This document shows positions 1-64,000 of a stretch of 64,000 bases of DNA, piece by piece. The position numbers and the translations under genes are program-made. The notes under the pieces were generated by a model, which did not search any database, was not told the DNA's origin, and worked only from the letters and a program-made list of their open reading frames with translations. Within the stretch, counting starts at the first letter, position 1; the number at the start of each line of letters is the position of its first letter. Origin of the DNA: Bacteroidales bacterium (lineage in GTDB: Bacteria; Bacteroidota; Bacteroidia; Bacteroidales; UBA7960); NCBI GenBank assembly GCA_041687035.1, contig JAWLCS010000010.1:17624-81623 (forward strand), in the 5' to 3' direction.

Positions 1-370
1 TTTTGGCCAGACCGGAGTAAAACATGCTTGAGAAAGGAGCAATGCCGGTGCCCGTGGCAACCCATACGGCTTCCTGCTCGTCGCATATAAATCCACCAAA
101 AGGCTCAGACACATAAATGATATCTCCAGCCTGCAAACGGGCCATATCAGGGGTAAGCTTTCCTTCGGGTTTTACGGTGTAGAGAATGCGAACCACATCT
201 TCCTTATTACCGCTGGCAATACTATATAAGCGGGGCTTATCATCCGGATCCATAGCAATGCCAATCACCTGGCCGGGTACAAAATCGAAACTGCGCGGAA
301 ACGACAGCACAAAGGCGCCTGGCGCTGTTTCCAGATTGGATATAATGGTAACTTTTTTTAATGATTTCAA
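1..370 (-). CDS. FAD/NAD(P)-binding oxidoreductase, ferredoxin-NADP reductase-like (N-terminal part; 3' end runs off the window)
   Basis: Own minus-strand translation from TTG at 370..368: (M)KSLKKVTIISNLETAPGAFVLSF...KPRLYSIASG (RxYS FAD motif)...VWVATGTGIAPF (NAD(P) motif). Missing from the ORF track because it is edge-truncated. Start codon is uncertain. Confidence 0.6.
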   Translation of the reverse strand, partial: MKSLKKVTIISNLETAPGAFVLSFPRSFDFVPGQVIGIAMDPDDKPRLYSIASGNKEDVVRILYTVKPEGKLTPDMARLQAGDIIYVSEPFGGFICDEQEAVWVATGTGIAPFSSMFYSGLAK

Positions 371-565
371 AACGATAATGTTATTTTAAAAAGATTTACA
401 CAATTAACCAAACAACCATCAGGTTGTTCAAAAGTATGCTTTTCTTTACAAACCTCTTAAAAGTACTGACCCCGTTTTCTGCCTTTCCCCCTCAAGAAAA
501 CACCAACAGCACCATACAACTGTTAAAAATGCGTATATTTATTGCAGTTTTTTAATTTACTTTTT

Positions 566-1186
566 ATGCTGTTACGAATTTATCCTGAGAATCCAAACTC
601 AAGGTACATACAACTGGTTGCCGGCTGTTTGCGAAGCGGCGGGGTGATCATCTACCCTACCGACACGGTGTATGCCATTGGCTGCGACATATATCAGTCA
701 AAGGCAGTGGAGCGGGTGGCCCAGATCAAGGGAATAAAAGCCGACAAGGCCAACTTTTCGCTTATCTGCCAGGACCTGAGCCATATCTCTGACTTTACCA
801 GGCCTTTCAGTACCAGCGTTTACAAGGCCATGAAAAAAGCCTTGCCCGGGCCTTTCACATTCATTCTGAATGCCAACAACCAGGTACCCCGTATTTTCCA
901 GAGCCGAAAAAAGACGGTGGGTATCCGTGTGCCCGACAACAGCATAGCCCGCGAAATTGTAAGGGAGCTGGGCAACCCAATTATTTCCACTTCGGTGTAT
1001 GATGAGGATGAAATTCTGGAATACACTACGGATCCGGAACTGATCTACGAAAAATACAAGGACCTGGTGGATATGGTTGTTGACGGGGGTTTTGGCGACA
1101 ACGAAGCCTCTACGGTGATCGACTGCACCCACGATGAGCTCGAGGTGCTTCGCCAGGGCAAGGGGCTGTTAGAGGATATTCTGTAG
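566..1186 (+). CDS. tsaC: L-threonylcarbamoyladenylate synthase, YrdC/TsaC family
   Basis: Track ORF 542..1186. Contains YPTDTVYAIGCD and GIRVPD motifs typical of the YrdC/Sua5 domain, at single-domain size. The internal ATG at 566 is preferred over TTG 542, but the start is uncertain. Confidence 0.75.
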   Translation: MLLRIYPENPNSRYIQLVAGCLRSGGVIIYPTDTVYAIGCDIYQSKAVERVAQIKGIKADKANFSLICQDLSHISDFTRPFSTSVYKAMKKALPGPFTFILNANNQVPRIFQSRKKTVGIRVPDNSIAREIVRELGNPIISTSVYDEDEILEYTTDPELIYEKYKDLVDMVVDGGFGDNEASTVIDCTHDELEVLRQGKGLLEDIL

Positions 1187-1206
1187 AAAAACCAACACCT
1201 ATTGAT

Positions 1207-1533
1207 ATGCAGGCAAAAAACATCCTTTCGCTTGGGCAGGTGCCCTTCCTGACCGATCAGGAGTTTTTCGAAACCCTGTGCAGCGATCAGAACCTGCGCA
1301 TTGAACGCATTGTGAGCAAAGGGCAGGTTACCCCACCCGACATTTGGTACGATCAGGACGACAACGAATGGGTGGTGCTGCTTCAGGGTAAGGCAAGCCT
1401 GGAATTTGAAAAAGGCGAGATGCTCCACCTGGGCCCCGGCGACTATATCTTTTTGCCAGCCCGCCTGAAGCACCGCGTGGCCTATACCAGCAAAACGCCG
1501 GCCTGCATTTGGCTGGCCATTCATTTCAAATAA
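1207..1533 (+). CDS. cupin domain protein
   Basis: 108 aa. GEMLHLGPGDYIFLPARLKHRV matches the cupin beta-barrel motif 2 pattern. Confidence 0.6.
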   Translation: MQAKNILSLGQVPFLTDQEFFETLCSDQNLRIERIVSKGQVTPPDIWYDQDDNEWVVLLQGKASLEFEKGEMLHLGPGDYIFLPARLKHRVAYTSKTPACIWLAIHFK

Positions 1534-1555
1534 ACTTTTAAAAATCGATCCGGCT

Positions 1556-2380
1556 ATGAATGCTGTACTGGAAACCATTGTTAACAGGGCATCGCTCGAG
1601 GGGAAACCCTTCTTTCTGATGGCTGGGCCCTGCGTGCTCGAAAACCAGGAAATGGGCTTTGAGATAGCCCGAAAGGTTGCCGAAATAACAAAAAAACTGC
1701 AGATCCCTTACATTTTCAAGGCTTCTTACAAAAAAGCCAACCGTTCAAAGTTGGAGAGTTTTACCGGCATTGGCGACACCATAGCCCTGAATATGCTGGA
1801 GCAAATTGGCAAGGAGCTAAATATTCCGGTGGTGACCGATATTCATACCAACGAAGAGGCCTATATGGCAGCCCGTCACGTGGATGTGCTTCAGATTCCG
1901 GCCTTCCTTTGCAGGCAAACTGATTTACTGGTAGCAGCCGGCAAAACAGGCAAGATTGTAAACATTAAAAAAGGGCAGTTTCTCTCCCCTTCGGCCATGG
2001 AATATGCCGTAGAAAAAATACAGTCAACCGGAAATCATCGCATCATTGTTACAGAACGTGGAACCACCTTCGGTTATGGCGACCTGGTGGTCGACTTCAG
2101 GGGCATTCCCATTATGCAGGAACTTGGGGTACCGGTAGTACTCGATGTAACGCATTCGTTGCAGCAGCCAAACCAGTCGAGCGGCGTAACCGGCGGACTC
2201 CCCCACCTGATTGATACCATGGCCCGGGCAGGCATTGCCGCAGGTGCCGATGGGCTTTTTATTGAAACCCACCCCGACCCTAAGAATGCCAAGTCGGACG
2301 GTGCCAATATGTTAAGTCTGGATAAGCTGGAAGGTCTCCTTGAAAAACTGCTTCGTGTCAGGGAAGCCATAGAGCATTAG
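1556..2380 (+). CDS. kdsA: 3-deoxy-8-phosphooctulonate (KDO-8-P) synthase
   Basis: 274 aa with LMAGPCVLE, KASYKKANRS and ERGTTFGY motifs. Size is typical of KdsA. Confidence 0.9.
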   Translation: MNAVLETIVNRASLEGKPFFLMAGPCVLENQEMGFEIARKVAEITKKLQIPYIFKASYKKANRSKLESFTGIGDTIALNMLEQIGKELNIPVVTDIHTNEEAYMAARHVDVLQIPAFLCRQTDLLVAAGKTGKIVNIKKGQFLSPSAMEYAVEKIQSTGNHRIIVTERGTTFGYGDLVVDFRGIPIMQELGVPVVLDVTHSLQQPNQSSGVTGGLPHLIDTMARAGIAAGADGLFIETHPDPKNAKSDGANMLSLDKLEGLLEKLLRVREAIEH

Positions 2381-2415
2381 TCCCAAATAGAAAAAAAGAA
2401 GCCAATAACAAGCTG

Positions 2416-3687
2416 TTATACAGGAACTTCTTCCGTAAACTGAATTGCTTCCAGTTCCTTGGTAAAGTGGTCGCGAATCTGAAAAAACTGTTCATGATAA
2501 TCGGGGTGCAAGGGGTCGGCCGAAGGAAATTCCTCGCGCAGGTGGTCAACCTGTTGTCCGTTTTTCCAGAATCGGAAGCACACGTGTGGGCCTGTAGCCA
2601 AGCCTGTGGCACCCACATAACCGATCACTTGCCCCTGTGTAACCCTGGTCCCTGGCCTTATGCCGGCACCAAAGCGCGACATGTGCAGATACTGGGTTTC
2701 ATAAACCGAGTTGTGTCGAATCCTGACATAATTGCCATTGCCCGAATTGTAGGCTGTTTCGGTAACTACCCCGTCGCCCACCGCAAGAATTGGGGTGCCG
2801 TGCGGTGCGGCATAGTCAGTGCCATAGTGGGGGCGGCGGTGGTTGAGAATTGGATGCAGGCGGCTGTGCGAAAAGCGGCTGGTAATACGTCCAAACTCCA
2901 GAGGCGCTTTTAGAAACACTTTACGAAGGTTTTCTCCCTGGGGATTAAAAAAACCGCTGATGGTGTCGGCCTCAAAATGAAAGCCATGAATTTCGCGGCC
3001 CTGATGCACAAAATATACTGCATCAATATTTGGGATTCCAACAGGTTTATCGCCCACATAACTTTCCTGGTAAACCACCTTGAAACGGTCACCCTTCTGA
3101 ATGCGGTAAAAATCCACTTCCCAGGCCAGCACTTCCGAAAGGCGAATGGCAAGCTCCGGACTCAGTTGGTTGGCAGTTAGGGTGCTCCAGAGTGAGGATG
3201 AGATTACACCCGATGCCGTTCTCGAGAGCGTGGTGACCTCCTTTTCGCCCCGCTCTACTGAAAGGGAATCGCCAAACCCAATCTTCAGGTATTCGAGCAT
3301 TGAAATCTCGTACACAAAATACTGCAGCGAATCGGGGCCTCCGGGTGCATAGTATCCATGGTAGGTCTGCCCGGCCCTTATGCGGCGGGGGTTAAACACC
3401 TCCTGCATGCGGTCGACAATGGTGTGAATGGTAATGGGCGACAGATTAAAAGTAGCGAGTATGTGCGAAAGGGTTTGTCCTGACCTGACTACCTCACTCT
3501 GAACCCAATAGTGGCCTTCCTCAAAGCCATACTCATCAAACACCATTTCGGGCTCGGCAACCGCTATTTCTTCTTCATCAAGATGGCTTTTTGAACGCAG
3601 ATAATACAAAATACTGAAAACAAGGATTACCACCAGGCTAAGTGCTGCAAGAATATAAATCAGCCTGGGGCGGACTTTATCGATCAT
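2416..3687 (-). CDS. M23 family peptidoglycan metalloendopeptidase, membrane anchored
   Basis: 423 aa with an N-terminal TM helix. Has HYGTDYAAPHGTPILAVGDGVV (HxxxD) and GATGLATGPHVCF, where the HxH position reads H-V-C. Confidence 0.8.
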   Translation of the reverse strand: MIDKVRPRLIYILAALSLVVILVFSILYYLRSKSHLDEEEIAVAEPEMVFDEYGFEEGHYWVQSEVVRSGQTLSHILATFNLSPITIHTIVDRMQEVFNPRRIRAGQTYHGYYAPGGPDSLQYFVYEISMLEYLKIGFGDSLSVERGEKEVTTLSRTASGVISSSLWSTLTANQLSPELAIRLSEVLAWEVDFYRIQKGDRFKVVYQESYVGDKPVGIPNIDAVYFVHQGREIHGFHFEADTISGFFNPQGENLRKVFLKAPLEFGRITSRFSHSRLHPILNHRRPHYGTDYAAPHGTPILAVGDGVVTETAYNSGNGNYVRIRHNSVYETQYLHMSRFGAGIRPGTRVTQGQVIGYVGATGLATGPHVCFRFWKNGQQVDHLREEFPSADPLHPDYHEQFFQIRDHFTKELEAIQFTEEVPV

Positions 3688-3709
3688 TACTGAAATAGGT
3701 TTTGAATGT

Positions 3710-4282
3710 TCAAATTGGACTAACGGGTGTAAAAATAATCATTCTGAGCAAATAGAGGCCAATGAAGCCCAGACCCAGAAAAATGAAGAATGACAACAGG
3801 GTAAAACCTGTAAGGCGGTTAACAGGAATGCCAAGCACCACCGGAGCACCATGCCAGTAAAGAAACAGTGAATAGATCAGGGCGGCGATGGGAAAAAAGG
3901 TCAGTGCGGCGGCAATGGCGGTTACTATTTGTGAAAGCAAAAATGGAATATAGGCTGTAACAGCCAGTCGCATGGAGTGATTAAACCCGGGATTAATACC
4001 ATAAGTTCCGGCCATGCGTGCAACCATCCAGGGTCCTACCAGCAACACCATAAAATTGGCAAACAGGTGCACAAAAAGCAAGGCACCAAAAGAGCTGTTT
4101 ACATATAAATCCTGGCTCTGGTCGGTAAGTGATCGTCCCAGGGCACCCAAGAAAATAAACGGAAGGCCGAAAAAAAGGAAAAAACGTATAGGCTTCAATT
4201 CAAGGTCTCTGATCACTTCCCAGGTGCGGCCAGGGTTGATAAATATTCCGGGAAAAATGGAAAAAAAAGTCTCTGATGACAT
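3710..4282 (-). CDS. Yip1-like multi-pass membrane protein (tentative)
   Basis: 190 aa with about 5 hydrophobic helices. The N-terminus resembles Yip1-domain proteins. Family call is by memory only. Confidence 0.5.
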   Translation of the reverse strand: MSSETFFSIFPGIFINPGRTWEVIRDLELKPIRFFLFFGLPFIFLGALGRSLTDQSQDLYVNSSFGALLFVHLFANFMVLLVGPWMVARMAGTYGINPGFNHSMRLAVTAYIPFLLSQIVTAIAAALTFFPIAALIYSLFLYWHGAPVVLGIPVNRLTGFTLLSFFIFLGLGFIGLYLLRMIIFTPVSPI

Positions 4283-4345
4283 TAAATAACAAAAAATTAT
4301 TCCTTAACAATTCTCTGGCGTCAAAATTAGCAATAAATTGCGAGC

Positions 4346-5263
4346 ATGAACTGGAATGCATGGAAAAAGGGATTTGAGACTTACCTGCAGCTGGAGCGCT
4401 CGCTATCGGAGAATACGGTAACGGCCTACCTCAGCGATCTCGACAAGCTCATTGAGTTTATCGAAACCCAGTATGGCAGCCTTCAGCCTTCCAACGTCAC
4501 CCAGAGCCATTTGGATGAATTTATGGGCTGGGTTGGAAGCCACAAGGGAAGCAGCCGCAGTCAGGCCCGTATCGTTTCGGGTATCCGGGCTTTTTTCAAA
4601 TATCTGCTGTTGGAAGATGCCATTAACCGCAACCCCGCCACTACCCTCGAAACGCCTCGACTGCAGCGCAAGCTGCCCGAGGTACTTAGCTTAGGCGAGA
4701 TTGACCGCATCCTTGCAGCCATTGACCTGAGTAAACCTGAAGGCACCCGCAACAAAGCCATTATTGAAACACTTTATGGCTCTGGGCTCAGGGTCTCAGA
4801 GCTTATAAACCTGAAGATCAGCGACATAAATTTCAGAGAAGATTTTTTGCTGGTAACCGGAAAAGGTAATAAACAACGATTGGTGCCCATTGGCAGCGAA
4901 GCCCTGAAGCACATCAGACTGTATCTATACGGCAGCCGTCACAAAACCCCGCCACAAAAAAGCTTTGAAGACATTCTATTTCTCAACAGGATGGGGCGCC
5001 GGCTCAGCCGCGTAATGATCTTTACCCTGGTAAAAAACCTTTGCAAGGCAGCAGGCATAAAAAAAACGGTGAGTCCACACACTTTCAGGCACAGCTTTGC
5101 CACCCATTTGGTGGAGCGCGGGGCCGACCTTCGTGTGGTGCAGGACATGCTGGGGCACGAATCCATCACTACTACCGAAATTTACACCCACCTGGACCGC
5201 GAGTACTTGCGCGAAGCAATACTATCCTATCACCCACGCTCAGGGCATAAAAAATCACAATAA
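4346..5263 (+). CDS. xerD: site-specific tyrosine recombinase XerD
   Basis: 305 aa with an N-terminal SAM-like core-binding domain. C-terminal HTFRHSFATHL...LGHESITTTEIYTH carries the R-H-R-Y catalytic signature. Confidence 0.85.
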   Translation: MNWNAWKKGFETYLQLERSLSENTVTAYLSDLDKLIEFIETQYGSLQPSNVTQSHLDEFMGWVGSHKGSSRSQARIVSGIRAFFKYLLLEDAINRNPATTLETPRLQRKLPEVLSLGEIDRILAAIDLSKPEGTRNKAIIETLYGSGLRVSELINLKISDINFREDFLLVTGKGNKQRLVPIGSEALKHIRLYLYGSRHKTPPQKSFEDILFLNRMGRRLSRVMIFTLVKNLCKAAGIKKTVSPHTFRHSFATHLVERGADLRVVQDMLGHESITTTEIYTHLDREYLREAILSYHPRSGHKKSQ

Positions 5264-5368
5264 TTGGGATTTGCAGCCTGCAGCTTTTTTAAAACCTGCA
5301 GAATAGTTAACTTTGTTTTTCCTATAATTATGTAATCCTTCAGTTAAATAATAAATAATCTTTTCACC

Positions 5369-8300
5369 ATGAAGAATTTTACCTTTTTTAAAAAACTTTC
5401 TCTCCTGGTTGGAATACTGTTTCTTGCCCTCAATGGTTACGGGCAAGGTTATGTGTTCTACACCAATTTTACAACAGAATCCAACTGGATTAATGGAACC
5501 GGTACCGCTTACGCTGACAGAGGCTACGAAGAAAGCGGCTGGAACTTTGAATTCATTAATTCTATCAGGGACACTGATGTCACTTATGATGGTTCGAGTT
5601 ATTCTGTCAGAAACAGGGGCAATTTAACCATTAAAAGTCTGAATGCAGTAAATGATGTTTCCGGTTTCAGATTTTATCTCCGTGACTGGAGAAATACTCC
5701 GAAAGTAGTCAGAGCTATCATGCTAAGTGTAGATGGTGGTTCAAATTGGACAGAAGTTGGAGAAATTGGCCCCGATGACATTCCAGGCGACTCCTTCGGC
5801 ATTATTGAGTACACTTTTCCTGAGGGCACTCAAAGTTTTGCTGCCAATCAACTTTGGATCAGAGTTATTGGTGAACCTAACAATAACAGCCGTATTAGAG
5901 TAGGTGGGTTTGAAGCTCTGGGCGAAAGCAATGCGGTTGCCACTCCCACATTCAGCCCGGCTCCCGGCCTTTTTACCAGCCCGGTTGATGTTAGCATCAG
6001 CACAACTACAGCAGATGCTTCAATTTATTATACCCTCGATGGCACTGAGCCTTCAGAAAGCAGCACTATTTATACCGGACCGGTTACCATCAGCACTACC
6101 ACTACCATCAAGGCCAGAGCTTACGCCGATGATTTGGATCCAAGCCTTGTTGCCACCGGAACCTATACTTTCCCAACTACCGTGGCAACCATTGCCGAAC
6201 TCAGGCAACTGCAGCCAGGAACCACCCCATATATCCTTTCGGGAGAAGCCATTCTTACTTTTCAGCAGAGTTTCAGAAACCAGAAATATATTGAAGATGG
6301 TACCGCTGGCATCCTTATTGACGATGATGCTGGAATTATTACCACCAGCTACAACCTTTACGATGGAATTACTGGTTTGGAAGGAACCCTGACCTTATTC
6401 GGAAACATGCTGCAATTTACTCCTCTGGCAAACCCCGGACCGGCCACATCCGCCAACAACCAGGTTGTGCCAGTTGTAGTCACACTCAGTCAGCTCGCCA
6501 GCGACTTCGACACCTACGAATCGCGCCTGGTGACCATTGAAAATGCTGAGTTTGTTAGTCCCAGCGGAAACTTTGCCAACGGGCAGATTTATTCCATCAC
6601 AGATGGCACGGCCACCTTCAATTTCCGTACTACCTTTTATGATGTGGATTATGTTGGTGAGCCAATCCCCACAGAACCATTACACCTCACAGCCCTTCCC
6701 AACGCCAGGTCAGATGGAAACTACCTCACTGCCAGGTTCGAGAGCGATTTCAACTTCGATCTGATCGGCACCGACGCAAGCCTTTCTGCATTTACCCTTG
6801 GCGGGATGAATGCCCTGAATCTTGGCGGCGTAGTGGTTGACGACCCGGCCGCAGATGAAGGCGCCACCCTGTTTGTTACAGATTTTACAGGCTTCGCCGG
6901 CATTGTGGTGGCCACCACCCACCCGGCAGCAACATTTACGGCTACCCTTAACGGAACTGAAGTTGCCGAAGGCGACCTGGCCGCCCAGCCACTGGCTTCG
7001 GGCGACGTGGTGATCGTTACCGTTGTAGCTGAGGACGAAGTGACCACCATGCACTACAAAGTGACCCTCAGCGACGAAAACCGCAGCATTGTGTTTACGG
7101 CTCCCCTTGGCGGGGAAGAATACGAAACCGGTGACCCGGTAACTGTAACCTGGACTTCGGCCAATATTACCACGTTGAACCTTTATGTGTACAAAACCGA
7201 TCTGGCGAGCCCTGTGGCCGAATACCCCGGAATTACAGCCGCTGATGGCACTTTTACCGAAAACCTGCCCAACGGTGCGGACGGTGAGTACTATTTCAGG
7301 CTGAGTGATGCCAGCGACCTGGCCTTTTTTGCCGAAAGCGAAACAGTGACCTTTATTGATACCCAGGATCCGGAAATTTATGCACTGGTTCCGGAAAACA
7401 ACGCCACAGATGTTGCCACCGACTTAACTTTTGTGATCGTGGCCGATGAAGACCTATGGCCTGTTGCTGGCAAGTTCATATATATTCACAAGGGAGCTGA
7501 TAATAGTCTGGTGCAGAGTATTGAGGCTACTTCGGCCCTGGTCACCATCGACGGAAATGAAGTTCATTTTTCAGCCACCAACGACCTGGACTTCGAAACC
7601 GCTTATTACGTTCTTGTTGACGAAGGTGCTTTTGTTGACATGGGTGACAATCCATTGCCAGCAATTGCAAGCGGCGACTGGGCCTTTACCACACAAGTTG
7701 AACCGGTATTTGAACTCATTTGCAATGGTGATTTTGAGAACTGGACTGACGGATTACCTGATTGTTGGTATGGCTCCAAATCTAACCTTTCTGCTGCAGC
7801 GGTAACCCAGTATACCGAAAACCCACAATCGGGTAATTCTGCAGTAAAGTTGATGCGCACGGAATCTACCCACCAGCGGTTTACTTCACAATCCACCACC
7901 GTTGAAAACGGGAAAGTATACAAAATTACTTTCTGGCTCAAAGGCAAGGGCGATATCCGCACGGGACTGTTTGATGACCGCCCCGGCGACAGTTATGGTT
8001 ATGCCACCTATAACGATTACATAAGTGTAAACTCCAACACATGGCAGGAAAACACACAATATATTACTGCAGCCAATAACACCAGCATTGCAGAATTTAT
8101 CTTCTCACTCCGCAGTACTGATGAGGCCCTGAATCACATTCAACTCGACAATGTGACCATTACAGAAGTAAGTGATGATGCTACCCAGGTAGCCAACCTA
8201 CAGGCCCTTCGCTCCGCCAATCTGGGTGCAAAATACCAGTTAACAGGCGAAGCAGTCATTACTTTCCAGCAAAATCACCGCAAACAGAAATACATTCAGG

Positions 8301-9010
8301 ATAGCAGTGCAGCAATTCTGATCGACGACAACAACGGTGTGATCACTACCAGCTACAACATTGGCGATGGCATTACCGGCCTTACCGGCACATTGACCTC
8401 CAACAGCGGCATGCTGCAGTTTGTGCCCACAGCCGACCCCGGGGCACCTACTTCGACCAACAATCCAATTGTTCCCGAAGTTCGCACCCTCGCCAGCCTT
8501 ACCAGCGACGATCAGGCCAAACTGGTGAAGATTGAGAACGTAACCTTTGCTGGTGCCACTGGCGATTTTGCTACCGGAAACAACTACAACCTTAATTCAG
8601 CCAACGGCACCGGTGTGTTCCGCACTTCTTTCTTCGATGCCGACTATATTGGCACGCCCGTTCCCACCCAGGCACAAAACCTCACCGTACTGATAAATCA
8701 GTATCTGACAACCATTCAGGTAACCGCCCGCAGCCTGGCCGATTTCGAAATATATACCAGCGTGCCCGGAATTGAATTCGACGGGGTGAGCATTTACCCC
8801 AACCCCTTCAGGGATTTTATCCGTGTAGCCAACCTCGAGCAGGTGGAGACAGTGCGACTGGTTACCAGCACCGGGCAGGTCATTGTGGAATACACTGGCC
8901 TTTCGGGCGATGTGGAAATTTCCACCTCCGGACTCAAAAGCGGACTGTACTTTATTCAACTGCTTGGAAAAGATGGATCACAGCATGTGAAAAAAATGAT
9001 CAGACAATAA
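5369..9010 (+). CDS. large secreted multidomain protein, T9SS cargo
   Basis: 1213 aa with a signal peptide. Includes a chitobiase/FN3-associated-like segment (ASIYYTLDGTEPSESSTIYTGPV), a cadherin-like beta-sandwich segment and an SbsA-type Ig-like segment. A CBM-like segment (NGDFENW...IQLDNVTI) is also present. Two paralogous modules of about 190 aa occur. The C-terminal SIYPNPF...GLYFIQLL matches a T9SS sorting tail. Confidence 0.8.
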   Translation: MKNFTFFKKLSLLVGILFLALNGYGQGYVFYTNFTTESNWINGTGTAYADRGYEESGWNFEFINSIRDTDVTYDGSSYSVRNRGNLTIKSLNAVNDVSGFRFYLRDWRNTPKVVRAIMLSVDGGSNWTEVGEIGPDDIPGDSFGIIEYTFPEGTQSFAANQLWIRVIGEPNNNSRIRVGGFEALGESNAVATPTFSPAPGLFTSPVDVSISTTTADASIYYTLDGTEPSESSTIYTGPVTISTTTTIKARAYADDLDPSLVATGTYTFPTTVATIAELRQLQPGTTPYILSGEAILTFQQSFRNQKYIEDGTAGILIDDDAGIITTSYNLYDGITGLEGTLTLFGNMLQFTPLANPGPATSANNQVVPVVVTLSQLASDFDTYESRLVTIENAEFVSPSGNFANGQIYSITDGTATFNFRTTFYDVDYVGEPIPTEPLHLTALPNARSDGNYLTARFESDFNFDLIGTDASLSAFTLGGMNALNLGGVVVDDPAADEGATLFVTDFTGFAGIVVATTHPAATFTATLNGTEVAEGDLAAQPLASGDVVIVTVVAEDEVTTMHYKVTLSDENRSIVFTAPLGGEEYETGDPVTVTWTSANITTLNLYVYKTDLASPVAEYPGITAADGTFTENLPNGADGEYYFRLSDASDLAFFAESETVTFIDTQDPEIYALVPENNATDVATDLTFVIVADEDLWPVAGKFIYIHKGADNSLVQSIEATSALVTIDGNEVHFSATNDLDFETAYYVLVDEGAFVDMGDNPLPAIASGDWAFTTQVEPVFELICNGDFENWTDGLPDCWYGSKSNLSAAAVTQYTENPQSGNSAVKLMRTESTHQRFTSQSTTVENGKVYKITFWLKGKGDIRTGLFDDRPGDSYGYATYNDYISVNSNTWQENTQYITAANNTSIAEFIFSLRSTDEALNHIQLDNVTITEVSDDATQVANLQALRSANLGAKYQLTGEAVITFQQNHRKQKYIQDSSAAILIDDNNGVITTSYNIGDGITGLTGTLTSNSGMLQFVPTADPGAPTSTNNPIVPEVRTLASLTSDDQAKLVKIENVTFAGATGDFATGNNYNLNSANGTGVFRTSFFDADYIGTPVPTQAQNLTVLINQYLTTIQVTARSLADFEIYTSVPGIEFDGVSIYPNPFRDFIRVANLEQVETVRLVTSTGQVIVEYTGLSGDVEISTSGLKSGLYFIQLLGKDGSQHVKKMIRQ

Positions 9011-9030
9011 TTTTTTCATCAAATGATTAT

Positions 9031-9061
9031 AAAAAAGCGGGGCAACACCCCGCTTTTTTTA
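9031..9061 (+). terminator. intrinsic terminator after the 1213-aa gene
   Basis: aaaaaaGCGGGGcaacaCCCCGCttttttt: a 6-bp GC stem, 5-nt loop and T7 run, 21 nt after the stop codon. Confidence 0.7.
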
Positions 9062-9112
9062 TTTCTTGCGCCTTTTTACATAAATTTGCCAATCATCCTG
9101 AAACTGCCACCC

Positions 9113-10540
9113 ATGTCTACCCTGCGGATCAATCCTGTGTTTTTTCTGGTCAGCCTCCTTACTTTATTTTCAAATAGGCTGCTGGCTGATGGTACTTTCG
9201 ATGTTTCCGTCAGCCAGCTTCCCGATTTCCGGGGGGTGTACCATGGGCATTATTCTGATGTGCAGTTTTATTATGTAAATGGCAGCGAGCTGGCTCAAAA
9301 TCTTGAGATCAGCGCGGAAGGGCCATTCCGGATTTCCCTGCATTGCCATGAAGATTTCGGCAACAGCCTGAGCCTGGCGCCCACCAACGGCACTATTACT
9401 TCCACACGAATTTATGTGCGCTTCTTTCCCGAAACTAACGGCGCCAGTCAAGGTACCATTAGCCACCAGGCCGGTAGTGTTGGCCCTATCAACCTAAGCC
9501 TTAGCGGGCAAGGTATCGAAAGCACCATACCTGCCGGATATTACAATAACACCTACGGCATTGGAAGCACCCTGAAAACACAGCTTTTCCATATTATCAA
9601 CAACCATCAGACTCAGACTTACAGCAGCCTGTGGGGGCATTTCGAGCAGACCGATGCCACCTTTGCTGGCAAGGTTTGGGATATGTATTCTGACACCCCT
9701 TGCTACGAGCCGCCATATGTCTTCACTTTCGGTGAAGATCAGGACACCGGATCGGGCGGCAATACAGAGGGCGATGTGTTTAACCGCGAGCACTCCATGC
9801 CTCAGTCATGGTTTAACGGACAGAGCCCAATGTATACTGATCTGTTTCATCTCTGGCCTGTGGATAAAAAGGTAAATAGCCAGCGAGGCAGTTTCCCTTA
9901 CGGGGAAGTAAACGCCCCAAGTTGGACCTCCCAGAATGGCGGTAAACTTGGCCCCAACGTGGCAGGCGGGTACTTTGGCACAGCCTTCGAACCTATCGAT
10001 GCCTACAAAGGCGATATCGCCAGGGGCTTCCTTTACATGATCACCCGTTATGAAAACCAAATCGCAAGCTGGACTTACAACGAATATGGCACAGCCATGC
10101 TCGACAATAATAGCTATCCCGGTTACGAGCCCTGGGTTATCAATATGCTTATGCAGTGGCACCAGGATGACCCGATCAGCCAGAAAGAAATTTTGCGCAA
10201 CCAGGCCATATACCAGATACAAGGCAACCGCAACCCCTTTATCGACCATCCCGAATTTGTCGATCGCATTTGGGGCGACACCCTGGCATATGTAGGCATA
10301 TCTGCTACTGCACAGGGTTTTTCCGTGTATCCAAATCCCGCCAGCGGCTGGTTTATGATCGAAGCCCCTGACTACGCCACCATACTGGAAGTATTTTCCC
10401 TTTGCGGGAAAAAAGTATTCAGCAAGGCATTATCACAAAGGGAAGAGCGTATCAGCACTGCTCCAATGGCACCAGGCATTTATCTTTTGATACTCCGCAA
10501 CCAGCAAGGAGTTTTAAGAGAAAAACTTATAATTAAATAG
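9113..10540 (+). CDS. extracellular endonuclease I family nuclease with T9SS C-terminal sorting domain
   Basis: FNREHSMPQSWF, DLFHLWPVDKKVNSQRG and GNRNPFIDHPEF match the endonuclease I (EndA/Vvn/Dns) family. The C-terminal SVYPNPASG...GIYLLIL is a T9SS tail. Start moved to ATG 9113 (MSTLRINPVFFLVSLL signal peptide), because the track start 9023 lies across the upstream terminator. A TAAATTTG -7 box is at 9081..9088. Confidence 0.85.
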   Translation: MSTLRINPVFFLVSLLTLFSNRLLADGTFDVSVSQLPDFRGVYHGHYSDVQFYYVNGSELAQNLEISAEGPFRISLHCHEDFGNSLSLAPTNGTITSTRIYVRFFPETNGASQGTISHQAGSVGPINLSLSGQGIESTIPAGYYNNTYGIGSTLKTQLFHIINNHQTQTYSSLWGHFEQTDATFAGKVWDMYSDTPCYEPPYVFTFGEDQDTGSGGNTEGDVFNREHSMPQSWFNGQSPMYTDLFHLWPVDKKVNSQRGSFPYGEVNAPSWTSQNGGKLGPNVAGGYFGTAFEPIDAYKGDIARGFLYMITRYENQIASWTYNEYGTAMLDNNSYPGYEPWVINMLMQWHQDDPISQKEILRNQAIYQIQGNRNPFIDHPEFVDRIWGDTLAYVGISATAQGFSVYPNPASGWFMIEAPDYATILEVFSLCGKKVFSKALSQREERISTAPMAPGIYLLILRNQQGVLREKLIIK

Positions 10541-10595
10541 TAGCGAAAACCCACCAACCTTAATTCAGCAATTAGTAATTTCAAAACAACAAGCC

Positions 10596-10781
10596 ATGCA
10601 GAAAAAACTTACAAAAGGAAGTGACAGGATGCTTGCCGGCGTTTGCAGCGGTATTGCAGAATATTTTGATATGGATCCCACACTGATACGGATTCTTTTC
10701 GTGCTGTTTGCCCTTTTTGCTGGTTCCGGCATTTTGTTATACATCATACTGGCCATTATAGTACCCTCCAAAGGGTATTAA
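10596..10781 (+). CDS. PspC domain-containing small membrane protein
   Basis: 61 aa. RMLAGVCSGIAEYFDMDPTLIRILFV is the PspC-domain signature, followed by one TM helix. Confidence 0.7.
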   Translation: MQKKLTKGSDRMLAGVCSGIAEYFDMDPTLIRILFVLFALFAGSGILLYIILAIIVPSKGY

Positions 10782-10784
10782 GCC

Positions 10785-11270
10785 ATGGCCGAAGGCTTGC
10801 TCATAGCCCTGGGCATAATGCTGTTGGCGGCAGGCGCCCTGGGTGCCTTTGTTCCGGTTTTGCCCGGACCTCCGCTGAGTTTTGTCGGCATGCTGCTTAT
10901 TCACCTCACACCCGGGTATTCTTTTTCGATCAGTCTATTAATTACCTTCGGCATTTTAGCGGCCATCATAACCATCCTCGATTTTGTGCTCCCTGTTTAC
11001 GGTACCAGAAAAATCGGCGGCAGCAAGCGAGGCATGTATGGTGCGGCCATCGGACTGGTGGTGGGCATATTTTTCTTTCCCCCTGCCGGGGTAATTGTCG
11101 GTCCGTTTGTGGGGGCACTTATTGCAGAACTTTCAAACAACAAAGATTTAGGCCCGGCTACCAAGGCAGCTTTCGGAAGCTTGATGGGCCTGCTAGCCGG
11201 TGCACTGCTTAAGTTTGCTTACTCTTTTGCCGTTATTTGGGTTGCCTTGCGCTTGTTAATTTTCAGATAA
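10785..11270 (+). CDS. DUF456-like membrane protein
   Basis: 161 aa with 4 TM helices. VLPGPPLSF near the N-terminus resembles DUF456. Family call is by memory. Confidence 0.55.
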   Translation: MAEGLLIALGIMLLAAGALGAFVPVLPGPPLSFVGMLLIHLTPGYSFSISLLITFGILAAIITILDFVLPVYGTRKIGGSKRGMYGAAIGLVVGIFFFPPAGVIVGPFVGALIAELSNNKDLGPATKAAFGSLMGLLAGALLKFAYSFAVIWVALRLLIFR

Positions 11271-11296
11271 TAAAGGCTTACTTAAAGGAAAAACTT

Positions 11297-11304
11297 TAAA
11301 TTTG
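11297..11304 (+). promoter_or_regulatory. Bacteroidota -7 promoter box (TAnnTTTG)
   Basis: TAAATTTG lies 38 nt upstream of ATG 11342, in a 70-nt AT-rich gap. Confidence 0.4.
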
Positions 11305-11341
11305 CATAAATCAAAATATCTAACTGTTTGATGATTATTCA

Positions 11342-11974
11342 ATGAGTGACTTTCCTAAAGCCATAGCCAAGCGTTACGATGGACTCTCGAAGCAGAGCTG
11401 CTGCTTGTCCTGCGGGGGAGCATTTTCCCTGGCAAGCATCGAGCCCGGCTTTGTTTGTGTTGACCTTGGATGCGGCAAAGGCCACGATGTATTGCGAATG
11501 GCCACCATGGCAGGCGAAAAAGGCTTTGCCTACGGAGTAGATATTTCTGATGGCATGATTGAAACCGCCACAAAAAATGCGGCCATAATGCGGGCTGAAA
11601 ACGTACGTTTTATTAAGTCCCCCCTGGAAAATATTGATCTTGAAAGCGATGCAGCCGATGTGGTAATTTCTAACTGCACCATAAATCACTCCCTCGATCA
11701 GGCGCGGGTATGGCAGGAAATTTCACGCATTCTCAAAAGCGGCGGACATTTTGTAGTGAGTGACATTTATGCTATGGAGGAGGTTCCCGAAGTTTTCCGC
11801 AACGATCCGGTTGCCGTATCAGAATGCTGGGCAGGAGCCGTAACAAAAGAACAATACCTCAGCCACATAAAAGCAGCGGGGCTTTTTGAGGTTTCCATCA
11901 TGGAAGAATCGGCACCTTATGAAAAAGGATCAATACACGTTGCCAGTTTTACCGTAAAAGGCATTAAACCATAA
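11342..11974 (+). CDS. class I SAM-dependent methyltransferase, arsenite methyltransferase (ArsM)-like
   Basis: 210 aa with the DLGCGKG SAM motif. SCCLSCGG (C20, C21, C24), VVISNCTINHS (C112) and ECWAGAVTKEQY (C162) line up with conserved ArsM segments (GCGNP, ISNCVINL, GCxAGA) as I recall them. Confidence 0.7.
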   Translation: MSDFPKAIAKRYDGLSKQSCCLSCGGAFSLASIEPGFVCVDLGCGKGHDVLRMATMAGEKGFAYGVDISDGMIETATKNAAIMRAENVRFIKSPLENIDLESDAADVVISNCTINHSLDQARVWQEISRILKSGGHFVVSDIYAMEEVPEVFRNDPVAVSECWAGAVTKEQYLSHIKAAGLFEVSIMEESAPYEKGSIHVASFTVKGIKP

Positions 11975-11988
11975 CAAAACATATTGTC

Positions 11989-12096
11989 ATGAAAAGTTTT
12001 ATCAAAAAAGAGAAAAAAGAAAAAGTTCAGGAAAAAGTGAAGCAGGCCCAGTGCTGTGCAAAAACATCATCGAGCCCGGCCGGCTGCCACGACTAA
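11989..12096 (+). CDS. 35-aa Cys-rich peptide, candidate precursor or substrate peptide (absent from the ORF track)
   Basis: Own translation of ATG 11989 to TAA 12094..12096: MKSFIKKEKKEKVQEKVKQAQCCAKTSSSPAGCHD. Sits 15 nt after the methyltransferase stop and 48 nt before the rSAM start. A hairpin with T-run follows it. Confidence 0.5.
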   Translation: MKSFIKKEKKEKVQEKVKQAQCCAKTSSSPAGCHD

Positions 12097-12108
12097 AAAA
12101 ACACCAAA

Positions 12109-12132
12109 GGCCCGTAAAGCGGGCCTTTTTTT
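12109..12132 (+). terminator. hairpin plus T-run (terminator or attenuator) between the peptide ORF and the rSAM gene
   Basis: GGCCCGtaaagCGGGCCttttttt: a perfect 6-bp GC stem, 5-nt loop and T7 run. It lies 13 nt after the peptide stop and 13 nt before ATG 12145. Confidence 0.55.
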
Positions 12133-12144
12133 CAGGCAAAAACC

Positions 12145-13449
12145 ATGCAATCCTCGCGTTTCAATATTGTTTCGAGGCTAAATAGCAGCCACGAGTATTT
12201 TGTGGTCAACCTGCTTTCGGGCCAGGCCGATCTGCTCAGCCCAGCCGAGGCGGCTTTTCTCGAAAGAGACTTTGAAAAAGCGCCAGCCGAATTTTTCGAA
12301 AAAGGATACCTGGTTGACCCGGTACAAGAAATGCTTCAGTACCGCCTCAGGTATATCGATTTTATTGAAAAACGCGATCAGGAAGAGGTTCAGGTTTTCT
12401 TTGTGCCGACTTACCAGTGCAACTTCGACTGCAGTTATTGCTACCAAAGCGAGTACCCCGCTCCGCCCGAAAGCCTCTCGCCCGAGATAGTTGATGCTTT
12501 TTTTTCTTTCCTGGAAACCCGGCTGCAGGGCCGCAAAAAATACATTACCCTGTTTGGGGGTGAGCCTTTCCTTGGTGGGAAAAGTTACAAAGCATCTCTC
12601 GAATATTTCTTTGATCGCTGTGCCGAGAACAAAATTGAGCTAGCTGTTGTAACCAACGGATACCACCTCGACGAATATTTCGATTTGCTTTCAAAGGTGA
12701 GCATTCGCGAAATCCAGGTTACCCTCGACGGGCCAGAGCAGCTGCACGACCGCCGCAGGCCCCGCAAAGGCGGGCTGCCTTCCTTTAAAAAGATTGTTGA
12801 AAATATTGACCAGTGTCTTGCGCTGGGCTACACCGTAAACCTGCGTGCGGTAGTCGACCGTGAAAATATGGCTGAGTTGCCTGACCTGGCCCGTTTTGCC
12901 ATCGAAAAGGGCTGGACGGGTCATCCCAACTTCAAAACCCAGCTGGGGCGAAACTACGAACTGCACTATTGCCAGAACGCCCGCAGCAGGCTTTACAGCC
13001 GCGTGGAGCTTTACCACGAACTGTATGGGCTCATCAAACAACACCCGGAGATTCTTGAATTTCACAAACCGGCCTTTTCTGTCGCAAAATTCCTAAGCGA
13101 AAACGGCAGCCTGCCCGATCCCCTCTTCGACTCCTGCCCTGCCTGTAAAAGCGAATGGGCACTCGACTACAGCGGCAGGGTGTATTCTTGCACGGCCACC
13201 GTGGGTAAGCCAGGCGAAGAGTTGGGCACCTTTTTTCCCGAAATGAAACTCAACGAAACGGCCATAAGCGCCTGGCAGGAGCGCGACACCCTGCACATCG
13301 AAAAATGTGCGGAATGCAGCTTGCAACTGGCATGCGGGGGTGGTTGCGGCTCGGTGGCCAAAAACCAGCACGGGCATTTGCTTTCGCCCGACTGCCGGCC
13401 AGTAAAAGAACTTCTGGAAATGGGGCTAGACCTTTACTTCAGCGAATAA
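12145..13449 (+). CDS. radical SAM enzyme with C-terminal SPASM domain (peptide-maturase architecture)
   Basis: 434 aa. CNFDCSYC (C92/C96/C99, Cx3Cx2C) is at about nt 12418..12441. The SPASM signature is CPACKSEWALDYSGRVYSC (Gx4C), then CAECSLQLACGGGC (Cx2Cx5Cx3C), then a later Cys (SPDC), at about nt 13135..13395. An extension of about 88 aa precedes the rSAM core. Confidence 0.85.
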   Translation: MQSSRFNIVSRLNSSHEYFVVNLLSGQADLLSPAEAAFLERDFEKAPAEFFEKGYLVDPVQEMLQYRLRYIDFIEKRDQEEVQVFFVPTYQCNFDCSYCYQSEYPAPPESLSPEIVDAFFSFLETRLQGRKKYITLFGGEPFLGGKSYKASLEYFFDRCAENKIELAVVTNGYHLDEYFDLLSKVSIREIQVTLDGPEQLHDRRRPRKGGLPSFKKIVENIDQCLALGYTVNLRAVVDRENMAELPDLARFAIEKGWTGHPNFKTQLGRNYELHYCQNARSRLYSRVELYHELYGLIKQHPEILEFHKPAFSVAKFLSENGSLPDPLFDSCPACKSEWALDYSGRVYSCTATVGKPGEELGTFFPEMKLNETAISAWQERDTLHIEKCAECSLQLACGGGCGSVAKNQHGHLLSPDCRPVKELLEMGLDLYFSE

Positions 13450-13541
13450 GCAGTATTGCCATCCGATTTTTCTTCAACATTTGCTCTGAAGGTTGTATTT
13501 TTGCGCCTCGATTTCTCATTGAAATACAATAACATAACGCC

Positions 13542-15080
13542 ATGGAATTTATTAACGACCATTTTGCCAGCGTGCATATCCTCAACCAGTTCTGGCTTAC
13601 TTTTCTTATGGTTATAAGCATGGTGCTGGTTTCGCGCACGTTTGTGGCCGGCACCCGCTATTCGCCCATCCTGATCATTGTGGTCTTTGGTCTGCTAATG
13701 GGCTTTATCCTGGTCAACACCGGACTGGCCTCGCCCGGCCTGCCGGAGTTTCCCATTGTGGAACTGGGAAGCCGCGTTACCATCACTGCCCTTATGGCAT
13801 CATTCTTTGTGGGAGGGCAGGAGATACGCAAGCTCATTACCAACCAAAAAATTGATCCCGAAGATATTGTGGTTCCTTCTTCCGAAGAAATATTCCTTGG
13901 CACCAAAGCCACCCAGTTTATGTTTCTGGTTAGGGCGTTCTTTATCCTGATTGGCATTGAATCGCTGAAGCGGGTTATTGTGAGTCATGACTCGGGCGAC
14001 GCCCTCGACCATTTTTATCCCCTGCTGGGGTACCTGGGGCTGGTAGCTTCCATTATCCTGATCGACCACCGCGCCAAGATATCAAACAAGGCGGTTTATA
14101 TCCGCAAGGGCATTTTCGAAACGGCCATAATACTTTTGTTACTGGTGGTTTCTTATTACATTGCACAGTGGATCAAACCCCTGATTGCCCTGCCCGAGAT
14201 CTTTTTCGCCATGATCCTTTCGGTTAGTCTGGGTATGATACTGGTTCACTGGAAATTTGGACCCACTATACGCTCCCTGCTTTTTGCGGGGATTCCGGTG
14301 GTGTTGGCAGCCAATTTTATGGTGGGAGGCTCGCGCATTGCCGATGCTTTTCAGCTTGGAGGCATGACCTCTGTACTTTCGTTTGGCTTTTTCGGTCAGT
14401 TATTCTGGATGTTTGGCGGTTTGGCTATTCTCATTCTTATTGGCAAGGCCAACCACATTCGTAACCTGGCACCCGGTATGGCAGGATCCCTTTCGCACTC
14501 AGGCCTTACGGGTGCCTGTACCGCCGGCGACCTTGGCCCCGAAGCCGCAGTCCGTGCACCCATCATGATCAACATTCCTTTTATCGGCCACATATTCGTC
14601 TTCTCAATCCTGGCAGCCAGCGCTACGGCCGGCAGGTTGCTCGTACCTTACGCCCTGATAGTAGTTGTGGTAGGGATGGCATTGACCTGGCTGGCCCTAA
14701 AAACCCTGCGCACCGCCAACGGAAGCGATAAAATTGAAATCCGTGGCCTCATGCTCTTTTCGCTGGGATGGCAGCTGGTAGCCGTATTTGGTGGACTGCT
14801 CATTTTGAGTATCTCGGGCATGAGCCTTGGCGATGCCGTTATGGCCAACGCATCTGCCATCTCGCACTTCGGTCTGTTTGCGGCCATACAGGGAGGCATG
14901 TTTGGAACGCAAGCCGCCGGCCTCATTGCATTTGTTTTTGCCATGCCCTTTTTGGTGCACCCATTGGTGTTTGGCATTTTTGGCAAAACCGCTGAGAACA
15001 ATGGCGTTATGCCAGAAAAAATCGTATACGCCCTGGCCCTGATAGGCGTTGGGGGCGTGCTCTACTCCATGATTTTTTAA
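13542..15080 (+). CDS. polytopic membrane protein, putative transporter (family not recognised)
   Basis: 512 aa with about 12-14 hydrophobic helices throughout. A TATTTTTG -7 box is at 13496..13503. No diagnostic motif recognised. Confidence 0.55.
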   Translation: MEFINDHFASVHILNQFWLTFLMVISMVLVSRTFVAGTRYSPILIIVVFGLLMGFILVNTGLASPGLPEFPIVELGSRVTITALMASFFVGGQEIRKLITNQKIDPEDIVVPSSEEIFLGTKATQFMFLVRAFFILIGIESLKRVIVSHDSGDALDHFYPLLGYLGLVASIILIDHRAKISNKAVYIRKGIFETAIILLLLVVSYYIAQWIKPLIALPEIFFAMILSVSLGMILVHWKFGPTIRSLLFAGIPVVLAANFMVGGSRIADAFQLGGMTSVLSFGFFGQLFWMFGGLAILILIGKANHIRNLAPGMAGSLSHSGLTGACTAGDLGPEAAVRAPIMINIPFIGHIFVFSILAASATAGRLLVPYALIVVVVGMALTWLALKTLRTANGSDKIEIRGLMLFSLGWQLVAVFGGLLILSISGMSLGDAVMANASAISHFGLFAAIQGGMFGTQAAGLIAFVFAMPFLVHPLVFGIFGKTAENNGVMPEKIVYALALIGVGGVLYSMIF

Positions 15081-15129
15081 GGAGTTTTCAACAACGCGTT
15101 TGTTCATAACAAAAAGATATATCTTTGCC

Positions 15130-15310
15130 GCTGGTTTTGGTTCCGGAACCCAACAGGGTTTAACGGATGAAAAGGGAATCAGGTGTAAATCCTGAACAGT
15201 TCCCGCTGCTGTGAGCTCTTTCATATTGTTTGCCAATCTTGGCCACTGTCCCGCACGCGAGGGATGGGAAGGCGGCAAACAAGGAGTAAGTCAGAAGACC
15301 TGCCATACCA
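15130..15310 (+). promoter_or_regulatory. cobalamin (B12) riboswitch
   Basis: Conserved core elements are visible: GGTTCCGG, AAAAGGGAATCAGGTGTAAATCCTGAACAGTTCCCGCTGCTGT, GCCACTG, GGGAAGGCG and the B12 box AGTCAGAAGACCTGCC. A TATCTTTG -7 box is at 15120..15127. It lies upstream of a TonB-dependent receptor. Confidence 0.85.
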
Positions 15311-15458
15311 TTTGTATTTGTAGCTTTCGGGAAAAAAAGCGAAGAAAAACTGATGCATCAATTTTTCTCCAACTGGTTTCGCCGTTTGTTGCAAATAATT
15401 TTAAAAAATTATTTGTTAACATTTTCCGGTCTTTGGCCGGAAGCAAAACTATCACATC

Positions 15459-17387
15459 ATGCACAAATCACTCATTGGCTTACTGACTTTTGTCTTGTTA
15501 TTTTCTTTTTCCGCTTTCGCGGAAGCACCCGACACCCTGATCACGCTGTCGGAAGTTTCGATAAGTGCACGCCGGCAGCACGACTTCGGCGCCGGCCACA
15601 GCTCCTCCACCATCGACAGTACTATTCTTCAGCAGCAATCGCAACAGCATCTGGGCTACCTGCTAGGGCGACATTCGGGCATATTCATTAAAAGCTACGG
15701 GCCCGGAATACTGGCTTCTAATAGCCTGCGCGGCGGCCAGCCCGGACAAACGGCATTGATGTGGAATGGCTTCAGCCTGCAAAGCCCCATGAACGGACAG
15801 GCTGACCTGGCGCTGATGCCCGTATTGTTTGCCGACGAGATACAAGTTCAATATGGTGGTGGCAGCGCCCTGTGGGGCAGCGGCGCCATGGGCGGAGCCA
15901 TTTTCATAAACAACCACCGCAGCCGCCAGCTTGGCTTTTCCGCAGAAGCGGGAATAAACACGGCCAGCATTGGCGACCTTGGCCAAAGCCTGAAGCTAAG
16001 CTACGGATTGCAAAACTTTTCGACTACGTTGCGTTTTTTCAACCGCAACGCCAGCAATAAATACCGCTTTGCCAACACTACCCTTCCCGGCAACCCCGTG
16101 GAGGAACAACTTCTGGCTGGCATTTCGCAAACGGGCATTTTGCATGAAACCTGGTTCAGGCTGGGAAACAACCACCAGTTCGACCTGCGCTGGTGGTGGC
16201 AGGACAACGACCGCGACATACCTCCGGCCCTTGATTTTACCTTTTATGAATCCCGACAAAAAGATCAGAGCCTTCGCCTGAGCGGGCAGTGGCAAATGAG
16301 CCTGCCCAGGGTGCTGTTCTTCGTCAGGGGTGCCCGCTTTGAAGATTATCTGGATTATTCCGACAATTTCGATTATGTTGGAAACAGCTACTCTACCACC
16401 CTTACCGGCGAAGCCGAGGCACGCTGGAATCCCCGCAAGGGAATTATTTTTAACGGTGGAATAAACTTACAGGACATTACCGCCAAAGCCGACGAATACG
16501 ATCAGGAGGAGGGCCGCTTTAGCCTTGCCCTGTTTGCTTCGGCCAAGTGGGAGGCCATTGAAGAATCGCTCGAGTTGGTGGTGAGCGGTCGGCAGGAGTT
16601 GGTAAAAGACTATGAGATCCCCTTTGCGCCTGCCATGGGCTTTTCGTGGAAGGTGGCCCCCCAGTGGGCCGTAAAAGGCAATGCCGGCTACAGCTATCTG
16701 CTGCCTTCGCTCAACGCCCTTTTCTGGAACCCCGGCGGCAACCCCGATCTGAAACCTGAACAGGGCTGGAGTGGCGATCTGAGGCTGGAACGCAAACTGT
16801 CGAATGGTAAAAACGACAAAAGCTTCAGCCCTTTTCAGGATGTTAGCATAGGAGGCTATCATCGCAACATCAAAAACTGGATTATCTGGTTGCCCCAAGA
16901 GGACTCGTGGATATGGATGCCCGAAAATCGGGCAGAGGTGCGCAGCTATGGCATCGAAAGTCGCCTGGGCGGCCACTGGCAGCAAGGGCACAACCGCCTG
17001 CAATGGGGTGTGCGCTACGACCATACCATTGCCCGAAACACTAAAGCCGCGGTGGCCGAAGACCCTTCGCTCGACAAGCAGCTGATATACGTGCCCCGCA
17101 ACAGGGTTGGGATGAATCTGGCCTTTATTCATAAAAACCTAAGCCTGACCTACGACCACGAGATCAACGGAAAGCGTTTTACCAACAGTGACAACAGCGA
17201 GTCGCTGCCAGCTTACCACTCGGGCGATGCAGGCCTGCACTGGCACAGGAAGTTTGCTAATTATGGCCTGGGGTTAAATTTAAAAGTAGAGAATATATGG
17301 AACACCCGCTACCAAATCATTGCCAACCGGCCCATGCCGCTGCGCTTTGTGAGGGCAGGCATAAGTTTTTCCTTTCATCAAAAGTAG
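15459..17387 (+). CDS. TonB-dependent receptor, BtuB-like (inferred corrinoid transporter)
   Basis: 642 aa with a signal peptide, a TonB-box-like DTLITLSEVSISA and a plug domain (IKSYGPG...SLRGG), then a long beta-barrel. The corrinoid role is inferred only from the upstream riboswitch. Confidence 0.8.
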   Translation: MHKSLIGLLTFVLLFSFSAFAEAPDTLITLSEVSISARRQHDFGAGHSSSTIDSTILQQQSQQHLGYLLGRHSGIFIKSYGPGILASNSLRGGQPGQTALMWNGFSLQSPMNGQADLALMPVLFADEIQVQYGGGSALWGSGAMGGAIFINNHRSRQLGFSAEAGINTASIGDLGQSLKLSYGLQNFSTTLRFFNRNASNKYRFANTTLPGNPVEEQLLAGISQTGILHETWFRLGNNHQFDLRWWWQDNDRDIPPALDFTFYESRQKDQSLRLSGQWQMSLPRVLFFVRGARFEDYLDYSDNFDYVGNSYSTTLTGEAEARWNPRKGIIFNGGINLQDITAKADEYDQEEGRFSLALFASAKWEAIEESLELVVSGRQELVKDYEIPFAPAMGFSWKVAPQWAVKGNAGYSYLLPSLNALFWNPGGNPDLKPEQGWSGDLRLERKLSNGKNDKSFSPFQDVSIGGYHRNIKNWIIWLPQEDSWIWMPENRAEVRSYGIESRLGGHWQQGHNRLQWGVRYDHTIARNTKAAVAEDPSLDKQLIYVPRNRVGMNLAFIHKNLSLTYDHEINGKRFTNSDNSESLPAYHSGDAGLHWHRKFANYGLGLNLKVENIWNTRYQIIANRPMPLRFVRAGISFSFHQK

Positions 17388-17469
17388 AAAATCAACCTTC
17401 TAAAATACAACTGCCCTAATCAAACACTTTGGGGTTTTTCCAACCTTATTTTTGTTATTTTTGCCGGGT

Positions 17470-17979
17470 ATGAAAGCCATCTCAAAACTTCAGGCATTAA
17501 AGTTGCTGGTTTTGCTGGCCGGCCTCTTTGGCCTGGCCGGCTGCCAGAACGATGAAGTGTGCGAGGAAACCACCGCCAACAAGCTGCGCTTGGGCTTTTA
17601 CACACCGGTAATCACCAGCGGCAGCCCCACCCCCTATACCATCGACAGCCTAAGCGTGTATGGTGTGGGCCGGCCCGACAGCCTCATTTACAACAACCGC
17701 AAAACCGTGCGAAGCATTGAGTTGCCGCTTAACCCCACAGCCAACCGCACCGGCTTTGTACTAATTTTTCCGGAAAATATCACCGACACCCTGTGGGTTG
17801 ACTATCAGACCGAACTGAACTTCATTTCGGCCGAATGCGGCTTCACCATGTTTTTCGATATTGAACAGGTGAGCCACACCAACAACCGCATCAGCTTTTT
17901 TCAGATCAATCAAAACCTGGTAACCAATAGCCTTGAAGAACATATCAAAATACTTCTTTATCCTGATCCTGAGCCTTAG
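17470..17979 (+). CDS. small lipoprotein of unknown function
   Basis: MKAISKLQALKLLVLLAGLFGLAGCQNDE carries a lipobox (LAGC). Start moved to ATG 17470 from track start 17452. Confidence 0.55.
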   Translation: MKAISKLQALKLLVLLAGLFGLAGCQNDEVCEETTANKLRLGFYTPVITSGSPTPYTIDSLSVYGVGRPDSLIYNNRKTVRSIELPLNPTANRTGFVLIFPENITDTLWVDYQTELNFISAECGFTMFFDIEQVSHTNNRISFFQINQNLVTNSLEEHIKILLYPDPEP

Positions 17980-18598
17980 CCTTTCGGCGAAAGCTCAGCA
18001 GGAAGCCGATACACTGGTTTTCAGGCCATCGCTCAGCCTGGGCTACGATGTATCGGGGCTGGCGCTTAATTTGCTCGAGCCCGAAGTGTTTATGCACGGG
18101 GCTTCACTGGGCTATGAGTGGAGGCCCCATTGGATTGCCGCCCTCGAAATGGGAAACATGGACATTGGGGTGCAACGCGAGACGCATACTTATAAAGCCA
18201 GGGGCGTGTTTTTTCGCGCCGGAGTAAATTATAACATGCTGCAGAACAACCCTCGCATGCAGGGCGAAGAAATTTTTCTTTCGTTTCGCTATGGTTTTGG
18301 CTCCCTCACCCATGAAGCGCCGCGCATTACTGTAGATGAGCCTTACTGGGGCAGTGTAGAAAGCTCGTTTGAGCAAGCCGGTTATTCGGCTCACTGGGCC
18401 GAAATTGGCGGAGGACTGAAAACCAGGCTGTTCTGGCACATCTACATGGGTTGGGACCTGCGGCTGCGCCTTATGCTGGCCCGCAACCCAGGCTCCGAAA
18501 TGAATCCGTACTACATTAGCGGATTCGGCAGAAACAAAGGTAATTCCGCCGTAATGCTGCATTATTCCGTTTACTACAAATTTCCTTTCGGAAAATAA
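17933..18598 (+). CDS. secreted, putative outer-membrane beta-barrel protein of unknown function
   Basis: 221 aa with signal peptide ...SLSAKAQQ, alternating aromatic-rich strands and a C-terminal YYKFPFGK. TTG start overlaps the previous gene by 47 nt. Confidence 0.45.
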   Translation: MKNISKYFFILILSLSLSAKAQQEADTLVFRPSLSLGYDVSGLALNLLEPEVFMHGASLGYEWRPHWIAALEMGNMDIGVQRETHTYKARGVFFRAGVNYNMLQNNPRMQGEEIFLSFRYGFGSLTHEAPRITVDEPYWGSVESSFEQAGYSAHWAEIGGGLKTRLFWHIYMGWDLRLRLMLARNPGSEMNPYYISGFGRNKGNSAVMLHYSVYYKFPFGK

Positions 18599-18673
18599 TC
18601 ACCCGCACATACGATAATATAAAAATGTACGTTTTAACCTTGTTGAGCGTTTGTCCGACGTTTATTTGTTTGA

Positions 18674-19432
18674 ATGTTAGCATTTTTTGATCGAAAAAAC
18701 GGGAAAAATCCGCCTGTAAATGGGTATCCATATCAGGGCATGCACGGTTTACAAACGCTGCTATACTACAACTATTCTGATTCTCACATGGATTTTGCCC
18801 GTGTAAAAGAGTTCGTGCTTCAGAAACTCTCGAAGGAACTTAAACCCAGCCTTTATTACCACAATGCCCAGCACACCATCGATGTTTGCCGTTCGGTGGA
18901 AACGCTTGCCATTATGGAAAAGGTAAGTGAGGAAGAATTGCTGCTGTTGCTCACAGCTGCCGTGTATCACGATGCAGGTTTTATCTGGTCGTACGACAAT
19001 AATGAGGCCCTCGCCTGTCGCTTTGCCCGCGACACCCTGCCCGGTTTTGGCTACTCTCCCGGCCAAGTGGAACTGATTTGCCAACTCATCGAATCGACCA
19101 CCATGCCACAACAACCCCAGACCCTGCTCGAAGAAATTCTGTGCGATGCCGACCTGGACTATATCGGTCGTGACGACTTTTTTATTACCGCCCTGAGGTT
19201 GCACCGCGAGTGGAGTGAAAACAGCCTCCGCAAGATTACCTTCAGGGAATGGTATGAACGTCAACGCGATTTTGTGGAAACCCACGGTTTTTTTACCCGT
19301 TCGGCACGCCTGCTGCGCGACGAAAAGAAGAAAAAAAATCTTTCGCAAGTACGTGAATTGCTTGATTTGATTGACTCTTCAGCTGATATCAACATTAAAA
19401 AAGCCAATTACAACAAGAAATTATATTTATGA
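18674..19432 (+). CDS. HD domain phosphohydrolase-like protein
   Basis: YHNAQHTIDV and AAVYHDAGF (H...HD) match the HD superfamily. The true start may be an internal Met. Confidence 0.7.
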   Translation: MLAFFDRKNGKNPPVNGYPYQGMHGLQTLLYYNYSDSHMDFARVKEFVLQKLSKELKPSLYYHNAQHTIDVCRSVETLAIMEKVSEEELLLLLTAAVYHDAGFIWSYDNNEALACRFARDTLPGFGYSPGQVELICQLIESTTMPQQPQTLLEEILCDADLDYIGRDDFFITALRLHREWSENSLRKITFREWYERQRDFVETHGFFTRSARLLRDEKKKKNLSQVRELLDLIDSSADINIKKANYNKKLYL

Positions 19433-19505
19433 GTTAATTTTTTGTAAATTGGCTGACCGTTATTATTAACCACACTAAGCCATTAGGAACCTAACCCCAC
19501 AAAAT

Positions 19506-20357
19506 ATGGAACCTGAAAAAAAAGAAGTAATCCTTGTTGCGACCGACTTTACCAGCATTGGCGATCATGCCATTGACAATGCGGCACAAATGGCACGACT
19601 CACAGGAGCCAAGCTGATTATTCTTCACGTGGTCAACCAAACCACCAAGAGCAATTTGCAAAAAGAGAAAAAGTCTCTGGACCATGTTGGCAACAGGTTG
19701 CTGGATATCTGCAAAAATGTTGAATCAAAGTATGGCATTGAAGCCGATTACCTGGCCCCGGCCGGTAGCATCTTCACTACCATTGCAGAAACTGCCAGAA
19801 ACACCGAAGCCACCTACCTTTTTATGGGCACCCATGGCAAAAAGGGAATGCAGTTTTTGCTGGGCAGTTTTGCCCTGAAGGTGGTCACCAGTTCGCCCGC
19901 TCCAATGTTTGTTGTTAAAAAGCCTAACGGAGGCAACAAGTTCGCAAGTTTTTTGTATCCGCTCGACACTGAGCTTGGCTCAAAGCAAAAGGTAAAATGG
20001 GCCATTGAACTTCACAAATCGCTGGGTTCAACTTTCCACATACTGATTTATTACCCCAACGACGGCCCCATCCAGCGCAAAATGTCCGGCGACTTGAAGC
20101 AGGTAACCCAGATCCTCGAAAAGCATAAAATCCCTTACACAGAGACCTATCACAAGGCCTTAAAGGGTTGGAATCAGGCTATTATCGACCATGCGATAAC
20201 TAAAAAAGCCGATGCCATAATGCTTAGCACCGATCCCGAGAAAATAACCTGGAACCCCTTTGGTTCACCTGAAGAAAGGATCATTTACAATAAAGAAGGA
20301 ATCCCTGTTCTCTGCATCAATTCCAAAGACCTGAAAGTAATCATAGGTGGGCCGTGA
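19506..20357 (+). CDS. universal stress protein, tandem USP domains
   Basis: 283 aa with two USP-like halves (ILVATDFT...LHV...; GTHGKKG ATP-binding loop). Confidence 0.8.
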   Translation: MEPEKKEVILVATDFTSIGDHAIDNAAQMARLTGAKLIILHVVNQTTKSNLQKEKKSLDHVGNRLLDICKNVESKYGIEADYLAPAGSIFTTIAETARNTEATYLFMGTHGKKGMQFLLGSFALKVVTSSPAPMFVVKKPNGGNKFASFLYPLDTELGSKQKVKWAIELHKSLGSTFHILIYYPNDGPIQRKMSGDLKQVTQILEKHKIPYTETYHKALKGWNQAIIDHAITKKADAIMLSTDPEKITWNPFGSPEERIIYNKEGIPVLCINSKDLKVIIGGP

Positions 20358-22493
<2,136 letters not shown>

Positions 22494-22557
22494 CAAAAAA
22501 ACAATCAAGCCACTCGAGCCAAACAATTAATAATTAACAATTTATATTTGAAAATTA

Positions 22558-23214
22558 TCAATTGTCACCAATTACTCCATCTTTAATGGTCAGCTTCCTG
22601 TCGGCCATGTCGGCCAGTTCGATGTTGTGGGTAACAATAACAAAGGTTTGACCAAGTTTTTCGCGCAGCGAAAAGAACAGCCGGTGGAGTTCCTCTGACG
22701 ATTTTGAGTCGAGGTTTCCGCTGGGCTCGTCGGCCAGCACCACAGCCGGATTGTTTACCAGGGCCCGGGCCACTGCCACCCGCTGCTGCTCACCGCCCGA
22801 CAGCTCCGAAGGTTTATGTTCAAGGCGTTCGGCCAGCCCCAGCATATCTAGTAGTTCCTTAGCCCGTTTTTCGGCTTCGCCCTTACTCTTACCGGCAATA
22901 AAGGCCGGAATGCAAACATTTTCGAGGGCCGTAAATTCGGGCAGCAAATGATGAAACTGAAACACAAAACCAATATTTCGGTTGCGGAAATCTGAAAGCC
23001 GCTGATCATTGAATCCCTTGATGTTTTGCTGGTTAATAATCACTTCACCCTGATCATAACCGTCGAGGGTGCCAATAATATGCAGCAAAGTGGTTTTTCC
23101 GGCACCCGAGGCACCAACAATAGAAACAATTTCGCCGGCTGCAATGTCAAGGCTGATACCTTTCAGCACTTCCAGCTCGCCGTATGATTTATGAATATTC
23201 TCTGCTCGAATCAT
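22558..23214 (-). CDS. ABC transporter ATP-binding protein, LolD/MacB-ATPase-like
   Basis: 218 aa with Walker [10 protein letters not shown], signature LSGGEQQR and Walker B VVLADEP. No permease gene is adjacent. Confidence 0.8.
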
Positions 23215-23431
23215 AAACTAATATTGGTGTATTCTTTCAGAAAAATTTAGAAAAGGGGGCATTCAAAAGCCTCTTTCATATTGGGATAACAACGAAAACC
23301 CAAAGTTATCAAAGTAATTGTCAACTGCCGCACTTAATTAATAAAACCTTGCCCCATCGACAATTTTTGCAAATACAAACTAACCTATCAGGTTAATAAA
23401 TAAATTAGAATTGCGGGTGCATAAGACCCAA

Positions 23432-24121
23432 TTATCTTTCGAAGGAGGAATTTTCAATCGCCGAAATGAGTTGATTTCCCGAAAGGGCATTATAATAAAC
23501 CACCGTAACATGCAGCAGGTTTTTATCAATTAGTGTCGAAAAAATTACTTGTCTTTTTTGCTCTTCGCCCTGGTAAAGAAACACCAGGCTCATCTTTTTG
23601 AAAGGCACCTGATCGATTAACACATCGTTCACTTCGCTGTCGCATTGAAACAAGGTTGTGCCATCTATTGTCTGCCGCAATTTCTCCTGCGCCTCTGCCA
23701 CGATTTGTTCGCGGGTGTAGTAAGAAGGGATGTCCTCAACAGATTCGAGGCAGGCAAATCCAACCACCGAAAAAGCATTTCCCAGCGCCAGAAAAAGGTT
23801 GGTTTTCGCGTCAGAGCTATTTTCGAAACCCGAAATTTGCGGCATTCGCTCCCAGTCGAGCATTTCTGAATGGTCCTGCAGAATCATTCCTTGGGGAAAA
23901 ATAAGCCTCCAGCCCAGCTCAGGATGAAAAAAGGTATTGCCTTCAAAAAAGCCTGTACTGGTTTGCTCCTTATCAAAAGCCGTTTGTTTCTTTTGACGAA
24001 TGTGAGATAGCACATAAATGCCAGCAAAACAAACGGCAAATGAAACAACGGCAAAAAGGATCAGGCCACGAAAGCCCGATCCTTTTTTTTCTGGTGTATT
24101 ATTCTGAATCTCTGCGATCAT
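23432..24121 (-). CDS. hypothetical membrane-anchored protein
   Basis: 229 aa with a single N-terminal TM helix (LILFAVVSFAVCFAGIYVL). No recognised motif. Lies 38 nt downstream of the OM barrel gene. Confidence 0.45.
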   Translation of the reverse strand: MIAEIQNNTPEKKGSGFRGLILFAVVSFAVCFAGIYVLSHIRQKKQTAFDKEQTSTGFFEGNTFFHPELGWRLIFPQGMILQDHSEMLDWERMPQISGFENSSDAKTNLFLALGNAFSVVGFACLESVEDIPSYYTREQIVAEAQEKLRQTIDGTTLFQCDSEVNDVLIDQVPFKKMSLVFLYQGEEQKRQVIFSTLIDKNLLHVTVVYYNALSGNQLISAIENSSFER

Positions 24122-24159
24122 TTCAAATCAGCAACTCATGCGGCAACAATCTCTATATT

Positions 24160-25548
24160 CTAAAACAAATAATTCAGGCCGATGTAAAGACCGGTGGTGC
24201 CATCGCGCTTATCGAAGGCTTTTCCGAAATCGACCGCCACAACAAAGTTCTGGTTGATAGCGATACGCAGGCCTGCACCGGCACTCATGTGCAAGGCGTC
24301 CTTGTCATCGTCAAAGAACATTCTCAGGGTTTCTCCCTCATTTAAGCTCACACTGTTCATATCAATTTCAATCGGCGAAAAAACCAAGCCTCCGTCTACA
24401 AACCCGTTCAGGCCAAGATAAACGTTGGTCGCTCCAATATTAAAACGCACAAATTTCCAGCGCAACTCCAGGTTCGCCATGGCAATGCCGTCGCCCACAA
24501 TACGATTTCTTAAAATCCCGCGAAGGCTTTTCGAGCCACCCAGACCCTCGTTGGTGTTGCCACGCAAAAAGGAGGTAATAAGAAGCGGTTGCACATAAAA
24601 CGGGGCTTTGCCGGCAATGGTTTGTTGCAGGCCCAAACGATAAGCAAACGAGAGATCGTCTTCTATCAAAGTAAAATACTGCCTGTGGGTAAGCGATAGT
24701 TTTGCGTGCCCATAGTCACCGGTTACCAGAAATCCCGGTGCCATCATAATTACGGCTTCCGACCAGACGCCTTTCATGGGATTGGGCTCATTATCGCGGG
24801 TGTCGAACGAAACCCCAGCTTTCAGGTAATTTACCCAGCCGCCTTCTGACTCACCTTCCTCGATCAGTCCCCAATCCACATAGCGATCATACATACCCGG
24901 CACTTCGGGCAGGAGATCGTCGCCTTCCTTGCCTTTGTTCAGCTTGTCAATATCAACTGATCCAACGGAGAAATTGTAGGCTTCAAAACCCGAAACCCAA
25001 CGCAGGTTCTCACCGCTGAGCCTTCCTTGCAGGTCGATCTTGGTACGGAACATTTTGCGGTCGTGGGCATAAAAGGCCCGGCTGAGATAATCAAACTCGC
25101 CGTTCTCAAAGTCACGGTCGACCAACTCGGGCCAGTAGGCCGACTCGTAGCCGTTGAAACCATGAAAACTGTAGAGTGGGTCGGTAATGTAGCTAAGGTC
25201 GAAGGTGGTCCGTATGCCTTGTACCAGCTGATCAGAATCGTAAAAGAAGCGGTTGTAGCCGCTACCCTTGGTGAAACGCGACACTTCGAAATAAAGCGAA
25301 TGGTCGTAGCGCGGGAAGCGAGAGCCGTCGCCATAGTTGAAAAGATTGACCAGGGCGCCATATTGAAATCCGAGGTCGCTGTCGAAAGTTATTGTTGGCA
25401 AGACTCCGCCAAGTTTCCAGCCCGTTTTTACCGGGGGTTGAGACTGGGTGTCTTCGGTCTGGGCATACACTCCGGTAGTTATCACCATCGAAAGTCCCAA
25501 AACAAAGGCAAAAAGCATAAGTTTGCCAGTGGTTTCCGTTTTTTTCAT
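24160..25548 (-). CDS. outer-membrane beta-barrel protein, Omp85/surface antigen-like
   Basis: 462 aa with a signal peptide, many aromatic-terminated strands and a C-terminal GLYIGLNYLF typical of an OM barrel terminus. Confidence 0.6.
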   Translation of the reverse strand: MKKTETTGKLMLFAFVLGLSMVITTGVYAQTEDTQSQPPVKTGWKLGGVLPTITFDSDLGFQYGALVNLFNYGDGSRFPRYDHSLYFEVSRFTKGSGYNRFFYDSDQLVQGIRTTFDLSYITDPLYSFHGFNGYESAYWPELVDRDFENGEFDYLSRAFYAHDRKMFRTKIDLQGRLSGENLRWVSGFEAYNFSVGSVDIDKLNKGKEGDDLLPEVPGMYDRYVDWGLIEEGESEGGWVNYLKAGVSFDTRDNEPNPMKGVWSEAVIMMAPGFLVTGDYGHAKLSLTHRQYFTLIEDDLSFAYRLGLQQTIAGKAPFYVQPLLITSFLRGNTNEGLGGSKSLRGILRNRIVGDGIAMANLELRWKFVRFNIGATNVYLGLNGFVDGGLVFSPIEIDMNSVSLNEGETLRMFFDDDKDALHMSAGAGLRIAINQNFVVAVDFGKAFDKRDGTTGLYIGLNYLF

Positions 25549-25656
25549 TTTTTACTTGTGGTTTTAGTGGATAATTTCAAAGAACTGCAAAACCTTTCAA
25601 ACCAAATTGCAAATTAACTTTATTTTTGGATTGAAAATACACATTGATACATATTA

Positions 25657-26130
25657 TTGAAATCTGTTATGATCTCCGACCCCAAAAGCCCCTCAAAAAT
25701 CCTTTCCATTTTAATAAAAGCATCGGCTGGAACCGCTGCCAATTTCCAGTTAAATTTCTGGGGCCAGCTAATCATGGGCATGGTTTATTCTTTGGGTTAC
25801 CTCCCCTTCAATGCAGTGGGTTTGCTTTTGGGCTTTGTCATGCCCGGCATTTGGGTTCTCTGTACCTACAGGCTAATCCGGCTCGCCTCTCAGCAAGATA
25901 CCCCCCTGCCCTTCCCGCAATGGATGCAAAAAGACCCTGGCAACGTATTGATTGTTGTTGTCGACCTGGTTTTCCTGGCCATTATCTGGATCCTGATATT
26001 GACCGGCATTTTCGACAAGACCTGGATAAAAATACTTTTTACCGTAGCTTTCCCATTGCTAACCCTGTCGATGCTGAGAAACCTGCTGCAACTCCTAAAC
26101 AGGAACGAGGAAGAGAATAACGAAGTTTAA
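25657..26130 (+). CDS. hypothetical membrane protein
   Basis: 157 aa with 3-4 hydrophobic helices. Preferred over the same-strand overlapping frame 25644..26120, which is Arg/Pro/Cys-rich and not protein-like. Confidence 0.4.
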   Translation: MKSVMISDPKSPSKILSILIKASAGTAANFQLNFWGQLIMGMVYSLGYLPFNAVGLLLGFVMPGIWVLCTYRLIRLASQQDTPLPFPQWMQKDPGNVLIVVVDLVFLAIIWILILTGIFDKTWIKILFTVAFPLLTLSMLRNLLQLLNRNEEENNEV

Positions 26131-26186
26131 TTTAAATTACCGCTTTCGCGGAAAGGCTTTGGCGCCTAACGCTTTTTTTACGACTT

Positions 26187-27032
26187 TTGAACAAACCAAA
26201 ACCACGAATTATGGAAACCCACGAAATATTCAATCGCTTCTGGATCCCTTACTCTACCCAGAACCCATCGGCCATGCATATTTACGAGTTGTTTACCGGC
26301 ATGGGCGAAAAAGTGGTGCACGATCACATTGCCCTGCGTACCTTCAACGACCCGCGCATTAATATAGACGTGATTGCCCGGATTTTTACCGACAACGGTT
26401 ATGAGCAAAAAGGCAATTATGAGTTCAAGGCCAAAAAGGTGCTTGGCAGGCACTACGAGCACAAATCCGATCCGGATGCGCCAAAAGTTTTCATCAGCGA
26501 ATTGCTGCTGGAGCAATGCAGCGAGTTTGTACAAAACACCATCCGCGAAAGCCTCGACGCCATCGATCAGGCTATTTACCAAGACCCCATGCTGGTTTAC
26601 CAAGGAAGCGTCTGGGGAAAAATCCCCTTTGAAACCTACGATGCCCTTCGACAGGAAAGTGAATATGCAGCCTGGACGCTGGTATACGGATTTCGTGCCA
26701 ACCACTTTGCAATCAAAGTCAACGAATTGAAAAGATTCAGCAGGCTGCAGGAGGTCAATCAATTTGTAAAAGACAATGGTTACCTGATGAATGTAGTGGG
26801 AGGCAGCGAAATTTATGGTACACCTGACGAATTGCTCGAGCAAAGCTCCACCAAGGCCGAGATCATTCCCTTTGAGTTTTCCGACGGGGTTTTTGAAATA
26901 CCTTCTTGCTTTTATGAATTTACCCTGAGGTATCCCGACCAGCATGGCAAATTATATAGCGGTTTTATTGCTGCCAATGCCGATAAGATTTTCGAAAGCA
27001 CCAACTTTTACCAAAAACAGCCCGGCATGTAA
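26187..27032 (+). CDS. DUF1338 family protein, 2-oxoadipate dioxygenase/decarboxylase (HglS/YdcJ)-like
   Basis: 281 aa. HDHIALRTF is the characteristic DUF1338 N-terminal metal-binding motif. Confidence 0.7.
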   Translation: MNKPKPRIMETHEIFNRFWIPYSTQNPSAMHIYELFTGMGEKVVHDHIALRTFNDPRINIDVIARIFTDNGYEQKGNYEFKAKKVLGRHYEHKSDPDAPKVFISELLLEQCSEFVQNTIRESLDAIDQAIYQDPMLVYQGSVWGKIPFETYDALRQESEYAAWTLVYGFRANHFAIKVNELKRFSRLQEVNQFVKDNGYLMNVVGGSEIYGTPDELLEQSSTKAEIIPFEFSDGVFEIPSCFYEFTLRYPDQHGKLYSGFIAANADKIFESTNFYQKQPGM

Positions 27033-27077
27033 AACCCGCTGGCATTCGAAACTTGAAAGGCTGCAATTCTATTACCT

Positions 27078-30023
27078 ATGACATCAACCCCCGGTCATTT
27101 TCCGCTCGAGCAGTTGGCCCTGCAACTTGAGGGCGACTTGTTTTTCGATCAGACCTGGCGCATGCTGTATGCCACCGATGCTTCCGTTTACAGGGAATTG
27201 CCAGCAGCCGTTTGCCGCCCCAGAAATGCCGGCGACCTGAAGAAGATTATTTCTTTTTGCAACGAACATAGCCTGCCAATAGTGCCGCGAGCAGCAGGCA
27301 CCTCACTTGCCGGGCAAGTGGTGGGTCACGGACTGGTAGTCGACTTTTCCCGCTACATGACGCACATTCTCGAGTTGAACTTAGAAGAGCGCTGGGTTAA
27401 AGTAGAGCCCGGAGTAATCCTCGATGAGTTGAACCGTTTCCTGGCTCCCCACGGGTTGTTTTTTGGTCCTGAGACCTCTACCTCCAATCGCTGCATGATG
27501 GCGGGCATGGTTGCCAACAACTCCTGCGGTTCGCACTCGTTGGTATATGGCAGCACTCGCGACCATACCCTGGCCATAAAAGCTTTGCTGGCCGATGGCA
27601 GTGAAGCCATTTTCGAGGCGGTCGACCATGAAACCTTCAGAAAAAAATGTATTGGCAATAGCCTCGAAAACAGGATTTATAGCCAGATGTACGAACTGCT
27701 TTCCAAGTCAGAGAACCAGCAGGAAATCCGGGAGCAGTATCCCGACGCACGGCTCAGTCGCCGCAATACGGGCTATGCCCTCGACTTGCTTATGCAGTCG
27801 TCGGTGTTTAACGAAAGCCCCGAGCCCTTCAATTTCTGCAAGCTGCTGGCAGGTTCCGAAGGTTCGCTGGCCTTGTTCACAGAGATAACGCTCAACCTGG
27901 TTTCGCTACCCCCACCTGAGCAGGCATTGGTTTGCGTGCACCTCAACAGTGTGGAAGAAGCCCTGCGCGCCAACCTTATTGCCCTCAAACATGGTCCGGT
28001 GGCAGTCGAACTTATCGACAATAAGGTGCTAGAGTGCACCAAGGCCAATATTGCGCAGCGACAAAACCGCTTTTTTGTGCAGGGCGATCCGGGTGCCATA
28101 CTGGTGGTTGAGTTTGCCACCCAAACCCAGGAGGAGGTTATTCAAGATGCTGCTGCCATGGAGGCTGAAATGCGGGAAGCCGCCCTGGGCTATCACTTCC
28201 CTGTTATTTTTGGCAAGGACATAAACCGCGTATGGGCGTTGCGCAAAGCGGGTCTGGGCGTGCTTTCCAACACTCCCGGCGATGCCAAACCGGTGGCCGT
28301 TATAGAAGATGCCGCCGTGCATGTGGAGGCCCTGCCAAAGTTTATTGACGAGCACAATAAAATTCTGGAGGAGCTGAACCTCGAATGCGTCTATTATGCG
28401 CACATTGGAACAGGCGAGCTGCATTTGCGCCCCGTTCTTAACCTAAAGAACCCTGCCGACGTGGAGCGTTTCCATAAGGTTGCACTCGAAACGGCCTTAC
28501 TGGTTAAGCGCTTCCGCGGCTCCCTCAGTGGCGAGCATGGCGATGGCAGGCTGCGTGGCGAGTTTATTCCGCTAATGCTGGGCGAAAAAGTCTACGCCAT
28601 GCTGCAACAGGTAAAAAAGACCTGGGACCCGCAAGGCCTTTTCAACCCCGGTAAGATTACCGACACCCCTTCCATGAAGACTTTTTTGCGTTACCGGCCA
28701 GGGCTCCCTGAACGCAAACTGAAAACTTTCTTCAACTACGAAAATACCCGGGGTTTCCTGCGTGCAGTAGAACAATGCAATGGCTCGGGCGATTGCCGTA
28801 AGCCGGCCACAATGGGCGGCGTTATGTGCCCCAGCTACCATGCCACCCTCAATGAAACGGACACCACGCGTGGCCGCGCCAACGTGCTGCGCGAGATCGT
28901 CACCAACTCGGGCAAAAAAAATCCTTTCGACCATAAAGAACTACTGCAGGTGCTCGACCTCTGCCTCGCCTGCAAGGGCTGCAAGGCCGAGTGCCCCTCA
29001 AATGTGGATATGGGGCGTTATAAATCGGAAGTACTGCAGCAATATTACCTTGCCAACAGCACCCCTTTCAGGGCGCAAATGATAGCCGCTTTCGCGGAAA
29101 TGAATCGCCTGGCCAGCTTGGTTCCGTCGCTTTACAACGGCCTGGTAAAAAACCGTTTTACGGGTGGCATTATTAAAAGCATCATGGGCTTTTCGCGAAA
29201 GCGAAGCATGCCTCTGCTGCAAAAAACCACCCTGAAAAATTGGGCAGCCCGGCATTTACAGGATATAAACGCAAAACTGGATGGATCACGAAAGGTTTGG
29301 TTGTTTTGTGATGAGTTTACCAATTACAACGATACCCAAACGGGTATCAACGCCATTTTACTGCTTCATGGCCTGGGCTATAAGGTAGAAATCCCTGAGC
29401 ATGTCGAAAGCGGGCGGGCAGCTATTTCGAAAGGCCTGCTGAAAAAAGCAGCCAGCCTGGCCGAGAAAAATGTTAGTCTTTTGCATGAATTGGTTAGTGA
29501 AGATCAGCCACTGATTGGCATTGAGCCTTCGGCCATTCTTGGTTTCCGCGATGAATACCCCGATCTCTGCCATGAAGAACTGACCGAAGCGGCACTAAAA
29601 CTTTCAAAAAACACCTTGACCATTGAAGAGTTTATCTGCCGCGAGCACGAAGCAGGCCGTATCGATTGCAGCCTCTTTTCCGCCGAAAGGCGGGATATTT
29701 ACTTCCATGGCCACTGCCACCAGAAAGCCCTTTCGAAGGTTGATTATTCATTGAAAATGATGCAAATACCGTCCAACAACCACATTACCAGCATTGAATG
29801 CGGTTGCTGCGGCATGGCAGGATCGTTTGGCTACGAGAAAAAACATTACGAGCTGAGCATGCAAATTGCAGAGATGGAGCTGCTTCCGGCCATCCGGCAG
29901 GCGCCTGAACAAGCCATTATTTCCGCCTCTGGCACAAGCTGCCGCCACCAGATACTCGATGGCACCGGACGAAAAGCCCTTCACCCAATTGATGTATTGC
30001 TGTTATCGCTGCTCAGGCAGTAA
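27078..30023 (+). CDS. FAD-binding and Fe-S-binding oxidoreductase, YdiJ-like (putative D-2-hydroxyacid dehydrogenase)
   Basis: 981 aa with an N-terminal FAD-binding PCMH-type domain (PRAAGTSLAGQ). Also has a 4Fe-4S motif CLACKGCKAECPSNVDM and C-terminal CCG-type Cys-rich repeats (CGCCGMAGSFGYE). Confidence 0.8.
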   Translation: MTSTPGHFPLEQLALQLEGDLFFDQTWRMLYATDASVYRELPAAVCRPRNAGDLKKIISFCNEHSLPIVPRAAGTSLAGQVVGHGLVVDFSRYMTHILELNLEERWVKVEPGVILDELNRFLAPHGLFFGPETSTSNRCMMAGMVANNSCGSHSLVYGSTRDHTLAIKALLADGSEAIFEAVDHETFRKKCIGNSLENRIYSQMYELLSKSENQQEIREQYPDARLSRRNTGYALDLLMQSSVFNESPEPFNFCKLLAGSEGSLALFTEITLNLVSLPPPEQALVCVHLNSVEEALRANLIALKHGPVAVELIDNKVLECTKANIAQRQNRFFVQGDPGAILVVEFATQTQEEVIQDAAAMEAEMREAALGYHFPVIFGKDINRVWALRKAGLGVLSNTPGDAKPVAVIEDAAVHVEALPKFIDEHNKILEELNLECVYYAHIGTGELHLRPVLNLKNPADVERFHKVALETALLVKRFRGSLSGEHGDGRLRGEFIPLMLGEKVYAMLQQVKKTWDPQGLFNPGKITDTPSMKTFLRYRPGLPERKLKTFFNYENTRGFLRAVEQCNGSGDCRKPATMGGVMCPSYHATLNETDTTRGRANVLREIVTNSGKKNPFDHKELLQVLDLCLACKGCKAECPSNVDMGRYKSEVLQQYYLANSTPFRAQMIAAFAEMNRLASLVPSLYNGLVKNRFTGGIIKSIMGFSRKRSMPLLQKTTLKNWAARHLQDINAKLDGSRKVWLFCDEFTNYNDTQTGINAILLLHGLGYKVEIPEHVESGRAAISKGLLKKAASLAEKNVSLLHELVSEDQPLIGIEPSAILGFRDEYPDLCHEELTEAALKLSKNTLTIEEFICREHEAGRIDCSLFSAERRDIYFHGHCHQKALSKVDYSLKMMQIPSNNHITSIECGCCGMAGSFGYEKKHYELSMQIAEMELLPAIRQAPEQAIISASGTSCRHQILDGTGRKALHPIDVLLLSLLRQ

Positions 30024-30162
30024 TTTTTTCTTCGAAAGCATCCCCTGAAGCCCTGAAAATAATTCATGCCATTTTCTTTTTTTACGCGTAGGAAAGCTGT
30101 AATTTTGTAATGGCAAATGCCTGAATTTCAAAGTATTCATTCAGATCTTCTTTATACGTTAC

Positions 30163-31077
30163 ATGTCCCGCTTTTTTGTACTTTTAACCTCCATCCTTTT
30201 TTCACTTCCGGTCTTTTCACAAACTTCGCATGATTTTCTGCTGAAGGGTCTGCAGCATTTCACGGGCCAACAATACCAGGCGGCCGTTGAGTCCTTTACC
30301 AAAGCCATTGAACTGAATCCTGTCCAGGACGAAGCTTGGTTTAAACGCGGGCAAGCCAACCTCGAACTTGGCCGGCTTAATCAAGCCACCCGTGATTTTA
30401 CTGAAGTGATTGCCCTTCGTCCAAACCACGGCGAGGCTTATTATTTCCGGGCCTTAACCGAAGCAAAAAATGGGCAGCCCGCCGAAGCACTTAAAGACCT
30501 GAACCGGGCCCTTGAAATAGACTCCACATTGGTGCAGGCTTACCTGCTGAGGGTTGAGCTGGGCCAGAAAGCCGGAAGAAACGGGGAGATAATGTCTGAC
30601 CTGAACCGCGCCATTAACCTGGCGCCAAACAATCCCAACGCCTATTTTTTGCGGGCAATGCAATGGAGCAAAAACGGAAATTATGAAAAGGCTTACGAAG
30701 ACCTAAGCCATGCCCTAACCTTCGATCCTGGACATGCCGAAATGCGGGTGGAACGAAGCCAGCTTTGCATGAGGAAAGGATTTTTTCTCCAGGCTGCCGA
30801 AGACCTTAGTTCAGCCATAGATCATGGCCTCGACTACGCCGACAATTACCAGTTAAGGGCACAGGCTTATTTTCAGGCCGAGCAGTATGCCGAGGCCATT
30901 GCCGACTATACCATGCTTATCAACACCTTCAGCCGCCGTACCAGCCAGAATTATTACCAGCGAGGGCTCTCGCGCATTCAAACCAACGACTTGGCCGGGG
31001 CTTGCGATGACCTAAACAAGGCCTCAAACCTGGGACACGCCGAAGCAAGGAAAAAAGCAAATGAGGTTTGCAAATAG
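30163..31077 (+). CDS. secreted tetratricopeptide (TPR) repeat protein
   Basis: 304 aa with a signal peptide and repeated A..Y..RA......G....A..D...A TPR pattern. Confidence 0.75.
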   Translation: MSRFFVLLTSILFSLPVFSQTSHDFLLKGLQHFTGQQYQAAVESFTKAIELNPVQDEAWFKRGQANLELGRLNQATRDFTEVIALRPNHGEAYYFRALTEAKNGQPAEALKDLNRALEIDSTLVQAYLLRVELGQKAGRNGEIMSDLNRAINLAPNNPNAYFLRAMQWSKNGNYEKAYEDLSHALTFDPGHAEMRVERSQLCMRKGFFLQAAEDLSSAIDHGLDYADNYQLRAQAYFQAEQYAEAIADYTMLINTFSRRTSQNYYQRGLSRIQTNDLAGACDDLNKASNLGHAEARKKANEVCK

Positions 31078-31193
31078 CAGGGCCCTTGGGAACTTAAGTG
31101 ACTTAAAGGACCTAAATGAAAAAGATATTAAGAGATCAAGGGGCTAAGAGATAAAAAATACAGGAACATAAGAACCGAGAGTATGTAAAATAG

Positions 31194-31231
31194 AAAAAGC
31201 CGCCCTGGAGCAATCCAGGGCGGCTTTTTTT
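31194..31231. terminator. bidirectional intrinsic terminator between convergent TPR and rpsA genes
   Basis: aaaaaGCCGCCCTGGAgcaaTCCAGGGCGGCttttttt: an 11-bp perfect stem and GCAA tetraloop, flanked by an A-run and a T-run. Confidence 0.8.
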
Positions 31232-31252
31232 ATTTGAATTAAACCAGGGTTG

Positions 31253-33553
31253 TTATTCCTTGGTTTCTTCAGCTTCGTCAGCAGCGGGTTTTTCCTCCGC
31301 GGCAGGGGCTTCAGCAGCAGGCTTTTCCTCCGCAGCAGGGGCTTCTTCTTCAGGAGCCTCGTCCTTCTTCTTGCGGGTAGTTTTTGCCTTTGGCTTCTCT
31401 TCCTGAACTTCTTCCTGGACCTCTTCTTTTGCCTTCTCTTTTTCGTCCATGGCGGCCAGTTTTTCCTTGAGAGCGGTTTTCTCGGTCTTCTCAATTTCTG
31501 ACTTCAGGTTGGCAAGCACGCTCAGGTCACCAAGGGTGGTCTTTTCCATGTTATCCTTGATTTTCTTCACAGCGGTCTTGGTTGTTTTCTCCTTGGCTTT
31601 ACGATCGGCTGTTTCAGCAGATTTCTCAGCTGATTTCACATCCTGGAAAACCTTAGTATGGGAAACAACGATTTTCTTGCTTTCCTTGTTAAACTCAATC
31701 ACTTTGAAGTCGAGAGTTTCGTCCATTTTGGCGGGGCTGCCGTCTTCCTTCACAATGTGGCGGGTGGGTGCAAAACCTTCCACGCCATAGGGAAGCGAAA
31801 CGATCACACCTTTGTCGGAAGTACCAACAATAGTACCCTGATGAACGGAATCGATAGTAAACACGCTTTCGAACACATCCCATGGATTTTCTTCCAGCTG
31901 CTTGTGGCCGAGGCTCAGGCGGCGGTTTTCCTTATCCACATCAAGAACAACCACTTCGATGCTTTCACCAATCTTGGTAAATTCAGCAGGGTGCTTGATC
32001 TTTTTGCTCCAGGAAAGGTCGCTGATATGAATCAGACCATCCACACCTTCTTCCAGTTCAACAAAAATTCCGAAGTTGGTAAAGTTGCGAACGGTGGCGG
32101 TGTGCTTTGAGTTTACGGGATATTTCTCCACGATGTTTTCCCATGGATCGGGAATCAGTTGCTTGATACCGAGCGACATTTTGCGCTCTTCGCGGTCCAG
32201 GGTTAGGATAATGGCGTCTACCTCGTCGCCCACCTTAAGGAAGTCCTGGGCGGTGCGCAGATGCTGCGACCATGACATTTCAGAAACGTGGATAAGGCCT
32301 TCCACGCCGGGGGCAATCTCGATAAATGCACCGTAGTCGGCAATAACCACTACCTTGCCTTTTACCTTGTCGCCCACCTTCATGGTTTCATCAAGCGAAT
32401 CCCATGGGTGTGAAGTAAGCTGCTTGAGGCCAAGGGCAATACGCTTCTTGTTCTCGTCGAAATCGAGGATAACCACGTTGATTTTCTCATCGAGGTTGAC
32501 GATTTCTTCGGGGTGATTGATGCGGCCCCAGGAAAGGTCGGTAATGTGGATAAGACCATCAACACCACCCAAGTCGACAAACACACCATAAGATGTAATA
32601 TTCTTCACAGTTCCTTCGAGGATCTGTCCTTTTTCAAGTTTGGCAATAATTTCGGCTTTCTGGATCTCCAGTTCGGCTTCGATAAGGGCTTTGTGAGATA
32701 CTACCACGTTCTTGTATTCGTGGTTGATTTTCACCACCTTGAACTCCATGGTTTTGCCCACGTAGATATCGTAATCGCGAATGGGTTTCACATCAATCTG
32801 TGAGCCGGGCAGGAAGGCCTCGATGCCAAATACATCTACAATAAGGCCACCTTTTGTGCGGCACTTCACGAAACCATTGATGATCTCGTCCTTGTCCATT
32901 GCTGCGTTGATACGCTCCCACGAACGCAGGGTGCGGGCCTTCTTGTGCGAGAGCACGAGCTGGCCGCTGGTATCTTCCTGGCTTTCTACATACACTTCAA
33001 TGGGATCGCCAACACTAAGATTGGCGTTGTAGCGAACTTCAGCTGCAGGAATGACCCCGTCGGATTTGAAGCCAATGTTAACTACCACTTCACGGTTGTT
33101 CATTGAAACAACAGTGCCATCGATTACTTCACCCTCGCCAATCGACTTAAGGGTTTCATCGTACAGGCTTTCCATGCGCTGGCGCTCAGCAGCAGAATAT
33201 GCTTCCTGCTTCTTACCAATGGAATCCCAGTCAAATTCGCCTGCCACCTGCGCAGTAAATGCGCTTGTGCTGGTTTTCTTTTTTGGGGTTTCTGGCTGAG
33301 TTTCAACTTTGGGCGTTTCAACAACCTCTTCTGCCGGGGCTTCAGCTGCTTCTTCAGCAGGAGTTTCGGTTACCTCCTCAGCAGGTGTTTCAGCTACTTC
33401 TTCAGCAGAAGTTTCGGTTACCTCCTCAGCAGGTGTTTCAGCTACTTCTTCAGCAGGAGTTTCAATAGCTTCGGGTTGGTTTTCGGTTTGCTCAACAGGC
33501 TTTTCTGCTGGCTGCTCTTCCGAAGGGTTCAGATTTTTGTTTTCTTCTGACAT
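31253..33553 (-). CDS. rpsA: 30S ribosomal protein S1 with acidic repeat extensions
   Basis: 766 aa with six S1 (OB) motifs (G.V......G..V.L..GV.G..H.S). Low-complexity PAEEV(A/T)ET repeats at the N-terminus, and K/E-rich plus EEKPAA repeats at the C-terminus. Confidence 0.9.
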   Translation of the reverse strand: MSEENKNLNPSEEQPAEKPVEQTENQPEAIETPAEEVAETPAEEVTETSAEEVAETPAEEVTETPAEEAAEAPAEEVVETPKVETQPETPKKKTSTSAFTAQVAGEFDWDSIGKKQEAYSAAERQRMESLYDETLKSIGEGEVIDGTVVSMNNREVVVNIGFKSDGVIPAAEVRYNANLSVGDPIEVYVESQEDTSGQLVLSHKKARTLRSWERINAAMDKDEIINGFVKCRTKGGLIVDVFGIEAFLPGSQIDVKPIRDYDIYVGKTMEFKVVKINHEYKNVVVSHKALIEAELEIQKAEIIAKLEKGQILEGTVKNITSYGVFVDLGGVDGLIHITDLSWGRINHPEEIVNLDEKINVVILDFDENKKRIALGLKQLTSHPWDSLDETMKVGDKVKGKVVVIADYGAFIEIAPGVEGLIHVSEMSWSQHLRTAQDFLKVGDEVDAIILTLDREERKMSLGIKQLIPDPWENIVEKYPVNSKHTATVRNFTNFGIFVELEEGVDGLIHISDLSWSKKIKHPAEFTKIGESIEVVVLDVDKENRRLSLGHKQLEENPWDVFESVFTIDSVHQGTIVGTSDKGVIVSLPYGVEGFAPTRHIVKEDGSPAKMDETLDFKVIEFNKESKKIVVSHTKVFQDVKSAEKSAETADRKAKEKTTKTAVKKIKDNMEKTTLGDLSVLANLKSEIEKTEKTALKEKLAAMDEKEKAKEEVQEEVQEEKPKAKTTRKKKDEAPEEEAPAAEEKPAAEAPAAEEKPAADEAEETKE
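33335..33470 (-). repeat. 48-nt tandem repeat (about 2.5 copies) inside the 5' part of rpsA
   Basis: The unit cttcttcagcagRagtttcggttacctcctcagcaggtgtttcagcta occurs at about 33349, 33397 and (partially) 33445. It encodes the TPAEEVAETPAEEVTE repeats. Confidence 0.8.
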
Positions 33554-33713
33554 TTAAAAAGGGTGATTAAATACTGTGGTTTTCCGGAGTTTCGCATGCT
33601 TGCTCCAGACAAACCGGGTTAAACAATAAGTGAATTACAGGCCCTGAAAAGGGACTGCAAAGGTAGAATTTTTTCCACAAACAACAAACTAAATATCAGA
33701 TTTTAAGGCACTT

Positions 33714-36170
33714 TTACACCTCAAACTGAATGGGCTTTTTCACGGCTTCCTTTTCCATGGCCAGATCGACTACTTCGATCATTTCTCTGATATATACAAA
33801 TTCGAGGCCCTGCAGGTAGAGTTGGTTGATCTCTGCCACGTCTTTACGGTTGTCGGCAGATAGGATAATAGTCTGTATTCCCGCGCGTTTTGCGGCCAGA
33901 ATCTTCTCCTTAATGCCGCCTACGGGCAATACTTTTCCACGAAGAGTAATCTCGCCCGTCATGGCTACGCCGGGTTTCACCTTACGCTGGGAAAAAGCAG
34001 AAGTGAGGGCGGCAAACATGGTGATACCTGCCGATGGGCCGTCTTTTGGGGTGGCACCTTCGGGCACGTGCATATGCACATTGTACTTTTCGAAAATGCG
34101 TGAGTCTATTCCCAGGTTGGGAGCCTGCGACTTGAGGTATTCGTAGGCCAGAGTGGCCGATTCCTTCATCACGTCGCCAAGATTACCTGTAAGGGTCAAC
34201 TGGCCCTTGCCTTTACTTATGCTCACCTCTATGAAAAGCACCTCTCCCCCCGCCCAGGTCCAGGCCAGGCCGGTCATAACGCCAGCCAGGTCTTTGAGCT
34301 GCGACTGATCACGGGTAAATACAGGTGCGCCCAGAATTTTTTCAACTTCTTCCACTTTCAGGCTGGGATCGAAGGTCTCTCCCATAACAATTTCGCGGGC
34401 CTTTGCACGTATCACTTTGGCAACGCGCTTTTCAAGAGTCCTTACCCCCGACTCGCGCGTATAATCCTGGATAATTTTCTCGAGCACTTTTTTGCTGAAC
34501 TTCAGTTGGTCTTTTTCCAGTCCGTGCTCAGACAACTGCTTGGGCACCAGATGACGGCGCGCTATTTCAATTTTTTCCTCTACGATATAGCCGCTTAGGT
34601 GAATGATCTCCATTCGGTCGCGCAGGGCAGGCTGAATATTGGTAAGATTGTTGGCGGTGGCAATAAACATTACATTGGAAAGGTCGTAGTCCACCTCCAG
34701 GTAGTTGTCGTAAAAGGCTACGTTCTGCTCGGGGTCGAGCACTTCGAGCATGGCCGAAGACGGATCACCCGAGAAGGTCTGGTAGCCCACCTTGTCGATT
34801 TCGTCGAGCACAAAAACGGGATTGCTTTTCTTGGCCTTTTTAAGATTCTGAATGATGCGGCCGGGCATGGCTCCCACATAGGTTTTGCGGTGCCCACGAA
34901 TTTCAGCCTCGTCGCGAAGCCCACCCAACGACATACGAATGTACTGGCGCCCAACAGCCTCGGCTATGGATTTACCCAAGGAGGTTTTGCCCACCCCGGG
35001 AGGTCCAACAAAGCACAATATGGGTGACTTCATATTACCTTTAAGCTTCAGCACGGCGAGATATTCGATAATGCGTTCCTTGATCTTTTCAAGGCCATAA
35101 TGATCGCGATCGAGCACCCGTTGTGCCTTCTTAAGGTCGAACTTGTCCTTCGAGAACTCGTTCCAGGGAAGCTCCACCAGGGTTTCGAGGTAGTTGAGGT
35201 GAATGGAGAATTCCATGGCAGCGGGGTTTATTCGCTGCAACTTAACAATCTCTTTCTCAAAAACATCCTGCACCTGCTTGCTCCATTTTTTTCCTTTGGC
35301 GCGCTCTTTCAGATCGGCAATCTGCTGATCGTAAGGGTTGCCACCCAGTTCTTCCTGTATGGTTTTCAGTTGCTGATTGAGGATATAGTCGCGCTGCTGC
35401 TTGTCAATATCCACTTTCACCTTCGACTGAATCTGGTTCTTGAGTTCCACCACCTGCAACTCACGGGTAAGGTGCTCCAGCACAATATTGGCCCGTTCGT
35501 TCAAGTCGGGTGTTTCGAGCAGCTTTTGCTTCTGTTCGTTGTCAATATTCAGGTTAGAAGAAATAAAATTGACCAGAAAGGCGGGGCTTTCAATATTTTT
35601 AATGGCAAAAGCCGCCTCACTGGGTATGTTGGCCGAAAGCTTCACGATTTGAATGGAGAGATCCTTAATGGTAGCAATCAATGCCTTGAACCGTTGATCG
35701 CTTTTCACCTTTATCTTGCTGTCGAAAGCAACCACCCTGGCTTTGAAATATGGCTCTGTGGTTACCAGTTCCTTTATTTCAAGTCTTTTTTTACCTTGAA
35801 TTATAACCGTGGTGTTGCCATCGGGCATTTGCAGGGTCTTTAAAATATGGGCAAAAGTACCGATGCGGTTCAGGTCTTCGAACTCCGGATCTTCGATATC
35901 GGCATTCTTTTGAGATACTACACCAATCACGCGGTTCTTTTTGTAAACTTCTTTTACCAGGCGAATGGATTTATCGCGGCCCACAGTAATGGGAATGACC
36001 ACCCCGGGAAACAGCACCGTATTTTTTAAAGGAAGTATGGGAAGAATATCAGGAATCTGCTCAGCGGCCATCTGCTCTTCTTCTTCAGAGCTAAGCAAAG
36101 GAATGAATTCACTATCGGCATCCATAATATCAGAAAATTGAAGGCTTTCTCTTTCAAAAAAATTATCCAT
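33714..36170 (-). CDS. lon: ATP-dependent Lon protease (endopeptidase La)
   Basis: 818 aa with a LON N-domain, Walker [10 protein letters not shown] and protease motif [11 protein letters not shown] (catalytic Ser). Confidence 0.95.
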
Positions 36171-36398
36171 ATCAGAATTTTAACGTCAAATTGTCATTAA
36201 TAAATGAAATAAAGGCAGGTTTAAAACCAACAGCCTTACACCTTTATTGTTTTAAATCTTTTAAACACTGCAAAACCAGCATATTACAGCTTTGAAAATA
36301 TTTTCTCAAATTATTCTTGTTTAAGGCCATAGTAAGGAACAACAGCCGTGCCATTAAAACAGAAGGAATAAAAAGCACCAAATTGTCAGCCCTTAAAC

Positions 36399-36438
36399 AA
36401 AAAAGGTGCTTTGCAAGTTTGGCAAAGCACCCAAAAAA
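36399..36438 (-). terminator. intrinsic terminator downstream of the GlmU-like gene
   Basis: GGTGCTTTGCaagtttgGCAAAGCACC: a 10-bp stem. The minus-strand reading is followed by TTTTTTG. It lies about 20 nt after the stop at 36456. Confidence 0.6.
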
Positions 36439-36455
36439 TTTATTCTCAGCACTTT

Positions 36456-37643
36456 TTACAGTCGCCGGTAATTAAACGACTGGTTGTATACGTTTCGCAA
36501 AATGCTTTCTTCCACTTCACCGAAGTCGAGGTCACGACGGGCATACACCCGCTGGGCCACCTGCACGGCTTTATTAATATCAACATTACTGAAGCCAGCC
36601 ACGCTTCCCCATGAAAATGATGGAATAAAGTTGCGCATGAAGCCGGCGCCAAAGATCTGGGCATTGATACCCACCACCGTGCCGGTATTAAACATGGTGT
36701 TGATACCGCACTTGGAATAGTCGCCCATAAAAGTGCCACAAAACTGCAGCCCGGTATTTACGAAGCTGTTTTCAGCATAATTCCAAAGGCGCACCTCGTC
36801 ATAGTTGTTTTTCAGGTTGGAGGCATTGGTGTCGGCCCCGAGGTTGCACCATTCACCAATAACACTGTGGCCCAGGAAGCCGTCGTGGGCCTTGTTGGTG
36901 TAACCTAAAATAACCGAATGGCTCATTTCCCCGCCCACTTTGCAATACGGTCCGATCGAGGATCCCGGATAAATCTTGGCACCCATTCTTATCTTTGAAT
37001 ACTCGCCTACCGCGAGGGGACCACGCAGCATGGCGCCATCCATAATGTGTGCATTTTTTCCAATATAAACCGGCCCTTCAGAAGCATTAATAAAAGCCAT
37101 TTCAAGCACGGCGCCCTCCTCAACAAACACATTTTCGGGGGCAATAACCCGCACGTGATTGCCAAGGGGCTGGCTTTTACGTCCTTTGGTAATCAGGGCA
37201 AAATCGTCGATAATGGCCTGATCATTCAAGGTAACAATATCCCAGAGGTTGGAAAGTTTAATTACCGGTGCCTTGCTTTCCAAAGGCTCCACGGCTTCAA
37301 GCAAATCACTATCCAGGTTGTCAATATCCTTGTCGCGAATCCTGTGGGCAATCAGGGTTTCGCCTGTTACCAGCGTTTGGTTGGGCTTCAGTTTTTTGAT
37401 TTCTGCAATCAGCTTATCATTTGGAAAAACACTGGCGTTGACCAGTACATTATCCTCTTCTTTCACCAGGGGATATTTCACGCTGAGGTAGTCCTGGGTA
37501 AGCGAAGAAGTCTTTTTGCCCAGGTAACGCTCCCATTTTTCGCGAATGGTAAATATTCCAACACGAATATCGGCTATAGGGCGAATAAAGGTAAAAGGAA
37601 GCAAATGGGTGCGGGTTTGGTCACCGAAAAGAATATAATTCAT
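36456..37643 (-). CDS. GlmU-like sugar nucleotidyl/acyl-transferase (left-handed beta-helix)
   Basis: 395 aa with C-terminal hexapeptide repeats (IG.N..I..GA.I....) and an N-terminal nucleotidyltransferase-like region. Confidence 0.6.
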   Translation of the reverse strand: MNYILFGDQTRTHLLPFTFIRPIADIRVGIFTIREKWERYLGKKTSSLTQDYLSVKYPLVKEEDNVLVNASVFPNDKLIAEIKKLKPNQTLVTGETLIAHRIRDKDIDNLDSDLLEAVEPLESKAPVIKLSNLWDIVTLNDQAIIDDFALITKGRKSQPLGNHVRVIAPENVFVEEGAVLEMAFINASEGPVYIGKNAHIMDGAMLRGPLAVGEYSKIRMGAKIYPGSSIGPYCKVGGEMSHSVILGYTNKAHDGFLGHSVIGEWCNLGADTNASNLKNNYDEVRLWNYAENSFVNTGLQFCGTFMGDYSKCGINTMFNTGTVVGINAQIFGAGFMRNFIPSFSWGSVAGFSNVDINKAVQVAQRVYARRDLDFGEVEESILRNVYNQSFNYRRL

Positions 37644-37706
37644 CTTGATTATGGTTAATTTGTCAATAGGTTTGGCTCAAAAACGCTTAAAGATAGAAAA
37701 AAATAT

Positions 37707-37734
37707 TAAAAAAAAAGCCCTTAAAAAAAGGGCT
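37707..37734 (-). terminator. intrinsic terminator after rpmE2
   Basis: Minus-strand reading is AGCCCTtttttttAAGGGCT followed by a T9 run, about 35 nt after the stop. Confidence 0.6.
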
Positions 37735-37766
37735 GATTAAAAAAGTATCCTGAAGAAATGTTCTTA

Positions 37767-38027
37767 CTATTTCTGCTTGAGGTGTTTCTGGTACTTGGTG
37801 CGGAATTTATCAACACGTCCTGCGGTATCAACAAGCTGTTGTTTACCAGTATAAAATGGGTGCGAGGTGTGCGAAATTTCCAGTTTCACCAGGGGGTATT
37901 CCTTGCCGTCTTCCCAAACAATGGTTTCCTTGGTGGCAGCCGTTGAGCGGGTAATAAATGCGTATTCGTTCGACATGTCCTTAAAAACAACGAAACGATA
38001 ATCTTTAGGATGGATATCTTTTCTCAT
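37767..38027 (-). CDS. rpmE2: 50S ribosomal protein L31, type B (Cys-less)
   Basis: [17 protein letters not shown]...HPFYTGKQ. There is no CxxC zinc motif. Start set at the internal ATG 38027, because the 23-aa N-terminal extension in the track is not L31-like. Confidence 0.85.
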
Positions 38028-38338
38028 AATTCTTTTTGTTTTTTGAAGCCTGTCAGCGACCTGAAGTGTTGAATCCCAAATGCGGCGGTGCTTCAAAAGT
38101 TATTGTTAAACAGCCCGATTTAATGCTTTTTTGTTTATTTGATCCTGACAAACTTCTTTGCTTGTTTTTCAGGACTGCAAAGATAGAAATTATTTTCTGA
38201 ATTTAAAACCAGGCCGGAAAAGTTTTTTAAAAAATGTATTTGGGTTACCAATGGCTTTCAACAAAGGTAATTTTTTCACATGCAAAATAAAAAAGGCCGG
38301 TAAAACGACCAGCCTTTTCAAGTATTTATAAATTAACG

Positions 38339-39583
38339 TTAATCCAGCGTATGCACCACCAGCCCGCTGCGTAGCTTGGGTTCGAACCAAGTAGTTTTCG
38401 GGGGCATAATGTTGCCGGTATCGGCAATATCGAGCAGTTGTTTCATGCTCACCGGGTACAGGGCAAAGGCCACAGCCATTTCGCCGCTGTCCACACGGCG
38501 CTTGAGCTCACCAAGGCCACGGATGCCACCCACAAAGTCGATCCGCTTGTCGGTTCGCAGGTTCTTGATGCCCAAAATCTCATCCAGAACAAGATTTGAA
38601 AGAATGGTCACATCCAGCACCCCAATCGGATCATTATCGTCGTAAGTTCCGGGTTTGGCTTCCATTGCGTACCATTTGCCATCGAGGTACATTGTAAAAA
38701 CATGCAACTTTTCAGGTTTCAGTTCAAGATGCCCTTTTTCTTCCACCACAAAATCCTTATTCAGCTTTGCAAGAAATTCTTCTTTGCTCAGGCCGTTAAG
38801 GTCTTTCACCACGCGATTGTAATCGATAATTGTTAACTGGTTGTCGGGGAATAATACAGCCATAAAAAAGTTGTACTCTTCTTCTCCGGTGTGGCTGGGG
38901 TTGTTTTTCTTTTTCTCAGCCCCCACCAGTGCAGCCGCAGCAGTGCGGTGGTGGCCATCGGCCACATAGAATGCGGGCACTTCGGCGAACAAATCTTCGA
39001 GGGTTTTTATGGTGGCATCGTCTTCAATTACCCAAAACGTATGTCCGAATCCATCGTCGGCCACAAAGTCATATTCGGGCGCATTTTTGGTAATACCGGC
39101 CACAATGGCATCAATTTCGGCCACAGCCGGGTAGGTAAAGAACACAGGCTCGGCATTGGCATTGACTACGCGCACGTGTTTCATGCGGTCTTCCTCTTTG
39201 TCGGGTCGGGTCAATTCATGCTTCTTTATGATGTCGTTCAGGTAATCCTCAACGCCTGCACAACCCACAATGCCATACTGTATTTTCTTATCCCAGGTCT
39301 GGGCATAAACGTAAAAGTTACGCTTGGGGTCCTGCTGCAAATAACCCTTGTTTGTGAATTTCTTGAAATTCTCGAGGGCCTTATCGTACACCTCTTTCGA
39401 ATACAGGTTAGTGCCTTCGGGTAGTTCAACTTCGGGTTTTACCACACGGAGGAAGCTATAAGGGTTGTCGCCGGCCTCTTCGCGGGCTTCTTTCGAATTC
39501 AGTACGTCATAAGGTCTGGAAGCCAAATCTTTCACGATCTCCCTGGGGGGACGCCAGCCTTTGAAAGGTTTTAAAATCGCCAT
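38339..39583 (-). CDS. DUF1015 family protein
   Basis: 414 aa. MAILKPFKGWRP...RPYDV and ADGHHR motifs are typical of DUF1015, recalled from memory. Confidence 0.7.
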   Translation of the reverse strand: MAILKPFKGWRPPREIVKDLASRPYDVLNSKEAREEAGDNPYSFLRVVKPEVELPEGTNLYSKEVYDKALENFKKFTNKGYLQQDPKRNFYVYAQTWDKKIQYGIVGCAGVEDYLNDIIKKHELTRPDKEEDRMKHVRVVNANAEPVFFTYPAVAEIDAIVAGITKNAPEYDFVADDGFGHTFWVIEDDATIKTLEDLFAEVPAFYVADGHHRTAAAALVGAEKKKNNPSHTGEEEYNFFMAVLFPDNQLTIIDYNRVVKDLNGLSKEEFLAKLNKDFVVEEKGHLELKPEKLHVFTMYLDGKWYAMEAKPGTYDDNDPIGVLDVTILSNLVLDEILGIKNLRTDKRIDFVGGIRGLGELKRRVDSGEMAVAFALYPVSMKQLLDIADTGNIMPPKTTWFEPKLRSGLVVHTLD

Positions 39584-39606
39584 CTAATTAAATTATTAAG
39601 GTATTA

Positions 39607-40530
39607 CTACTTGTTTACTTTAAAGGTAACGTCGCCTTTTTCGAAAAATGCCACGATCTGCTTTGCGGCGGCAATGCCGGCATTGATATTGGCTTCGGAG
39701 GTCTGGGCGCCCATTTTCTTGGCCGTAAAAACCACCCTTTCGGGGAATTTAGCTTCAAAATCGGCCCTGATGTCGGGTGCAATATCAGATACGTAGCGGA
39801 AATCTTCACGCTCCTCCATAAACTTAAGCAAGCCTTCCTCGTCAATCACTTCCTTGCGGGCAGTGTTCACCAGCATGCCTTTTTTAGGCAGCAACTGTAG
39901 CAACTCGTAATTGATCGATTTTTTGGTCTTGTCATTGGCCGGGATGTGCAGCGAAATATACTGGCAGGTTTTGTAGAGTTCTTCCACGCTGTCAACAGCT
40001 ATCACATTATCCTTTTCAATGTCTTCTTTCTTCACGAAGGGATCAAAGGCATAAACCTGCATGCCGAATCCGCTGGCTATCTCAGCCACGTATTTGCCCA
40101 CGTTGCCATAAGCATGAATACCAATAGACTTTCCACGTAACTCCGTGCCCGAGGCACCACTGAAAGCGCCCCTGATCGAATACAGCATCATGGCGAAAGC
40201 AAGCTCGGCCACGGCATTGGAGTTTTGCCCAGGGGTGTTCATAGCCACTACGCCTTTGTCGTTGCAGGCCTGCAGGTCTATGTTGTCGTAGCCGGCGCCG
40301 GCCCTGACAATAATTTTCACCGAAGGAGCAGCTTCAATTACCTCGCGGGTGGCTTTGTCGCTGCGAATGATCATGGCGTCAGCCTTGGCAGCAGCTTCCT
40401 TGAGCTCATCAACACTGGTATATTTCTCAAGCAGGATCATTTCATATCCGGCCTCATCCAGCACTGTCTTTATCCCGTTTACAGCCACGGGAGCAAAAGG
40501 CTTTTCGGTTGCAACCAGTACTTTTTTCAT
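39607..40530 (-). CDS. D-3-phosphoglycerate dehydrogenase-like 2-hydroxyacid dehydrogenase
   Basis: 307 aa with GAGYDNID and GIHAYGNVG (NAD-binding GxGxxG). Lacks an ACT domain. Adjacent to serC. Confidence 0.75.
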   Translation of the reverse strand: MKKVLVATEKPFAPVAVNGIKTVLDEAGYEMILLEKYTSVDELKEAAAKADAMIIRSDKATREVIEAAPSVKIIVRAGAGYDNIDLQACNDKGVVAMNTPGQNSNAVAELAFAMMLYSIRGAFSGASGTELRGKSIGIHAYGNVGKYVAEIASGFGMQVYAFDPFVKKEDIEKDNVIAVDSVEELYKTCQYISLHIPANDKTKKSINYELLQLLPKKGMLVNTARKEVIDEEGLLKFMEEREDFRYVSDIAPDIRADFEAKFPERVVFTAKKMGAQTSEANINAGIAAAKQIVAFFEKGDVTFKVNK

Positions 40531-40691
40531 AATAAATTATTTTGAGTTAATTTTTTAAAAAGCTATTTCACTGAAGTGTAATTTGTGCCTCCCCTGTTAA
40601 TTTGTGAATAAGAATATGCTTTTACACAAAGTTTCCAAAGAAGGCACAAGAAACACAAAAGGTTTTGGGTCTACTACTCGTTGGCCTTAAC

Positions 40692-41765
40692 TTACTTGGC
40701 ATGCATTTTTTCGAACTCCTGCATGGCTTCTACCAGTGCCACCACGCTTTCACGCGCCAGCGCATTATAGGTCGATGCCCTGAAACCACCCACCGAACGG
40801 TGTCCTTTCAGTCCGCTCATTCCTTTTTTTCCTGTAAAGGAGAGAAATTCGGCCTGCAGTTCTTCGTACTCGGGCTTAAACACAAAGCAAATATTCATTA
40901 TCGAACGGCTTTCTTTCTCGGCAGTTCCCATAAACATTGAGTTGCGGTCAATCTCATCATACAGCAACTGAGCCTTTTCATGGTTCATTTTCTGCATCAC
41001 TTCCAGTCCGCCAAGCTTCTTGAGCCAACGCAGGGTTTCCATGCAGGTATAAACGGGCAGACAAGGAGGCGTGTTGAACATGCTACCATTGTCAATGTGC
41101 GTTTTGTAGTTGAGCATGGTGGGGATGGTGCGATCTACCTTCCCAAGAATATCTTCGCGAACGATCACAAAGGTAACGCCGGCTGGCCCGAGGTTCTTCT
41201 GAGCACCCCCATAAATGAGGGCATATTTTGACATGTCGAGCGGACGGCTGAAAATATCAGACGACATATCGGCCACCAGTGGTACAGGGCTGTCAAAATC
41301 TTCAAAAATTTCAGTGCCGTAAATGGTGTTGTTTGTAGTAATATGAAAATAGTCGGCATCAGCAGGAATGGTCCACCCTTTCGGGATATAGCTGAAGTTC
41401 TTGTCGGCCGAGGAGCCAATCACTTCAACTTCACCAAACTGCTTGGCTTCCTTAATGGCTTTCTTGGCCCACACACCGGTTTCGAGGTAAGCGGCCTTTT
41501 TGCCCAGCAGGTTGTAAGGCACCATAGCAAACTGCATGCTGGCGCCACCACCCAGGAAAAGCACCTGGTAGCCTTCGGGAATGTTCAACACTTCTTTAAA
41601 AAGGGCCACAGCCTCATCCATAACTGCCTGGAAATCTTTGCCACGGTGCGATACTTCCATAATGGACAAACCACTGCCATTGAAATCAAGAACTGCTTTG
41701 GCGGTGTTTTCGATTACCTCGCGTGCCAACACCGAGGGTCCTGCGCTAAAATTATGCTTTTTCAT
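40692..41765 (-). CDS. serC: phosphoserine aminotransferase
   Basis: 357 aa with NFSAGPSVL at the N-terminus and [12 protein letters not shown] (PLP lysine region). Size is typical. Confidence 0.9.
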
Positions 41766-41981
41766 TACTAATGATGTTTTAGAGTGTTTTAAAAACAGGT
41801 TTTATTGGAAAATTTAATTTAAATCCATATCCGCCCTTTCAAAAAAAGGAAAACATTCACCAAAAGAAACTAACAGGAAACAGCGGCCCAAAACCGACGG
41901 ACCCGGTTTGTCATCTCCTCCGCAAAGTTGGCAAATTTAAACCATACAAAAAAGAAAAACAGCCATATTTATCGCTTTTCT

Positions 41982-42896
41982 TTATGGGTTTTGGGGAGGG
42001 TTCAGTGGCACCAGCGAGGGGTCGATAACCACCCTTGCATCTACATCCGGAACAAATTCCCATCGGCCATCATTAAACCTGAACCCGTCGAAAACATTGA
42101 CTTCAGGCACGTATTGACTGTAATTTCCACGAAGACTCTCGTGGGTGGGCGATAGCCTGTCGAAAATGATCATGGGAACGGTGCGTCGACGCCCCACCAC
42201 GAAATCGGGGTGATACCTCAGGCTCATACTCACCCGGGCCGAATACTCGAAAATAATGCGGTAGGGCTTGCGCTGGCCGCTGTCGAATACCTGTGCGCCA
42301 AATACGGGTCCGGTTTCGGTAATCCTAAAAGGCTCAATGACCCTTTTGCGTGTAGCCGGATTGTCACCCTTCCAGCCCAGAAAGGTGTAATAATCCTTCC
42401 TGCGATACCTAAGGTGGATCAACTCATAATAATAAGCGCCATACCATTCGTTTTGGCCTAATTCACGAGCAGAGACCTGAGCAAGCATCGCAGTCATATC
42501 ATTTAGTGCAAACAATTGCCCTTGTTGCCTCCTCGTGGGGGCCACCTGAACAAAACCAAAATATTGAAACCCGCCGCTAAGCAGGGGTACATACCAGGTT
42601 GCAATACGAAATTCACCATCGGGGCTGTGCAAAAACGAAACGGTAAGCACCGAGTCAAACCGGTTGGTTAAGGTGCTGTCGAGCAACAAGGCCTCACGAA
42701 GGGCGACCTTAAAAGCGGCATTCCTTGCCAGGCGTTCCTGGTCATCCCTGGGTTCGATGATCAACATGGCCATCCTGTGAAGCGAATCCTCGAGGGCGGC
42801 AAATTCATTAACAATAATATCCTGTTGTTTCTGAGCAAAAGCTGGGGCCATCGCCAGGCACCATAAAAAAATCCACATCAAGAGTTTCCGCAGCAT
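41982..42896 (-). CDS. hypothetical secreted protein
   Basis: 304 aa with signal peptide MLRKLLMWIFLWCLAMAPAFAQ. No recognised motif. Confidence 0.45.
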   Translation of the reverse strand: MLRKLLMWIFLWCLAMAPAFAQKQQDIIVNEFAALEDSLHRMAMLIIEPRDDQERLARNAAFKVALREALLLDSTLTNRFDSVLTVSFLHSPDGEFRIATWYVPLLSGGFQYFGFVQVAPTRRQQGQLFALNDMTAMLAQVSARELGQNEWYGAYYYELIHLRYRRKDYYTFLGWKGDNPATRKRVIEPFRITETGPVFGAQVFDSGQRKPYRIIFEYSARVSMSLRYHPDFVVGRRRTVPMIIFDRLSPTHESLRGNYSQYVPEVNVFDGFRFNDGRWEFVPDVDARVVIDPSLVPLNPPQNP

Positions 42897-42986
42897 AGGC
42901 CTGGTTTTAATTTTTAGGAATAAACGCTTATCTTCGTTTTAATGTTGCAAAGATAAGAAGGTGAAATACTTTTCAAAGCCACAAAC

Positions 42987-44069
42987 ATGCCACTGACCAT
43001 CGACAAGCGCATTAAGGCCTTTTCCATACTGGGAAAAGAGTTAAAAACCATTGCCGCAGCCCTTGGCAGCGGCTACGAAAGCCAGGTCGCAGGGCCTGCT
43101 GCCAAAAAGCTTTTTCGTGAAGCACAGGAAGCACCCGGCTACAACCCCTGGTTTACGGCCGAAAATGTGAGAAGCGCCATTGAGGCCCTGGGAGAAATGC
43201 TCGAAGAAAAAAAGCTGATAAAATGGATTGACAATTATCCTGATCTGCTCTCACCAAAAGATTTCATCAGCCGAAAAGTGGCCGTGATCATGGCAGGCAA
43301 CATTCCGATGGTGGGATTTCATGACTTTTTGTGCGTGCTAGTGGCAGGGCATCAGTTTCTGGGAAAACTATCTTCTCAGGACAACAGGCTGCCTGTGGCC
43401 CTGGGCGAGCTGCTCACAGAGATCGAACCTGCTTTCCGCGAAAGCGTTACCATGGCCGAAAACACTATCAGCGGCTTTGATGCGGTAATTGCCACCGGCA
43501 GCAACAACAGCGCCCGCTATTTCGAATATTACTTTGGTCGGCATCCGCACATAATACGGAAAAACCGCAACTCAGTAGCGATTTTGGAGGGTGACGAGCG
43601 CCTTGAGGAATTGCAGCAACTGGGCACTGACGTGTTTTCGTTTTTTGGGCTGGGCTGCCGCAACGTTTCCAAACTGCTGGTGCCCGAAGGATATGATTTT
43701 TCTGCCTTGAAAAAGGCGTGGAAGACTTATGAAAAAGTGGCACATAACCACAAATACTTCAACAATTACGAATATTTCAAGGCCATTTACATTGTGAACC
43801 GCACGCCGCATGCCGATACCGGCTTTTGTTTGCTGAAGCATGACGCCGCGCTATCATCGCCCGTTTCGGTAGTCCACTTCGAAGAATATACTTCGAAGGA
43901 ATGGCTGAGAAAGCACCTTGAGAAAGAGGCCGGCAACATTCAGTGCATTGTGCAACGCGAAAAAGAAAAGGGCACCTTAGCGGTACCCTTTGGCCAAAGC
44001 CAGCAACCCGATTTATGGGATTATGCCGACGGAATCGACACCCTGGCCTTTCTTATAAATTTATCCTGA
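42987..44069 (+). CDS. acyl-CoA reductase (LuxC)-like protein
   Basis: 360 aa. Overall resemblance to LuxC-family acyl-CoA reductases common in Bacteroidota (IMAGNIPMVGFHD, GLGCRNVSK with a candidate catalytic Cys). Call is by memory. Confidence 0.55.
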   Translation: MPLTIDKRIKAFSILGKELKTIAAALGSGYESQVAGPAAKKLFREAQEAPGYNPWFTAENVRSAIEALGEMLEEKKLIKWIDNYPDLLSPKDFISRKVAVIMAGNIPMVGFHDFLCVLVAGHQFLGKLSSQDNRLPVALGELLTEIEPAFRESVTMAENTISGFDAVIATGSNNSARYFEYYFGRHPHIIRKNRNSVAILEGDERLEELQQLGTDVFSFFGLGCRNVSKLLVPEGYDFSALKKAWKTYEKVAHNHKYFNNYEYFKAIYIVNRTPHADTGFCLLKHDAALSSPVSVVHFEEYTSKEWLRKHLEKEAGNIQCIVQREKEKGTLAVPFGQSQQPDLWDYADGIDTLAFLINLS

Positions 44070-44076
44070 AGTTTTT

Positions 44077-46500
44077 CTAAAATTGCAGGAAGGTGATCTG
44101 CCCACTGCGATCGATGCCCTCGAGTCTGAAGCGCAGGTCCTGACCACCATTGTAATATGGAATGCGTACCCTAACCCTGCCGTTCACATCGGGCGTAATA
44201 TTGGGCGCCCATAAAATAGTTCGCGGAACCTGGCTTTCGTCAAATTTTCTTACTTCAATTCTAGAAATAAAAAATTCGCGGGGTACCTGGTAGCCCATGA
44301 ACTGGTATTCGTAAGAATATTGCTGCATATGTGAGGCTCGACGGGTATAAATAAGGAGTGCCCCATTGCCTCCCCTGCTTCCAAGGATAGCGCTACTGGG
44401 GCCTCTGAGGACTGCAATCCTCTCTACTTCGGGCACAGGTATATTCAAAAAGCCAAAACGGTCAACCTGCACATCATCAACAAAAAACATTGGCTCACTA
44501 CTCAGCATAATACTAGAAGGCCCTCTGAGAGTAATTTCTCCTCCAATAATAGCTAACCCAGTAACCCGGTCCCTAAGGATTTCTAAAACATTAGAATAAT
44601 TCACTGTCAGATCTTCGATGTAAATTACCTGATCGGGGGTTCCAAACAAGCTTGGACTTTTAGTGTCCCTTTGCGGCACCTCCCGGTTAAACAACCGGCT
44701 GAAAAATCCTGGACGGCTTCTTCGCTGCCAATCGGGGCCTTGTATAGTATTTTGGTGCATTCTGGTGTTTAAATTGAGTTCAAAGGAAGAATTTCGGTGA
44801 GTGCCGCCAAATAAATCTACCTTGTATATTCGCCCTCGCATGTCGCGCTCTACCGAAAGCAGGCCAGTAAAAGCATTCTCGAAAAAAAGCTCGGTAAAAG
44901 CAAAATACCCTTCCGGATCTGTTTTAGTATTAATAATTCTTCGATTCTCTGCGTAACCAACTGACAGCTCCAAATTTAATTCACCTGTAGGCTTGGACGA
45001 GGATACCGGCGTAACCTGTCCCGCAATTGATAAGCCTCGGGTCTCATTGAACTTAATTTCCGGAAAGCGGCCATCCAAAAGATTATCCCACGAAAACCGT
45101 CGCCAGCCATGGGTTAACATTAGTATATCGAGGGCTTTCAACTTTTCTTCGTCAACCCCCGAAAAGTAATACCACGGATTTTTTATTGTCTTTCCAAAGT
45201 CGCTTGACAGCAAAAGATAAGTTAAAATATTGGATTCGTAAGAATCATTGTGTCCGTGGGCTTCTGTAACCGCAAGAGAATAACTAGCCTGGGAAAGTGA
45301 ATGGTCTCTACCTGCATCGAACCAGAAATCGACCACCACCAAACTATCTGAAATTGTTTGTTCGAAGGCAAGAGAAGAACCAACCTTGGTTGAAAAAGGT
45401 TTGTTGACAAACACCAACCGCTCGGCAACAGGAATTTCATTCGGTCCGAAAAGCGTAAAGTGAGTTATACCCTCGGGAAAAATTTCAACAAGAACATCCA
45501 CACTGAAAGTGCCGTCCGAAAGTCTGGCCTTTTCAATAAAGTATACCTTTCCCCTAGTATGGGCAAGCAAGGTTACCTCCGGCAAAACGCCAAAACTTTC
45601 TGGATCGAAATTTGTCAAAACCTTTACACGAAAAACCTCGGCATTGGGCTCAACCCTTAACAGATACCCCTGTGACAAGGCATCAGGCAACCCAACAGAC
45701 AATCTTTGACCGTTGCTGAAGACGACCTGCGCACTATATTTTTCTGATGGCTCCGGGTTAAGAAAGAAGTATCCCATCCCATCGTGTATGGTTTCAAAAA
45801 AAGCCACCTCATTACCTTGGCTGTCAACCACCACACCTTTAGCCTGCTGACCTTCCCCCAGGTCGTTAGCTGCTTTAAAGGCCACCCTGTTTTCCAGACC
45901 AACTAACATATTGCCACCTTCAGGAAAAAAAGCAAACTGCATTTGCTCCTGTTTTTCGGACAAAGAGGAATTAAAACGTATATTCCGGCGAAACTCGGCT
46001 GAAGTGGCGTAATTCACTTCCTGTTTGTTGTGCACAAAAATATCCTTACGAAATAAAAAATCCCGATGAAAGTTGTTCATCCAGCTTGTATAGGCTTTAA
46101 TCTGGTAATTTCCATCAGGCATGGAATCGCTTAGCTGAAAGTCACCGTTTGAGAAACCGTCACGTAAGAGTATTATCTTGAAATCGACCACCTCATTACG
46201 GGTATTAACCAACTCAACAAAGAGGTTGGTACTTGACGTATCAGGCATGTGAGTATGCGCTGACATTAAATATGCCTTAAACCAGATGCTTTCGCCGGCC
46301 AGATATTCGCTTTTGTCCGTATGCAGATACACTTTTTGCTGTGGGTACAATCGGGTAAAATCCAACAGCTTCTGATATGGCTTAACCTGCTCTGAATTTT
46401 CAGCGACGGGGGAGTCAGGCGAACTACTGTAAGCAATAGTTGCTGTACCCAATTTGGCAATAAGAATCAAAAAAAAGAATAATTTTAAAATTGATCGCAT
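44077..46500 (-). CDS. secreted protein with MG2-like N-terminal region and TonB-receptor plug-like C-terminal region
   Basis: 807 aa with a signal peptide. YLHTDKSEYLAGESIWFKAYL resembles an alpha-2-macroglobulin MG2 motif. The C-terminal VERIAVLRGPSSAILGSRGGNGALLIYT resembles a Plug domain, and no barrel follows. Confidence 0.5.
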   Translation of the reverse strand: MRSILKLFFFLILIAKLGTATIAYSSSPDSPVAENSEQVKPYQKLLDFTRLYPQQKVYLHTDKSEYLAGESIWFKAYLMSAHTHMPDTSSTNLFVELVNTRNEVVDFKIILLRDGFSNGDFQLSDSMPDGNYQIKAYTSWMNNFHRDFLFRKDIFVHNKQEVNYATSAEFRRNIRFNSSLSEKQEQMQFAFFPEGGNMLVGLENRVAFKAANDLGEGQQAKGVVVDSQGNEVAFFETIHDGMGYFFLNPEPSEKYSAQVVFSNGQRLSVGLPDALSQGYLLRVEPNAEVFRVKVLTNFDPESFGVLPEVTLLAHTRGKVYFIEKARLSDGTFSVDVLVEIFPEGITHFTLFGPNEIPVAERLVFVNKPFSTKVGSSLAFEQTISDSLVVVDFWFDAGRDHSLSQASYSLAVTEAHGHNDSYESNILTYLLLSSDFGKTIKNPWYYFSGVDEEKLKALDILMLTHGWRRFSWDNLLDGRFPEIKFNETRGLSIAGQVTPVSSSKPTGELNLELSVGYAENRRIINTKTDPEGYFAFTELFFENAFTGLLSVERDMRGRIYKVDLFGGTHRNSSFELNLNTRMHQNTIQGPDWQRRSRPGFFSRLFNREVPQRDTKSPSLFGTPDQVIYIEDLTVNYSNVLEILRDRVTGLAIIGGEITLRGPSSIMLSSEPMFFVDDVQVDRFGFLNIPVPEVERIAVLRGPSSAILGSRGGNGALLIYTRRASHMQQYSYEYQFMGYQVPREFFISRIEVRKFDESQVPRTILWAPNITPDVNGRVRVRIPYYNGGQDLRFRLEGIDRSGQITFLQF

Positions 46501-46771
46501 GATACAGTCTCCTTTTTTTTAAACAATAAAACCCCAGACAACCACAACATTTAATTGGAAAAGATAGTTATTTTGCTAAAAATTTCCTAAAAAACCCAAC
46601 CTTTTATTTCTTTTAATATTAAACCCCAAAGCAATAATTAAAGTTTAAATTCTGTGCTGAAAATTTTAGGCTGAATCATGAAATTATACCTACCTTGATT
46701 GCCACTGCAAATTGCAAAAGCCCCCCTGATTCATTATATTTGTGGTTTATGCATCATTAAGGGAAACCGTT

Positions 46772-47473
46772 ATGAGCAGAGAATTTCTTTACCTTATGGC
46801 CTTGGGCAGTCTGGTGATCATGCTTTCCTTTCTGTCCGGAAGTGATCCTTATTTAGCCAGCCGTCAGCAGATGGTGAATGAGCAGATTCGTGCCCGCGGT
46901 ATCGATCACCAACTCACCCTCGAAGCCATGAAGCGGGTGCCCCGCCACCGCTTTGTGCCAAGCGATCAGCAGCGCTTTGCTTATGCCGACAGGCCGCTGC
47001 CTATCGGCTACGGACAAACCATTTCGCAGCCATACATTGTGGCCTATATGACGCAGATCATCGATCCCAAGCCCCATCACAAGGTACTTGAAATAGGCAC
47101 CGGCTCGGGCTATCAGGCTGCCATACTTGCCGAAATTGTTGAACATGTTTATACCATAGAGATCGTTCCGGAGTTGGGCCGCTCTGCCAGCCGCCTGCTC
47201 AATGAGTTGTACCACAACATCAGCATAAAAATTGCCGACGGCTACCACGGCTGGGAGGAAGCCGGACCTTTTGACGCCATCGTGGTAACCGCCGCGGCCG
47301 GCACCATTCCACCACCATTGATCGAACAGTTGAAAGAGGGAGGGAAAATGATCATCCCGGTGGGCTCTCCATACATGACCCAGCAGTTAATGCTGGTAGA
47401 AAAGCGCAGCCGTCGTTACACCACTCGCAGCCTAATGCCGGTGCGCTTTGTTCCCTTCAGAAGGAGCGAATAG
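46772..47473 (+). CDS. pcm: protein-L-isoaspartate O-methyltransferase with N-terminal hydrophobic segment
   Basis: VPRHRFVP, QTISQPYIVA and LEIGTGSGYQAA motifs. Start at ATG 46772 (track start is GTG 46742). The N-terminal LYLMALGSLVIMLSFL looks like a signal or anchor. Confidence 0.85.
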   Translation: MSREFLYLMALGSLVIMLSFLSGSDPYLASRQQMVNEQIRARGIDHQLTLEAMKRVPRHRFVPSDQQRFAYADRPLPIGYGQTISQPYIVAYMTQIIDPKPHHKVLEIGTGSGYQAAILAEIVEHVYTIEIVPELGRSASRLLNELYHNISIKIADGYHGWEEAGPFDAIVVTAAAGTIPPPLIEQLKEGGKMIIPVGSPYMTQQLMLVEKRSRRYTTRSLMPVRFVPFRRSE

Positions 47474-47474
47474 G

Positions 47475-49907
47475 ATGGGTGCTGAAAAAACACACGAGAA
47501 TGTCAGCAACCGACTGCTTGTCAGCCTCGGGTTGCACTCTGCGGCCATCATTGCCTTTCAGCTTTCGCTGATGCAACTTATCTCAATAGTGCAGTGGCAT
47601 CATTTTGCTTACATGATCATCTCCATTGCCATGCTGGGGTTTGGCGCCAGCGGCACCCTTCTGGCGCTGGCAAGAAAAAGAATCCTGAAAAATGCTCACT
47701 GCCTGGTGCCTTTGCTCATGATGCTGAGCGGGGTACTCATGATGGTGGTTTTTCCGCTGAGCCGTGCCGGGTTTTTACGCTTCGATGTTTTCATGCTTTT
47801 TTCAGGGGGAGGTGGCTGGCTTGCCCTGTTTATGAACTACCTGGTTTTCTTTTTGCCATTTTTTTTCGGTGCCTTAGCCATTGGCATAATTCTCATCAGG
47901 CAAAGTAGTCAAATAGGATCTTTGTATTTTTCCAACTTAATTGGTTCGGGAGCCGGCGGATTGCTGGTGCTCTTACTCATGTCGGCTGTATTTCCACTCA
48001 GGGTTCCGGTGTTCATTGGATTGCTTTCTATAGTGCCGGGACTGCTTCTGAGTGACCGCAGCATCATTAAATGGAGCCTTCCAGCTGGGGTTGCCGGATT
48101 GCTGCTAGCTGTTTTCATATTCTTTACTCCCGGACAACTTCAATTGTCAGAATATAAATCTCTTGAAAAGTCCCTTCACCTGCCCGAGGCCACGATTACC
48201 CATACCACCCCATCGGTCTACGGACTGGTGCAGGTGGTTCACTCGCCCGCGCAACGCTTTGCTCCCGCGGTAAGTTTTTCTTACACCAACGAAATTGCCG
48301 GGGGCAATGCGGTTTTTGTAAACGGTGACTTTTTCGGGCATATACTGGGGCCCGCCGAGAACCCCCGCGAGCACATCCTCAACTATAGCACCCAGCAACT
48401 CCCCTATGTGCTATCAGATCCGGAGCTTGTGCTTTGTATTAACGCCGGAACCGGCGTGGCCGTGTCGCATGCCTTGGCCAATGGGGCCAAAAAGATCGAT
48501 GCAGTTATTGAAAACCGCGCTGTGGTCAGCCTTTTGAATAACGAGCTTAAAGAAGCCACAGGAGGGGTGTTTCAAGAACCCGGAGTGAAGGTCTATGGCC
48601 TGCAGGCAAGAAATTTTCTGGCGGGAGAAAGCCAGGACGATTACGATCTTATTGTGCTTCCGCTGCTCGATGGCTTTGGCGGCACCTCTGGCCTGAATGC
48701 CTTGCGCGAAGAATACAGTTATACCCTTGAGTCATTTCAACTCATGTTGCAGCGGCTCAGCCCTAAGGGCATGATCGCTGTATCGACCTGGCTAGACTAC
48801 CCTCCACGCACCAGTCTGAAAATCCCGGCTACACTGGTTGAAGCCGCTCTTGGAAGCGGAATTAAAGAGCCCCTGCAGCACATGGCAGCCATACGCTCAT
48901 GGGGCACGCTTACCTTTATCCTCAAAAAAGAGCCCCTGAATAAAACTGAAATTGAAGCCATAAGAAATTTTTCCGACGAAATGTTTTTCGACCCTTTGCT
49001 GCTTCCCGGTCTTCGCCCGAAGGAGCGGCAGCAGTATAACCTTACTGACGATCCACAGTATTTCGACCGGCTCGACCGTATCATAGCCAGTGACTCCCGG
49101 GCACTTGAAGATTATGGGTTTTCCATTGCGCCATCAACCGATAACAAGCCCTATTTTTCGCAGTTTTTACGGCTTGGCAGCATAAGACATATGGCTGGCA
49201 TTTTTGGGGACGAACAAATGCCGTTCCTTGAACTTGGGTACCTGACCCTGATCATTACCCTTGCGCAGAGCACTTTGCTTGCACTTTTTCTGATTATGGT
49301 GCCATTGTTTGCATTGAAAAAAAGTCGTCATAAAAAATCGACCACACTGTTATATTTTGGGGCACTTGGCCTGGGCTATATGTTTGCAGAAATCATTCTT
49401 ATTCAGCGCTTTGTGCTGTACTTCGGACAGCCAGTATTTGCCGTAGCCGCAGTCATAAGCACCATGATGCTGTTCAGCGGAGTGGGCAGCAGGCTTTCGC
49501 AAAAGTTTGAAGCCGCCACACGCAACATAAGAAACATTGCAGTTTTGGTGGCAGGCCTGCTGCTGCTTTTTGCTTTTGTGCTTACGCCCTTGCTTCAAGC
49601 CAGCATTGCGCTTGGTAATATTTTGAAAATAGCCATTAGCCTTATGGCCATTGGCATTCCAGCGTTTGTTATGGGTATGCTGTTCCCGTTGGGCATCCGG
49701 TTTCTCGACAAGCACGACCCGGAGCAAATCCCCTGGGCTTGGGGGATCAACGGCTGCCTGTCGGTCATAAGCACTTCGATGGCCACACTAATTGCTGTGG
49801 AAAGTGGTTTTCAGGCCGTAATCATTATCGCCGCAATCGCATATCTTATGGCAGCCCTGGCATTTTCGTTCAGCAGCAAAATATTCCGAAAAAATTCTGT
49901 TTCTTAG
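47475..49907 (+). CDS. polytopic membrane protein with central spermidine-synthase-like (class I MTase fold) domain
   Basis: About 810 aa from ATG 47475, 1 nt after the pcm stop. About 7 N-terminal and about 6 C-terminal TM helices flank a soluble region. That region has VLCINAGTGVAVSHAL...IDAVIEN...YDLIVLPLLD, resembling SpeE family motifs. Confidence 0.6.
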   Translation: MGAEKTHENVSNRLLVSLGLHSAAIIAFQLSLMQLISIVQWHHFAYMIISIAMLGFGASGTLLALARKRILKNAHCLVPLLMMLSGVLMMVVFPLSRAGFLRFDVFMLFSGGGGWLALFMNYLVFFLPFFFGALAIGIILIRQSSQIGSLYFSNLIGSGAGGLLVLLLMSAVFPLRVPVFIGLLSIVPGLLLSDRSIIKWSLPAGVAGLLLAVFIFFTPGQLQLSEYKSLEKSLHLPEATITHTTPSVYGLVQVVHSPAQRFAPAVSFSYTNEIAGGNAVFVNGDFFGHILGPAENPREHILNYSTQQLPYVLSDPELVLCINAGTGVAVSHALANGAKKIDAVIENRAVVSLLNNELKEATGGVFQEPGVKVYGLQARNFLAGESQDDYDLIVLPLLDGFGGTSGLNALREEYSYTLESFQLMLQRLSPKGMIAVSTWLDYPPRTSLKIPATLVEAALGSGIKEPLQHMAAIRSWGTLTFILKKEPLNKTEIEAIRNFSDEMFFDPLLLPGLRPKERQQYNLTDDPQYFDRLDRIIASDSRALEDYGFSIAPSTDNKPYFSQFLRLGSIRHMAGIFGDEQMPFLELGYLTLIITLAQSTLLALFLIMVPLFALKKSRHKKSTTLLYFGALGLGYMFAEIILIQRFVLYFGQPVFAVAAVISTMMLFSGVGSRLSQKFEAATRNIRNIAVLVAGLLLLFAFVLTPLLQASIALGNILKIAISLMAIGIPAFVMGMLFPLGIRFLDKHDPEQIPWAWGINGCLSVISTSMATLIAVESGFQAVIIIAAIAYLMAALAFSFSSKIFRKNSVS

Positions 49908-49923
49908 CACAAGAAAAAAGATC

Positions 49924-50727
49924 ATGATGCCATTGATTACTAGCCTGCATAACCCGCTGATAAAAAGCATTGTAAAACTTCAGCAGAAAGCCTCGGAACG
50001 AAAATCGAGCGGCACTTTCGTTGCAGAGGGGCGGCGCGAAGTGTCGCTGGCACTGCGCTATGGCATTGAAGCCGAAAAACTGATCTGGTGCCGCGAGATT
50101 TACCAGCCCGATTCCGTTTACCCCATTGCATTCGACACACTGCCTCCTCAAAGCTTTGTAGAGGTTTCGCCGGCCGTTTATAATAAAATGGCTTATCGCG
50201 AAAACGCGGAAGGAATTATCTTGCTTGGAAAAAGCAGGCACATTAGCCTGGAAGATTACCTGCCTTCCGGGCAACCGTTTATTATTGTGCTCGAAGGTGT
50301 AGAAAAGCCAGGCAACCTTGGGGCCATTCTACGCACCACCGATGCTGCCGCCGCCGATGCCGTTTTCCTTTGCGATGCACGCACCGACCTTTACAACCCC
50401 AACGCCATCAGGGCCAGCCTGGGCTGCGTGTTCAGCCAAAAGGTAATTATGTGCAGCAGCCGTGATGCCCTTGCATGGTTCAGGAAAAACGCCATCCGTA
50501 TTTTTGCGGCAGCACCCGAAACCCCTGAGCTTTATTTTGATGCAGATTTCAAACAGTCCACCGCCATTGCCTTTGGTGCCGAAGACGAGGGACTGAGTCC
50601 GGTTTGGTTTGACCAAGCTGACAAAGTGATAAAAATCCCAATGAATGGCATAATCGATTCCCTGAATGTGTCGGCTTCCGTGGCTATCGTTACATTTGAA
50701 GCCGTTCGCCAAAGAACATCAGATTGA
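49924..50727 (+). CDS. TrmH/SpoU family RNA 2'-O-methyltransferase
   Basis: 267 aa with LEGVEKPGNLGAILRT, FGAEDEGL and IPMNGIIDSLNVS SpoU motifs. Confidence 0.8.
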   Translation: MMPLITSLHNPLIKSIVKLQQKASERKSSGTFVAEGRREVSLALRYGIEAEKLIWCREIYQPDSVYPIAFDTLPPQSFVEVSPAVYNKMAYRENAEGIILLGKSRHISLEDYLPSGQPFIIVLEGVEKPGNLGAILRTTDAAAADAVFLCDARTDLYNPNAIRASLGCVFSQKVIMCSSRDALAWFRKNAIRIFAAAPETPELYFDADFKQSTAIAFGAEDEGLSPVWFDQADKVIKIPMNGIIDSLNVSASVAIVTFEAVRQRTSD

Positions 50728-50859
50728 TGATTTCGGATTTCGGATTAGCTTCACTGAACTCTTCCGCTGGCCAGCGGATTCGATCAATGATTTTTAAAAA
50801 TAGCTGCCATAAATAAAACAGGGCGCCAAATCATTAACCATCATTCATAAATCATCAAT

Positions 50860-52026
50860 TTATTTTTGTCTGCGTCTTTTCAGCTCGGCATCGAGCAAAA
50901 ACAATTCGCGTGAGGTTTGTCCGGCCACAGAAGTATTTTCTTCTGCGCGCCTGATAAGATAAGGCACTACCGTTTTTACTGGTCCGTATGGCACATACTT
51001 GGTTACGTTAAACCCTTTGTCAGCCATATTGTAGCTGATATGGTCGCTCATGCCCAACAGCTGTGAGAAGGAAACATGCGCATGATTTCTGGCAATGCCC
51101 AGGCTAATCATTTTTTCTGCCCCTTTCTTGCAGCTCAACTCGTTGTGGGTGCCCACACAAACCGCTACATCCTTAATGTTATCAATGCAAAAGGCCACGG
51201 CATCATCATAACCCTTGTCGGTGCCCGGCTTGTCAGGATAAATGGGCGAAGGATAACCTTTCTCTACTGCCCGCTCCCTCTCCTTTTCCATATAGGCGCC
51301 CCTAACCAGCTTCACACCGGTAAAAACTCCTTTCTGTCGCATGCGGTCAACCAACCTTTTTAGGTAATCGAGGCGGTCGTGGCGGTACATTTGAAGGGTG
51401 GTATACACCAATGGCATTTCCTGGTTGAAACGGATCATCATTTCTTCTACCATTTCATCCACAATTTGCTGAATCCAGGTTTCTTCTGCATCCACCATAA
51501 CAGGAATGCCAAGGTCTTTTGCACGCTGACAAATAGTAAGGTAGCGGCCCTTAACCCTTTCAAATTCCTGCTGCTCTTCATGGGTAAGGAGTTTCTTTGC
51601 CTGCACTTTTTCCATTAATGCAAAGCGTGCCACCCCGGTGGGTTTAAAAACCGCATAAGGAATATCAGGATTGTTCCTGGCCTTCTCCATAGTGGCCAGA
51701 ATCTGATCGCGGGTGTAGTCAAAATCCCGGTCCGTTTCTTTACCTTCTGCCGAGTAGTCGAGAATGGTTTTGATATTTGAGCGACCCAGGCGCGCAATGG
51801 TGGGGTCGCAGGAGTCGATGTTTTCGCCTCCGCAAAAGTGACTGAAAACAGTAGGTCTCAGCGCCCAGGAAACCGGCAGCCCGGTGGAGAGAGCAAATCG
51901 GGTGAGGCCTGCTCCAACTTTCACCAGTGCGGGGTTGCCAATCATACGAAACAACCACCATGCCTTTTTCAGTTCTGCGTTGCTTTTGTCATGAAAAGCC
52001 ACCTGTGTATTATCAAATGAGAGCAT
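50860..52026 (-). CDS. proline dehydrogenase family protein
   Basis: 388 aa standalone PRODH-like TIM barrel (VKLVRGAY...E, THN). Call is by overall resemblance. Confidence 0.7.
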   Translation of the reverse strand: MLSFDNTQVAFHDKSNAELKKAWWLFRMIGNPALVKVGAGLTRFALSTGLPVSWALRPTVFSHFCGGENIDSCDPTIARLGRSNIKTILDYSAEGKETDRDFDYTRDQILATMEKARNNPDIPYAVFKPTGVARFALMEKVQAKKLLTHEEQQEFERVKGRYLTICQRAKDLGIPVMVDAEETWIQQIVDEMVEEMMIRFNQEMPLVYTTLQMYRHDRLDYLKRLVDRMRQKGVFTGVKLVRGAYMEKERERAVEKGYPSPIYPDKPGTDKGYDDAVAFCIDNIKDVAVCVGTHNELSCKKGAEKMISLGIARNHAHVSFSQLLGMSDHISYNMADKGFNVTKYVPYGPVKTVVPYLIRRAEENTSVAGQTSRELFLLDAELKRRRQK

Positions 52027-52163
52027 AGGATCGAAATTTTTGTGGCAAAATTACGAATATCCTGCTTGGAAATTTAATCATTTACAAAGTGTATGAAAAG
52101 AATTGCGTAAATTGTAAGAAATTCTAAAGTTTAAATAAATTTGCCAGAAATAAACAGGCTGCT

Positions 52164-53246
52164 ATGAGTCAGGAAGACCGCTTGCTAAACCATCCGGTAT
52201 TTTTTGAGGACGACGATAATGCGCATTTTGCCCGCTTCCTCGATTTTCACGTTAAGTCAGGCGAAAGCATCTTTGTTCTTACCGACCAAAACACGCACAA
52301 GCAGTGCCTGCCGGTGCTGCGCAAAAAATTACCCGATGGCTTTCCGCTAAAAATAATCGAAGTGCCTGCAGGTGAAAAGCATAAGACACTCGAAACCTGT
52401 CATTCGGTTTGGGAAATATTGACCGATAAGCTAGCCGAACGCAATTCGGTGCTGATTAACCTGGGCGGCGGGGTGGTTTGCGACCTGGGTGGTTTTGCCG
52501 CTTCAGTGTTCAAAAGAGGCATACGGTTCATTCATATGCCTACCAGCCTTATGGCCATGGCCGATGCAAGCATTGGCGGAAAAACAGGTATCGATCTGAA
52601 GGGTCTGAAAAATATTCTGGGAACCTTCAGCCAGCCCATGGCCGTGTTTATCGATCCCGTATTTCTGCGCAGCCTTCCCGAAAGGGAGTTAAATAACGGC
52701 TTTGCCGAAATGCTTAAGCACGGACTGATTGCTGAGTATTCGTTTTTTGAAGAGCTGGCCGAAGCCGGCCCCGAGGAAGTTACCACCGAACAGATCAGGA
52801 TTTCGGTTGAGATAAAATCGGATATCGTGCAGCGCGACCCACTGGAAAAAAGTATCCGAAAGGCGCTGAACTTTGGCCACACCATTGGCCACGCCCTGGA
52901 AAGCTACTCACTGCTTCATGACGAAAAGCCCCTGTTGCATGGCGAATCGGTAATACTTGGCATGATGGCCGAAACCATGTTATCGGAAAAAATGAATTTC
53001 CTGAGCAACGAAGAAACCGAAGAGATTCTTACCGGACTCATTGACTTTGCGGTACTTTACGATCTCAACAACAACTGCATCAATGCCCTAACCGAGCTTA
53101 TGCAGCACGACAAAAAAAGCGTGGGAGGCATTCCCGGTTTCAGCCTGCTGCGCCGGCCCGGACTGGTGGTCACTGACGTGGAATGTAAACCTGATGACAT
53201 TCTCAGCGTTCTGCATGAGTTAAAAGAAATTCTAAAAAACAATTAA
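52164..53246 (+). CDS. aroB: 3-dehydroquinate synthase
   Basis: 360 aa with LGGGVVCDLGGFAA, DASIGGKTGIDL and HTIGHALE motifs. Confidence 0.85.
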   Translation: MSQEDRLLNHPVFFEDDDNAHFARFLDFHVKSGESIFVLTDQNTHKQCLPVLRKKLPDGFPLKIIEVPAGEKHKTLETCHSVWEILTDKLAERNSVLINLGGGVVCDLGGFAASVFKRGIRFIHMPTSLMAMADASIGGKTGIDLKGLKNILGTFSQPMAVFIDPVFLRSLPERELNNGFAEMLKHGLIAEYSFFEELAEAGPEEVTTEQIRISVEIKSDIVQRDPLEKSIRKALNFGHTIGHALESYSLLHDEKPLLHGESVILGMMAETMLSEKMNFLSNEETEEILTGLIDFAVLYDLNNNCINALTELMQHDKKSVGGIPGFSLLRRPGLVVTDVECKPDDILSVLHELKEILKNN

Positions 53247-53255
53247 GCCATTGTC

Positions 53256-54524
53256 ATGGAAAATTTGTTGCTGGTTAATGCCCCGGCCGATGGTGCCATA
53301 AATGGAACGATCCAGTTGCCTGCCTCAAAGAGCATTTCAAACAGGATGCTGATTATAAGGGCTTTGTGCCAGCAAGATTTCCCCATACACAACCTTTCGG
53401 AGGCCGAAGACACCAAAACCCTTTTACAGGCCCTGGAAGCCGAAGGCGTTTCGCCCGACATAGATGCAGGGCATACCGGTACGGCCATGCGTTTCCTCAC
53501 CGCTTACCTGGCCACACGGCCAGGCACTTTTTATCTTACCGGATCGGAGCGCATGAAGCAAAGGCCCATTGCCCCGCTGGTAAATGCCCTTCAGCAGCTG
53601 GGCGCCAACATTTCATACTTCGAAAAAGCTGGTTTTCCACCGCTGAAGATCAAAGGCCAAAAGCTCAGGGGCGGAAAGATAAATATCGATGCTGGCATTA
53701 GCAGTCAGTTTATCAGCAGCCTTTTGCTGATTGCACCCTACCTTGACGAAGGGCTGGAAGTCACCCTCAGCGGTGTTCCGGTTTCTTCTGAATATATAAA
53801 AATGACCCTTGGGCTAATGAGCCGTTTTGGCATTGAGGCCCGCTGGGAGCGTAACGTCATTAAGATTTTGCCAGGCTACTATCAGCCGCAAGAAATCACC
53901 ATTGAGCCCGACTGGTCGGGTGCATCCTACTTTTACGAACTGTTGCTGCTCTGCGAAAAGGGCAGCTTGTTTTTCCCCGACCTTACGGCGAAAAGTTTGC
54001 AGGGCGATGAGGTACTGTGGCAGTGGTTCGAACATCTTGGCATTACTACGCGGTTTACCAAGGAGGGGGCTTATGCCGAAAAGGCAAAAGGGCATCCGGA
54101 GTTTGTTTCGTTCAGCTTTATTGAAAATCCCGACCTGGCCCAGGCCATGGCCATGGCCTTTGCCGGCAACAACATTCAGGCTGTTTTCAGAGGGCTGGAA
54201 ACCCTGCCCCTAAAAGAAACCGACCGCATAAAGGCCTTGCAGGGCGAACTGGGAAAACTGGGCTTCTCGCTGGCTGCGCGCGAGGAAGGAATATGGCAGC
54301 TACGAAAGACCGCCTGGCCGCAGCTGCCCGGGCGTGTGATCTTCAAGACCTACAACGACCATCGTATGGCCATGGCCTGTGCGCCTCTGGCGCTGAAGCT
54401 GGGACAAGTGGGCATTCACGATCCCGAGGTGGTAGCCAAGTCATTTCCTGGTTACTGGGATTGCCTCAAACAGATTGGATTTAAACTGATTTTTGATGCC
54501 CGTCAGGAAACGCCGAATCCTTAA
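53256..54524 (+). CDS. aroA: 3-phosphoshikimate 1-carboxyvinyltransferase (EPSP synthase)
   Basis: 422 aa with LPASKSISNR, GTAMRFL, ERMKQRPI and DHRMAMA motifs. Confidence 0.9.
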   Translation: MENLLLVNAPADGAINGTIQLPASKSISNRMLIIRALCQQDFPIHNLSEAEDTKTLLQALEAEGVSPDIDAGHTGTAMRFLTAYLATRPGTFYLTGSERMKQRPIAPLVNALQQLGANISYFEKAGFPPLKIKGQKLRGGKINIDAGISSQFISSLLLIAPYLDEGLEVTLSGVPVSSEYIKMTLGLMSRFGIEARWERNVIKILPGYYQPQEITIEPDWSGASYFYELLLLCEKGSLFFPDLTAKSLQGDEVLWQWFEHLGITTRFTKEGAYAEKAKGHPEFVSFSFIENPDLAQAMAMAFAGNNIQAVFRGLETLPLKETDRIKALQGELGKLGFSLAAREEGIWQLRKTAWPQLPGRVIFKTYNDHRMAMACAPLALKLGQVGIHDPEVVAKSFPGYWDCLKQIGFKLIFDARQETPNP

Positions 54525-55417
54525 ACCTTGCCGGTAAGCCCCATAGGATCTATAAAAGAACGCACTACCAGACTTTTTTCAAGGCTGCTGTCGCCATCTT
54601 CCTGGGTGGGCACCACCGTAAGTATGGGAACATCAGCTTTGTCGATGATTCTTTCGGTGGAATTTTGAGAGAATATATCCGGGATACTGCTTCCTTTCTC
54701 AGCCACAATCAAAATAAGGTCGGCATCGATTTTATCGGCAAAAGTCATGAGTGCCTCTGGCCAGTCGATATTCGGATCGATACATAGATCGGTCGTTACA
54801 TCCAACCCCAAATCGCCAAAGGTATCCTTAACCTTCTTTAGTAAAGCTTCTTTTTTAAAGATGGTGGCCTTGTTGCGGGTTCCCAAAAATCCAAACACCT
54901 TGATGTTGGCCCCAAAATAATTGGAAAACTTAACGGCTTTAATAATCTTCTGGGTGCTTTCCTGCGAAAAATCTATGGGCAATACAATGTTTTTGTAACC
55001 TACATGGTGATGCATATGCTTAACTACCATCACAGGCACATTCACGCTGCAAACCACCTTATAGGCATAGCTTCCCATAATATGCTGCACGCCCTTTTTG
55101 CCGTGGATGCCCATTACAATAAACTCAGCACGGAGGCGGTCGGCCACTTTGCTGATAGTGGTAAAAATACTTCCCTCTTCTATCAGGTAAGAAACCTTGA
55201 GCTTGGCGCGGCTTTTTATCTGCGCCACAGCTTCTTTTAGCTTTTTTTCTATTTCTTTTTCCTTTGGTGTGCCCAGCACTTTCTTCCCAACCACATGAAG
55301 CAATACAATCTTGTGGTTAAAAATCTTGGCTATTTCAGTGGCATGGTCCATCGAGAAGCTTGCCACATCAGTAAAGTCGGTAGGAACCAAAATATTATCG
55401 CGCAATAGTTTAGCCAT
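54521..55417 (-). CDS. universal stress protein, tandem USP domains
   Basis: 298 aa with ILVPTDFT...LLHV and MGIHGKKG in the first half. A second USP-like half follows. Confidence 0.75.
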   Translation of the reverse strand: MAKLLRDNILVPTDFTDVASFSMDHATEIAKIFNHKIVLLHVVGKKVLGTPKEKEIEKKLKEAVAQIKSRAKLKVSYLIEEGSIFTTISKVADRLRAEFIVMGIHGKKGVQHIMGSYAYKVVCSVNVPVMVVKHMHHHVGYKNIVLPIDFSQESTQKIIKAVKFSNYFGANIKVFGFLGTRNKATIFKKEALLKKVKDTFGDLGLDVTTDLCIDPNIDWPEALMTFADKIDADLILIVAEKGSSIPDIFSQNSTERIIDKADVPILTVVPTQEDGDSSLEKSLVVRSFIDPMGLTGKV

Positions 55418-55508
55418 CCAAAGGAGTATTAGGATTAAAAGGCGAGTAAAAGTAAGAAAAAATGAGAAATTTTTCCTGCTGGAAATAAAATCGCCGCCAA
55501 ATCAGATC

Positions 55509-56441
55509 CTATTCATGTTTTGGTTTGGAGTTCAGCAGTCCCAGCGGGTCGATAAATGAGGTAACCACCTGGGGCCTGAATTCTGCCTGGGGTGTTATGC
55601 TTAACACCGGAACGCAAGCCCTGAAAATAATCTCCTGTGCAATGGATCCCACAAAAAAACGAGCAATTTTTTTCTTTTGCTGGGTCATAATAATAATCAT
55701 ATCGGCTTCCTTGCGCAAAGCCATCTGACAGATGCATTCAGATACTTTGGAAACATCGTCTTTAATGATCTCGGTAGTGCACTTAATGCCTTGACGAGTA
55801 ATGGCATTGCGCACCTGATTAATTTGCACATTCTTCATGAGCTTTTTAATCTTGTGGTCATCGGGAATAACCGAAATCAGGTGAATGGTAGCCCCTAAAA
55901 ACTTCCCAAACTCAATGGCTTTCTGCACCTGCTTCTTGGTTTGCCCGGTAAAATCGAGCGGCACCAAAATATTCCGAAAGGCGGGAAAAATCTTATCGCC
56001 TTTCAGTGTAATGACTGGGCAGTGGGCTTCGCGCACCACGTTGAAGGTGTTGCTTCCCAAAAACCGCCGGCTGCGCTTCGACTCTCCTGCATCGCAGCCC
56101 ATCACAATAAGAATAACATCCTGATCGAGCGCGGTTTCAATGATCTGGTCGTAAACTTTACCTTTTTTAATAATGTAGGAAACTGGCACACGGGCCTCAG
56201 CCGTTGAGTTTTCAACAAAATTCTCAATATGGTCGAACTGCTTTTTGGCATGGCCCATCAAACGGTTGAGGTATTCGTCGGGCGAAAGAAACTTGCTCAC
56301 ACCGGCCTGGTCTTCAATAACATGTAGCAGCAGGATTTCAGCATCGAAAACCTGGGCCACCGAATATGATTGCTCAATAATACGGTCGGACTTTTCGCCG
56401 AAATCGACAGGAACCAAGATTTTGTTTCTGGAGTAACCCAT
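55509..56441 (-). CDS. universal stress protein, tandem USP domains
   Basis: 310 aa with ILVPVDFG...LLHV. Two USP-like halves. Confidence 0.75.
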   Translation of the reverse strand: MGYSRNKILVPVDFGEKSDRIIEQSYSVAQVFDAEILLLHVIEDQAGVSKFLSPDEYLNRLMGHAKKQFDHIENFVENSTAEARVPVSYIIKKGKVYDQIIETALDQDVILIVMGCDAGESKRSRRFLGSNTFNVVREAHCPVITLKGDKIFPAFRNILVPLDFTGQTKKQVQKAIEFGKFLGATIHLISVIPDDHKIKKLMKNVQINQVRNAITRQGIKCTTEIIKDDVSKVSECICQMALRKEADMIIIMTQQKKKIARFFVGSIAQEIIFRACVPVLSITPQAEFRPQVVTSFIDPLGLLNSKPKHE

Positions 56442-56562
56442 GGCGCGGCTGCTTGATGCCCCTGCTGACTTCCGGTATAAACCATGGCCGGCAAAGACGG
56501 ATTCCTATACAAATATAGATATTTTTTCAGTATGTTTGCTGCGTCTGGCAGATTATTTCAAA

Positions 56563-57132
56563 CTATTCCGACCATTTATCGCCAGCAAAACCGGGGCGGT
56601 AATTTTTCAGGTAGGTAATGGCATCCCATGAGTCTTTGGCAAAATAATACATTCCGCGAAAGCGCTCTGATGCAAACCGCTCGTTATACACGTGATCGAA
56701 AAAAGCGTTCAATGAATTGAAGAATCCGTTGGTATTGATCAGCACAATAGGCTTTTGGTGCACCTGAAGTTGCTTAAGCGTGATCATTTCGAGCAACTCT
56801 TCTATGGTGCCAAAGCCCCCGGGCAGGGCCACAAAAGCATCAGAAAGGGTTTCCATGGTAGCTTTTCGCTCACGCAAATCGCGGGTAACGATCAAGTTAT
56901 CGACACCTTCATAGGCAATTCCCCTTTTATGGATCAACTCCGGAATCACCCCGGTTACATGCCCCTGCCCTTCTTTTACAGAAAGTGCCAGCGCGCCCAT
57001 CAGTCCAACGGTAGTACCGCCATAAATCAAATCATAGCTATTGTTGCCTATCAGGCTTCCCAAGGCCCGGGCCTCTTCAAAATATTGCTGGTCGATATAA
57101 TCGCTTGATGAGCAGAACACACAAATTTTCAT
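56563..57132 (-). CDS. LOG family (TIGR00730-type) nucleotide 5'-monophosphate nucleosidase
   Basis: 189 aa with YGGTTVGLMG and LPGGFGTIEEL signature motifs. Confidence 0.85.
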   Translation of the reverse strand: MKICVFCSSSDYIDQQYFEEARALGSLIGNNSYDLIYGGTTVGLMGALALSVKEGQGHVTGVIPELIHKRGIAYEGVDNLIVTRDLRERKATMETLSDAFVALPGGFGTIEELLEMITLKQLQVHQKPIVLINTNGFFNSLNAFFDHVYNERFASERFRGMYYFAKDSWDAITYLKNYRPGFAGDKWSE

Positions 57133-57369
57133 CAGAACTTTGAGTTTTTCCGAAAAAAAATATAATTATTGATTCTTAACCTTTGAAATAATCAAAAAAT
57201 ATGCTCAAACATAAAAATAAAAAGGCAAACAATAAGAATTGGATAAATGTAGGAAATTATTTTCATTAATAATTTTTTTAATGAAAATTTCCTGCAAAAG
57301 ATTAAAAACAAATAACCGGCAGTGCAAAGAATTCCGTTAACGGAATCTTTGTACCATTTATTCCCGAAA

Positions 57370-58929
57370 TCAGACGGGTAGCTCGTAGAATAATGGGGCA
57401 CCGGGTCCTATTGGTAATCCGGCGGTAATCCAGATTATGAGCATAATAAGCCATCCTACTAAAAAGATGATGGTATAGGGCAACATTGTAGCCACAATAG
57501 TGCCAATGCCTGCTTTTTTGTCGTAGCGCTCGATAAATGCCACGATCATTGCAAAATACGACATCATGGGAGCAATCACGTTGGTGACGCTGTCGCCCAC
57601 GCGGTATGCCAGCTGGGTAAACTCGGGTGAGTAACCTAAAAGCATAAACATGGGAATAAATACGGGTGCCAGAATGGCCCATTTGGCGCTGGCGCTTCCT
57701 ACCACCAGGTTGATAAATGCAGCAATGAGCACCAGGGCAATCATGAGCGGTATGCGCCCCAGTCCAAGCGAACCAATTACATTGGCTCCCTTTATGGCAA
57801 AGATCAAGCCCAGATTGGTCCAGTTAAAATAGGCCACAAACTGTGCGGCAAAAAACACCAGCACGATGTAAGTGCCGAGCGTGGCCATTGATTTCCCCAT
57901 GCCATTGATCACATCATAATTGCTTTGCAGGGTTTTGGCACCTATGCCATAGGCAATACCCATAACTGCTGCCGTGAGAAAAATTATGGCCACGATACCG
58001 CTCATAAAGGGCGACCGCAACAGGCCACCCGTTTCGGGGTTGCGCATGAATCCCGTAAGGGGAATATTTTTCCAGAAACCGGCATCCACCGGGGCTGCAC
58101 TCCAAAAAAGCAACAGCACCACAACGATAAACGCCCAAAGGGCAAATTTCAGCCCACGTTTTTCCAATGCATCAATCTTCTTTATTTCTTCGGGCTTGGC
58201 ATCGCCAGTATATTTACCCAGGCGGGGCACCACAATTTTTTCGGTTACCCATGTGCCAATTATGGCAATGAAAAAAGTTGACACAAACATAAAGTAATAG
58301 TTTGCTGCCGGGTTCACGGTATACGCTTTGTCGATGATATGAGCCGCTTCCTCCGAAAGGCCAGCAAGCAAAGGGTCGATGGTTCCGAGCAGCAGGTTGG
58401 CCGAATAGCCGCCTGACACACCGGCAAAAGCTGCCGCAATACCGGCAATGGGGTTGCGCCCTACGGCCAGAAAAATCATCCCGCCAAGGGGAACCAGCAC
58501 CACGTAACCCACTTCACTGGCGGTATTGGAAAGGATACCGGCAAAAACAATGGCAAAGGTAAGCAGGCGCTTGGGAGCCGAAATTACCAGCAGACGCAGC
58601 CCGGTCGACATTAGGCCGCTGGCCTCGGTAATGCCTATACCCAGCATGGCTACCAGCACAGTACCCAGGGGGGCAAACGAAGTAAAATTGGTGACCATGT
58701 GGGTCATGATCAAGTGTAAGCCCTCCTGACTCATTAGATTAACCGGCTCTATGATTTGCCCTGTGCCGGGGTGCAATGCCGAAATGGTAAACAGCGAGGT
58801 GATGCCGCTAAGGATTATTATACCTACTGCAAAAAGCGCAAACAAAGCTCCCGGATGAGGCAGTTTGTTTCCAACGCGCTCAATCGCTCCCAATAAGCGC
58901 GATACGAATCCATTGTTGTTATCTTCCAT
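57370..58929 (-). CDS. AbgT family transporter (p-aminobenzoyl-glutamate transporter-like)
   Basis: About 519 aa, polytopic. The N-terminus [26 protein letters not shown] is typical of the AbgT family. Start moved to ATG 58929. Confidence 0.75.
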
Positions 58930-59050
58930 AAAATTTGTGATTAGAAAAGCTACAGACAGCATTCTACCTGCCTAACTACAAAATATAAAAAACGTGATGT
59001 GTTGAGTTTAAATTTTTAGACAATTATGCAAAAAAAATAACAGCAACTGT

Positions 59051-59995
59051 TCACATGCCCCACAGACGCCCCTGCCAGGTGTTGCGTTCCAGCATCTTTT
59101 TCTCAATAAGATTAATCACCTGGTCGCTACGCAAACCGCCCCAGTTTTTGCCGGCATTGAATGCAGGAGGCACTTCTCCTGAAAACCGCTCAATGCTAAT
59201 GCCAGGCCTTAGCCTTTCTACGAAAAAAACGATAAAATCAACATACTCCTCCACGGTAAAAAGATGGAAATGCTCCGGGTGCTCGGCATATTCGAGGGCC
59301 ATGGGGGTTCCTTTTACGATTTGCAGCTGATGAAATTTAATAGTGTTGATGGGTAAATTCGAAAGCATTGCGGCCTGATCGAGCATTTGAATGCGGTCTT
59401 CGCCCGGCAGGCCAAAAATAATATGCACCCCGGTATGCAGCCCCCGCAAGGCGGTCAGCTCAATGGCCTTTACACTCTGCTCGAAGGTATGCCCGCGGTT
59501 TACCCTGAGGAGGGTTTTATTGTAGCACGATTCAAGGCCGTACTCCACCGTAATAAAAAAATCTCTGTCGAGGCTGGCAAAATAATCCAGCTTTTCCTCA
59601 TCCACACAATCCGGGCGCGTGCCAATGGCCAGTCCGCGAATTTGGGGATGCGACAAGGCCTGCTCATAAATGGATTTTAGGTGCTGAAGCGAACCATGAG
59701 TGTTGGTATAGGCCTGGAAATAGGCCACAAAAATTTCGGGGTTCTTGTAGCGCTTCTTCAGAAAACTAATTCCTTGGGCAAGTTGCTGCAGAATTGGTTT
59801 CTCTGGGTGGCAGTAAGAGGGACTGAAACCTTCGTTGTTGCAAAAAGTGCACCCTCCGGTTCCTACCTTACCATCGCGGTTGGGGCAGGTAAATCCGGCA
59901 TTTACCGAAACTCGCTGCACGCGGCTTCCATATAGCTGCTTGCATTGGTCGGCCCATGAGTTGAATCTTCTTGTATTGCCCCAGGGAAAGATCAA
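59051..59995 (-). CDS. radical SAM protein, TIGR01212 (YhcC)-like
   Basis: 314 aa with GFTCPNRDGKVGTGGCTFCN, the atypical Cys spacing typical of this family. Confidence 0.75.
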   Translation of the reverse strand: MIFPWGNTRRFNSWADQCKQLYGSRVQRVSVNAGFTCPNRDGKVGTGGCTFCNNEGFSPSYCHPEKPILQQLAQGISFLKKRYKNPEIFVAYFQAYTNTHGSLQHLKSIYEQALSHPQIRGLAIGTRPDCVDEEKLDYFASLDRDFFITVEYGLESCYNKTLLRVNRGHTFEQSVKAIELTALRGLHTGVHIIFGLPGEDRIQMLDQAAMLSNLPINTIKFHQLQIVKGTPMALEYAEHPEHFHLFTVEEYVDFIVFFVERLRPGISIERFSGEVPPAFNAGKNWGGLRSDQVINLIEKKMLERNTWQGRLWGM

Positions 59996-60166
59996 AACGG
60001 CTTCTTTTTTACAAAAGTAAAATAAATAAATCTTTACTTATTTTTGTTTATTAATTTAATTTTATGTTTACATATTCATTTGTATTTCAACCTATTAAAA
60101 CATATAATTTGTTTTTTACTATATATTTTTTACCTTTGCAAATCTAAATGTCTGTAAAAAAATCTA

Positions 60167-61591
60167 ATGCATTTTATTGATCTGCTCATTTTTTCCGTTT
60201 ACATGCTTGCAGTAATCGGGATTGGAGTACGTTTTCTCATCCTGAATAAGGGCATTGAAGACTATTATGTGGGTGGCCGAAAAATTGGAAGCTGGCATAT
60301 TGGGCTTTCGGTTGTTGCCACCGATGTGGGCGGAGGTTTTTCAATTGGACTGGGAGGTCTTGGGTTTATTATGGGCATTGCAGGCTCATGGATGCTATTT
60401 ACCGGTTTGCTTGGCGCCTGGCTTAGCGCCGTTTTACTTATCCCCAGGGTGAAAAAGCTGGAGCAAACAAAAAGTTTCTTTACCTTTCCACAATTCTTGG
60501 GTAGTTTTTACAACCAGCGTGTTGCCCTTATGGCAGGAATCATTTCGGCCGTTGGTTACCTTGGCTTTACCAGTTCACAAATACTTGCAGGAGCCAAACT
60601 GGCCTCCGCCACTTTTATTCAACTCGACATTCAAACGGCCATGATCATAATGGGCGTTATTGTGATCGTTTACACATCCATGGGTGGCATTAAAGCCGTT
60701 ATTTACACTGATACCATACAGTGGATTATTTTAATGGTCGGCCTTATTTTTATTGGTATCCCGGTGGCATTTTTAAGTGTGGGGGGCATGGAAGGTATCA
60801 GGGCTGCGCTGCCGCCCGAATTTTTCAGCCTGGCCAACATTAGCTGGCAACAATTGCTCAACTGGGGGGTGACCATTATTCCAATTTGGTTTGTGGGCAT
60901 GACTCTGTACCAGCGCATTTATGCATCGCGCAACAAGCGCGATGCACAAAAAGCCTGGTTTGTTGCGGGCCTTTTCGAATGGCCCATTATGGCCTTTATG
61001 GGCGTTTTGCTGGGCTTATTTGCCCGCGTGGCTGTTTCGCAAGGATTGTTTGAGTACCTTGGATATGGAGCCGCCAGCGAAATTGATGCTGAAATGGGTT
61101 TGCCGTTGTTGCTCCGGACTGTTTTGCCCGTTGGGCTAATGGGTCTAATGATGGCTGCTTATTTTTCGGCCATTATGTCTACTGCCGACAGCTGTCTGAT
61201 GGCTTCTTCGGGGAATTTTCTCACGGACATCCTCTCGAGGTGGACCAAGAATATTACCGGAAAGAAAAGATTTCTGCTTATTTCCCAGGGACTTACCCTG
61301 GTACTCGGAGTGCTGGCTTTGCTGCTGGCCTCTGTAATGCCCAACGTCCTTGAATTGATGCTGTATAGTTATGCTTTTATGGTCTCCGGATTGTTCGTGC
61401 CTGTAATTGGCGCCCTTTTTATGAAAAACCCATCGAACGCCGCTGCATTCTGGGCCATGTTGCTGGGCGGCGGCACCACCATTACCCTGATTGCCGGCAG
61501 CTGGAACCTGCCATTGGGACTGGATGCCAACATTTTTGGCATTAGCATCTCCTTTTTTACCTTTTTAATTATTAACTTGCTAAAAAAATAA
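60167..61591 (+). CDS. sodium:solute symporter (SSS) family transporter
   Basis: 474 aa with about 13 TM helices. YYVGGRK..W near the N-terminus and GG.KAV..TD resemble the SSS family. Confidence 0.7.
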   Translation: MHFIDLLIFSVYMLAVIGIGVRFLILNKGIEDYYVGGRKIGSWHIGLSVVATDVGGGFSIGLGGLGFIMGIAGSWMLFTGLLGAWLSAVLLIPRVKKLEQTKSFFTFPQFLGSFYNQRVALMAGIISAVGYLGFTSSQILAGAKLASATFIQLDIQTAMIIMGVIVIVYTSMGGIKAVIYTDTIQWIILMVGLIFIGIPVAFLSVGGMEGIRAALPPEFFSLANISWQQLLNWGVTIIPIWFVGMTLYQRIYASRNKRDAQKAWFVAGLFEWPIMAFMGVLLGLFARVAVSQGLFEYLGYGAASEIDAEMGLPLLLRTVLPVGLMGLMMAAYFSAIMSTADSCLMASSGNFLTDILSRWTKNITGKKRFLLISQGLTLVLGVLALLLASVMPNVLELMLYSYAFMVSGLFVPVIGALFMKNPSNAAAFWAMLLGGGTTITLIAGSWNLPLGLDANIFGISISFFTFLIINLLKK

Positions 61592-61598
61592 TCACATT

Positions 61599-62036
61599 AT
61601 GAATTACCTGATTTACACTCCAAAGGATAATATTTCTCATGCTCAGAAAAAAGAAGTAGCTGATTTTCTTTTTGAGCACCTCGATCAGTTTGGCGACGAG
61701 CATGGGGCCATTATGCGCTGTATCGACTTTGCCATGGACGAAGAAACCAAATTTGGTGGCTTTCTTGTTGTGGCTAAAGAAAACGAAAAAGTGGCCGGAG
61801 CCGTTGTGGTAAACAAAACCGGTATGGCTGGCTACATTCCGGAAAACATCCTGGTTTATATTGCCGTGCACAAAAATTACCGCGGCAAAGGGCTTGGAAA
61901 AACCCTGATGCAAAAAACCTTCGACCAGGCCGAAGGAAGTATTAAGTTGCACGTGGAGCCCGAAAATCCCGCCCGTTTCCTTTACGAAAAACTTGGATTT
62001 ACCAGCAAATACCTTGAAATGCGCCTAATGCGCTAA
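61599..62036 (+). CDS. GNAT family N-acetyltransferase
   Basis: 145 aa. IAVHKNYRGKGLGKTLM is the acetyl-CoA binding motif A (R/Q-x-x-G-x-G/A). Confidence 0.7.
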   Translation: MNYLIYTPKDNISHAQKKEVADFLFEHLDQFGDEHGAIMRCIDFAMDEETKFGGFLVVAKENEKVAGAVVVNKTGMAGYIPENILVYIAVHKNYRGKGLGKTLMQKTFDQAEGSIKLHVEPENPARFLYEKLGFTSKYLEMRLMR

Positions 62037-62049
62037 TTCCCAAAAAATA

Positions 62050-63123
62050 ATGGCAGAAATTAGTTTAAGTCGAAGCAAGCTCCGGCACAATTTTGAATTC
62101 CTGCAAAACCTGCTGGAAAGTAACAATATTGAATGGGGCATTGTTTCGAAACTGCTCTGTGGCAACAAGCTATTCCTGAAGGAGCTCATCGAATTAGGTG
62201 TGAAGGAATTACACGACTCACGCATCAGTAATCTGAAGCACATAAAGCAGCTCAATCCAGAGGTTCAAACGGTTTATATTAAGCCTCCGCCCCGGCGCAG
62301 CATCCGCAGCCTTGTAAAATATGCCGATGTTAGCTTCAATACCGATTATCACACGCTGGAACTGATCTCGAAAGAGGCTGAAAAACAGGGAAGACAGCAC
62401 AAAGCCATTATCATGGTTGAAATGGGCGACTTGCGCGAAGGAGTTTTGGGCGAAAACCTGGTGGAGTTCTACGAAAAGGTTTTCCGTTTGCCAAACCTGG
62501 AAATCATTGGTTTGGGCACCAACCTCAACTGCCTTTATGGGGTAATGCCATCGCACGACAAATTGGTGCAGCTGAGCCTTTACAAGCAAATCATCGAGCT
62601 GAGGTTCAACAAAAAAATAAAATGGATCTCGGGTGGCTCTTCGGTTACCATTCCCCTGCTTTTTAAAAAACAAATCCCGCCCGGAGTTAACCACCTGCGG
62701 GTTGGCGAAACCCTGTTTTTTGGGGCCAACCTGTTTACGGGCAAAACCATCAAAGGCATGAAGGACGATGTGATCACCACCCGGGCCGAGATCATCGAAT
62801 TGCAGGAGAAGCCGCTGGTGCCCGAGGGCGTGATGCAGGAAAACCCTTCAGGGGAAACCTATGAGATAAAAAACGAAGACTACGGAAAAACTTCTTGCAG
62901 GGCTTTGCTCGATATTGGCTTGCTGGATATTACTCCAGATTTTCTGATACCACAGGATAAAAGTCTTAAAATTGCCGGAGCCAGCTCAGACATTCTGGTA
63001 ATTGACCTGGGTACCAACCCGAAAAAATACAAGGTGGGTGACTACATCAAGTTCAAGCTGAAGTATATGGGGGCTTTGGGCCTCTTCAACTCCGACTATA
63101 TTGTTAAGAAAGTGGAAGACTGA
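62050..63123 (+). CDS. alanine/ornithine racemase family PLP-dependent enzyme (YhfX-like)
   Basis: 357 aa with an alanine racemase N-terminal TIM-barrel pattern (GIVSKLLCGN candidate PLP Lys; VEMGDLREG; RVGE). Confidence 0.65.
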   Translation: MAEISLSRSKLRHNFEFLQNLLESNNIEWGIVSKLLCGNKLFLKELIELGVKELHDSRISNLKHIKQLNPEVQTVYIKPPPRRSIRSLVKYADVSFNTDYHTLELISKEAEKQGRQHKAIIMVEMGDLREGVLGENLVEFYEKVFRLPNLEIIGLGTNLNCLYGVMPSHDKLVQLSLYKQIIELRFNKKIKWISGGSSVTIPLLFKKQIPPGVNHLRVGETLFFGANLFTGKTIKGMKDDVITTRAEIIELQEKPLVPEGVMQENPSGETYEIKNEDYGKTSCRALLDIGLLDITPDFLIPQDKSLKIAGASSDILVIDLGTNPKKYKVGDYIKFKLKYMGALGLFNSDYIVKKVED

Positions 63124-63594
63124 TTAGCGAATTCGGTCGGCTGAGCGCACCAGTTCTTCATCCCTTTTTATAGCCCGATTCGCCATTAAAATCAAGATCA
63201 TGGACACAAGCGGAAGGACAATCCCTGCTCCATAACTAAAGGGTAAATTGGGCAAGTGATCGCGCCACTGATCAACAAAAAAGAATGCAGTAACCACCAG
63301 GCCAACGTGCAACAAAATATTTAATTTTCCAAGTTGAATTTGGTACATCCGGCGCTTGAACTGAAAAATAGAAAACACGGTAAGCACCATAATGCCAAAC
63401 ACCAGGATTAAAAGCACATAACCATACCAGGCCTGGCCGAACTCTTCTGGAATATTTGCAGAAGCATCGATGCCCGTTGCTTTAAGAAGAATTTTCAAAC
63501 CTTCAAGGTCGAACTTCCCAAGCGGCAGAAACACAAAAAGCACAGCAAAAACAAATACCAGGGTAAGAAAAACAGACTGAATGCGCTGAAGCAT
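63124..63594 (-). CDS. DUF4293-like membrane protein
   Basis: 156 aa with 4 TM helices. The MLQRIQSVFL N-terminus resembles DUF4293, by memory. Confidence 0.5.
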   Translation of the reverse strand: MLQRIQSVFLTLVFVFAVLFVFLPLGKFDLEGLKILLKATGIDASANIPEEFGQAWYGYVLLILVFGIMVLTVFSIFQFKRRMYQIQLGKLNILLHVGLVVTAFFFVDQWRDHLPNLPFSYGAGIVLPLVSMILILMANRAIKRDEELVRSADRIR

Positions 63595-63932
63595 AGTTTT
63601 GAGATTTAGGGGGTTCAGGATTATGCAAAAGTAAAAAAATGTTCAATATCAAAAATATTAACTCCTTTTACAATGCCCGCGGGCTTAAAAAAGCGTATTA
63701 TTTTTTTGTAATTCGAATTATATTTATATTTGCACTTCAATTCCTTCGTTCGTTTCTGAATTTTTCTTTTAAATAATACCTTAAGCCTTTGTTTATATCA
63801 GGTTGCAGCCCCGGCTGATGCGCTTTAAATGTGCATGGTCAAATTTCATGCTAACTCAAATCTCCCGGTTTATTTGTTTTTAATTTAAAAGGAAATCCTA
63901 AAAAAAGAATAATCATTTTATCACAATAATAT

Positions 63933-64000
63933 ATGTACGACATTGTTGCATTGAACAGTAAGCTGCTCACCGAGCTCCGCGAAATCGCCAAGGAGCTGAA
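63933..64000 (+). CDS. rho: transcription termination factor Rho (first 22 codons; runs off the window)
   Basis: Own translation from ATG 63933: MYDIVALNSKLLTELREIAKEL, which resembles the Rho N-terminal helix bundle of Bacteroidota. Very short fragment. Confidence 0.55.
   Translation, partial: MYDIVALNSKLLTELREIAKEL

Follow-up and report, generated by a model that had tools for sequence, protein, structure and literature searches.

The 35-amino-acid cysteine peptide encoded in the DNA analyzed here (a stretch of 64,000 nt from a Bacteroidales bacterium, in the following the window) has conserved genetic links to an ArsM-type methyltransferase, to a radical SAM (rSAM)/SPASM enzyme and, in most lineages other than this one, also to a dedicated thioredoxin/thioredoxin-reductase (Trx-TrxR) pair. 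We read this as a RiPP-like system, in which an intracellular modified thiol peptide would work together with the ArsM-type methyltransferase and the thioredoxin system. We infer the chemistry from sequence comparison and assign this reading a probability of about 45%. No paper and no Pfam or NCBIfam model matching the cassette was found in the searchable literature and the two databases, which agrees with the suggestion of an earlier note on this DNA that the system is undescribed. The five elements named in that note (methyltransferase, small ORF, hairpin, rSAM/SPASM enzyme and membrane protein) are all present where it had placed them. The features are as follows:

11297..11304, + strand: putative -7 promoter box of the Bacteroidota type, TAAATTTG, read from the sequence, 37 nt before the methyltransferase start
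11342..11974, + strand: ArsM-like class I SAM methyltransferase, 210 aa (NCBIfam, Pfam, CmArsM alignment)
11989..12096, + strand: precursor-type peptide gene, 35 aa plus stop (conservation in 79/80 rSAM loci)
11989-12045, + strand: basic leader MKSFIKKEKKEKVQEKVKQ, N-terminal part of the peptide
12046-12093, + strand: conserved 16-residue core AQCCAKTSSSPAGCHD, C-terminal part of the peptide; stop codon at 12094-12096
12106..12132, + strand: GC-rich hairpin plus U-run between the peptide and rSAM genes (folding energy, terminator scan)
12145..13449, + strand: rSAM/SPASM enzyme, 434 aa (Pfam, NCBIfam, cysteine pattern, AF2 model)
12145-12399, + strand: N-terminal beta3-alpha3 (RRE-like) domain of the rSAM, residues 1-85 (predicted topology)
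12418-12441, + strand: CX3CX2C motif of the rSAM, CNFDCSYC, C92/C96/C99 (read from the sequence)
13135-13395, + strand: SPASM cysteine region of the rSAM, C331-C417 (cysteine pattern)
13542-15080, + strand: polytopic membrane protein, 512 aa, strongly hydrophobic, with approximately 11-13 predicted TM segments

Relatives of the rSAM occur in at least 592 species, mostly anaerobic bacteria. In the best 80 of at least 592 rSAM loci, which are located on MAG contigs and skewed to the nearer relatives, the peptide gene lies 5' of the rSAM ortholog in 79 of the 80 genomes, which belong to several phyla, the ArsM-like methyltransferase lies upstream in 76 of 80 and a Trx-TrxR fusion is present in 54 of 80. 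The co-conservation of the small ORF with both enzymes, as proposed in the earlier note, therefore holds across phyla. When metagenome loci are anchored on the peptide, the methyltransferase is found upstream of it in 97/108, the rSAM in 81/100 (plus five loci with the rSAM upstream or on the other strand) and TrxR in 45/50 loci. Moreover, the identities of methyltransferase and rSAM to those of the window co-vary across loci (r = 0.77). In 14-19% of those peptide loci whose sequence extends far enough, no rSAM gene lies nearby, and the peptide may therefore also function without this enzyme.

The cassette, conserved in at least about 590 species, is represented in the window by its minimal three-gene form of methyltransferase, peptide and rSAM. 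The TAAATTTG box is probably the start of the transcription unit, its promoter function being suggested by sequence. Of 70 related loci, 53 have a TAnnTTTG box upstream of the methyltransferase and at most 150 nt from its start; the two closest relatives carry it at -44/-45, and it is missing mainly from loci outside the Bacteroidota (Spirochaetes, Ignavibacteria, Firmicutes and Margulisbacteria). A scan with the sigma-70 consensus gave scores no better than those of shuffles.

Judged by its pattern of variation, the 35-aa ORF is a genuine protein-coding gene under purifying selection, and since it is conserved in other genomes, a chance origin of the 35 codons is excluded. Start codon (ATG), length and sequence are as first described, but the distance from the methyltransferase stop is 14 nt and not 15 nt. 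Among 175 distinct peptides the N-terminus MKSL[IV]KK is conserved, and the C-terminal 16 residues read AQCCAK-x6-GCHD-stop, with ten positions invariant. The core exists in 78 distinct nucleotide versions with free synonymous variation and without a single amino acid change at these ten positions, and in loci outside the Bacteroidota a Shine-Dalgarno sequence AAGGAG(G) is located 5-9 nt upstream of the start. The ORF was overlooked by gene callers in at least one related genome and has been deposited elsewhere as 'hypothetical protein'. No Pfam or NCBIfam model matches the peptide, and it fits no named precursor family, as had been supposed.

The hairpin behind the peptide gene (stem-loop at 12106-12128) consists of a 10-bp GC-rich stem, a 3-nt loop and a following U-run. 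Its energy of -16.3 kcal/mol (z = -3.1) was reached by none of 200 shuffles, it was also picked up by the terminator scan, and it looks like an intrinsic terminator, an attenuator or an mRNA-stabilising element. One could assume that the small ORF is a regulatory leader peptide, whose translation would, together with the hairpin, set rSAM expression by cysteine-sensing attenuation, since both the window and many relatives have a terminator-like hairpin downstream of a short ORF that contains Cys codons. However, we regard this as highly improbable. Besides the three Cys, the invariant residues of the core include Ala, Gln, Lys, Gly, His and Asp, while synonymous change is free, and attenuation needs no such thing. 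A stem of at most -8 kcal/mol with a T-run was found in 18 of 80 related loci, and where the spacer measures at least about 45 nt, a stable stem, judged by eye, is present in many more, whereas none of the related loci with spacers of 4-40 nt has one. The hairpin is therefore frequent, but not obligatory. In addition, there are loci where the gene next to the peptide gene on its 3' side is a Trx/TrxR or DUF302 gene.

The rSAM is of the peptide-maturase type, as the earlier note had assumed. It matches Pfam Radical_SAM (E = 3e-21), and the cluster cysteines of the CX3CX2C motif and of the SPASM region (C331-x2-C334-x9-G-x4-C349 ... C388-x2-C391-x5-C397-x3-C401 ... C417) are all invariant in 18 homologs. 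Despite this full cysteine pattern, the Pfam SPASM model does not match, not even with the isolated C-terminal part; the Pfam PqqD model gave no match either. The best NCBIfam match is the 'Cys-every-fifth' maturase CefB (NF038107) in a full-length alignment (residues 1-433 with profile positions 1-432 of 444), with 148 bits versus a cut-off of 600. Further models with scores below their cut-offs are TIGR04463 (127 versus 525), PapB (111 versus 340), the SCIFF maturase TIGR03974 (69 versus 425), QhpD (62 versus 453) and MftC (57 versus 265). The rSAM thus reaches the cut-off of no named NCBIfam family. Its best HMM matches are nevertheless maturases of Cys-rich peptides, and the top 25 NCBIfam matches are mostly SPASM peptide maturases, with no arsenic rSAM among them. 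The likeness is to CefB, TIGR04463, PapB and CteB and not to a sulfatase maturase.

Among solved structures, CteB (PDB 5WGG), the maturase of the SCIFF ranthipeptide CteA, ranks first both in the sequence comparison and in that of the predicted fold; in the latter (E = 4e-16, 473 aligned columns), SuiB and anSME come next. In CteB as in the cassette enzyme, a beta3-alpha3 domain at the N-terminus is combined with an rSAM barrel and with a SPASM domain that carries two auxiliary clusters, and both enzymes are encoded beside a short Cys-rich precursor gene. However, they share only 18% identity, SCIFF has a six-Cys pattern instead of the three Cys of the cassette peptide, and neither an ArsM-like methyltransferase nor Trx-TrxR is part of SCIFF systems. 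The N-terminal domain of the rSAM is beta-beta-beta-alpha-alpha-alpha in the AF2 model (pLDDT 78). From this predicted arrangement, and from the similarity of the whole fold to CteB, the domain appears to be RRE-like; a profile of this domain gave no RRE match in the PDB. CefB and TIGR04463 maturases are likewise paired with Cys-rich peptides, but the cassette rSAM is no member of these families, and its peptide lacks the every-fifth-Cys repeat. To our knowledge, the chemistry of both families is uncharacterised. In the QhpD/QhpC and PapB/freyrasin systems, an rSAM/SPASM enzyme joins a Cys sulfur to a side-chain carbon of an acidic residue, and the cassette core ends in Cys-His-Asp. In contrast to these systems, the cassette has neither a CX3D repeat nor an amine dehydrogenase context.

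The methyltransferase has the arsenite methyltransferase PRK11873 as its best NCBIfam match (168 bits versus a cut-off of 263) and matches Pfam Methyltransf_31 (E = 1e-31). Its closest solved relative is ArsM/AS3MT (CmArsM, PDB 4FS8/4KW7; E = 1e-23). Cysteines C20, C21 and C24 (CCLSCGG), C39, C112 (SNC) and C162 (ECWAG) are invariant in 70 orthologs, and C24, C112 and C162 align with CmArsM C72, C174 and C224, so that the equivalents of the ligand cysteines are kept. We infer that the enzyme handles a thiophilic substrate. ArsM receives As(III) bound in a tri-thiol conjugate and has its catalytic disulfides reduced by thioredoxin (PMC6138428). The peptide, with its three invariant Cys, and the linked Trx-TrxR, which the cassette supplies in most lineages, are in line with this. 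However, the alignment to the profile of 272 positions begins at position 62, the enzyme is without the 60 N-terminal residues and without the C-terminal domain, the models of arsenosugar and arsinothricin ArsMs give only 63-85 bits (cut-offs 240-500), and the gene lies outside an ars operon. Since ars operon genes (ArsR, ArsC, Acr3) are not recurrent near the cassette loci, where a single sub-threshold ACR3-like gene (locus L079) was the only one seen, the link to arsenic depends on the methyltransferase alone.

These likenesses might also indicate a metalloid-methylation machine, in which the three Cys of the unmodified peptide would pass As(III) or a similar metalloid to the ArsM-like enzyme in place of As(GS)3 and Trx-TrxR would reset it, while the rSAM would have a target other than the peptide, such as the metalloid (as for ArsS and ArsL) or the methyltransferase. 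The methyltransferase indeed accompanies the peptide in a slightly larger share of loci (90%) than the rSAM does (81-86%), and CC-plus-C triads recur as As(III)-binding sites, namely in ArsD and ArsR. ArsM-type methyltransferases are also paired with an rSAM in ArsS-ArsM (arsenosugar) and ArsL-ArsM (arsinothricin). However, the latter systems contain no peptide, and the cassette rSAM resembles a peptide maturase with an RRE-like domain and not ArsS or ArsL. Together with the missing ars context and the truncated, sub-cut-off methyltransferase, this makes such a machine quite unlikely.

The usual fourth member of the cassette, which the earlier reading had overlooked, is the Trx-TrxR fusion, with Trx CPPC in 52/54 and TrxR CATC in 54/54 cases; it is absent from this window and its clade. 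Further recurrent operon partners are Trx-like, DUF302, DUF1847, DUF6132, YgaP-like TM, rhodanese, OsmC and MarR/HxlR proteins. In some loci, the peptide gene itself directly precedes Trx/TrxR or DUF302 genes. The 512-aa membrane protein had been proposed as a member as well. However, it is not part of the system: its family is a separate one with far stronger conservation, which is located elsewhere in other genomes and adjoins the cassette in no more than the three closest relatives.

This bears on the possibility of a classical secreted RiPP, with rSAM-made thioether or sactionine-type rings, tailoring by the methyltransferase, leader cleavage and export as an antibiotic or signal through the membrane protein. 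The combination of precursor, rSAM/SPASM enzyme and methyltransferase follows this gene grammar, the nearest enzyme relatives produce ranthipeptides or sactipeptides, and a hairpin 3' of the precursor gene, as in the window and many relatives, is common in RiPP operons. Nevertheless, we consider such a system unlikely, and the cassette product is probably not a secreted antibiotic. No exporter or transporter, protease or leader peptidase is recurrent with the cassette in approximately 200 loci, the supposed exporter is an independent family, the neighbors are cytoplasmic thiol-redox genes, and the core is invariant across phyla, which is typical of cofactor precursors (PQQ, mycofactocin) and unlike the diversifying precursors of competitive antibiotics. 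The thiol/sulfur redox neighbors, the lack of a recurrent exporter or protease and the invariant core thus favor an intracellular thiol-based carrier or cofactor.

The product might also be a small diffusible redox cofactor similar to PQQ or mycofactocin, with C-terminal residues crosslinked by the rSAM, release by housekeeping peptidases and tailoring by the methyltransferase. In the mycofactocin (MftA/MftB/MftC) and PQQ (PqqA/PqqD/PqqE) systems, an rSAM/SPASM enzyme modifies conserved residues at or near the C-terminus of a short precursor, there is no exporter, and the role is an intracellular redox one. The cassette shares this logic, with a short precursor, a conserved core at the extreme C-terminus, an rSAM/SPASM enzyme, no recurrent exporter and a redox-gene context. 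However, the RRE of those two systems is a stand-alone protein, Tyr/Val or Glu/Tyr are modified instead of Cys, and peptidases and further enzymes are conserved. Neither these nor client dehydrogenases recur near the cassette, and given also the low MftC score, we regard a small cofactor of this kind as improbable.

In the preferred reading of a modified thiol peptide, the rSAM/SPASM enzyme would bind the leader via its RRE-like domain and modify the core by radical chemistry. The most probable outcome would be a Cys-centered crosslink, for instance a thioether as with the nearest relatives of the enzyme. If all three Cys of the peptide become thioethers, the idea of a thiol carrier fails. The methyltransferase, with all arsenite-ligand Cys of ArsM, would methylate a thiophilic atom. 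This could be a sulfur of the peptide itself or belong to a metalloid or sulfur species bound by the peptide's thiols, and Trx-TrxR, where present, would re-reduce the disulfides arising in the cycle. The product would be kept in the cell and might act under metalloid or reactive-sulfur stress, as a carrier or cofactor that works through its thiols and not as an exported antibiotic.

The re-read sequence contains every element that the earlier note had listed for this part of the window, each in its described place:

11297-11304, + strand: TAAATTTG box (-7 type), upstream of the methyltransferase gene
11342-11974, + strand: gene of the ArsM-like methyltransferase (MT, 210 aa)
11989-12096, + strand: peptide ORF with ATG start, 35 codons, product MKSFIKKEKKEKVQEKVKQAQCCAKTSSSPAGCHD
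12106-12128, + strand: hairpin with a U-run after the stem, between the peptide and radical SAM genes
12145-13449, + strand: gene of the radical SAM/SPASM enzyme (rSAM, 434 aa)
13542-15080, + strand: gene of a hydrophobic membrane protein (512 aa)

The peptide ORF has the described length, and only the gap between the MT stop codon and this ORF had to be corrected, from 15 nt to 14 nt. In 53 of 70 related loci, a TAnnTTTG box precedes the MT gene; it is missing mainly from loci outside the Bacteroidota, which fits a promoter element of this phylum. Two genes directly 5' of the cassette of MT, peptide and rSAM genes (10596-11270, + strand) encode a protein of 61 aa with a PspC domain and a membrane protein of 161 aa with DUF456. 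A DUF456 gene is also present upstream of the cassette in eight related loci, probably as a matter of synteny within the clade, a functional linkage being less likely. Further 3', a full-length cobalamin riboswitch (Rfam RF00174, 108 bits; 15121-15321, + strand) precedes a gene for a TonB-dependent receptor (15459-17387), whose top NCBIfam match is a B12 receptor family, under the cut-off. The two form an ordinary arrangement for B12 uptake.

The 35-aa ORF is a genuine gene. A search for relatives of the rSAM, with one genome per species, gave at least 592 species, of which the best 80 loci were retained; these originate from Bacteroidales, Prolixibacteraceae, Spirochaetales/Leptospirales, Ignavibacteriales, one Syntrophomonadaceae MAG and one Marinamargulisbacteria MAG. 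In 79 of these best 80 loci (like our other counts, a best-scoring subset drawn from MAG and metagenome contigs), a peptide ORF of 27-48 codons is located next to the rSAM gene, between it and the MT gene, and ends with AQCCAK-x6-GCHD and a stop codon; a few copies start with GTG. The 16-codon core occurs in 78 distinct nucleotide versions. Ten of its positions (A, Q, C, C, A, K, G, C, H and D) are unchanged and vary only synonymously, with use of all four codons for Ala and for Gly and of both codons for Cys, Gln, Lys, His and Asp; the stop codon varies among all three types. Fixed residues together with synonymous codon variation indicate that the protein sequence is under strong purifying selection, so the small ORF, put forward in the earlier note as missing from the supplied track, is real. 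The N-terminus (MKSL[IV]KK) is conserved as well, the linker is variable and basic, and the leader has a median charge of +5. The core cysteines are spaced as CC-x9-C, and the core ends with C-H-D. An AAGGAG(G) Shine-Dalgarno sequence lies 5-9 nt 5' of the peptide start in loci from Spirochaetes, Ignavibacteria and Margulisbacteria. Co-conservation of a short precursor with a maturase and a leader/core layout, two of the hallmarks of a RiPP system, are both present. The sole peptide-less locus among the best 80 genome loci is L048 from an Ignavibacteriales MAG (4000-7650), where the rSAM and a thioredoxin-thioredoxin reductase fusion are encoded and an MFS-like gene lies in the upstream region; neither MT nor peptide was found within 5 kb upstream.

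It might be argued that the peptide ORF is a regulatory leader peptide for transcription attenuation. The hairpin has a folding energy of -16.3 kcal/mol (z = -3.1), and none of 200 shuffles was equally stable; a Rfam search of the cassette found no known RNA family. However, ten invariant residues of six kinds with synonymous variation go beyond regulatory codons, and the hairpin, which was not found in related loci with short spacers between peptide and rSAM genes, is not obligatory. Based on core conservation and hairpin distribution we rejected this explanation, which is hardly conceivable.

The linkage is also evident from the side of the peptide. A degenerate DNA pattern of the core matched at least 120 loci in metagenome contigs. 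Among the matches listed, the MT gene is located upstream of the peptide in 97 of 108 loci with enough flank, the rSAM gene downstream in 81 of 100 loci (and upstream or on the opposite strand in 5 more), and a thioredoxin reductase gene is present in 45 of 50 peptide loci with enough flank. The co-conservation envisaged by the earlier note is thus seen from both sides, by synteny of rSAM orthologues and by searching for the peptide in other genomes. The peptide is overlooked by some gene callers, and an exact-sequence look-up found such peptides deposited solely as 'hypothetical protein'. Neither Pfam nor NCBIfam has a model for the peptide, in line with the proposal that it belongs to no named precursor family, or for the whole system, and an NCBIfam search with three peptide variants at E ≤ 10 was also empty. 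Because the 35-aa query is very short, phmmer returned only 3 matches from 1.84 billion representatives. Being so small, the peptide gene illustrates how annotation can lack a key component of a system.

The same core peptide occurs in a high-GC clade (GC 0.65-0.72; metagenome loci L177, L169, L156, L193, L196 and L109), where, with approximate ORF calling, the gene order is MT, peptide, thioredoxin and thioredoxin reductase, the latter two unfused, and the rSAM gene lies on the opposite strand. The leader in this clade holds a second CC pair (..KKACCAPEK..AQCCAKASRLVSGCHD), and some of the loci have no adjacent ArsM-like MT. A leader CC pair in another related locus, L076, was acquired independently. 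Other methyltransferase-like ORFs are found before or after the peptide in L103 (8501-10079) and L082 (5193-5792); by sequence appearance only, one of them resembles TsaA/TrmO and another is a class I MT of ~199 aa starting MSEFDSRARQWDKD. L103 also contains a DUF1847-like gene, named in the same way, and no rSAM gene within 5 kb.

The rSAM is a member of the radical SAM superfamily (PF04055: 76.6 bits, threshold 29.5) with an invariant C92-x3-C96-x2-C99 cluster motif. Beyond this CX3CX2C motif there are eight invariant cysteines, which fit exactly the C-terminal SPASM pattern of seven cysteines (CX9-15GX4C ... CX2CX5CX3C ... C) with C334-x9-G344-x4-C349, C388-x2-C391-x5-C397-x3-C401 and C417, the cysteines being invariant in 18 homologues. 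Judged by this pattern, the earlier note was right in assigning a complete SPASM signature. In the SPASM subfamily, such a pattern ligates two auxiliary clusters. Full-length alignments to SPASM-family NCBIfam models span the cysteine region; Pfam SPASM (PF13186) gave no match, even with the isolated C-terminal 128 residues at E ≤ 10. The best NCBIfam matches are all maturases of Cys-rich peptides, each far under its cut-off. The enzyme is not a member of the CefB family (NF038107: 148 bits, cut-off 600, full-length alignment), and it also stays below the cut-offs of TIGR04463 (127 bits, cut-off 525), PapB (NF047865: 111 bits, cut-off 340) and the SCIFF/ranthipeptide maturase (TIGR03974: 69 bits, cut-off 425), as well as of the geopeptide, Clo7bot and DynA models. 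A sulfatase maturase, which we would recognize by its score plus a cognate sulfatase with C/S-x-P/A-x-R, had been named by the earlier note as an example of an identity that would refute its proposal. This identity was rejected, since the score against the anaerobic sulfatase maturase model is 77.5 bits (TIGR03942, cut-off 349) and no sulfatase is found nearby or among the recurrent neighbours of the cassette; the peptide core CCAKx does not have the Arg of the sulfatase motif.

In the AF2 model of the rSAM (pLDDT 78), residues 1-79 form an N-terminal beta-beta-beta-alpha-alpha-alpha domain (beta3-alpha3 topology). Of the solved structures, CteB matches the full-length model best (E = 4e-16, 473 aligned columns, TM 0.65), and SuiB, anSME, TigE and ChlB come next. 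CteB and SuiB carry an RRE. The modelled N-terminal domain is consistent with a putative RRE (a PqqD-like winged helix); Pfam found no PqqD match in the isolated N-terminal part, and a profile of the domain gave nothing meaningful against PDB sequences.

The closest structures to the MT are those of CmArsM (E = 1e-23). C24, C112 and C162 align with C72, C174 and C224, the arsenic-binding cysteines of CmArsM. Neither these three nor the CC pair within CCLSCGG vary among 70 orthologues. The first ~60 positions of the ArsM profile, the segment that carries a fourth conserved cysteine (C44) in CmArsM, are missing, and the invariant CC pair, located 3-4 residues before C24, might substitute for C44. 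The MT also lacks the ArsM C-terminal domain, and scores against NF008823/PRK11873 (168 bits in the window, 188 bits for an Ignavibacteria orthologue) are below the cut-off of 263. The ArsM-like layout described previously therefore holds for the alignment of the arsenic-ligand cysteines and not for membership in PRK11873. NCBI names the protein 'methyltransferase domain-containing protein'. In IMG/JGI, many family members are named 'arsenite methyltransferase' and others 'UbiE', so environmental arsM inventories may include this peptide-linked MT family.

The 512-aa membrane protein, which had been counted as part of the system, does not belong to it. Among related loci, only those of the three closest relatives (L001, L002 and L151) have it next to the rSAM, and the next relatives (63% rSAM identity) have no such gene after the rSAM gene. 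An exporter role was ruled out by this synteny. Members of its family are 77-100% identical across more than 120 sequence clusters. Balneolales and Alkalitalea saponilacus are among the sources, and in these two genomes the gene lies in unrelated neighbourhoods; from these comparisons, the family is a separate one and its conservation far exceeds that of the cassette. The protein has no Pfam or NCBIfam match, and many named sources of the family seem to come from saline or alkaline habitats.

The usual fourth gene encodes a fusion of thioredoxin (Trx, CPPC) and thioredoxin reductase (TrxR, CATC) of ~422 aa, immediately 3' of the rSAM gene in 54 of the best 80 of at least 592 loci (among L017-L080 and L081; for example L080:6436-7704). 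The CPPC motif is present in 52 and the CATC motif in all 54 fusions. At the position of HRRxxxR, in TrxR of E. coli the NADPH 2'-phosphate motif, all 54 have HQF(D/A/E)xxxAN, and the fusions may therefore take electrons from a donor other than NADPH. The clade of the window has no Trx-TrxR partner, and tblastn of the 64-kb window found no homologue of Trx-TrxR, DUF1847, DUF302 or DUF6132 elsewhere in it. Recurrent accessory proteins are an exported Trx-like protein, often encoded between the MT and peptide genes, and DUF6132, a small Cys-containing membrane protein; further operon-linked recurrent genes encode DUF302, DUF1847, a YgaP-like TM protein, rhodanese, OsmC and MarR/HxlR regulators. 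The neighbourhood is thus one of thiol and sulfur redox genes. No recurrent transporter, protease or ars gene (ArsR, ArsC, Acr3) was found among the related loci, the sole ars-like neighbour being one sub-threshold ACR3-like gene in L079.

Taken together, a Cys-rich leader/core peptide is genetically coupled to a maturase-type rSAM/SPASM enzyme, to an ArsM-type MT and, usually, to a thioredoxin system of its own. Function beyond gene linkage and sequence conservation is what we infer from the sequences. Our main reading, with a probability of roughly 0.45, is a RiPP-like intracellular thiol peptide that would work with an ArsM-type MT and a thioredoxin system. The rSAM would bind the peptide leader and then perform radical chemistry centred on the core cysteines. 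That the peptide is its substrate is quite probable; a thioether, the default product by likeness to relatives, is a tentative choice, possible rather than probable. The MT, with its ArsM-type thiophilic site, would methylate a peptide sulfur or a metalloid/sulfur species on the peptide thiols, a metalloid being a rather unlikely physiological substrate. Trx-TrxR would re-reduce the disulfides that arise in this way. ArsM takes As(III) off a tri-thiol conjugate in three thiol transfers, and thioredoxin reduces its catalytic disulfides (PMC6138428). A three-Cys peptide and a Trx-TrxR next to the MT are suggestive in this respect.

It is also conceivable, although clearly unlikely, that the peptide is a scaffold whose CC-x9-C holds As(III), Sb, Se or Te, and that the ArsM-like MT methylates the bound atom. 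The rSAM/SPASM enzyme would then pre-organise an S3 site by a crosslink or form a carbon-metalloid or carbon-sulfur bond, and the dedicated thioredoxin system, apparently not NADPH-dependent, would reset the cycle. If so, anaerobes lacking glutathione would make methylated or organo-arsenicals by a route that depends on a peptide, and this could explain why 'arsM' genes poorly predict arsenic methylation in anoxic habitats. That the peptide stays unmodified and serves as an As(III) chaperone through the same cysteines, while the rSAM works on another target, is improbable. A secreted RiPP of the antibiotic type would share the leader/core layout, but the core is invariant and the recurrent neighbours include neither exporter nor peptidase, which makes this explanation quite unlikely and argues for an intracellular carrier or cofactor. 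As a rule, conservation this strong is a sign of a carrier or cofactor whose partner does not change.

As for known systems, the cassette would work like the rSAM/SPASM RiPP systems CteB/SCIFF, PapB and QhpD. It shares its logic with mycofactocin and PQQ, namely a conserved C-terminal core and a missing exporter; that the peptide is the precursor of a small cofactor freed by proteolysis is decidedly improbable, no protease recurring next to it. In contrast to SCIFF (six-Cys precursor) and PapB (CX3D repeat), the core has CC-x9-C, and the every-fifth-Cys repeat of CefA, the CefB-type precursor, is missing. The MT shares the cysteine set of ArsM but is under the ArsM cut-off and outside of an ars context. 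Precedents for the pairing of ArsM with an rSAM are the biosyntheses of arsenosugars and arsinothricin, for which we know of no peptide component. By sequence comparison, the cassette is outside every named family, since the curated cut-offs tested are missed widely and the precursor fits no model. In our literature search, we found the core motif in no paper, nor a combination of ArsM, SPASM enzyme and peptide, and searches on DUF1847, DUF6132, DUF302 and YgaP gave nothing relevant.

As a RiPP-like family the cassette is new, and its set of partners is unusual. It defines a large, previously unnamed peptide/rSAM family with at least 592 species representatives, whose carriers include Bacteroidota, Spirochaetota and Ignavibacteria, one MAG each from the Syntrophomonadaceae and the Marinamargulisbacteria, and the high-GC clade, with the 16-residue core conserved throughout. 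For rSAM enzymology, it offers a tractable target with an uncommon combination of partners. When arsM genes are surveyed in anoxic soils and sediments, this MT family is probably included, and if the MT needs the peptide or acts on a substrate other than arsenite, estimates of the potential for anaerobic arsenic methylation would need to be revised.

Follow-up and report, generated by a model that had tools for sequence, protein, structure and literature searches.

The locus described here raises the question of whether an enzyme resembling the arsenite methyltransferases (ArsM), encoded beside a radical SAM enzyme and a very short cysteine-containing peptide, acts on a metalloid, or whether these genes together make a modified peptide of a more familiar kind. 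The locus lies in a stretch of 64,000 nucleotides from a Bacteroidales bacterium, which was analyzed as a whole and is called the window below. A first-pass annotation of the window had proposed that the locus could make or detoxify a peptide-bound or small organo-metalloid compound, and had compared the trio of methyltransferase (MT), radical SAM enzyme (rSAM) and a putative permease to the arsinothricin cluster arsQML. The features concerned are listed in Table 1.

Table 1. Features of the locus, numbered from the first letter of the window
Feature	Position	Strand	Basis or remarks
ArsM-superfamily SAM methyltransferase (MT), short, class I, 210 aa	11342..11974	+	ORF and family searches
Predicted precursor or carrier peptide, 35 aa, MKSFIKKEKKEKVQEKVKQ-AQCCAKTSSSPAGCHD, with Lys-rich leader and 16-residue core	11989..12096	+	ORF, homologues
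GC-rich hairpin GGCCCG-TAAAG-CGGGCC, then seven T's	12106..12131	+	Between the peptide and rSAM genes
Predicted radical SAM/SPASM peptide maturase (rSAM), 434 aa	12145..13449	+	Motifs, NCBIfam and PDB matches
Orphan membrane protein, 512 aa	13542-15080		No Pfam, NCBIfam or PDB relative
Cobalamin riboswitch	15121-15321		108 bits; directly upstream of TonB receptor, DUF6452 and DUF6048 genes

Cysteines and fold of the methyltransferase

The MT matched PF13847 in Pfam with 110 bits, and its cysteine motifs are SCCLSCGG (C20, C21 and C24), VISNC (C112) and ECWAGA (C162). These had been claimed to retain cysteine in the As(III)-ligand regions of ArsM, and a phmmer alignment with CmArsM (4fr0/4kw7; E = 1.4e-23) bore this out, pairing C24 with Cys72, C112 with Cys174 and C162 with Cys224, while the Cys20/Cys21 pair sits where ArsM has its N-terminal cysteine. 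The claim also held when orthologues were compared: the ligand cysteines C24, C112 and C162, together with C20 and C39, were invariant in 56 homologues of 58-85% identity, and C21 was kept in more than 90% of the same set. This degree of conservation is far above chance expectation. In a wider set of 105 more remote relatives, cysteine was likewise almost always present at the ligand positions C24, C112 and C162.

An AF2 model of the MT (pLDDT 92) was compared with the PDB by Foldseek, and the top 13 matches were all As(III) methyltransferases (TMq 0.75-0.79), among them CmArsM, CrArsM and human AS3MT. The MT therefore resembles the ArsM/AS3MT group (CmArsM, CrArsM, human AS3MT and the profile PRK11873) in its methyltransferase fold, its three ligand cysteines and its N-terminal CC pair, and has the motifs VISNC, FxVSD(I/V)Y and ECxxGA in common with it. 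Three residues are specific to the clade of the window MT, namely C39, T113 and H116 (V39C, V113T and L116H relative to the canonical enzymes), and these substitutions flank the Cys174 equivalent, beside the active site.

Position relative to canonical ArsM

The best NCBIfam match of the MT was the arsenite methyltransferase profile PRK11873, with 168 bits against a cut-off of 263 and an alignment that spans only positions 62-233 of the 272 in the profile. Canonical controls of 270-293 aa, taken from an exhaustive HMMER search, passed this cut-off (266-363 bits), and five short relatives of the MT fell below it (153-208 bits). Unlike the ArsM enzymes of the arsinothricin (AST) and arsenosugar pathways, the MT scored far below the models made for both, with 85 bits to NF040538 (cut-off 500) and 74 bits to NF040539 (cut-off 240) for AST-ArsM, and 64 bits to the arsenosugar-ArsM model (cut-off 400).

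We also produced a neighbor-joining tree of the MT core, a crude distance tree with no support values, in which the canonical clade consisted of CmArsM and proteins of 240-295 aa; the window family and other clades of 200-226 aa fell outside it. The first-pass annotation had suggested a phylogeny against characterized ArsM as a check, and here the result went against a canonical assignment, since the MT lies outside the canonical clade and below all NCBIfam ArsM cut-offs. In addition to its lower score (168 versus 263 bits) and separate clade, the MT differs from ArsM/AS3MT in length and architecture. It is some 60-80 residues shorter than canonical ArsM, the C-terminal domain is absent, and in the short forms an internal deletion has removed about 40 of the residues that separate the N-terminal (K/R)Y...CC element from the S/G-C-G motif. 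The part that remains is close to the canonical pattern: 61 canonical ArsM-like representatives share 47 columns with a conservation of at least 85%, and the MT family is identical in 37 of these.

An operational criterion for ArsM has been described as a SAM domain with at least three of four conserved cysteines (44, 72, 174 and 224 in CmArsM) (PMC5552862). The MT has the SAM domain together with C24, C112 and C162 and, on sequence, would be counted as ArsM by this cysteine criterion (PMC5552862), but not by curated HMM cut-off or by position in the tree. JGI labels many of the MT homologues 'arsenite methyltransferase'. The NCBI names are only generic, the MT being called 'methyltransferase domain-containing protein' and the rSAM 'radical SAM protein'. 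NCBIfam includes ArsM-like families that are selenoproteins (UU).

The cysteine peptide and the adjacent hairpin

The separate gene for a 35-aa peptide with vicinal cysteines was present as the first-pass annotation had described. In two sets of loci, 81 of 86 and 78 of 80 had a small peptide ORF of 31-35 aa, which has a leader that begins MK(S/T)L(I/V)KK and a core of 16 residues followed directly by the stop codon. The core, A-Q-C-C-A-K-x-S-x4-G-C-H-D, is nearly invariant across phyla, the variation being limited to S, T or A at position 8 and isolated changes of A to T at position 1, Q to L at position 2 and D to N at position 16. The 78 distinct DNA versions of the peptide gene draw on every synonymous codon for the invariant residues and on each of the three stop codons, which indicates that the peptide is selected at the protein level. 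It matched no NCBIfam or Pfam family.

The hairpin that separates the peptide and rSAM genes looks like an intrinsic terminator or attenuator, to judge from its sequence. A stable hairpin 3' of the peptide stop codon was found in 56% of the homologous loci, compared with 10% of control segments.

The C-terminal RCCLKC motif of ArsL, the radical SAM enzyme of arsQML, binds As(III) and is required for formation of the C-As bond (bioRxiv 10.1101/2024.02.01.577332), so the statement in the first-pass annotation on a cysteine-rich, As(III)-binding motif in ArsL was correct. The QCCAK of the peptide resembles this RCCLKC tail in that vicinal cysteines are followed by a lysine (CCxK), making the peptide a putative As(III) binder. 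As(III) is also held by S3 sites inside folded proteins, such as Cys12/13/18 of ArsD and Cys95/96/102 of AfArsR. The peptide likewise has a vicinal pair and one further cysteine. It differs in being a 16-residue peptide that is predicted to be modified by the rSAM, with a spacer of nine residues and an invariant histidine beside the third cysteine.

The radical SAM enzyme

The CX3CX2C motif of the rSAM is formed by C92, C96 and C99, and nine more cysteines are conserved in the C-terminal half of the protein (C276, C331, C334, C349, C388, C391, C397, C401 and C417). Across 25 homologues C334 was nearly invariant, and the motif cysteines and the other eight were invariant. Full-length alignments to NCBIfam models were obtained with CefB (148 bits, cut-off 600), TIGR04463 (127 bits, cut-off 525) and PapB (111 bits, cut-off 340), and the closest solved structure was the SCIFF thioether synthase CteB (E = 4e-19), followed by ChlB, anSME and SkfB. 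The Pfam SPASM model gave no match to the rSAM at E <= 0.01. Since the cysteines are SPASM-like, the enzyme resembles CteB and all scores fall far below the family cut-offs, the rSAM represents a new family of cysteine-peptide SPASM maturases. By analogy with these relatives, it probably gives the peptide its shape by introducing one or more Cys-derived cross-links.

The arrangement of a short cysteine-containing precursor beside a full-length rSAM/SPASM enzyme is like that of SCIFF/CteB, PapB (ranthipeptide), CefB and other systems with SPASM maturases of Cys-rich peptides. Strong conservation of the peptide and the lack of a linked protease or exporter are further points in common with SCIFF. 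The present system differs from all of these in that the rSAM scores below every named cut-off and the core, QCCAK...GCHD, is unique. ArsM-like methyltransferases, or thioredoxin and thioredoxin reductase partners, were not found reported for such systems in the literature that we searched.

The locus also shares with arsQML, and with the ArsM/ArsS pair of arsenosugar synthesis, a radical SAM gene beside an ArsM-type methyltransferase. The radical SAM enzymes of those systems are ACP- or 5'-dA-transferring, whereas the window rSAM, as a SPASM peptide maturase, has two auxiliary-cluster motifs and is not of that type. Its C-terminus lacks RCCLKC; the cysteine motif is instead on a separate ribosomal peptide, and, unlike arsQML, no permease is linked. 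The matches to CteB-like maturases and the SPASM cysteine pattern agree with the earlier statement that the rSAM is SPASM-type and unlike ArsL.

Extent and distribution of the module

Species-representative genomes were scanned with an alignment of the MT, which gave at least 530 relatives confirmed among the 600 stretches listed, and the best 80 of these loci (L006-L085) were analyzed for gene content. A second scan, anchored on the rSAM and likewise listing 600 stretches, gave at least 555 confirmed rSAM relatives in metagenome contigs. The rSAM was just downstream of the MT in approximately 74 of the best 80 genome loci, and conversely the MT was upstream of the rSAM in 54 of 55 rSAM-anchored metagenome loci that had enough upstream DNA. 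The true unit is the MT, the peptide of 31-35 aa and the rSAM, linked both ways. The same cassette and peptide core also occurred beside MTs only 41-50% identical to that of the window, including clades that lack the CC pair of the MT itself. Exceptions were few; locus L014 has the MT alone, and L030 lacks the peptide. A degenerate relative (P0378) adjoins a PqqD-type gene.

The best 80 genome loci were from anaerobes of at least six phyla (Bacteroidota, Ignavibacteriota, Spirochaetota, Myxococcota/Deltaproteobacteria and Chloroflexota among them). The module is co-inherited in hundreds of anaerobic bacteria, and the at least 530 species-level genomes with MT relatives came from ordinary anoxic habitats that are not specifically arsenic-rich. 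Cultured carriers were looked for, and every homologue examined was of MAG or metagenome origin.

The 512-aa membrane protein that follows the rSAM had been taken as the permease of the locus. It had no match in Pfam, NCBIfam or the PDB, and its AF2 model was poor (pLDDT 64) and gave no significant match in a fold search. Homologues with 77-100% identity were found in Bacteroidales, Marinilabiliales and Balneolales. Among the best 80 loci the protein was found at the cassette only in one close relative (L006), and in Alkalitalea saponilacus and a Balneolales isolate it was in unrelated neighborhoods with no cassette nearby. It was therefore rejected as a member of the unit, being absent from 79 of the 80 best loci and occurring elsewhere without the cassette, and the permease part of the arsQML analogy, which came from this unlinked protein, fails with it. 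The genes for a TonB-dependent receptor, DUF6452 and DUF6048 were likewise rejected; a cobalamin riboswitch precedes them, and they are thus a separate B12-regulated unit.

Accessory genes and the absence of ars genes

Most lineages also have a fusion of thioredoxin and thioredoxin reductase (Trx/TrxR; 424 aa), which adjoined the cassette in 48 of the best 80 genome loci and in 40 of 50 evaluable rSAM-anchored metagenome loci. Extra cytoplasmic thioredoxins, often encoded between the MT and the peptide, were found in 23 of the best 80 loci, and clustering of the neighbors showed DUF302 in 18, DUF1847 in six and a divergently transcribed 144-aa Zn-ribbon protein in 20 of them. OsmC-like genes were also among the neighbors, as were occasional regulators of the MarR, HxlR and Crp types. 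The clade of the window itself lacks the Trx/TrxR fusion, and no copy was found within the 64-kb window. A 'second methyltransferase' found in some loci was rejected as a relative of the module, as it is an unrelated, Cys-free class I enzyme.

That arsR, arsC and acr3 are missing nearby had already been noted. We confirmed this for the called genes that flank the MT over about 8 kb in each direction, where no ArsR, ArsC or Acr3 Pfam family was found and no arsB, arsA or arsD was linked among the Pfam-annotated genes; across the recurrent neighbor clusters of the best 80 loci, there was no ArsR, ArsC, Acr3, ArsB, ArsA or ArsD. Unlike ArsM/AS3MT, the MT was not seen in an ars operon and is linked instead to a peptide and a SPASM rSAM. 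Nor was any peptidase or protease, transporter or exporter recurrent in the best 80 loci, and this, along with the invariant core, argues for an intracellular role of the peptide, cofactor-like or as a carrier, over that of a secreted antibiotic.

Possible functions of the module

The known reaction of ArsM provides a framework for considering these data. ArsM acquires As(III) through thiol exchange with the tri-thiolate As(GS)3 and methylates the metalloid while it is bound by Cys174 and Cys224. As(V) intermediates, which are transient, are reduced in a cascade of disulfides that involves the N-terminal cysteine pair, the disulfides being thought to be re-reduced by thioredoxin (PMC6138428). 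The reading that we favor, with a probability of roughly 0.4, is that of an intracellular module that methylates a soft metalloid by thiol-dependent chemistry of the ArsM type, with the three-cysteine peptide, once matured, serving as the thiol carrier. Here we infer the chemical steps, the kind of modification made by the rSAM and the involvement of arsenic or another metalloid. The rSAM would bind the Lys-rich leader (MKSLIKK...) and modify the 16-residue core, most likely by one or more Cys-derived thioether cross-links of the kind made by its nearest relatives. The matured peptide would stay in the cell as a dedicated thiol partner of the MT, its CC pair and third cysteine (and the histidine) holding a soft trivalent metalloid, for which As(III) is the precedent. 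It would then pass the metalloid to the Cys24/Cys112/Cys162 site, the role that As(GS)3 has for canonical ArsM. SAM-dependent methylation of the ArsM type would follow, generating disulfides that would be re-reduced by the linked Trx/TrxR or, in the clade of the window, by housekeeping thioredoxin.

Several observations favor this metalloid carrier. On the side of the MT these are the strict ligand triad, the ArsM fold, the large share of canonical columns that it keeps (37 of 47) and the operational cysteine criterion (PMC5552862). The two-way linkage and the fixed peptide core, found even beside MTs of 41-50% identity, point in the same direction, as do the lack of a recurrent protease or exporter and the presence of a dedicated Trx/TrxR, since simple SN2 methylation would call for no such partner. 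The peptide itself contributes the CC pair, the third cysteine and the CCxK sequence, with RCCLKC of ArsL as precedent, and the families and structures nearest to the rSAM (CefB, TIGR04463, PapB and CteB) act on Cys-rich peptides. Other observations weigh against it: the MT is below the ArsM cut-off, outside the canonical clade, shortened and altered near its active site; ars genes are not recurrent and the neighboring regulators are of the MarR, HxlR and Crp types; the module occurs broadly in ordinary anoxic habitats; and the Trx/TrxR fusion is absent from the clade of the window, with L014 having the MT alone and L030 lacking the peptide. If all three cysteines of the peptide were taken up in thioethers, none would be left to bind a metalloid.

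A plain RiPP with a methylated peptide, and no metalloid, is the main rival and nearly as likely as the metalloid carrier. Here the rSAM would form thioether bridges of the sacti- or ranthi-type, the ArsM-like MT would methylate the peptide on S, N, O or C, and the cysteines of the MT would bind the peptide, capture it as a mixed disulfide or have a structural or Zn-related function. The closest relatives of the rSAM are indeed thioether-forming maturases, the order of precursor, hairpin and maturase suits a RiPP locus, and the PqqD-type gene beside the degenerate relative would fit as well. The departures of the MT from canonical ArsM, with residues altered near the active site, and the absence of ars genes from a module so widely spread in ordinary anoxic habitats, are as expected if no metalloid is involved. 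To our knowledge, however, all characterized enzymes with the ArsM cysteine triad methylate As(III)-type substrates, and the MT keeps this triad and its flanking motifs strictly. The tightly linked Trx/TrxR is also hard to place, because simple SN2 methylation requires no reductant, and the module departs from typical secreted RiPPs in two ways, having no recurrent protease or exporter and a core that is invariant where diversity would be usual.

It is unlikely that the peptide is instead a redox cofactor or mini-redoxin whose CC pair (with C14 and H15) shuttles electrons or sulfur between Trx/TrxR and the MT or another target. The rSAM would then merely rigidify the peptide, and the methyl acceptor would be something other than a metalloid, such as sulfide, persulfide or selenide. 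The neighboring Trx/TrxR, extra thioredoxins, DUF302, DUF1847 and OsmC-like genes would be in keeping with such a role, as would a peptide that is apparently retained in the cell with a core as invariant as that of cofactor precursors, and the selenoprotein ArsM-like families of NCBIfam. Against this, we know of no precedent for a redox-shuttle peptide of such a type and of no role for the ArsM ligand triad in S or Se methylation, and the clade of the window lacks Trx/TrxR.

Slightly less probable still is a pathway in which the peptide is a reusable arsenic carrier acting in trans, the counterpart of the As(III)-binding RCCLKC tail of ArsL, with the rSAM forming a C-As bond and the MT methylating the arsenic. 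As(III), chelated by the CC pair and third cysteine, would be brought into the SPASM active site of the rSAM, and there a carbon radical, either of the peptide or of a fragment derived from SAM, would form the bond to arsenic. The free exchange of As-S bonds could release the product with no need for a protease, and such a pathway would explain why no peptidase or exporter recurs and why the core is invariant.

Two further explanations are effectively excluded. That the MT is a stand-alone ArsM detoxification gene, placed beside an unrelated rSAM-peptide pair by chance, accords with the JGI labels and with the solitary MT of L014 but is very improbable given two-way linkage over at least six phyla and the same peptide beside MTs of 41% identity. 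Still more improbable is an arsinothricin-type arsQML cluster of permease, MT and ArsL-like rSAM; the gene trio is superficially similar and QCCAK recalls the ArsL tail, but this identity was rejected on the type of the rSAM (full-length SPASM, CteB-like and not ArsL), the 85 bits of the MT against the AST-ArsM cut-off of 500, and the unlinked membrane protein of no family, so that two of the three legs of the analogy drawn by the first-pass annotation fail. Its broader interpretation survives in part: the ligand cysteines, the ArsM fold, the SPASM-type rSAM and the absence of ars genes stand, whereas the arsQML comparison and a place in the canonical ArsM clade do not.

Significance of the module

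Full-text literature searches found no description of an MT-peptide-rSAM module, and no NCBIfam or Pfam family corresponds to the gene combination above its cut-off. The parts belong to known superfamilies, and in kind the module is one of the rSAM/SPASM-peptide systems; the involvement of a metalloid, if true, could be categorically new. The labeling of the MT family as 'arsenite methyltransferase' in the manner of JGI matters for surveys of arsM in anoxic environments: should arsenic not be methylated by the MT, this family inflates the arsM inventories made from metagenomes of anoxic soils and sediments. Should the MT methylate it, arsenic methylation in anaerobes without glutathione may rely on a dedicated thiol peptide matured by an rSAM enzyme; ArsM would thereby gain a partner of a new kind, and a RiPP-like peptide would have a role not seen before. 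Formation of a C-As bond, if true, would make this the first organoarsenical pathway templated by a ribosomal peptide, and would give the first known case of a metalloid-acting SPASM enzyme. Whether or not arsenic is methylated, the module offers a well-defined target of three or four genes for heterologous reconstitution.

Variants of the methyltransferase and its peptide

The orthologous methyltransferases and the peptides encoded beside them were compared across the homologous loci (L-numbers; P-numbers designate methyltransferase relatives). Some of the methyltransferases (L025/P0116, L066, L068, L071 and L074) carry short Cys-rich tails at the carboxyl terminus, with the ends ...GGCCCNH, ...SECNCGTK, ...SSCGCK..., ...GKCSCNEKV and ...KVSCC. 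These tails resemble the CC motif of the separate peptide. C-terminal Cys tails are also present on some canonical ArsMs, and those of the cassette methyltransferases are similar to them.

The peptide itself varies in two high-GC metagenome contigs (L090 and L091), where its leader contains an additional ACCAPK element N-terminal to the normal AQCCAK...GCHD core; this element duplicates the CC motif in part. The methyltransferase beside this variant peptide, P0362, is missing its own N-terminal CC pair. A degenerate short relative, P0378 (L175), has lost the equivalent of Cys72, an As(III)-ligand cysteine in CmArsM numbering; in place of the usual cassette its neighbours are small genes, one of them of the PqqD family, a locus that may represent a different peptide-modification context.

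Two genomes encode the methyltransferase twice. In one Myxococcales MAG each copy lies in a full cassette (L044 and L067), and the two leaders are unlike in both length and sequence. In one Ignavibacteria MAG (L062 and L076) a second full cassette could not be confirmed because the L076 contig stops just 3' of the methyltransferase.

Genomic context of the cassette

Features surrounding the methyltransferase are listed in the table.

Features flanking the methyltransferase in the window and in a homologous locus
Feature	Position	Strand	Remarks
Por_Secre_tail protein, 1213 aa	window 5369-9010	+	CBM and Big domains
Por_Secre_tail protein, 505 aa	window 9023-10540	+	Endonuclease_1
PspC-DUF456 pair	window 10596-11270	+	after the two Por_Secre_tail genes
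TAAATTTG	window 11297-11304		38 nt 5' of the methyltransferase start codon
Polytopic membrane protein, 512 aa	window 13542-15080	+	
Cobalamin riboswitch RF00174	window 15121-15321	+	108 bits
TonB-dependent receptor	window 15459-17387		directly 3' of the riboswitch
DUF6452 gene	window 17452-17979		after the receptor
DUF6048 gene	window 17933-18598		after the receptor
144-aa protein	e.g. L039 6432-6866	-	in 20 loci, immediately upstream of the methyltransferase

The two Por_Secre_tail proteins are type-IX-secretion cargo, and synteny of the PspC-DUF456 pair with the cassette is limited to the window's own Bacteroidales clade. The sequence TAAATTTG fits TAnnTTTG, the Bacteroidetes -7 promoter motif; no clear accompanying -33 TTTG was seen. 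The 144-aa protein, conserved in Prolixibacteraceae and Rikenellaceae loci on the strand opposite the methyltransferase, has an IS1595-type zinc-ribbon at its N terminus and may be a regulator, not a transposase.

Downstream, the riboswitch, receptor, DUF6452 and DUF6048 genes together look like a B12/corrinoid uptake unit. The three genes are syntenic with the cassette across many Bacteroidales loci, including L014, which has no radical SAM gene.

Homologues of the 512-aa membrane protein share 77-100% identity over Bacteroidales, Marinilabiliales (Alkalitalea saponilacus) and Balneolales, and many are of alkaline or saline origin. No relative was found in Pfam, NCBIfam or the PDB, and a fold search with its AF2 model (pLDDT 64) returned 0 significant matches. 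Its C-terminal half contains two similar motifs, SHSGLTGA (residues 318-325) and SHFGLFAA (441-448). This protein represents an orphan family that is transporter-like and apparently of importance.

Follow-up and report, generated by a model that had tools for sequence, protein, structure and literature searches.

A conserved short peptide gene between an ArsM-type methyltransferase gene and a radical SAM/SPASM gene in Bacteroidales probably represents a new RiPP-like family

We describe a short open reading frame (ORF) of a Bacteroidales bacterium, located at positions 11989..12096 on the forward strand of the 64,000-nt stretch of DNA that was analysed (the window). This ORF is a real gene: it is under protein-level selection and has a bipartite architecture. 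Judging from sequence comparison, its 35-residue product probably represents a new radical-SAM-modified (RiPP-like) peptide family, for which we infer a thioether crosslink and an intracellular role in thiol or metalloid handling. The reading that we favour, with more confidence than doubt, is that the product of this ORF serves as the precursor, or substrate, in a previously uncurated radical-SAM peptide-modification system, which forms a conserved unit of three genes.

Results

A short gene with a variable leader and an invariant core

The ORF begins with ATG, encodes 35 residues (MKSFIKKEKKEKVQEKVKQAQCCAKTSSSPAGCHD) and ends with a TAA stop at 12094-12096. It exists exactly as given in a preliminary description of this DNA, and the Lys/Glu-rich, Cys-free start and the Cys-holding end noted there were borne out: there are 8 Lys and 3 Glu but not a single Cys in residues 1-21, and the three Cys all lie within the last 14 residues. 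The division into leader and core also stood, except that the conserved core begins two residues earlier than had been proposed, at A20-Q21. The leader (residues 1-19, MKSFIKKEKKEKVQEKVKQ; 11989..12045, + strand) opens with the motif M-K-S/T-L/F-x-K-K and continues as a Lys/Glu-rich spacer whose length varies, and the core (residues 20-35, AQCCAKTSSSPAGCHD; 12046..12096 on the + strand with the TAA stop included) carries the C-terminal motif AQCCAKxSxxxxGCHD.

An ORF of 35 residues is insignificant by its length alone, because 151 ORFs of at least 30 aa exist in 14 kb of the ORF listing; conservation is the evidence for a gene. The upstream gene stops at 11972-11974, leaving a gap of 14 nt (not 15, as first reported), and the downstream radical SAM gene starts with an ATG at 12145, leaving the 48 nt that had been reported. 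This tight spacing, which had been put forward as an argument for a gene, is a weak one, since the gap between the peptide and the radical SAM gene ranges from 4 to 357 nt among relatives.

With one genome taken per species (185,579 species), at least 592 loci encode a relative of the radical SAM enzyme. Our neighbourhood set comprises 80 of these loci, all from metagenome-assembled genomes (MAGs), mostly of Bacteroidales/Bacteroidota, with several labelled Spirochaetota or Ignavibacteriales and one labelled Syntrophomonadaceae. Labels among the relatives also include Prolixibacteraceae, Draconibacterium and Tangfeifania. The isolate names of carrier genomes suggest sediments and a spring, and contigs with a related methyltransferase come from anaerobic digesters. 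At 79 of the 80 loci an orthologous small ORF precedes the radical SAM gene, and an independent search via the methyltransferase recovered a peptide with the same core at 57 of 58 metagenome loci; the proposed tie between the peptide and the adjacent SPASM enzyme was recovered from both sides of the peptide gene.

All 80 peptide sequences share the residues A, Q, C, C, A, K, G, C, H and D together with the position of the stop. Among the core features first listed, the three Cys, the Gly and the His-Asp end are kept in relatives, but the Thr/Ser run and the Pro-Ala are not; only S27 (kept in 76 of the 80 peptides and otherwise T or A) and G32 are conserved there. A comparison with relatives, suggested earlier as a check on the gene, revealed no frameshifts or stops, and all three Cys were invariant. 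The codons of the ten invariant core positions tested differ at the third position only, with synonymous codons in use for each residue. Between the window and the two closest loci, the peptide codons show 11 synonymous and 1 non-synonymous difference (L001), and 10 synonymous and 1 non-synonymous difference (L002). Across relatives, all of TAA, TGA and TAG are used as the stop codon.

Within the leader, M1 never varies and conservation at L4 and K7 is 90% or higher, giving an N-terminal motif MKSLxKK. When 1.84 billion representative proteins were searched with a profile, 125 clusters emerged whose members, 30-62 aa long, combine the same core with leaders that vary; across these, leader length ranges from about 14 to 45 aa and the C-terminal position of the core is fixed. 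A leader motif, a variable spacer and an invariant 16-aa C-terminal core together make up the bipartite architecture of a RiPP precursor. One further candidate member, P0195 (243 aa, four weak matches), was judged to be a spurious translation of a repeat.

The ORF was first described as sub-threshold, but some existing records do call it: the peptide is a called 35-aa gene in the NCBI assembly GCA_964489985.1 and is entered as 'hypothetical protein' in JGI records. The query for protein searches with the peptide was a 40-aa in-frame extension. We were not able to match the peptide to NCBIfam or Pfam, even with E-values up to 10 included. Literature searches for QCCAK, and for ArsM together with radical SAM/SPASM or a precursor peptide, or with thioredoxin reductase, returned nothing relevant, and a paper on RiPP mining in Bacteroidales (PMC10352776) does not describe the cassette. 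As far as searched, the gene set is described by neither curated family libraries nor the literature. This constitutes an annotation gap, in which the peptide has no family model and both enzymes fall below every curated cut-off.

A tightly linked cassette of three genes

The peptide gene is the second gene of a cassette of about 2.1 kb on the + strand, in the order 'mini-ArsM' methyltransferase (11342..11974, 210 aa), peptide, and radical SAM/SPASM enzyme (12145..13449, 434 aa). The methyltransferase was found in 70 of the 72 radical SAM loci with room upstream. In the independent scan, centred on the methyltransferase, the radical SAM gene was present at 56 of 58 loci, each of which also has the peptide. 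The three genes are therefore tightly linked, but their partnership is not absolute, because exceptions of three kinds exist: an abundant syntenic lineage (L085-L087 and L098) retains the methyltransferase and lacks both the peptide and the radical SAM gene; at L118 the peptide has no radical SAM gene beside it; and L053 has the radical SAM gene and a thioredoxin reductase (TrxR) in the absence of the methyltransferase and the peptide.

A thioredoxin/thioredoxin-reductase (Trx-TrxR) fusion lies directly 3' of the cassette in 51 of 71 loci with room (~70%). No such fusion was found by tblastn in the 64-kb window, whose clade is without it. In its place the window has a polytopic membrane protein of 512 aa directly downstream (13542..15080, + strand), with no match in Pfam, NCBIfam or PDB. 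Only L001 and L002, the two closest loci, carry homologues of this protein, and we therefore rejected it as a conserved member of the system; it is lineage-specific, and its membership even there is uncertain.

Among the neighbour clusters of the 80 loci (flanks of up to 4 kb), no protease, exporter or immunity gene is conserved. The same neighbourhoods have no conserved ars resistance or transport genes, and there are none among the annotated genes of the window. DUF1847 was considered as a tie to the DVU_1556/1557 system and was dropped, as there was no NCBIfam match for DUF1847.

The 48 nt that separate the peptide gene from the radical SAM gene contain a terminator-like hairpin (12106..12132, + strand; stem AAAGGCCCGT/GCGGGCCTTT, loop AAA) that runs into seven T (12126-12132) and has a predicted energy of -15.7 kcal/mol (RNAfold). 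Its symmetry, with A- and T-runs, led the scan to list it on the - strand. Of the 56 loci with a gap of at least 25 nt, about 30 have a hairpin at least as strong as -14 kcal/mol after the peptide stop, and these hairpins are unrelated in sequence; in the other 24 loci the gap is shorter than 25 nt and leaves no room for a hairpin.

The radical SAM enzyme resembles peptide maturases

The enzyme encoded downstream matches the Pfam Radical_SAM model (E=3.2e-21) and carries the cluster motif CX3CX2C at C92/C96/C99. Its C-terminal part contains the SPASM motif C334-x9-G344-x4-C349 ... C388-x2-C391-x5-C397-x3-C401 ... C417, and the three cluster Cys as well as the seven SPASM Cys are invariant in 20 homologues. 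The assignment to the SPASM group is by motif; no match to the Pfam SPASM model was reported on this protein. Among curated maturase families, the enzyme aligned at full length with CefB (NF038107; 148 bits, cut-off 600), followed by TIGR04463 (127 bits, cut-off 525), PapB (111 bits, cut-off 340) and the SCIFF maturase (69 bits, cut-off 425), and it reached none of these family scores; the MftC model gave 57 bits only. Because the enzyme scores so far below every family cut-off, its reaction type could differ from those of the curated maturases.

The best sequence match in the PDB is CteB (5WGG, E=1e-19). An AF2 model of the enzyme (pLDDT 77.6) has three beta-strands and helices before residue 80, and residues 1 to ~80 are predicted to form an N-terminal peptide-recognition-like (RRE-like) domain. 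The top Foldseek matches of this model were CteB (432 columns), then SuiB (448-462) and then anSME, with the match to the CteB fold including the N-terminal domain. Of the enzymes that have been characterised, CteB and PapB are its nearest relatives. Formylglycine formation of the anSME type was set aside as a minor alternative chemistry only, since the C-x-A of the core is without the Arg at +4 of C-x-P/A-x-R.

The methyltransferase is a minimal member of the ArsM group

The first gene of the cassette encodes a SAM-dependent methyltransferase of the arsenite methyltransferase family. Its best NCBIfam match is NF008823, arsenite methyltransferase (168 bits, cut-off 263), of which it spans profile positions 62-233 of 272. 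It is without about 50 N-terminal residues and without the C-terminal domain of canonical ArsM, and at 210 aa it compares with 377-387 aa for the ArsM chains solved in the PDB; it thus falls short of a full-length ArsM/AS3MT enzyme both in length and in family score. JGI nonetheless names its homologues 'arsenite methyltransferase'.

The best PDB matches are the CmArsM structures 4FR0/4KW7 (E=1.4e-23), in which C72, C174 and C224 align with C24, C112 and C162 of the mini-ArsM. Most ArsM/AS3MT enzymes have four conserved cysteines that are needed for catalysis (PMC8552651), and the CC at 20-21 of the mini-ArsM is a candidate equivalent of the fourth. The residues C20, C21, C24, C39, C112 and C162 are invariant or nearly so in 72 homologues. 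Many homologues also carry a Cys-rich, CCCC-type C-terminal tail, whose presence correlates with the Trx-TrxR fusion (Fisher p=7.8e-8). In the lineage that has neither the peptide nor the radical SAM gene, the CC pair of the methyltransferase is changed to CR.

Discussion

For leader docking, the thioether chemistry, the substrate of the methyltransferase and the intracellular role of the product, we infer the following scheme. Transcripts would stop in part at the hairpin at 12106-12132, yielding more peptide message than enzyme message. The leader, MKS(L/F)xKK, would dock on the radical SAM enzyme at its predicted N-terminal recognition domain, with the Lys-rich spacer as a tether, and the enzyme would use a 5'-deoxyadenosyl radical and its auxiliary Fe-S clusters for Cys crosslinking, in which one or more of C22, C23 and C33 would be joined to a carbon of another invariant core residue. 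Such a crosslink would be a thioether of the sacti or ranthi type, with Asp35, His34, Lys25 and Gln21 as candidate acceptors. The ArsM-type methyltransferase, its thiophilic cysteine site kept, may act on the peptide or on a cargo held by the remaining thiols, and in most relatives the Trx-TrxR fusion would hold the thiols of the peptide system reduced. The product would be an intracellular, cofactor- or chaperone-like handler of thiols or a metalloid rather than a secreted antibiotic; an intracellular location is most likely because the core does not vary between phyla and the conserved neighbours include neither a protease nor an exporter.

Thioether chemistry by the SPASM enzyme, suggested in the preliminary description, appears plausible from the homology to thioether-forming enzymes and the three invariant Cys. 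The accompanying idea that Ser/Thr residues serve as acceptors of the crosslink seems weakened, because the core has a single near-invariant Ser and this is replaced by Ala in some homologues; a Cys-to-Ser/Thr ranthipeptide link is for the same reason not required.

For the RiPP and radical-SAM field, the cassette offers a new and very uniform pair of substrate and enzyme, in which a partner of the arsenite-methyltransferase type is unprecedented. For arsenic biogeochemistry, it implies that many 'arsenite methyltransferase' annotations in anaerobes may need the peptide and the radical SAM enzyme; the same annotated proteins may instead not methylate arsenic at all.

It is possible, although we consider it unlikely, that the peptide is a scaffold for metalloid chemistry, in which its three Cys hold As(III), Sb, Se or Te and the mini-ArsM methylates whichever of these is bound. 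In that case a carbon-metalloid or carbon-sulfur bond may also be made by the radical SAM enzyme once the peptide is loaded, and the product would be a peptide-bound organoarsenical, or else the peptide would be a carrier that replaces As(GS)3 in glutathione-free anaerobes. Such chemistry would fit the kept and invariant As(III)-binding cysteines of the methyltransferase, the co-occurrence of its CCCC-type tail with the Trx-TrxR fusion, and the change of CC to CR where the peptide and the radical SAM gene were lost. The vicinal CC and distal Cys of the peptide also resemble a classical S3 As(III) site, and in two known pathways to organoarsenicals ArsM is likewise paired with a radical SAM enzyme (ArsL in the case of arsinothricin, ArsS in that of arsenosugars; PMC8552651; bioRxiv 10.1101/2024.02.01.577332). 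However, ars genes are not conserved in the 80 neighbourhoods or found among the annotated genes of the window, the methyltransferase scores under the ArsM cut-off, and the radical SAM enzyme is of the peptide-maturase type, with ArsL and ArsS not among its best 25 NCBIfam matches. Were this explanation true, the SPASM enzyme would lock the scaffold and the Trx-TrxR fusion would recycle its thiols. The cassette would then be the first peptide-dependent pathway of arsenic methylation, or make the first organoarsenical RiPP, and could explain how ArsM is fed in glutathione-free anaerobes.

We see little chance that the peptide is instead the precursor of a secreted antimicrobial or signalling RiPP, such as a bacteriocin or quorum signal, the leader of which would be removed before export of the product, with the 512-aa membrane protein as a possible exporter. 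The layout of leader and core and the type of maturase match RiPP natural products, a membrane protein of unassigned family does lie 3' of the radical SAM gene in the window, and terminators after precursor genes, as seen here, are common in bacteriocin operons. Yet the same core is kept without change in Bacteroidota, Spirochaetota, Ignavibacteria and a Firmicutes MAG, unlike what is seen in competitive antimicrobials, and the peptide has no double-glycine or other recognisable cleavage motif. The conserved neighbours do not include a peptidase, an ABC exporter or an immunity gene, and the one membrane protein is confined to the two closest relatives.

Just as improbable, in our estimate, is that the peptide works unmodified, as a Cys-triad chaperone for a metal or metalloid or as a redox peptide, with the methyltransferase and the Trx-TrxR fusion as its partners and the substrate of the radical SAM enzyme elsewhere. 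The CC-x9-C and His-Asp of the core could ligate a soft metal, and L118 keeps the peptide where there is no adjacent radical SAM gene; on the other hand, the peptide and the radical SAM gene were lost jointly in the methyltransferase-only lineage, the radical SAM enzyme is predicted to have a recognition-type N-terminal domain like those of CteB and SuiB, and the leader motif would have no obvious role in a plain metal-binding peptide. Finally, a terminator hairpin immediately 3' of an ORF with a Cys-Cys pair recalls a regulatory leader peptide, such as a Cys-sensing attenuator of the radical SAM gene, or a chance ORF within a leader RNA, but such a cis-regulatory reading is scarcely credible and is effectively refuted by codon-level conservation, as all 16 core residues, beyond the Cys codons, are held invariant as protein with free synonymous change, the 24 loci with short gaps cannot fit a terminator, Rfam gave only two sub-threshold matches to sRNA models over the ORF region (E 0.11 and 0.41), and leader length varies threefold against a fixed C-terminal position of the core.

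Comparison with known systems

The favoured reading, of a precursor or substrate peptide modified by the radical SAM enzyme, can be set against several characterised systems. In ArsD, C12-C13-C18 forms the classical S3 site for As(III), made of a vicinal CC and a distal Cys, and the peptide likewise combines a vicinal Cys-Cys with one distal Cys, as in S3 sites of the ArsD/ArsR type. This likeness had been pointed out in the preliminary description, and it gains contextual support because the upstream ArsM-type gene keeps its As(III)-binding cysteines. The peptide nevertheless has no sequence or domain homology to ArsD (Pfam, NCBIfam), its Cys spacing is CC-x9-C as against CC-x4-C, and at 31-62 aa with a leader it is, unlike ArsD, tied to a radical SAM enzyme.

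The ArsM/ArsL and ArsM/ArsS pairs resemble the cassette in that a gene of the arsenite methyltransferase family with its catalytic cysteines kept lies beside a radical SAM gene. They differ from it in that the cassette's radical SAM enzyme is of the SPASM peptide-maturase type with a predicted recognition domain, the two enzyme genes have a peptide gene between them, and the methyltransferase is a minimal protein of 210 aa outside an ars operon context.

CefA/CefB (Cys-every-fifth), TIGR04463 and PapA/PapB (freyrasin) provide the best NCBIfam matches and have Cys-rich substrates. PapB links Cys to Asp, and the core of the peptide here ends in an invariant Cys-His-Asp. In contrast to CefA and PapA, the peptide contains neither a Cys-every-fifth repeat nor a CX3D repeat.

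In the mycofactocin (MftA/MftC) and PQQ (PqqA/PqqE) systems, as is proposed here, a SPASM enzyme modifies a small peptide whose C-terminal core is invariant, and the product presumably remains intracellular; redox partners are encoded nearby, there as here. Their cores are based on Val-Tyr or Glu-Tyr, whereas the core here is based on Cys, and the cassette's neighbourhoods show no conserved peptidase or chaperone gene comparable to MftB/MftE or PqqD/PqqF.

Similarity to the SCIFF system (CteA/CteB and Tte1186a/Tte1186; ranthipeptides) extends to several features: a short Cys-rich peptide adjoins a SPASM enzyme with an N-terminal domain that is here predicted to be of the recognition type, and CteB is the best PDB match of our enzyme by both sequence and structure. 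The SCIFF peptide and maturase are a highly conserved, housekeeping-like pair, and to our knowledge this pair has no dedicated protease or exporter. Unlike the SCIFF peptide, which has six Cys in about 45 residues, the peptide described here has three Cys arranged as CC-x9-C, and it is not matched by the SCIFF peptide model. The phyla differ as well, being Bacteroidota, Spirochaetota and Ignavibacteria here, and the cassette, unlike SCIFF, is partnered with an ArsM-type methyltransferase at 70 of the 72 loci with room for one.

A conserved peptide gene between two enzyme genes

The open reading frame (ORF) reported in the preliminary description is present in the window sequence as described, at 11989–12096 on the forward strand; it starts with ATG, spans 35 codons and encodes MKSFIKKEKKEKVQEKVKQAQCCAKTSSSPAGCHD. 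It is separated by 14 nt from the end of the upstream methyltransferase gene (11342–11974, forward strand, 210 aa), and the radical SAM gene (12145–13449, forward strand, 434 aa) begins 48 nt past it. As many as 151 ORFs reach 30 aa or more in 14 kb, so that an ORF of this length is unremarkable by itself and a comparative test was needed. The radical SAM protein has 3634 relatives at E≤1e-20; scanning one genome per bacterial or archaeal species with their alignment yielded at least 592 confirmed loci, of which we examined the best 80.

In 79 of these 80 loci the radical SAM gene is preceded by a small ORF, which starts with GTG in three and is cut by a contig end in one. Counting the window in, all 80 sequences end in the shared 16-residue C-terminus A-Q-C-C-A-K-x-S-x-x-x-(A/V)-G-C-H-D, with a stop directly after it. 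Synonymous codons are freely used for the invariant core residues across the 80 sequences (four each for Ala and Gly), and TAA, TGA and TAG all serve as stop codons. At the ten invariant positions tested, third codon positions alone vary, and about half of the pairwise codon comparisons differ; between the window ORF and its two closest relatives, the ratios of synonymous to non-synonymous codon differences are 11:1 and 10:1. Codon patterns of this kind indicate that the peptide ORF is under purifying selection as a protein. A match to the window, NCBI assembly GCA_964489985.1, has it as a called gene, and a few JGI records list it under the name 'hypothetical protein'.

In many loci an alternative-frame ORF (window 12051–12185, forward strand) starts with MLCQN... 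or MLCK... at equivalent sites; it has no conserved end and is apparently a shadow of the conserved core codons CAA-TGC-TGT-GCx-AAA.

The gap between the peptide and radical SAM genes of the window contains a stable hairpin running into seven T (12106–12128, −15.7 kcal/mol). Of the 56 loci whose gap is long enough, about 30 carry a strong hairpin at this position, with sequences unrelated to one another. The ORF could be read as a cysteine attenuator, a reading that is excluded: amino-acid conservation extends over the entire core, and 24 loci offer no terminator space, since the gap there is shorter than 25 nt. No Rfam family reached threshold over the ORF region. In ribosomally synthesized and modified peptide (RiPP) systems, the precursor message is commonly in excess of the enzyme message, and the hairpin placement, which is not universal here, would fit such an arrangement.

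Anatomy of the peptide family

Searching 1.84 billion representative proteins with a peptide profile gave 125 clusters of 30–62 aa. The conserved N-terminus reads M-K-(S/T)-L-x-(K/R)-K, with F at position 4 in the window peptide, and is followed by a Lys/Glu/Thr/Pro-rich spacer of roughly 14 to 45 residues. The split into leader and core that had been proposed for this ORF is right in kind, because the N-terminal motif is kept and the C-terminal core stays fixed in the family alignment while the spacer varies in length; the core starts two residues earlier than proposed, at AQ. The Thr/Ser run and Pro-Ala of the window core, previously highlighted as core-like, are not conserved except for S27 (Ser in 76 of 80 sequences, otherwise Thr or Ala).

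Rare core endings among the homologues are GCHN, GCRD and SCHD; in the metagenome-locus peptide ASCCAEAQCCAK...SCHD, the invariant Gly preceding the last Cys is replaced by Ser. A few profile matches (P0213, P0257, P0259, P0261, P0267) have an extra CC, often CCAP, within the leader. Another match, the 243-aa P0195, contains four tandem, weakly similar ...CCVKTPT(V/M)SSGCRD... segments; it resembles the translation of repetitive DNA more than a true family member and was set aside.

The two partner enzymes

The radical SAM enzyme carries the CX3CX2C motif (C92, C96, C99) and a complete SPASM cysteine pattern (C334-x9-G-x4-C349, C388-x2-C-x5-C-x3-C401, C417), both invariant in homologues. Its alignments to peptide maturases (CefB, TIGR04463, PapB and others) run over the full length, yet the scores stay far under every one of their cut-offs. 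The closest solved structure by sequence is the SCIFF maturase CteB (E=1e-19), which is also the best fold match of the AF2 model (pLDDT 77.6), ahead of SuiB and anSME. The 432 columns aligned to CteB include the N-terminal strand-helix domain that in CteB is the peptide-recognition element.

The product of the upstream gene belongs to the arsenite methyltransferase family but is truncated (mini-ArsM), scoring 168 bits against the NCBIfam ArsM subfamily (cut-off 263). In most enzymes of the ArsM/AS3MT type, catalysis requires four conserved cysteines (PMC8552651). When aligned to the CmArsM structure, C24, C112 and C162 fall on C72, C174 and C224; these three, together with a CC pair at 20–21, are invariant in 72 methyltransferase homologues.

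Conserved neighbourhood

Beside the radical SAM enzyme, clustering the flanking ORFs of all 80 loci revealed only two recurrent families. One is the methyltransferase, encoded in 70 of the 72 loci with enough flanking sequence, and the other a fusion of thioredoxin and thioredoxin reductase (Trx-TrxR, about 423 aa; Pfam, NCBIfam), directly downstream in 51 of the 71 with enough. The fusion has no homologue within the 64-kb window and is absent from the window's own clade. About half of the mini-ArsM homologues (L009, L015, L029 and other loci) bear a Cys-rich C-terminal tail, such as ...KKCCCCS. Tail and fusion occur together in 37 loci and are both missing in 16, with 9 having the fusion only and 1 the tail only (Fisher p=7.8e-8). 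This co-occurrence therefore defines two cassette types, the window belonging to the one without tail or fusion.

Occasional neighbours among the 80 loci are DUF1847 (11), DUF302 (13) and YceI (14). The DUF1847 protein is Cys-rich, of about 185 aa, and encoded between the radical SAM and Trx-TrxR genes (L020, L036, L046, L054, L072, L080 and others), and the DUF302 and YceI genes are positioned after the cassette. An Ignavibacteria locus (L088, 5659–6204) encodes a second methyltransferase of 181 aa past the fusion. No recurrent protease, ABC exporter, immunity or ars resistance gene was found among the flanking ORFs of the 80 loci.

In the window, the radical SAM gene is followed by a gene for a 512-aa polytopic membrane protein (13542–15080, forward strand) with no Pfam, NCBIfam or PDB match, restricted to the window and the two relatives nearest to it, at the slot that other lineages give to Trx-TrxR. 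A full-length cobalamin riboswitch (RF00174, 15121–15321, forward strand, 108 bits) then precedes a BtuB-like TonB-dependent receptor gene (15459–17387), and marks where, beyond the cassette, a separate transcription unit under B12 control begins.

Linkage seen from the methyltransferase

We also scanned metagenome contigs with the methyltransferase. Among the 58 loci having at least 900 nt downstream, 57 contain the peptide and 56 the radical SAM gene; in one locus (L131) a thioredoxin gene lies between methyltransferase and peptide. An abundant anaerobic-digester lineage (L085–L087, about 4001–5127, and L098) keeps mini-ArsM within the same synteny (endonuclease, PspC, DUF456, methyltransferase, B12 riboswitch, TonB receptor) and has neither peptide nor radical SAM gene. 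These loci are a natural experiment in which the two genes were lost together, and their methyltransferase has CR in place of the otherwise invariant N-terminal CC. There are two exceptions: L118 (4134–4253) has methyltransferase and peptide but lacks a radical SAM gene up to a distance of 3.5 kb, and in the Ignavibacteriales locus L053 the radical SAM gene and Trx-TrxR occur with neither methyltransferase nor peptide up to 4 kb away. The next ORF in L118 is putatively pyridine-nucleotide-disulfide-oxidoreductase-like.

Proposed mechanism and role

As judged by genome comparison, the peptide is translated, bipartite and under selection, and its gene is inherited together with those for a CteB-like SPASM enzyme and a mini-ArsM that retains its cysteines. 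The peptide is very probably a genuine substrate of the radical SAM enzyme. We propose that the leader motif docks onto the N-terminal domain of this enzyme, which would make at least one Cys-to-carbon thioether inside the invariant core, a chemistry to which we give even chances. The methyltransferase may next take as its substrate the peptide, or a metalloid that the peptide holds; that its thiol site is retained points to a thiophilic substrate, and some metalloid involvement in the system is a tentative suggestion, rather doubtful at present. The Trx-TrxR fusion, where encoded, would maintain reduced thiols.

An intracellular cofactor- or chaperone-like role, which we liken to those of SCIFF and mycofactocin, is favoured over a secreted antibiotic, because the core is invariant across phyla and the cassette lacks conserved genes for export or cleavage. 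Taken as a whole, a thioether-bearing substrate peptide with a thiol- or metalloid-related intracellular role is somewhat the likelier account. The preliminary interpretation was sound in outline, in proposing a leader/core peptide next to a SPASM enzyme, with its chemistry unproven.

Comparison with known systems

We classify the peptide as a candidate of the radical-SAM-modified ribosomal peptide kind. The cassette would work like SCIFF/CteB-type systems, and falls outside every curated family, the peptide having no model and the enzymes scoring under the cut-offs. Literature searches of incomplete coverage found no description of the cassette, so an earlier one may exist elsewhere. Likeness to ArsD is limited to the CC plus C triad. 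An arsenite-methyltransferase-type partner for a radical-SAM-modified peptide is unusual and unexplained. ArsM adjoins a radical SAM enzyme in organoarsenical pathways (PMC8552651; bioRxiv 10.1101/2024.02.01.577332), and this is the theme shared with the arsinothricin (ArsL) and arsenosugar (ArsS) pathways; unlike ArsL and ArsS, the radical SAM enzyme of the present cassette is of a different, peptide-directed type.
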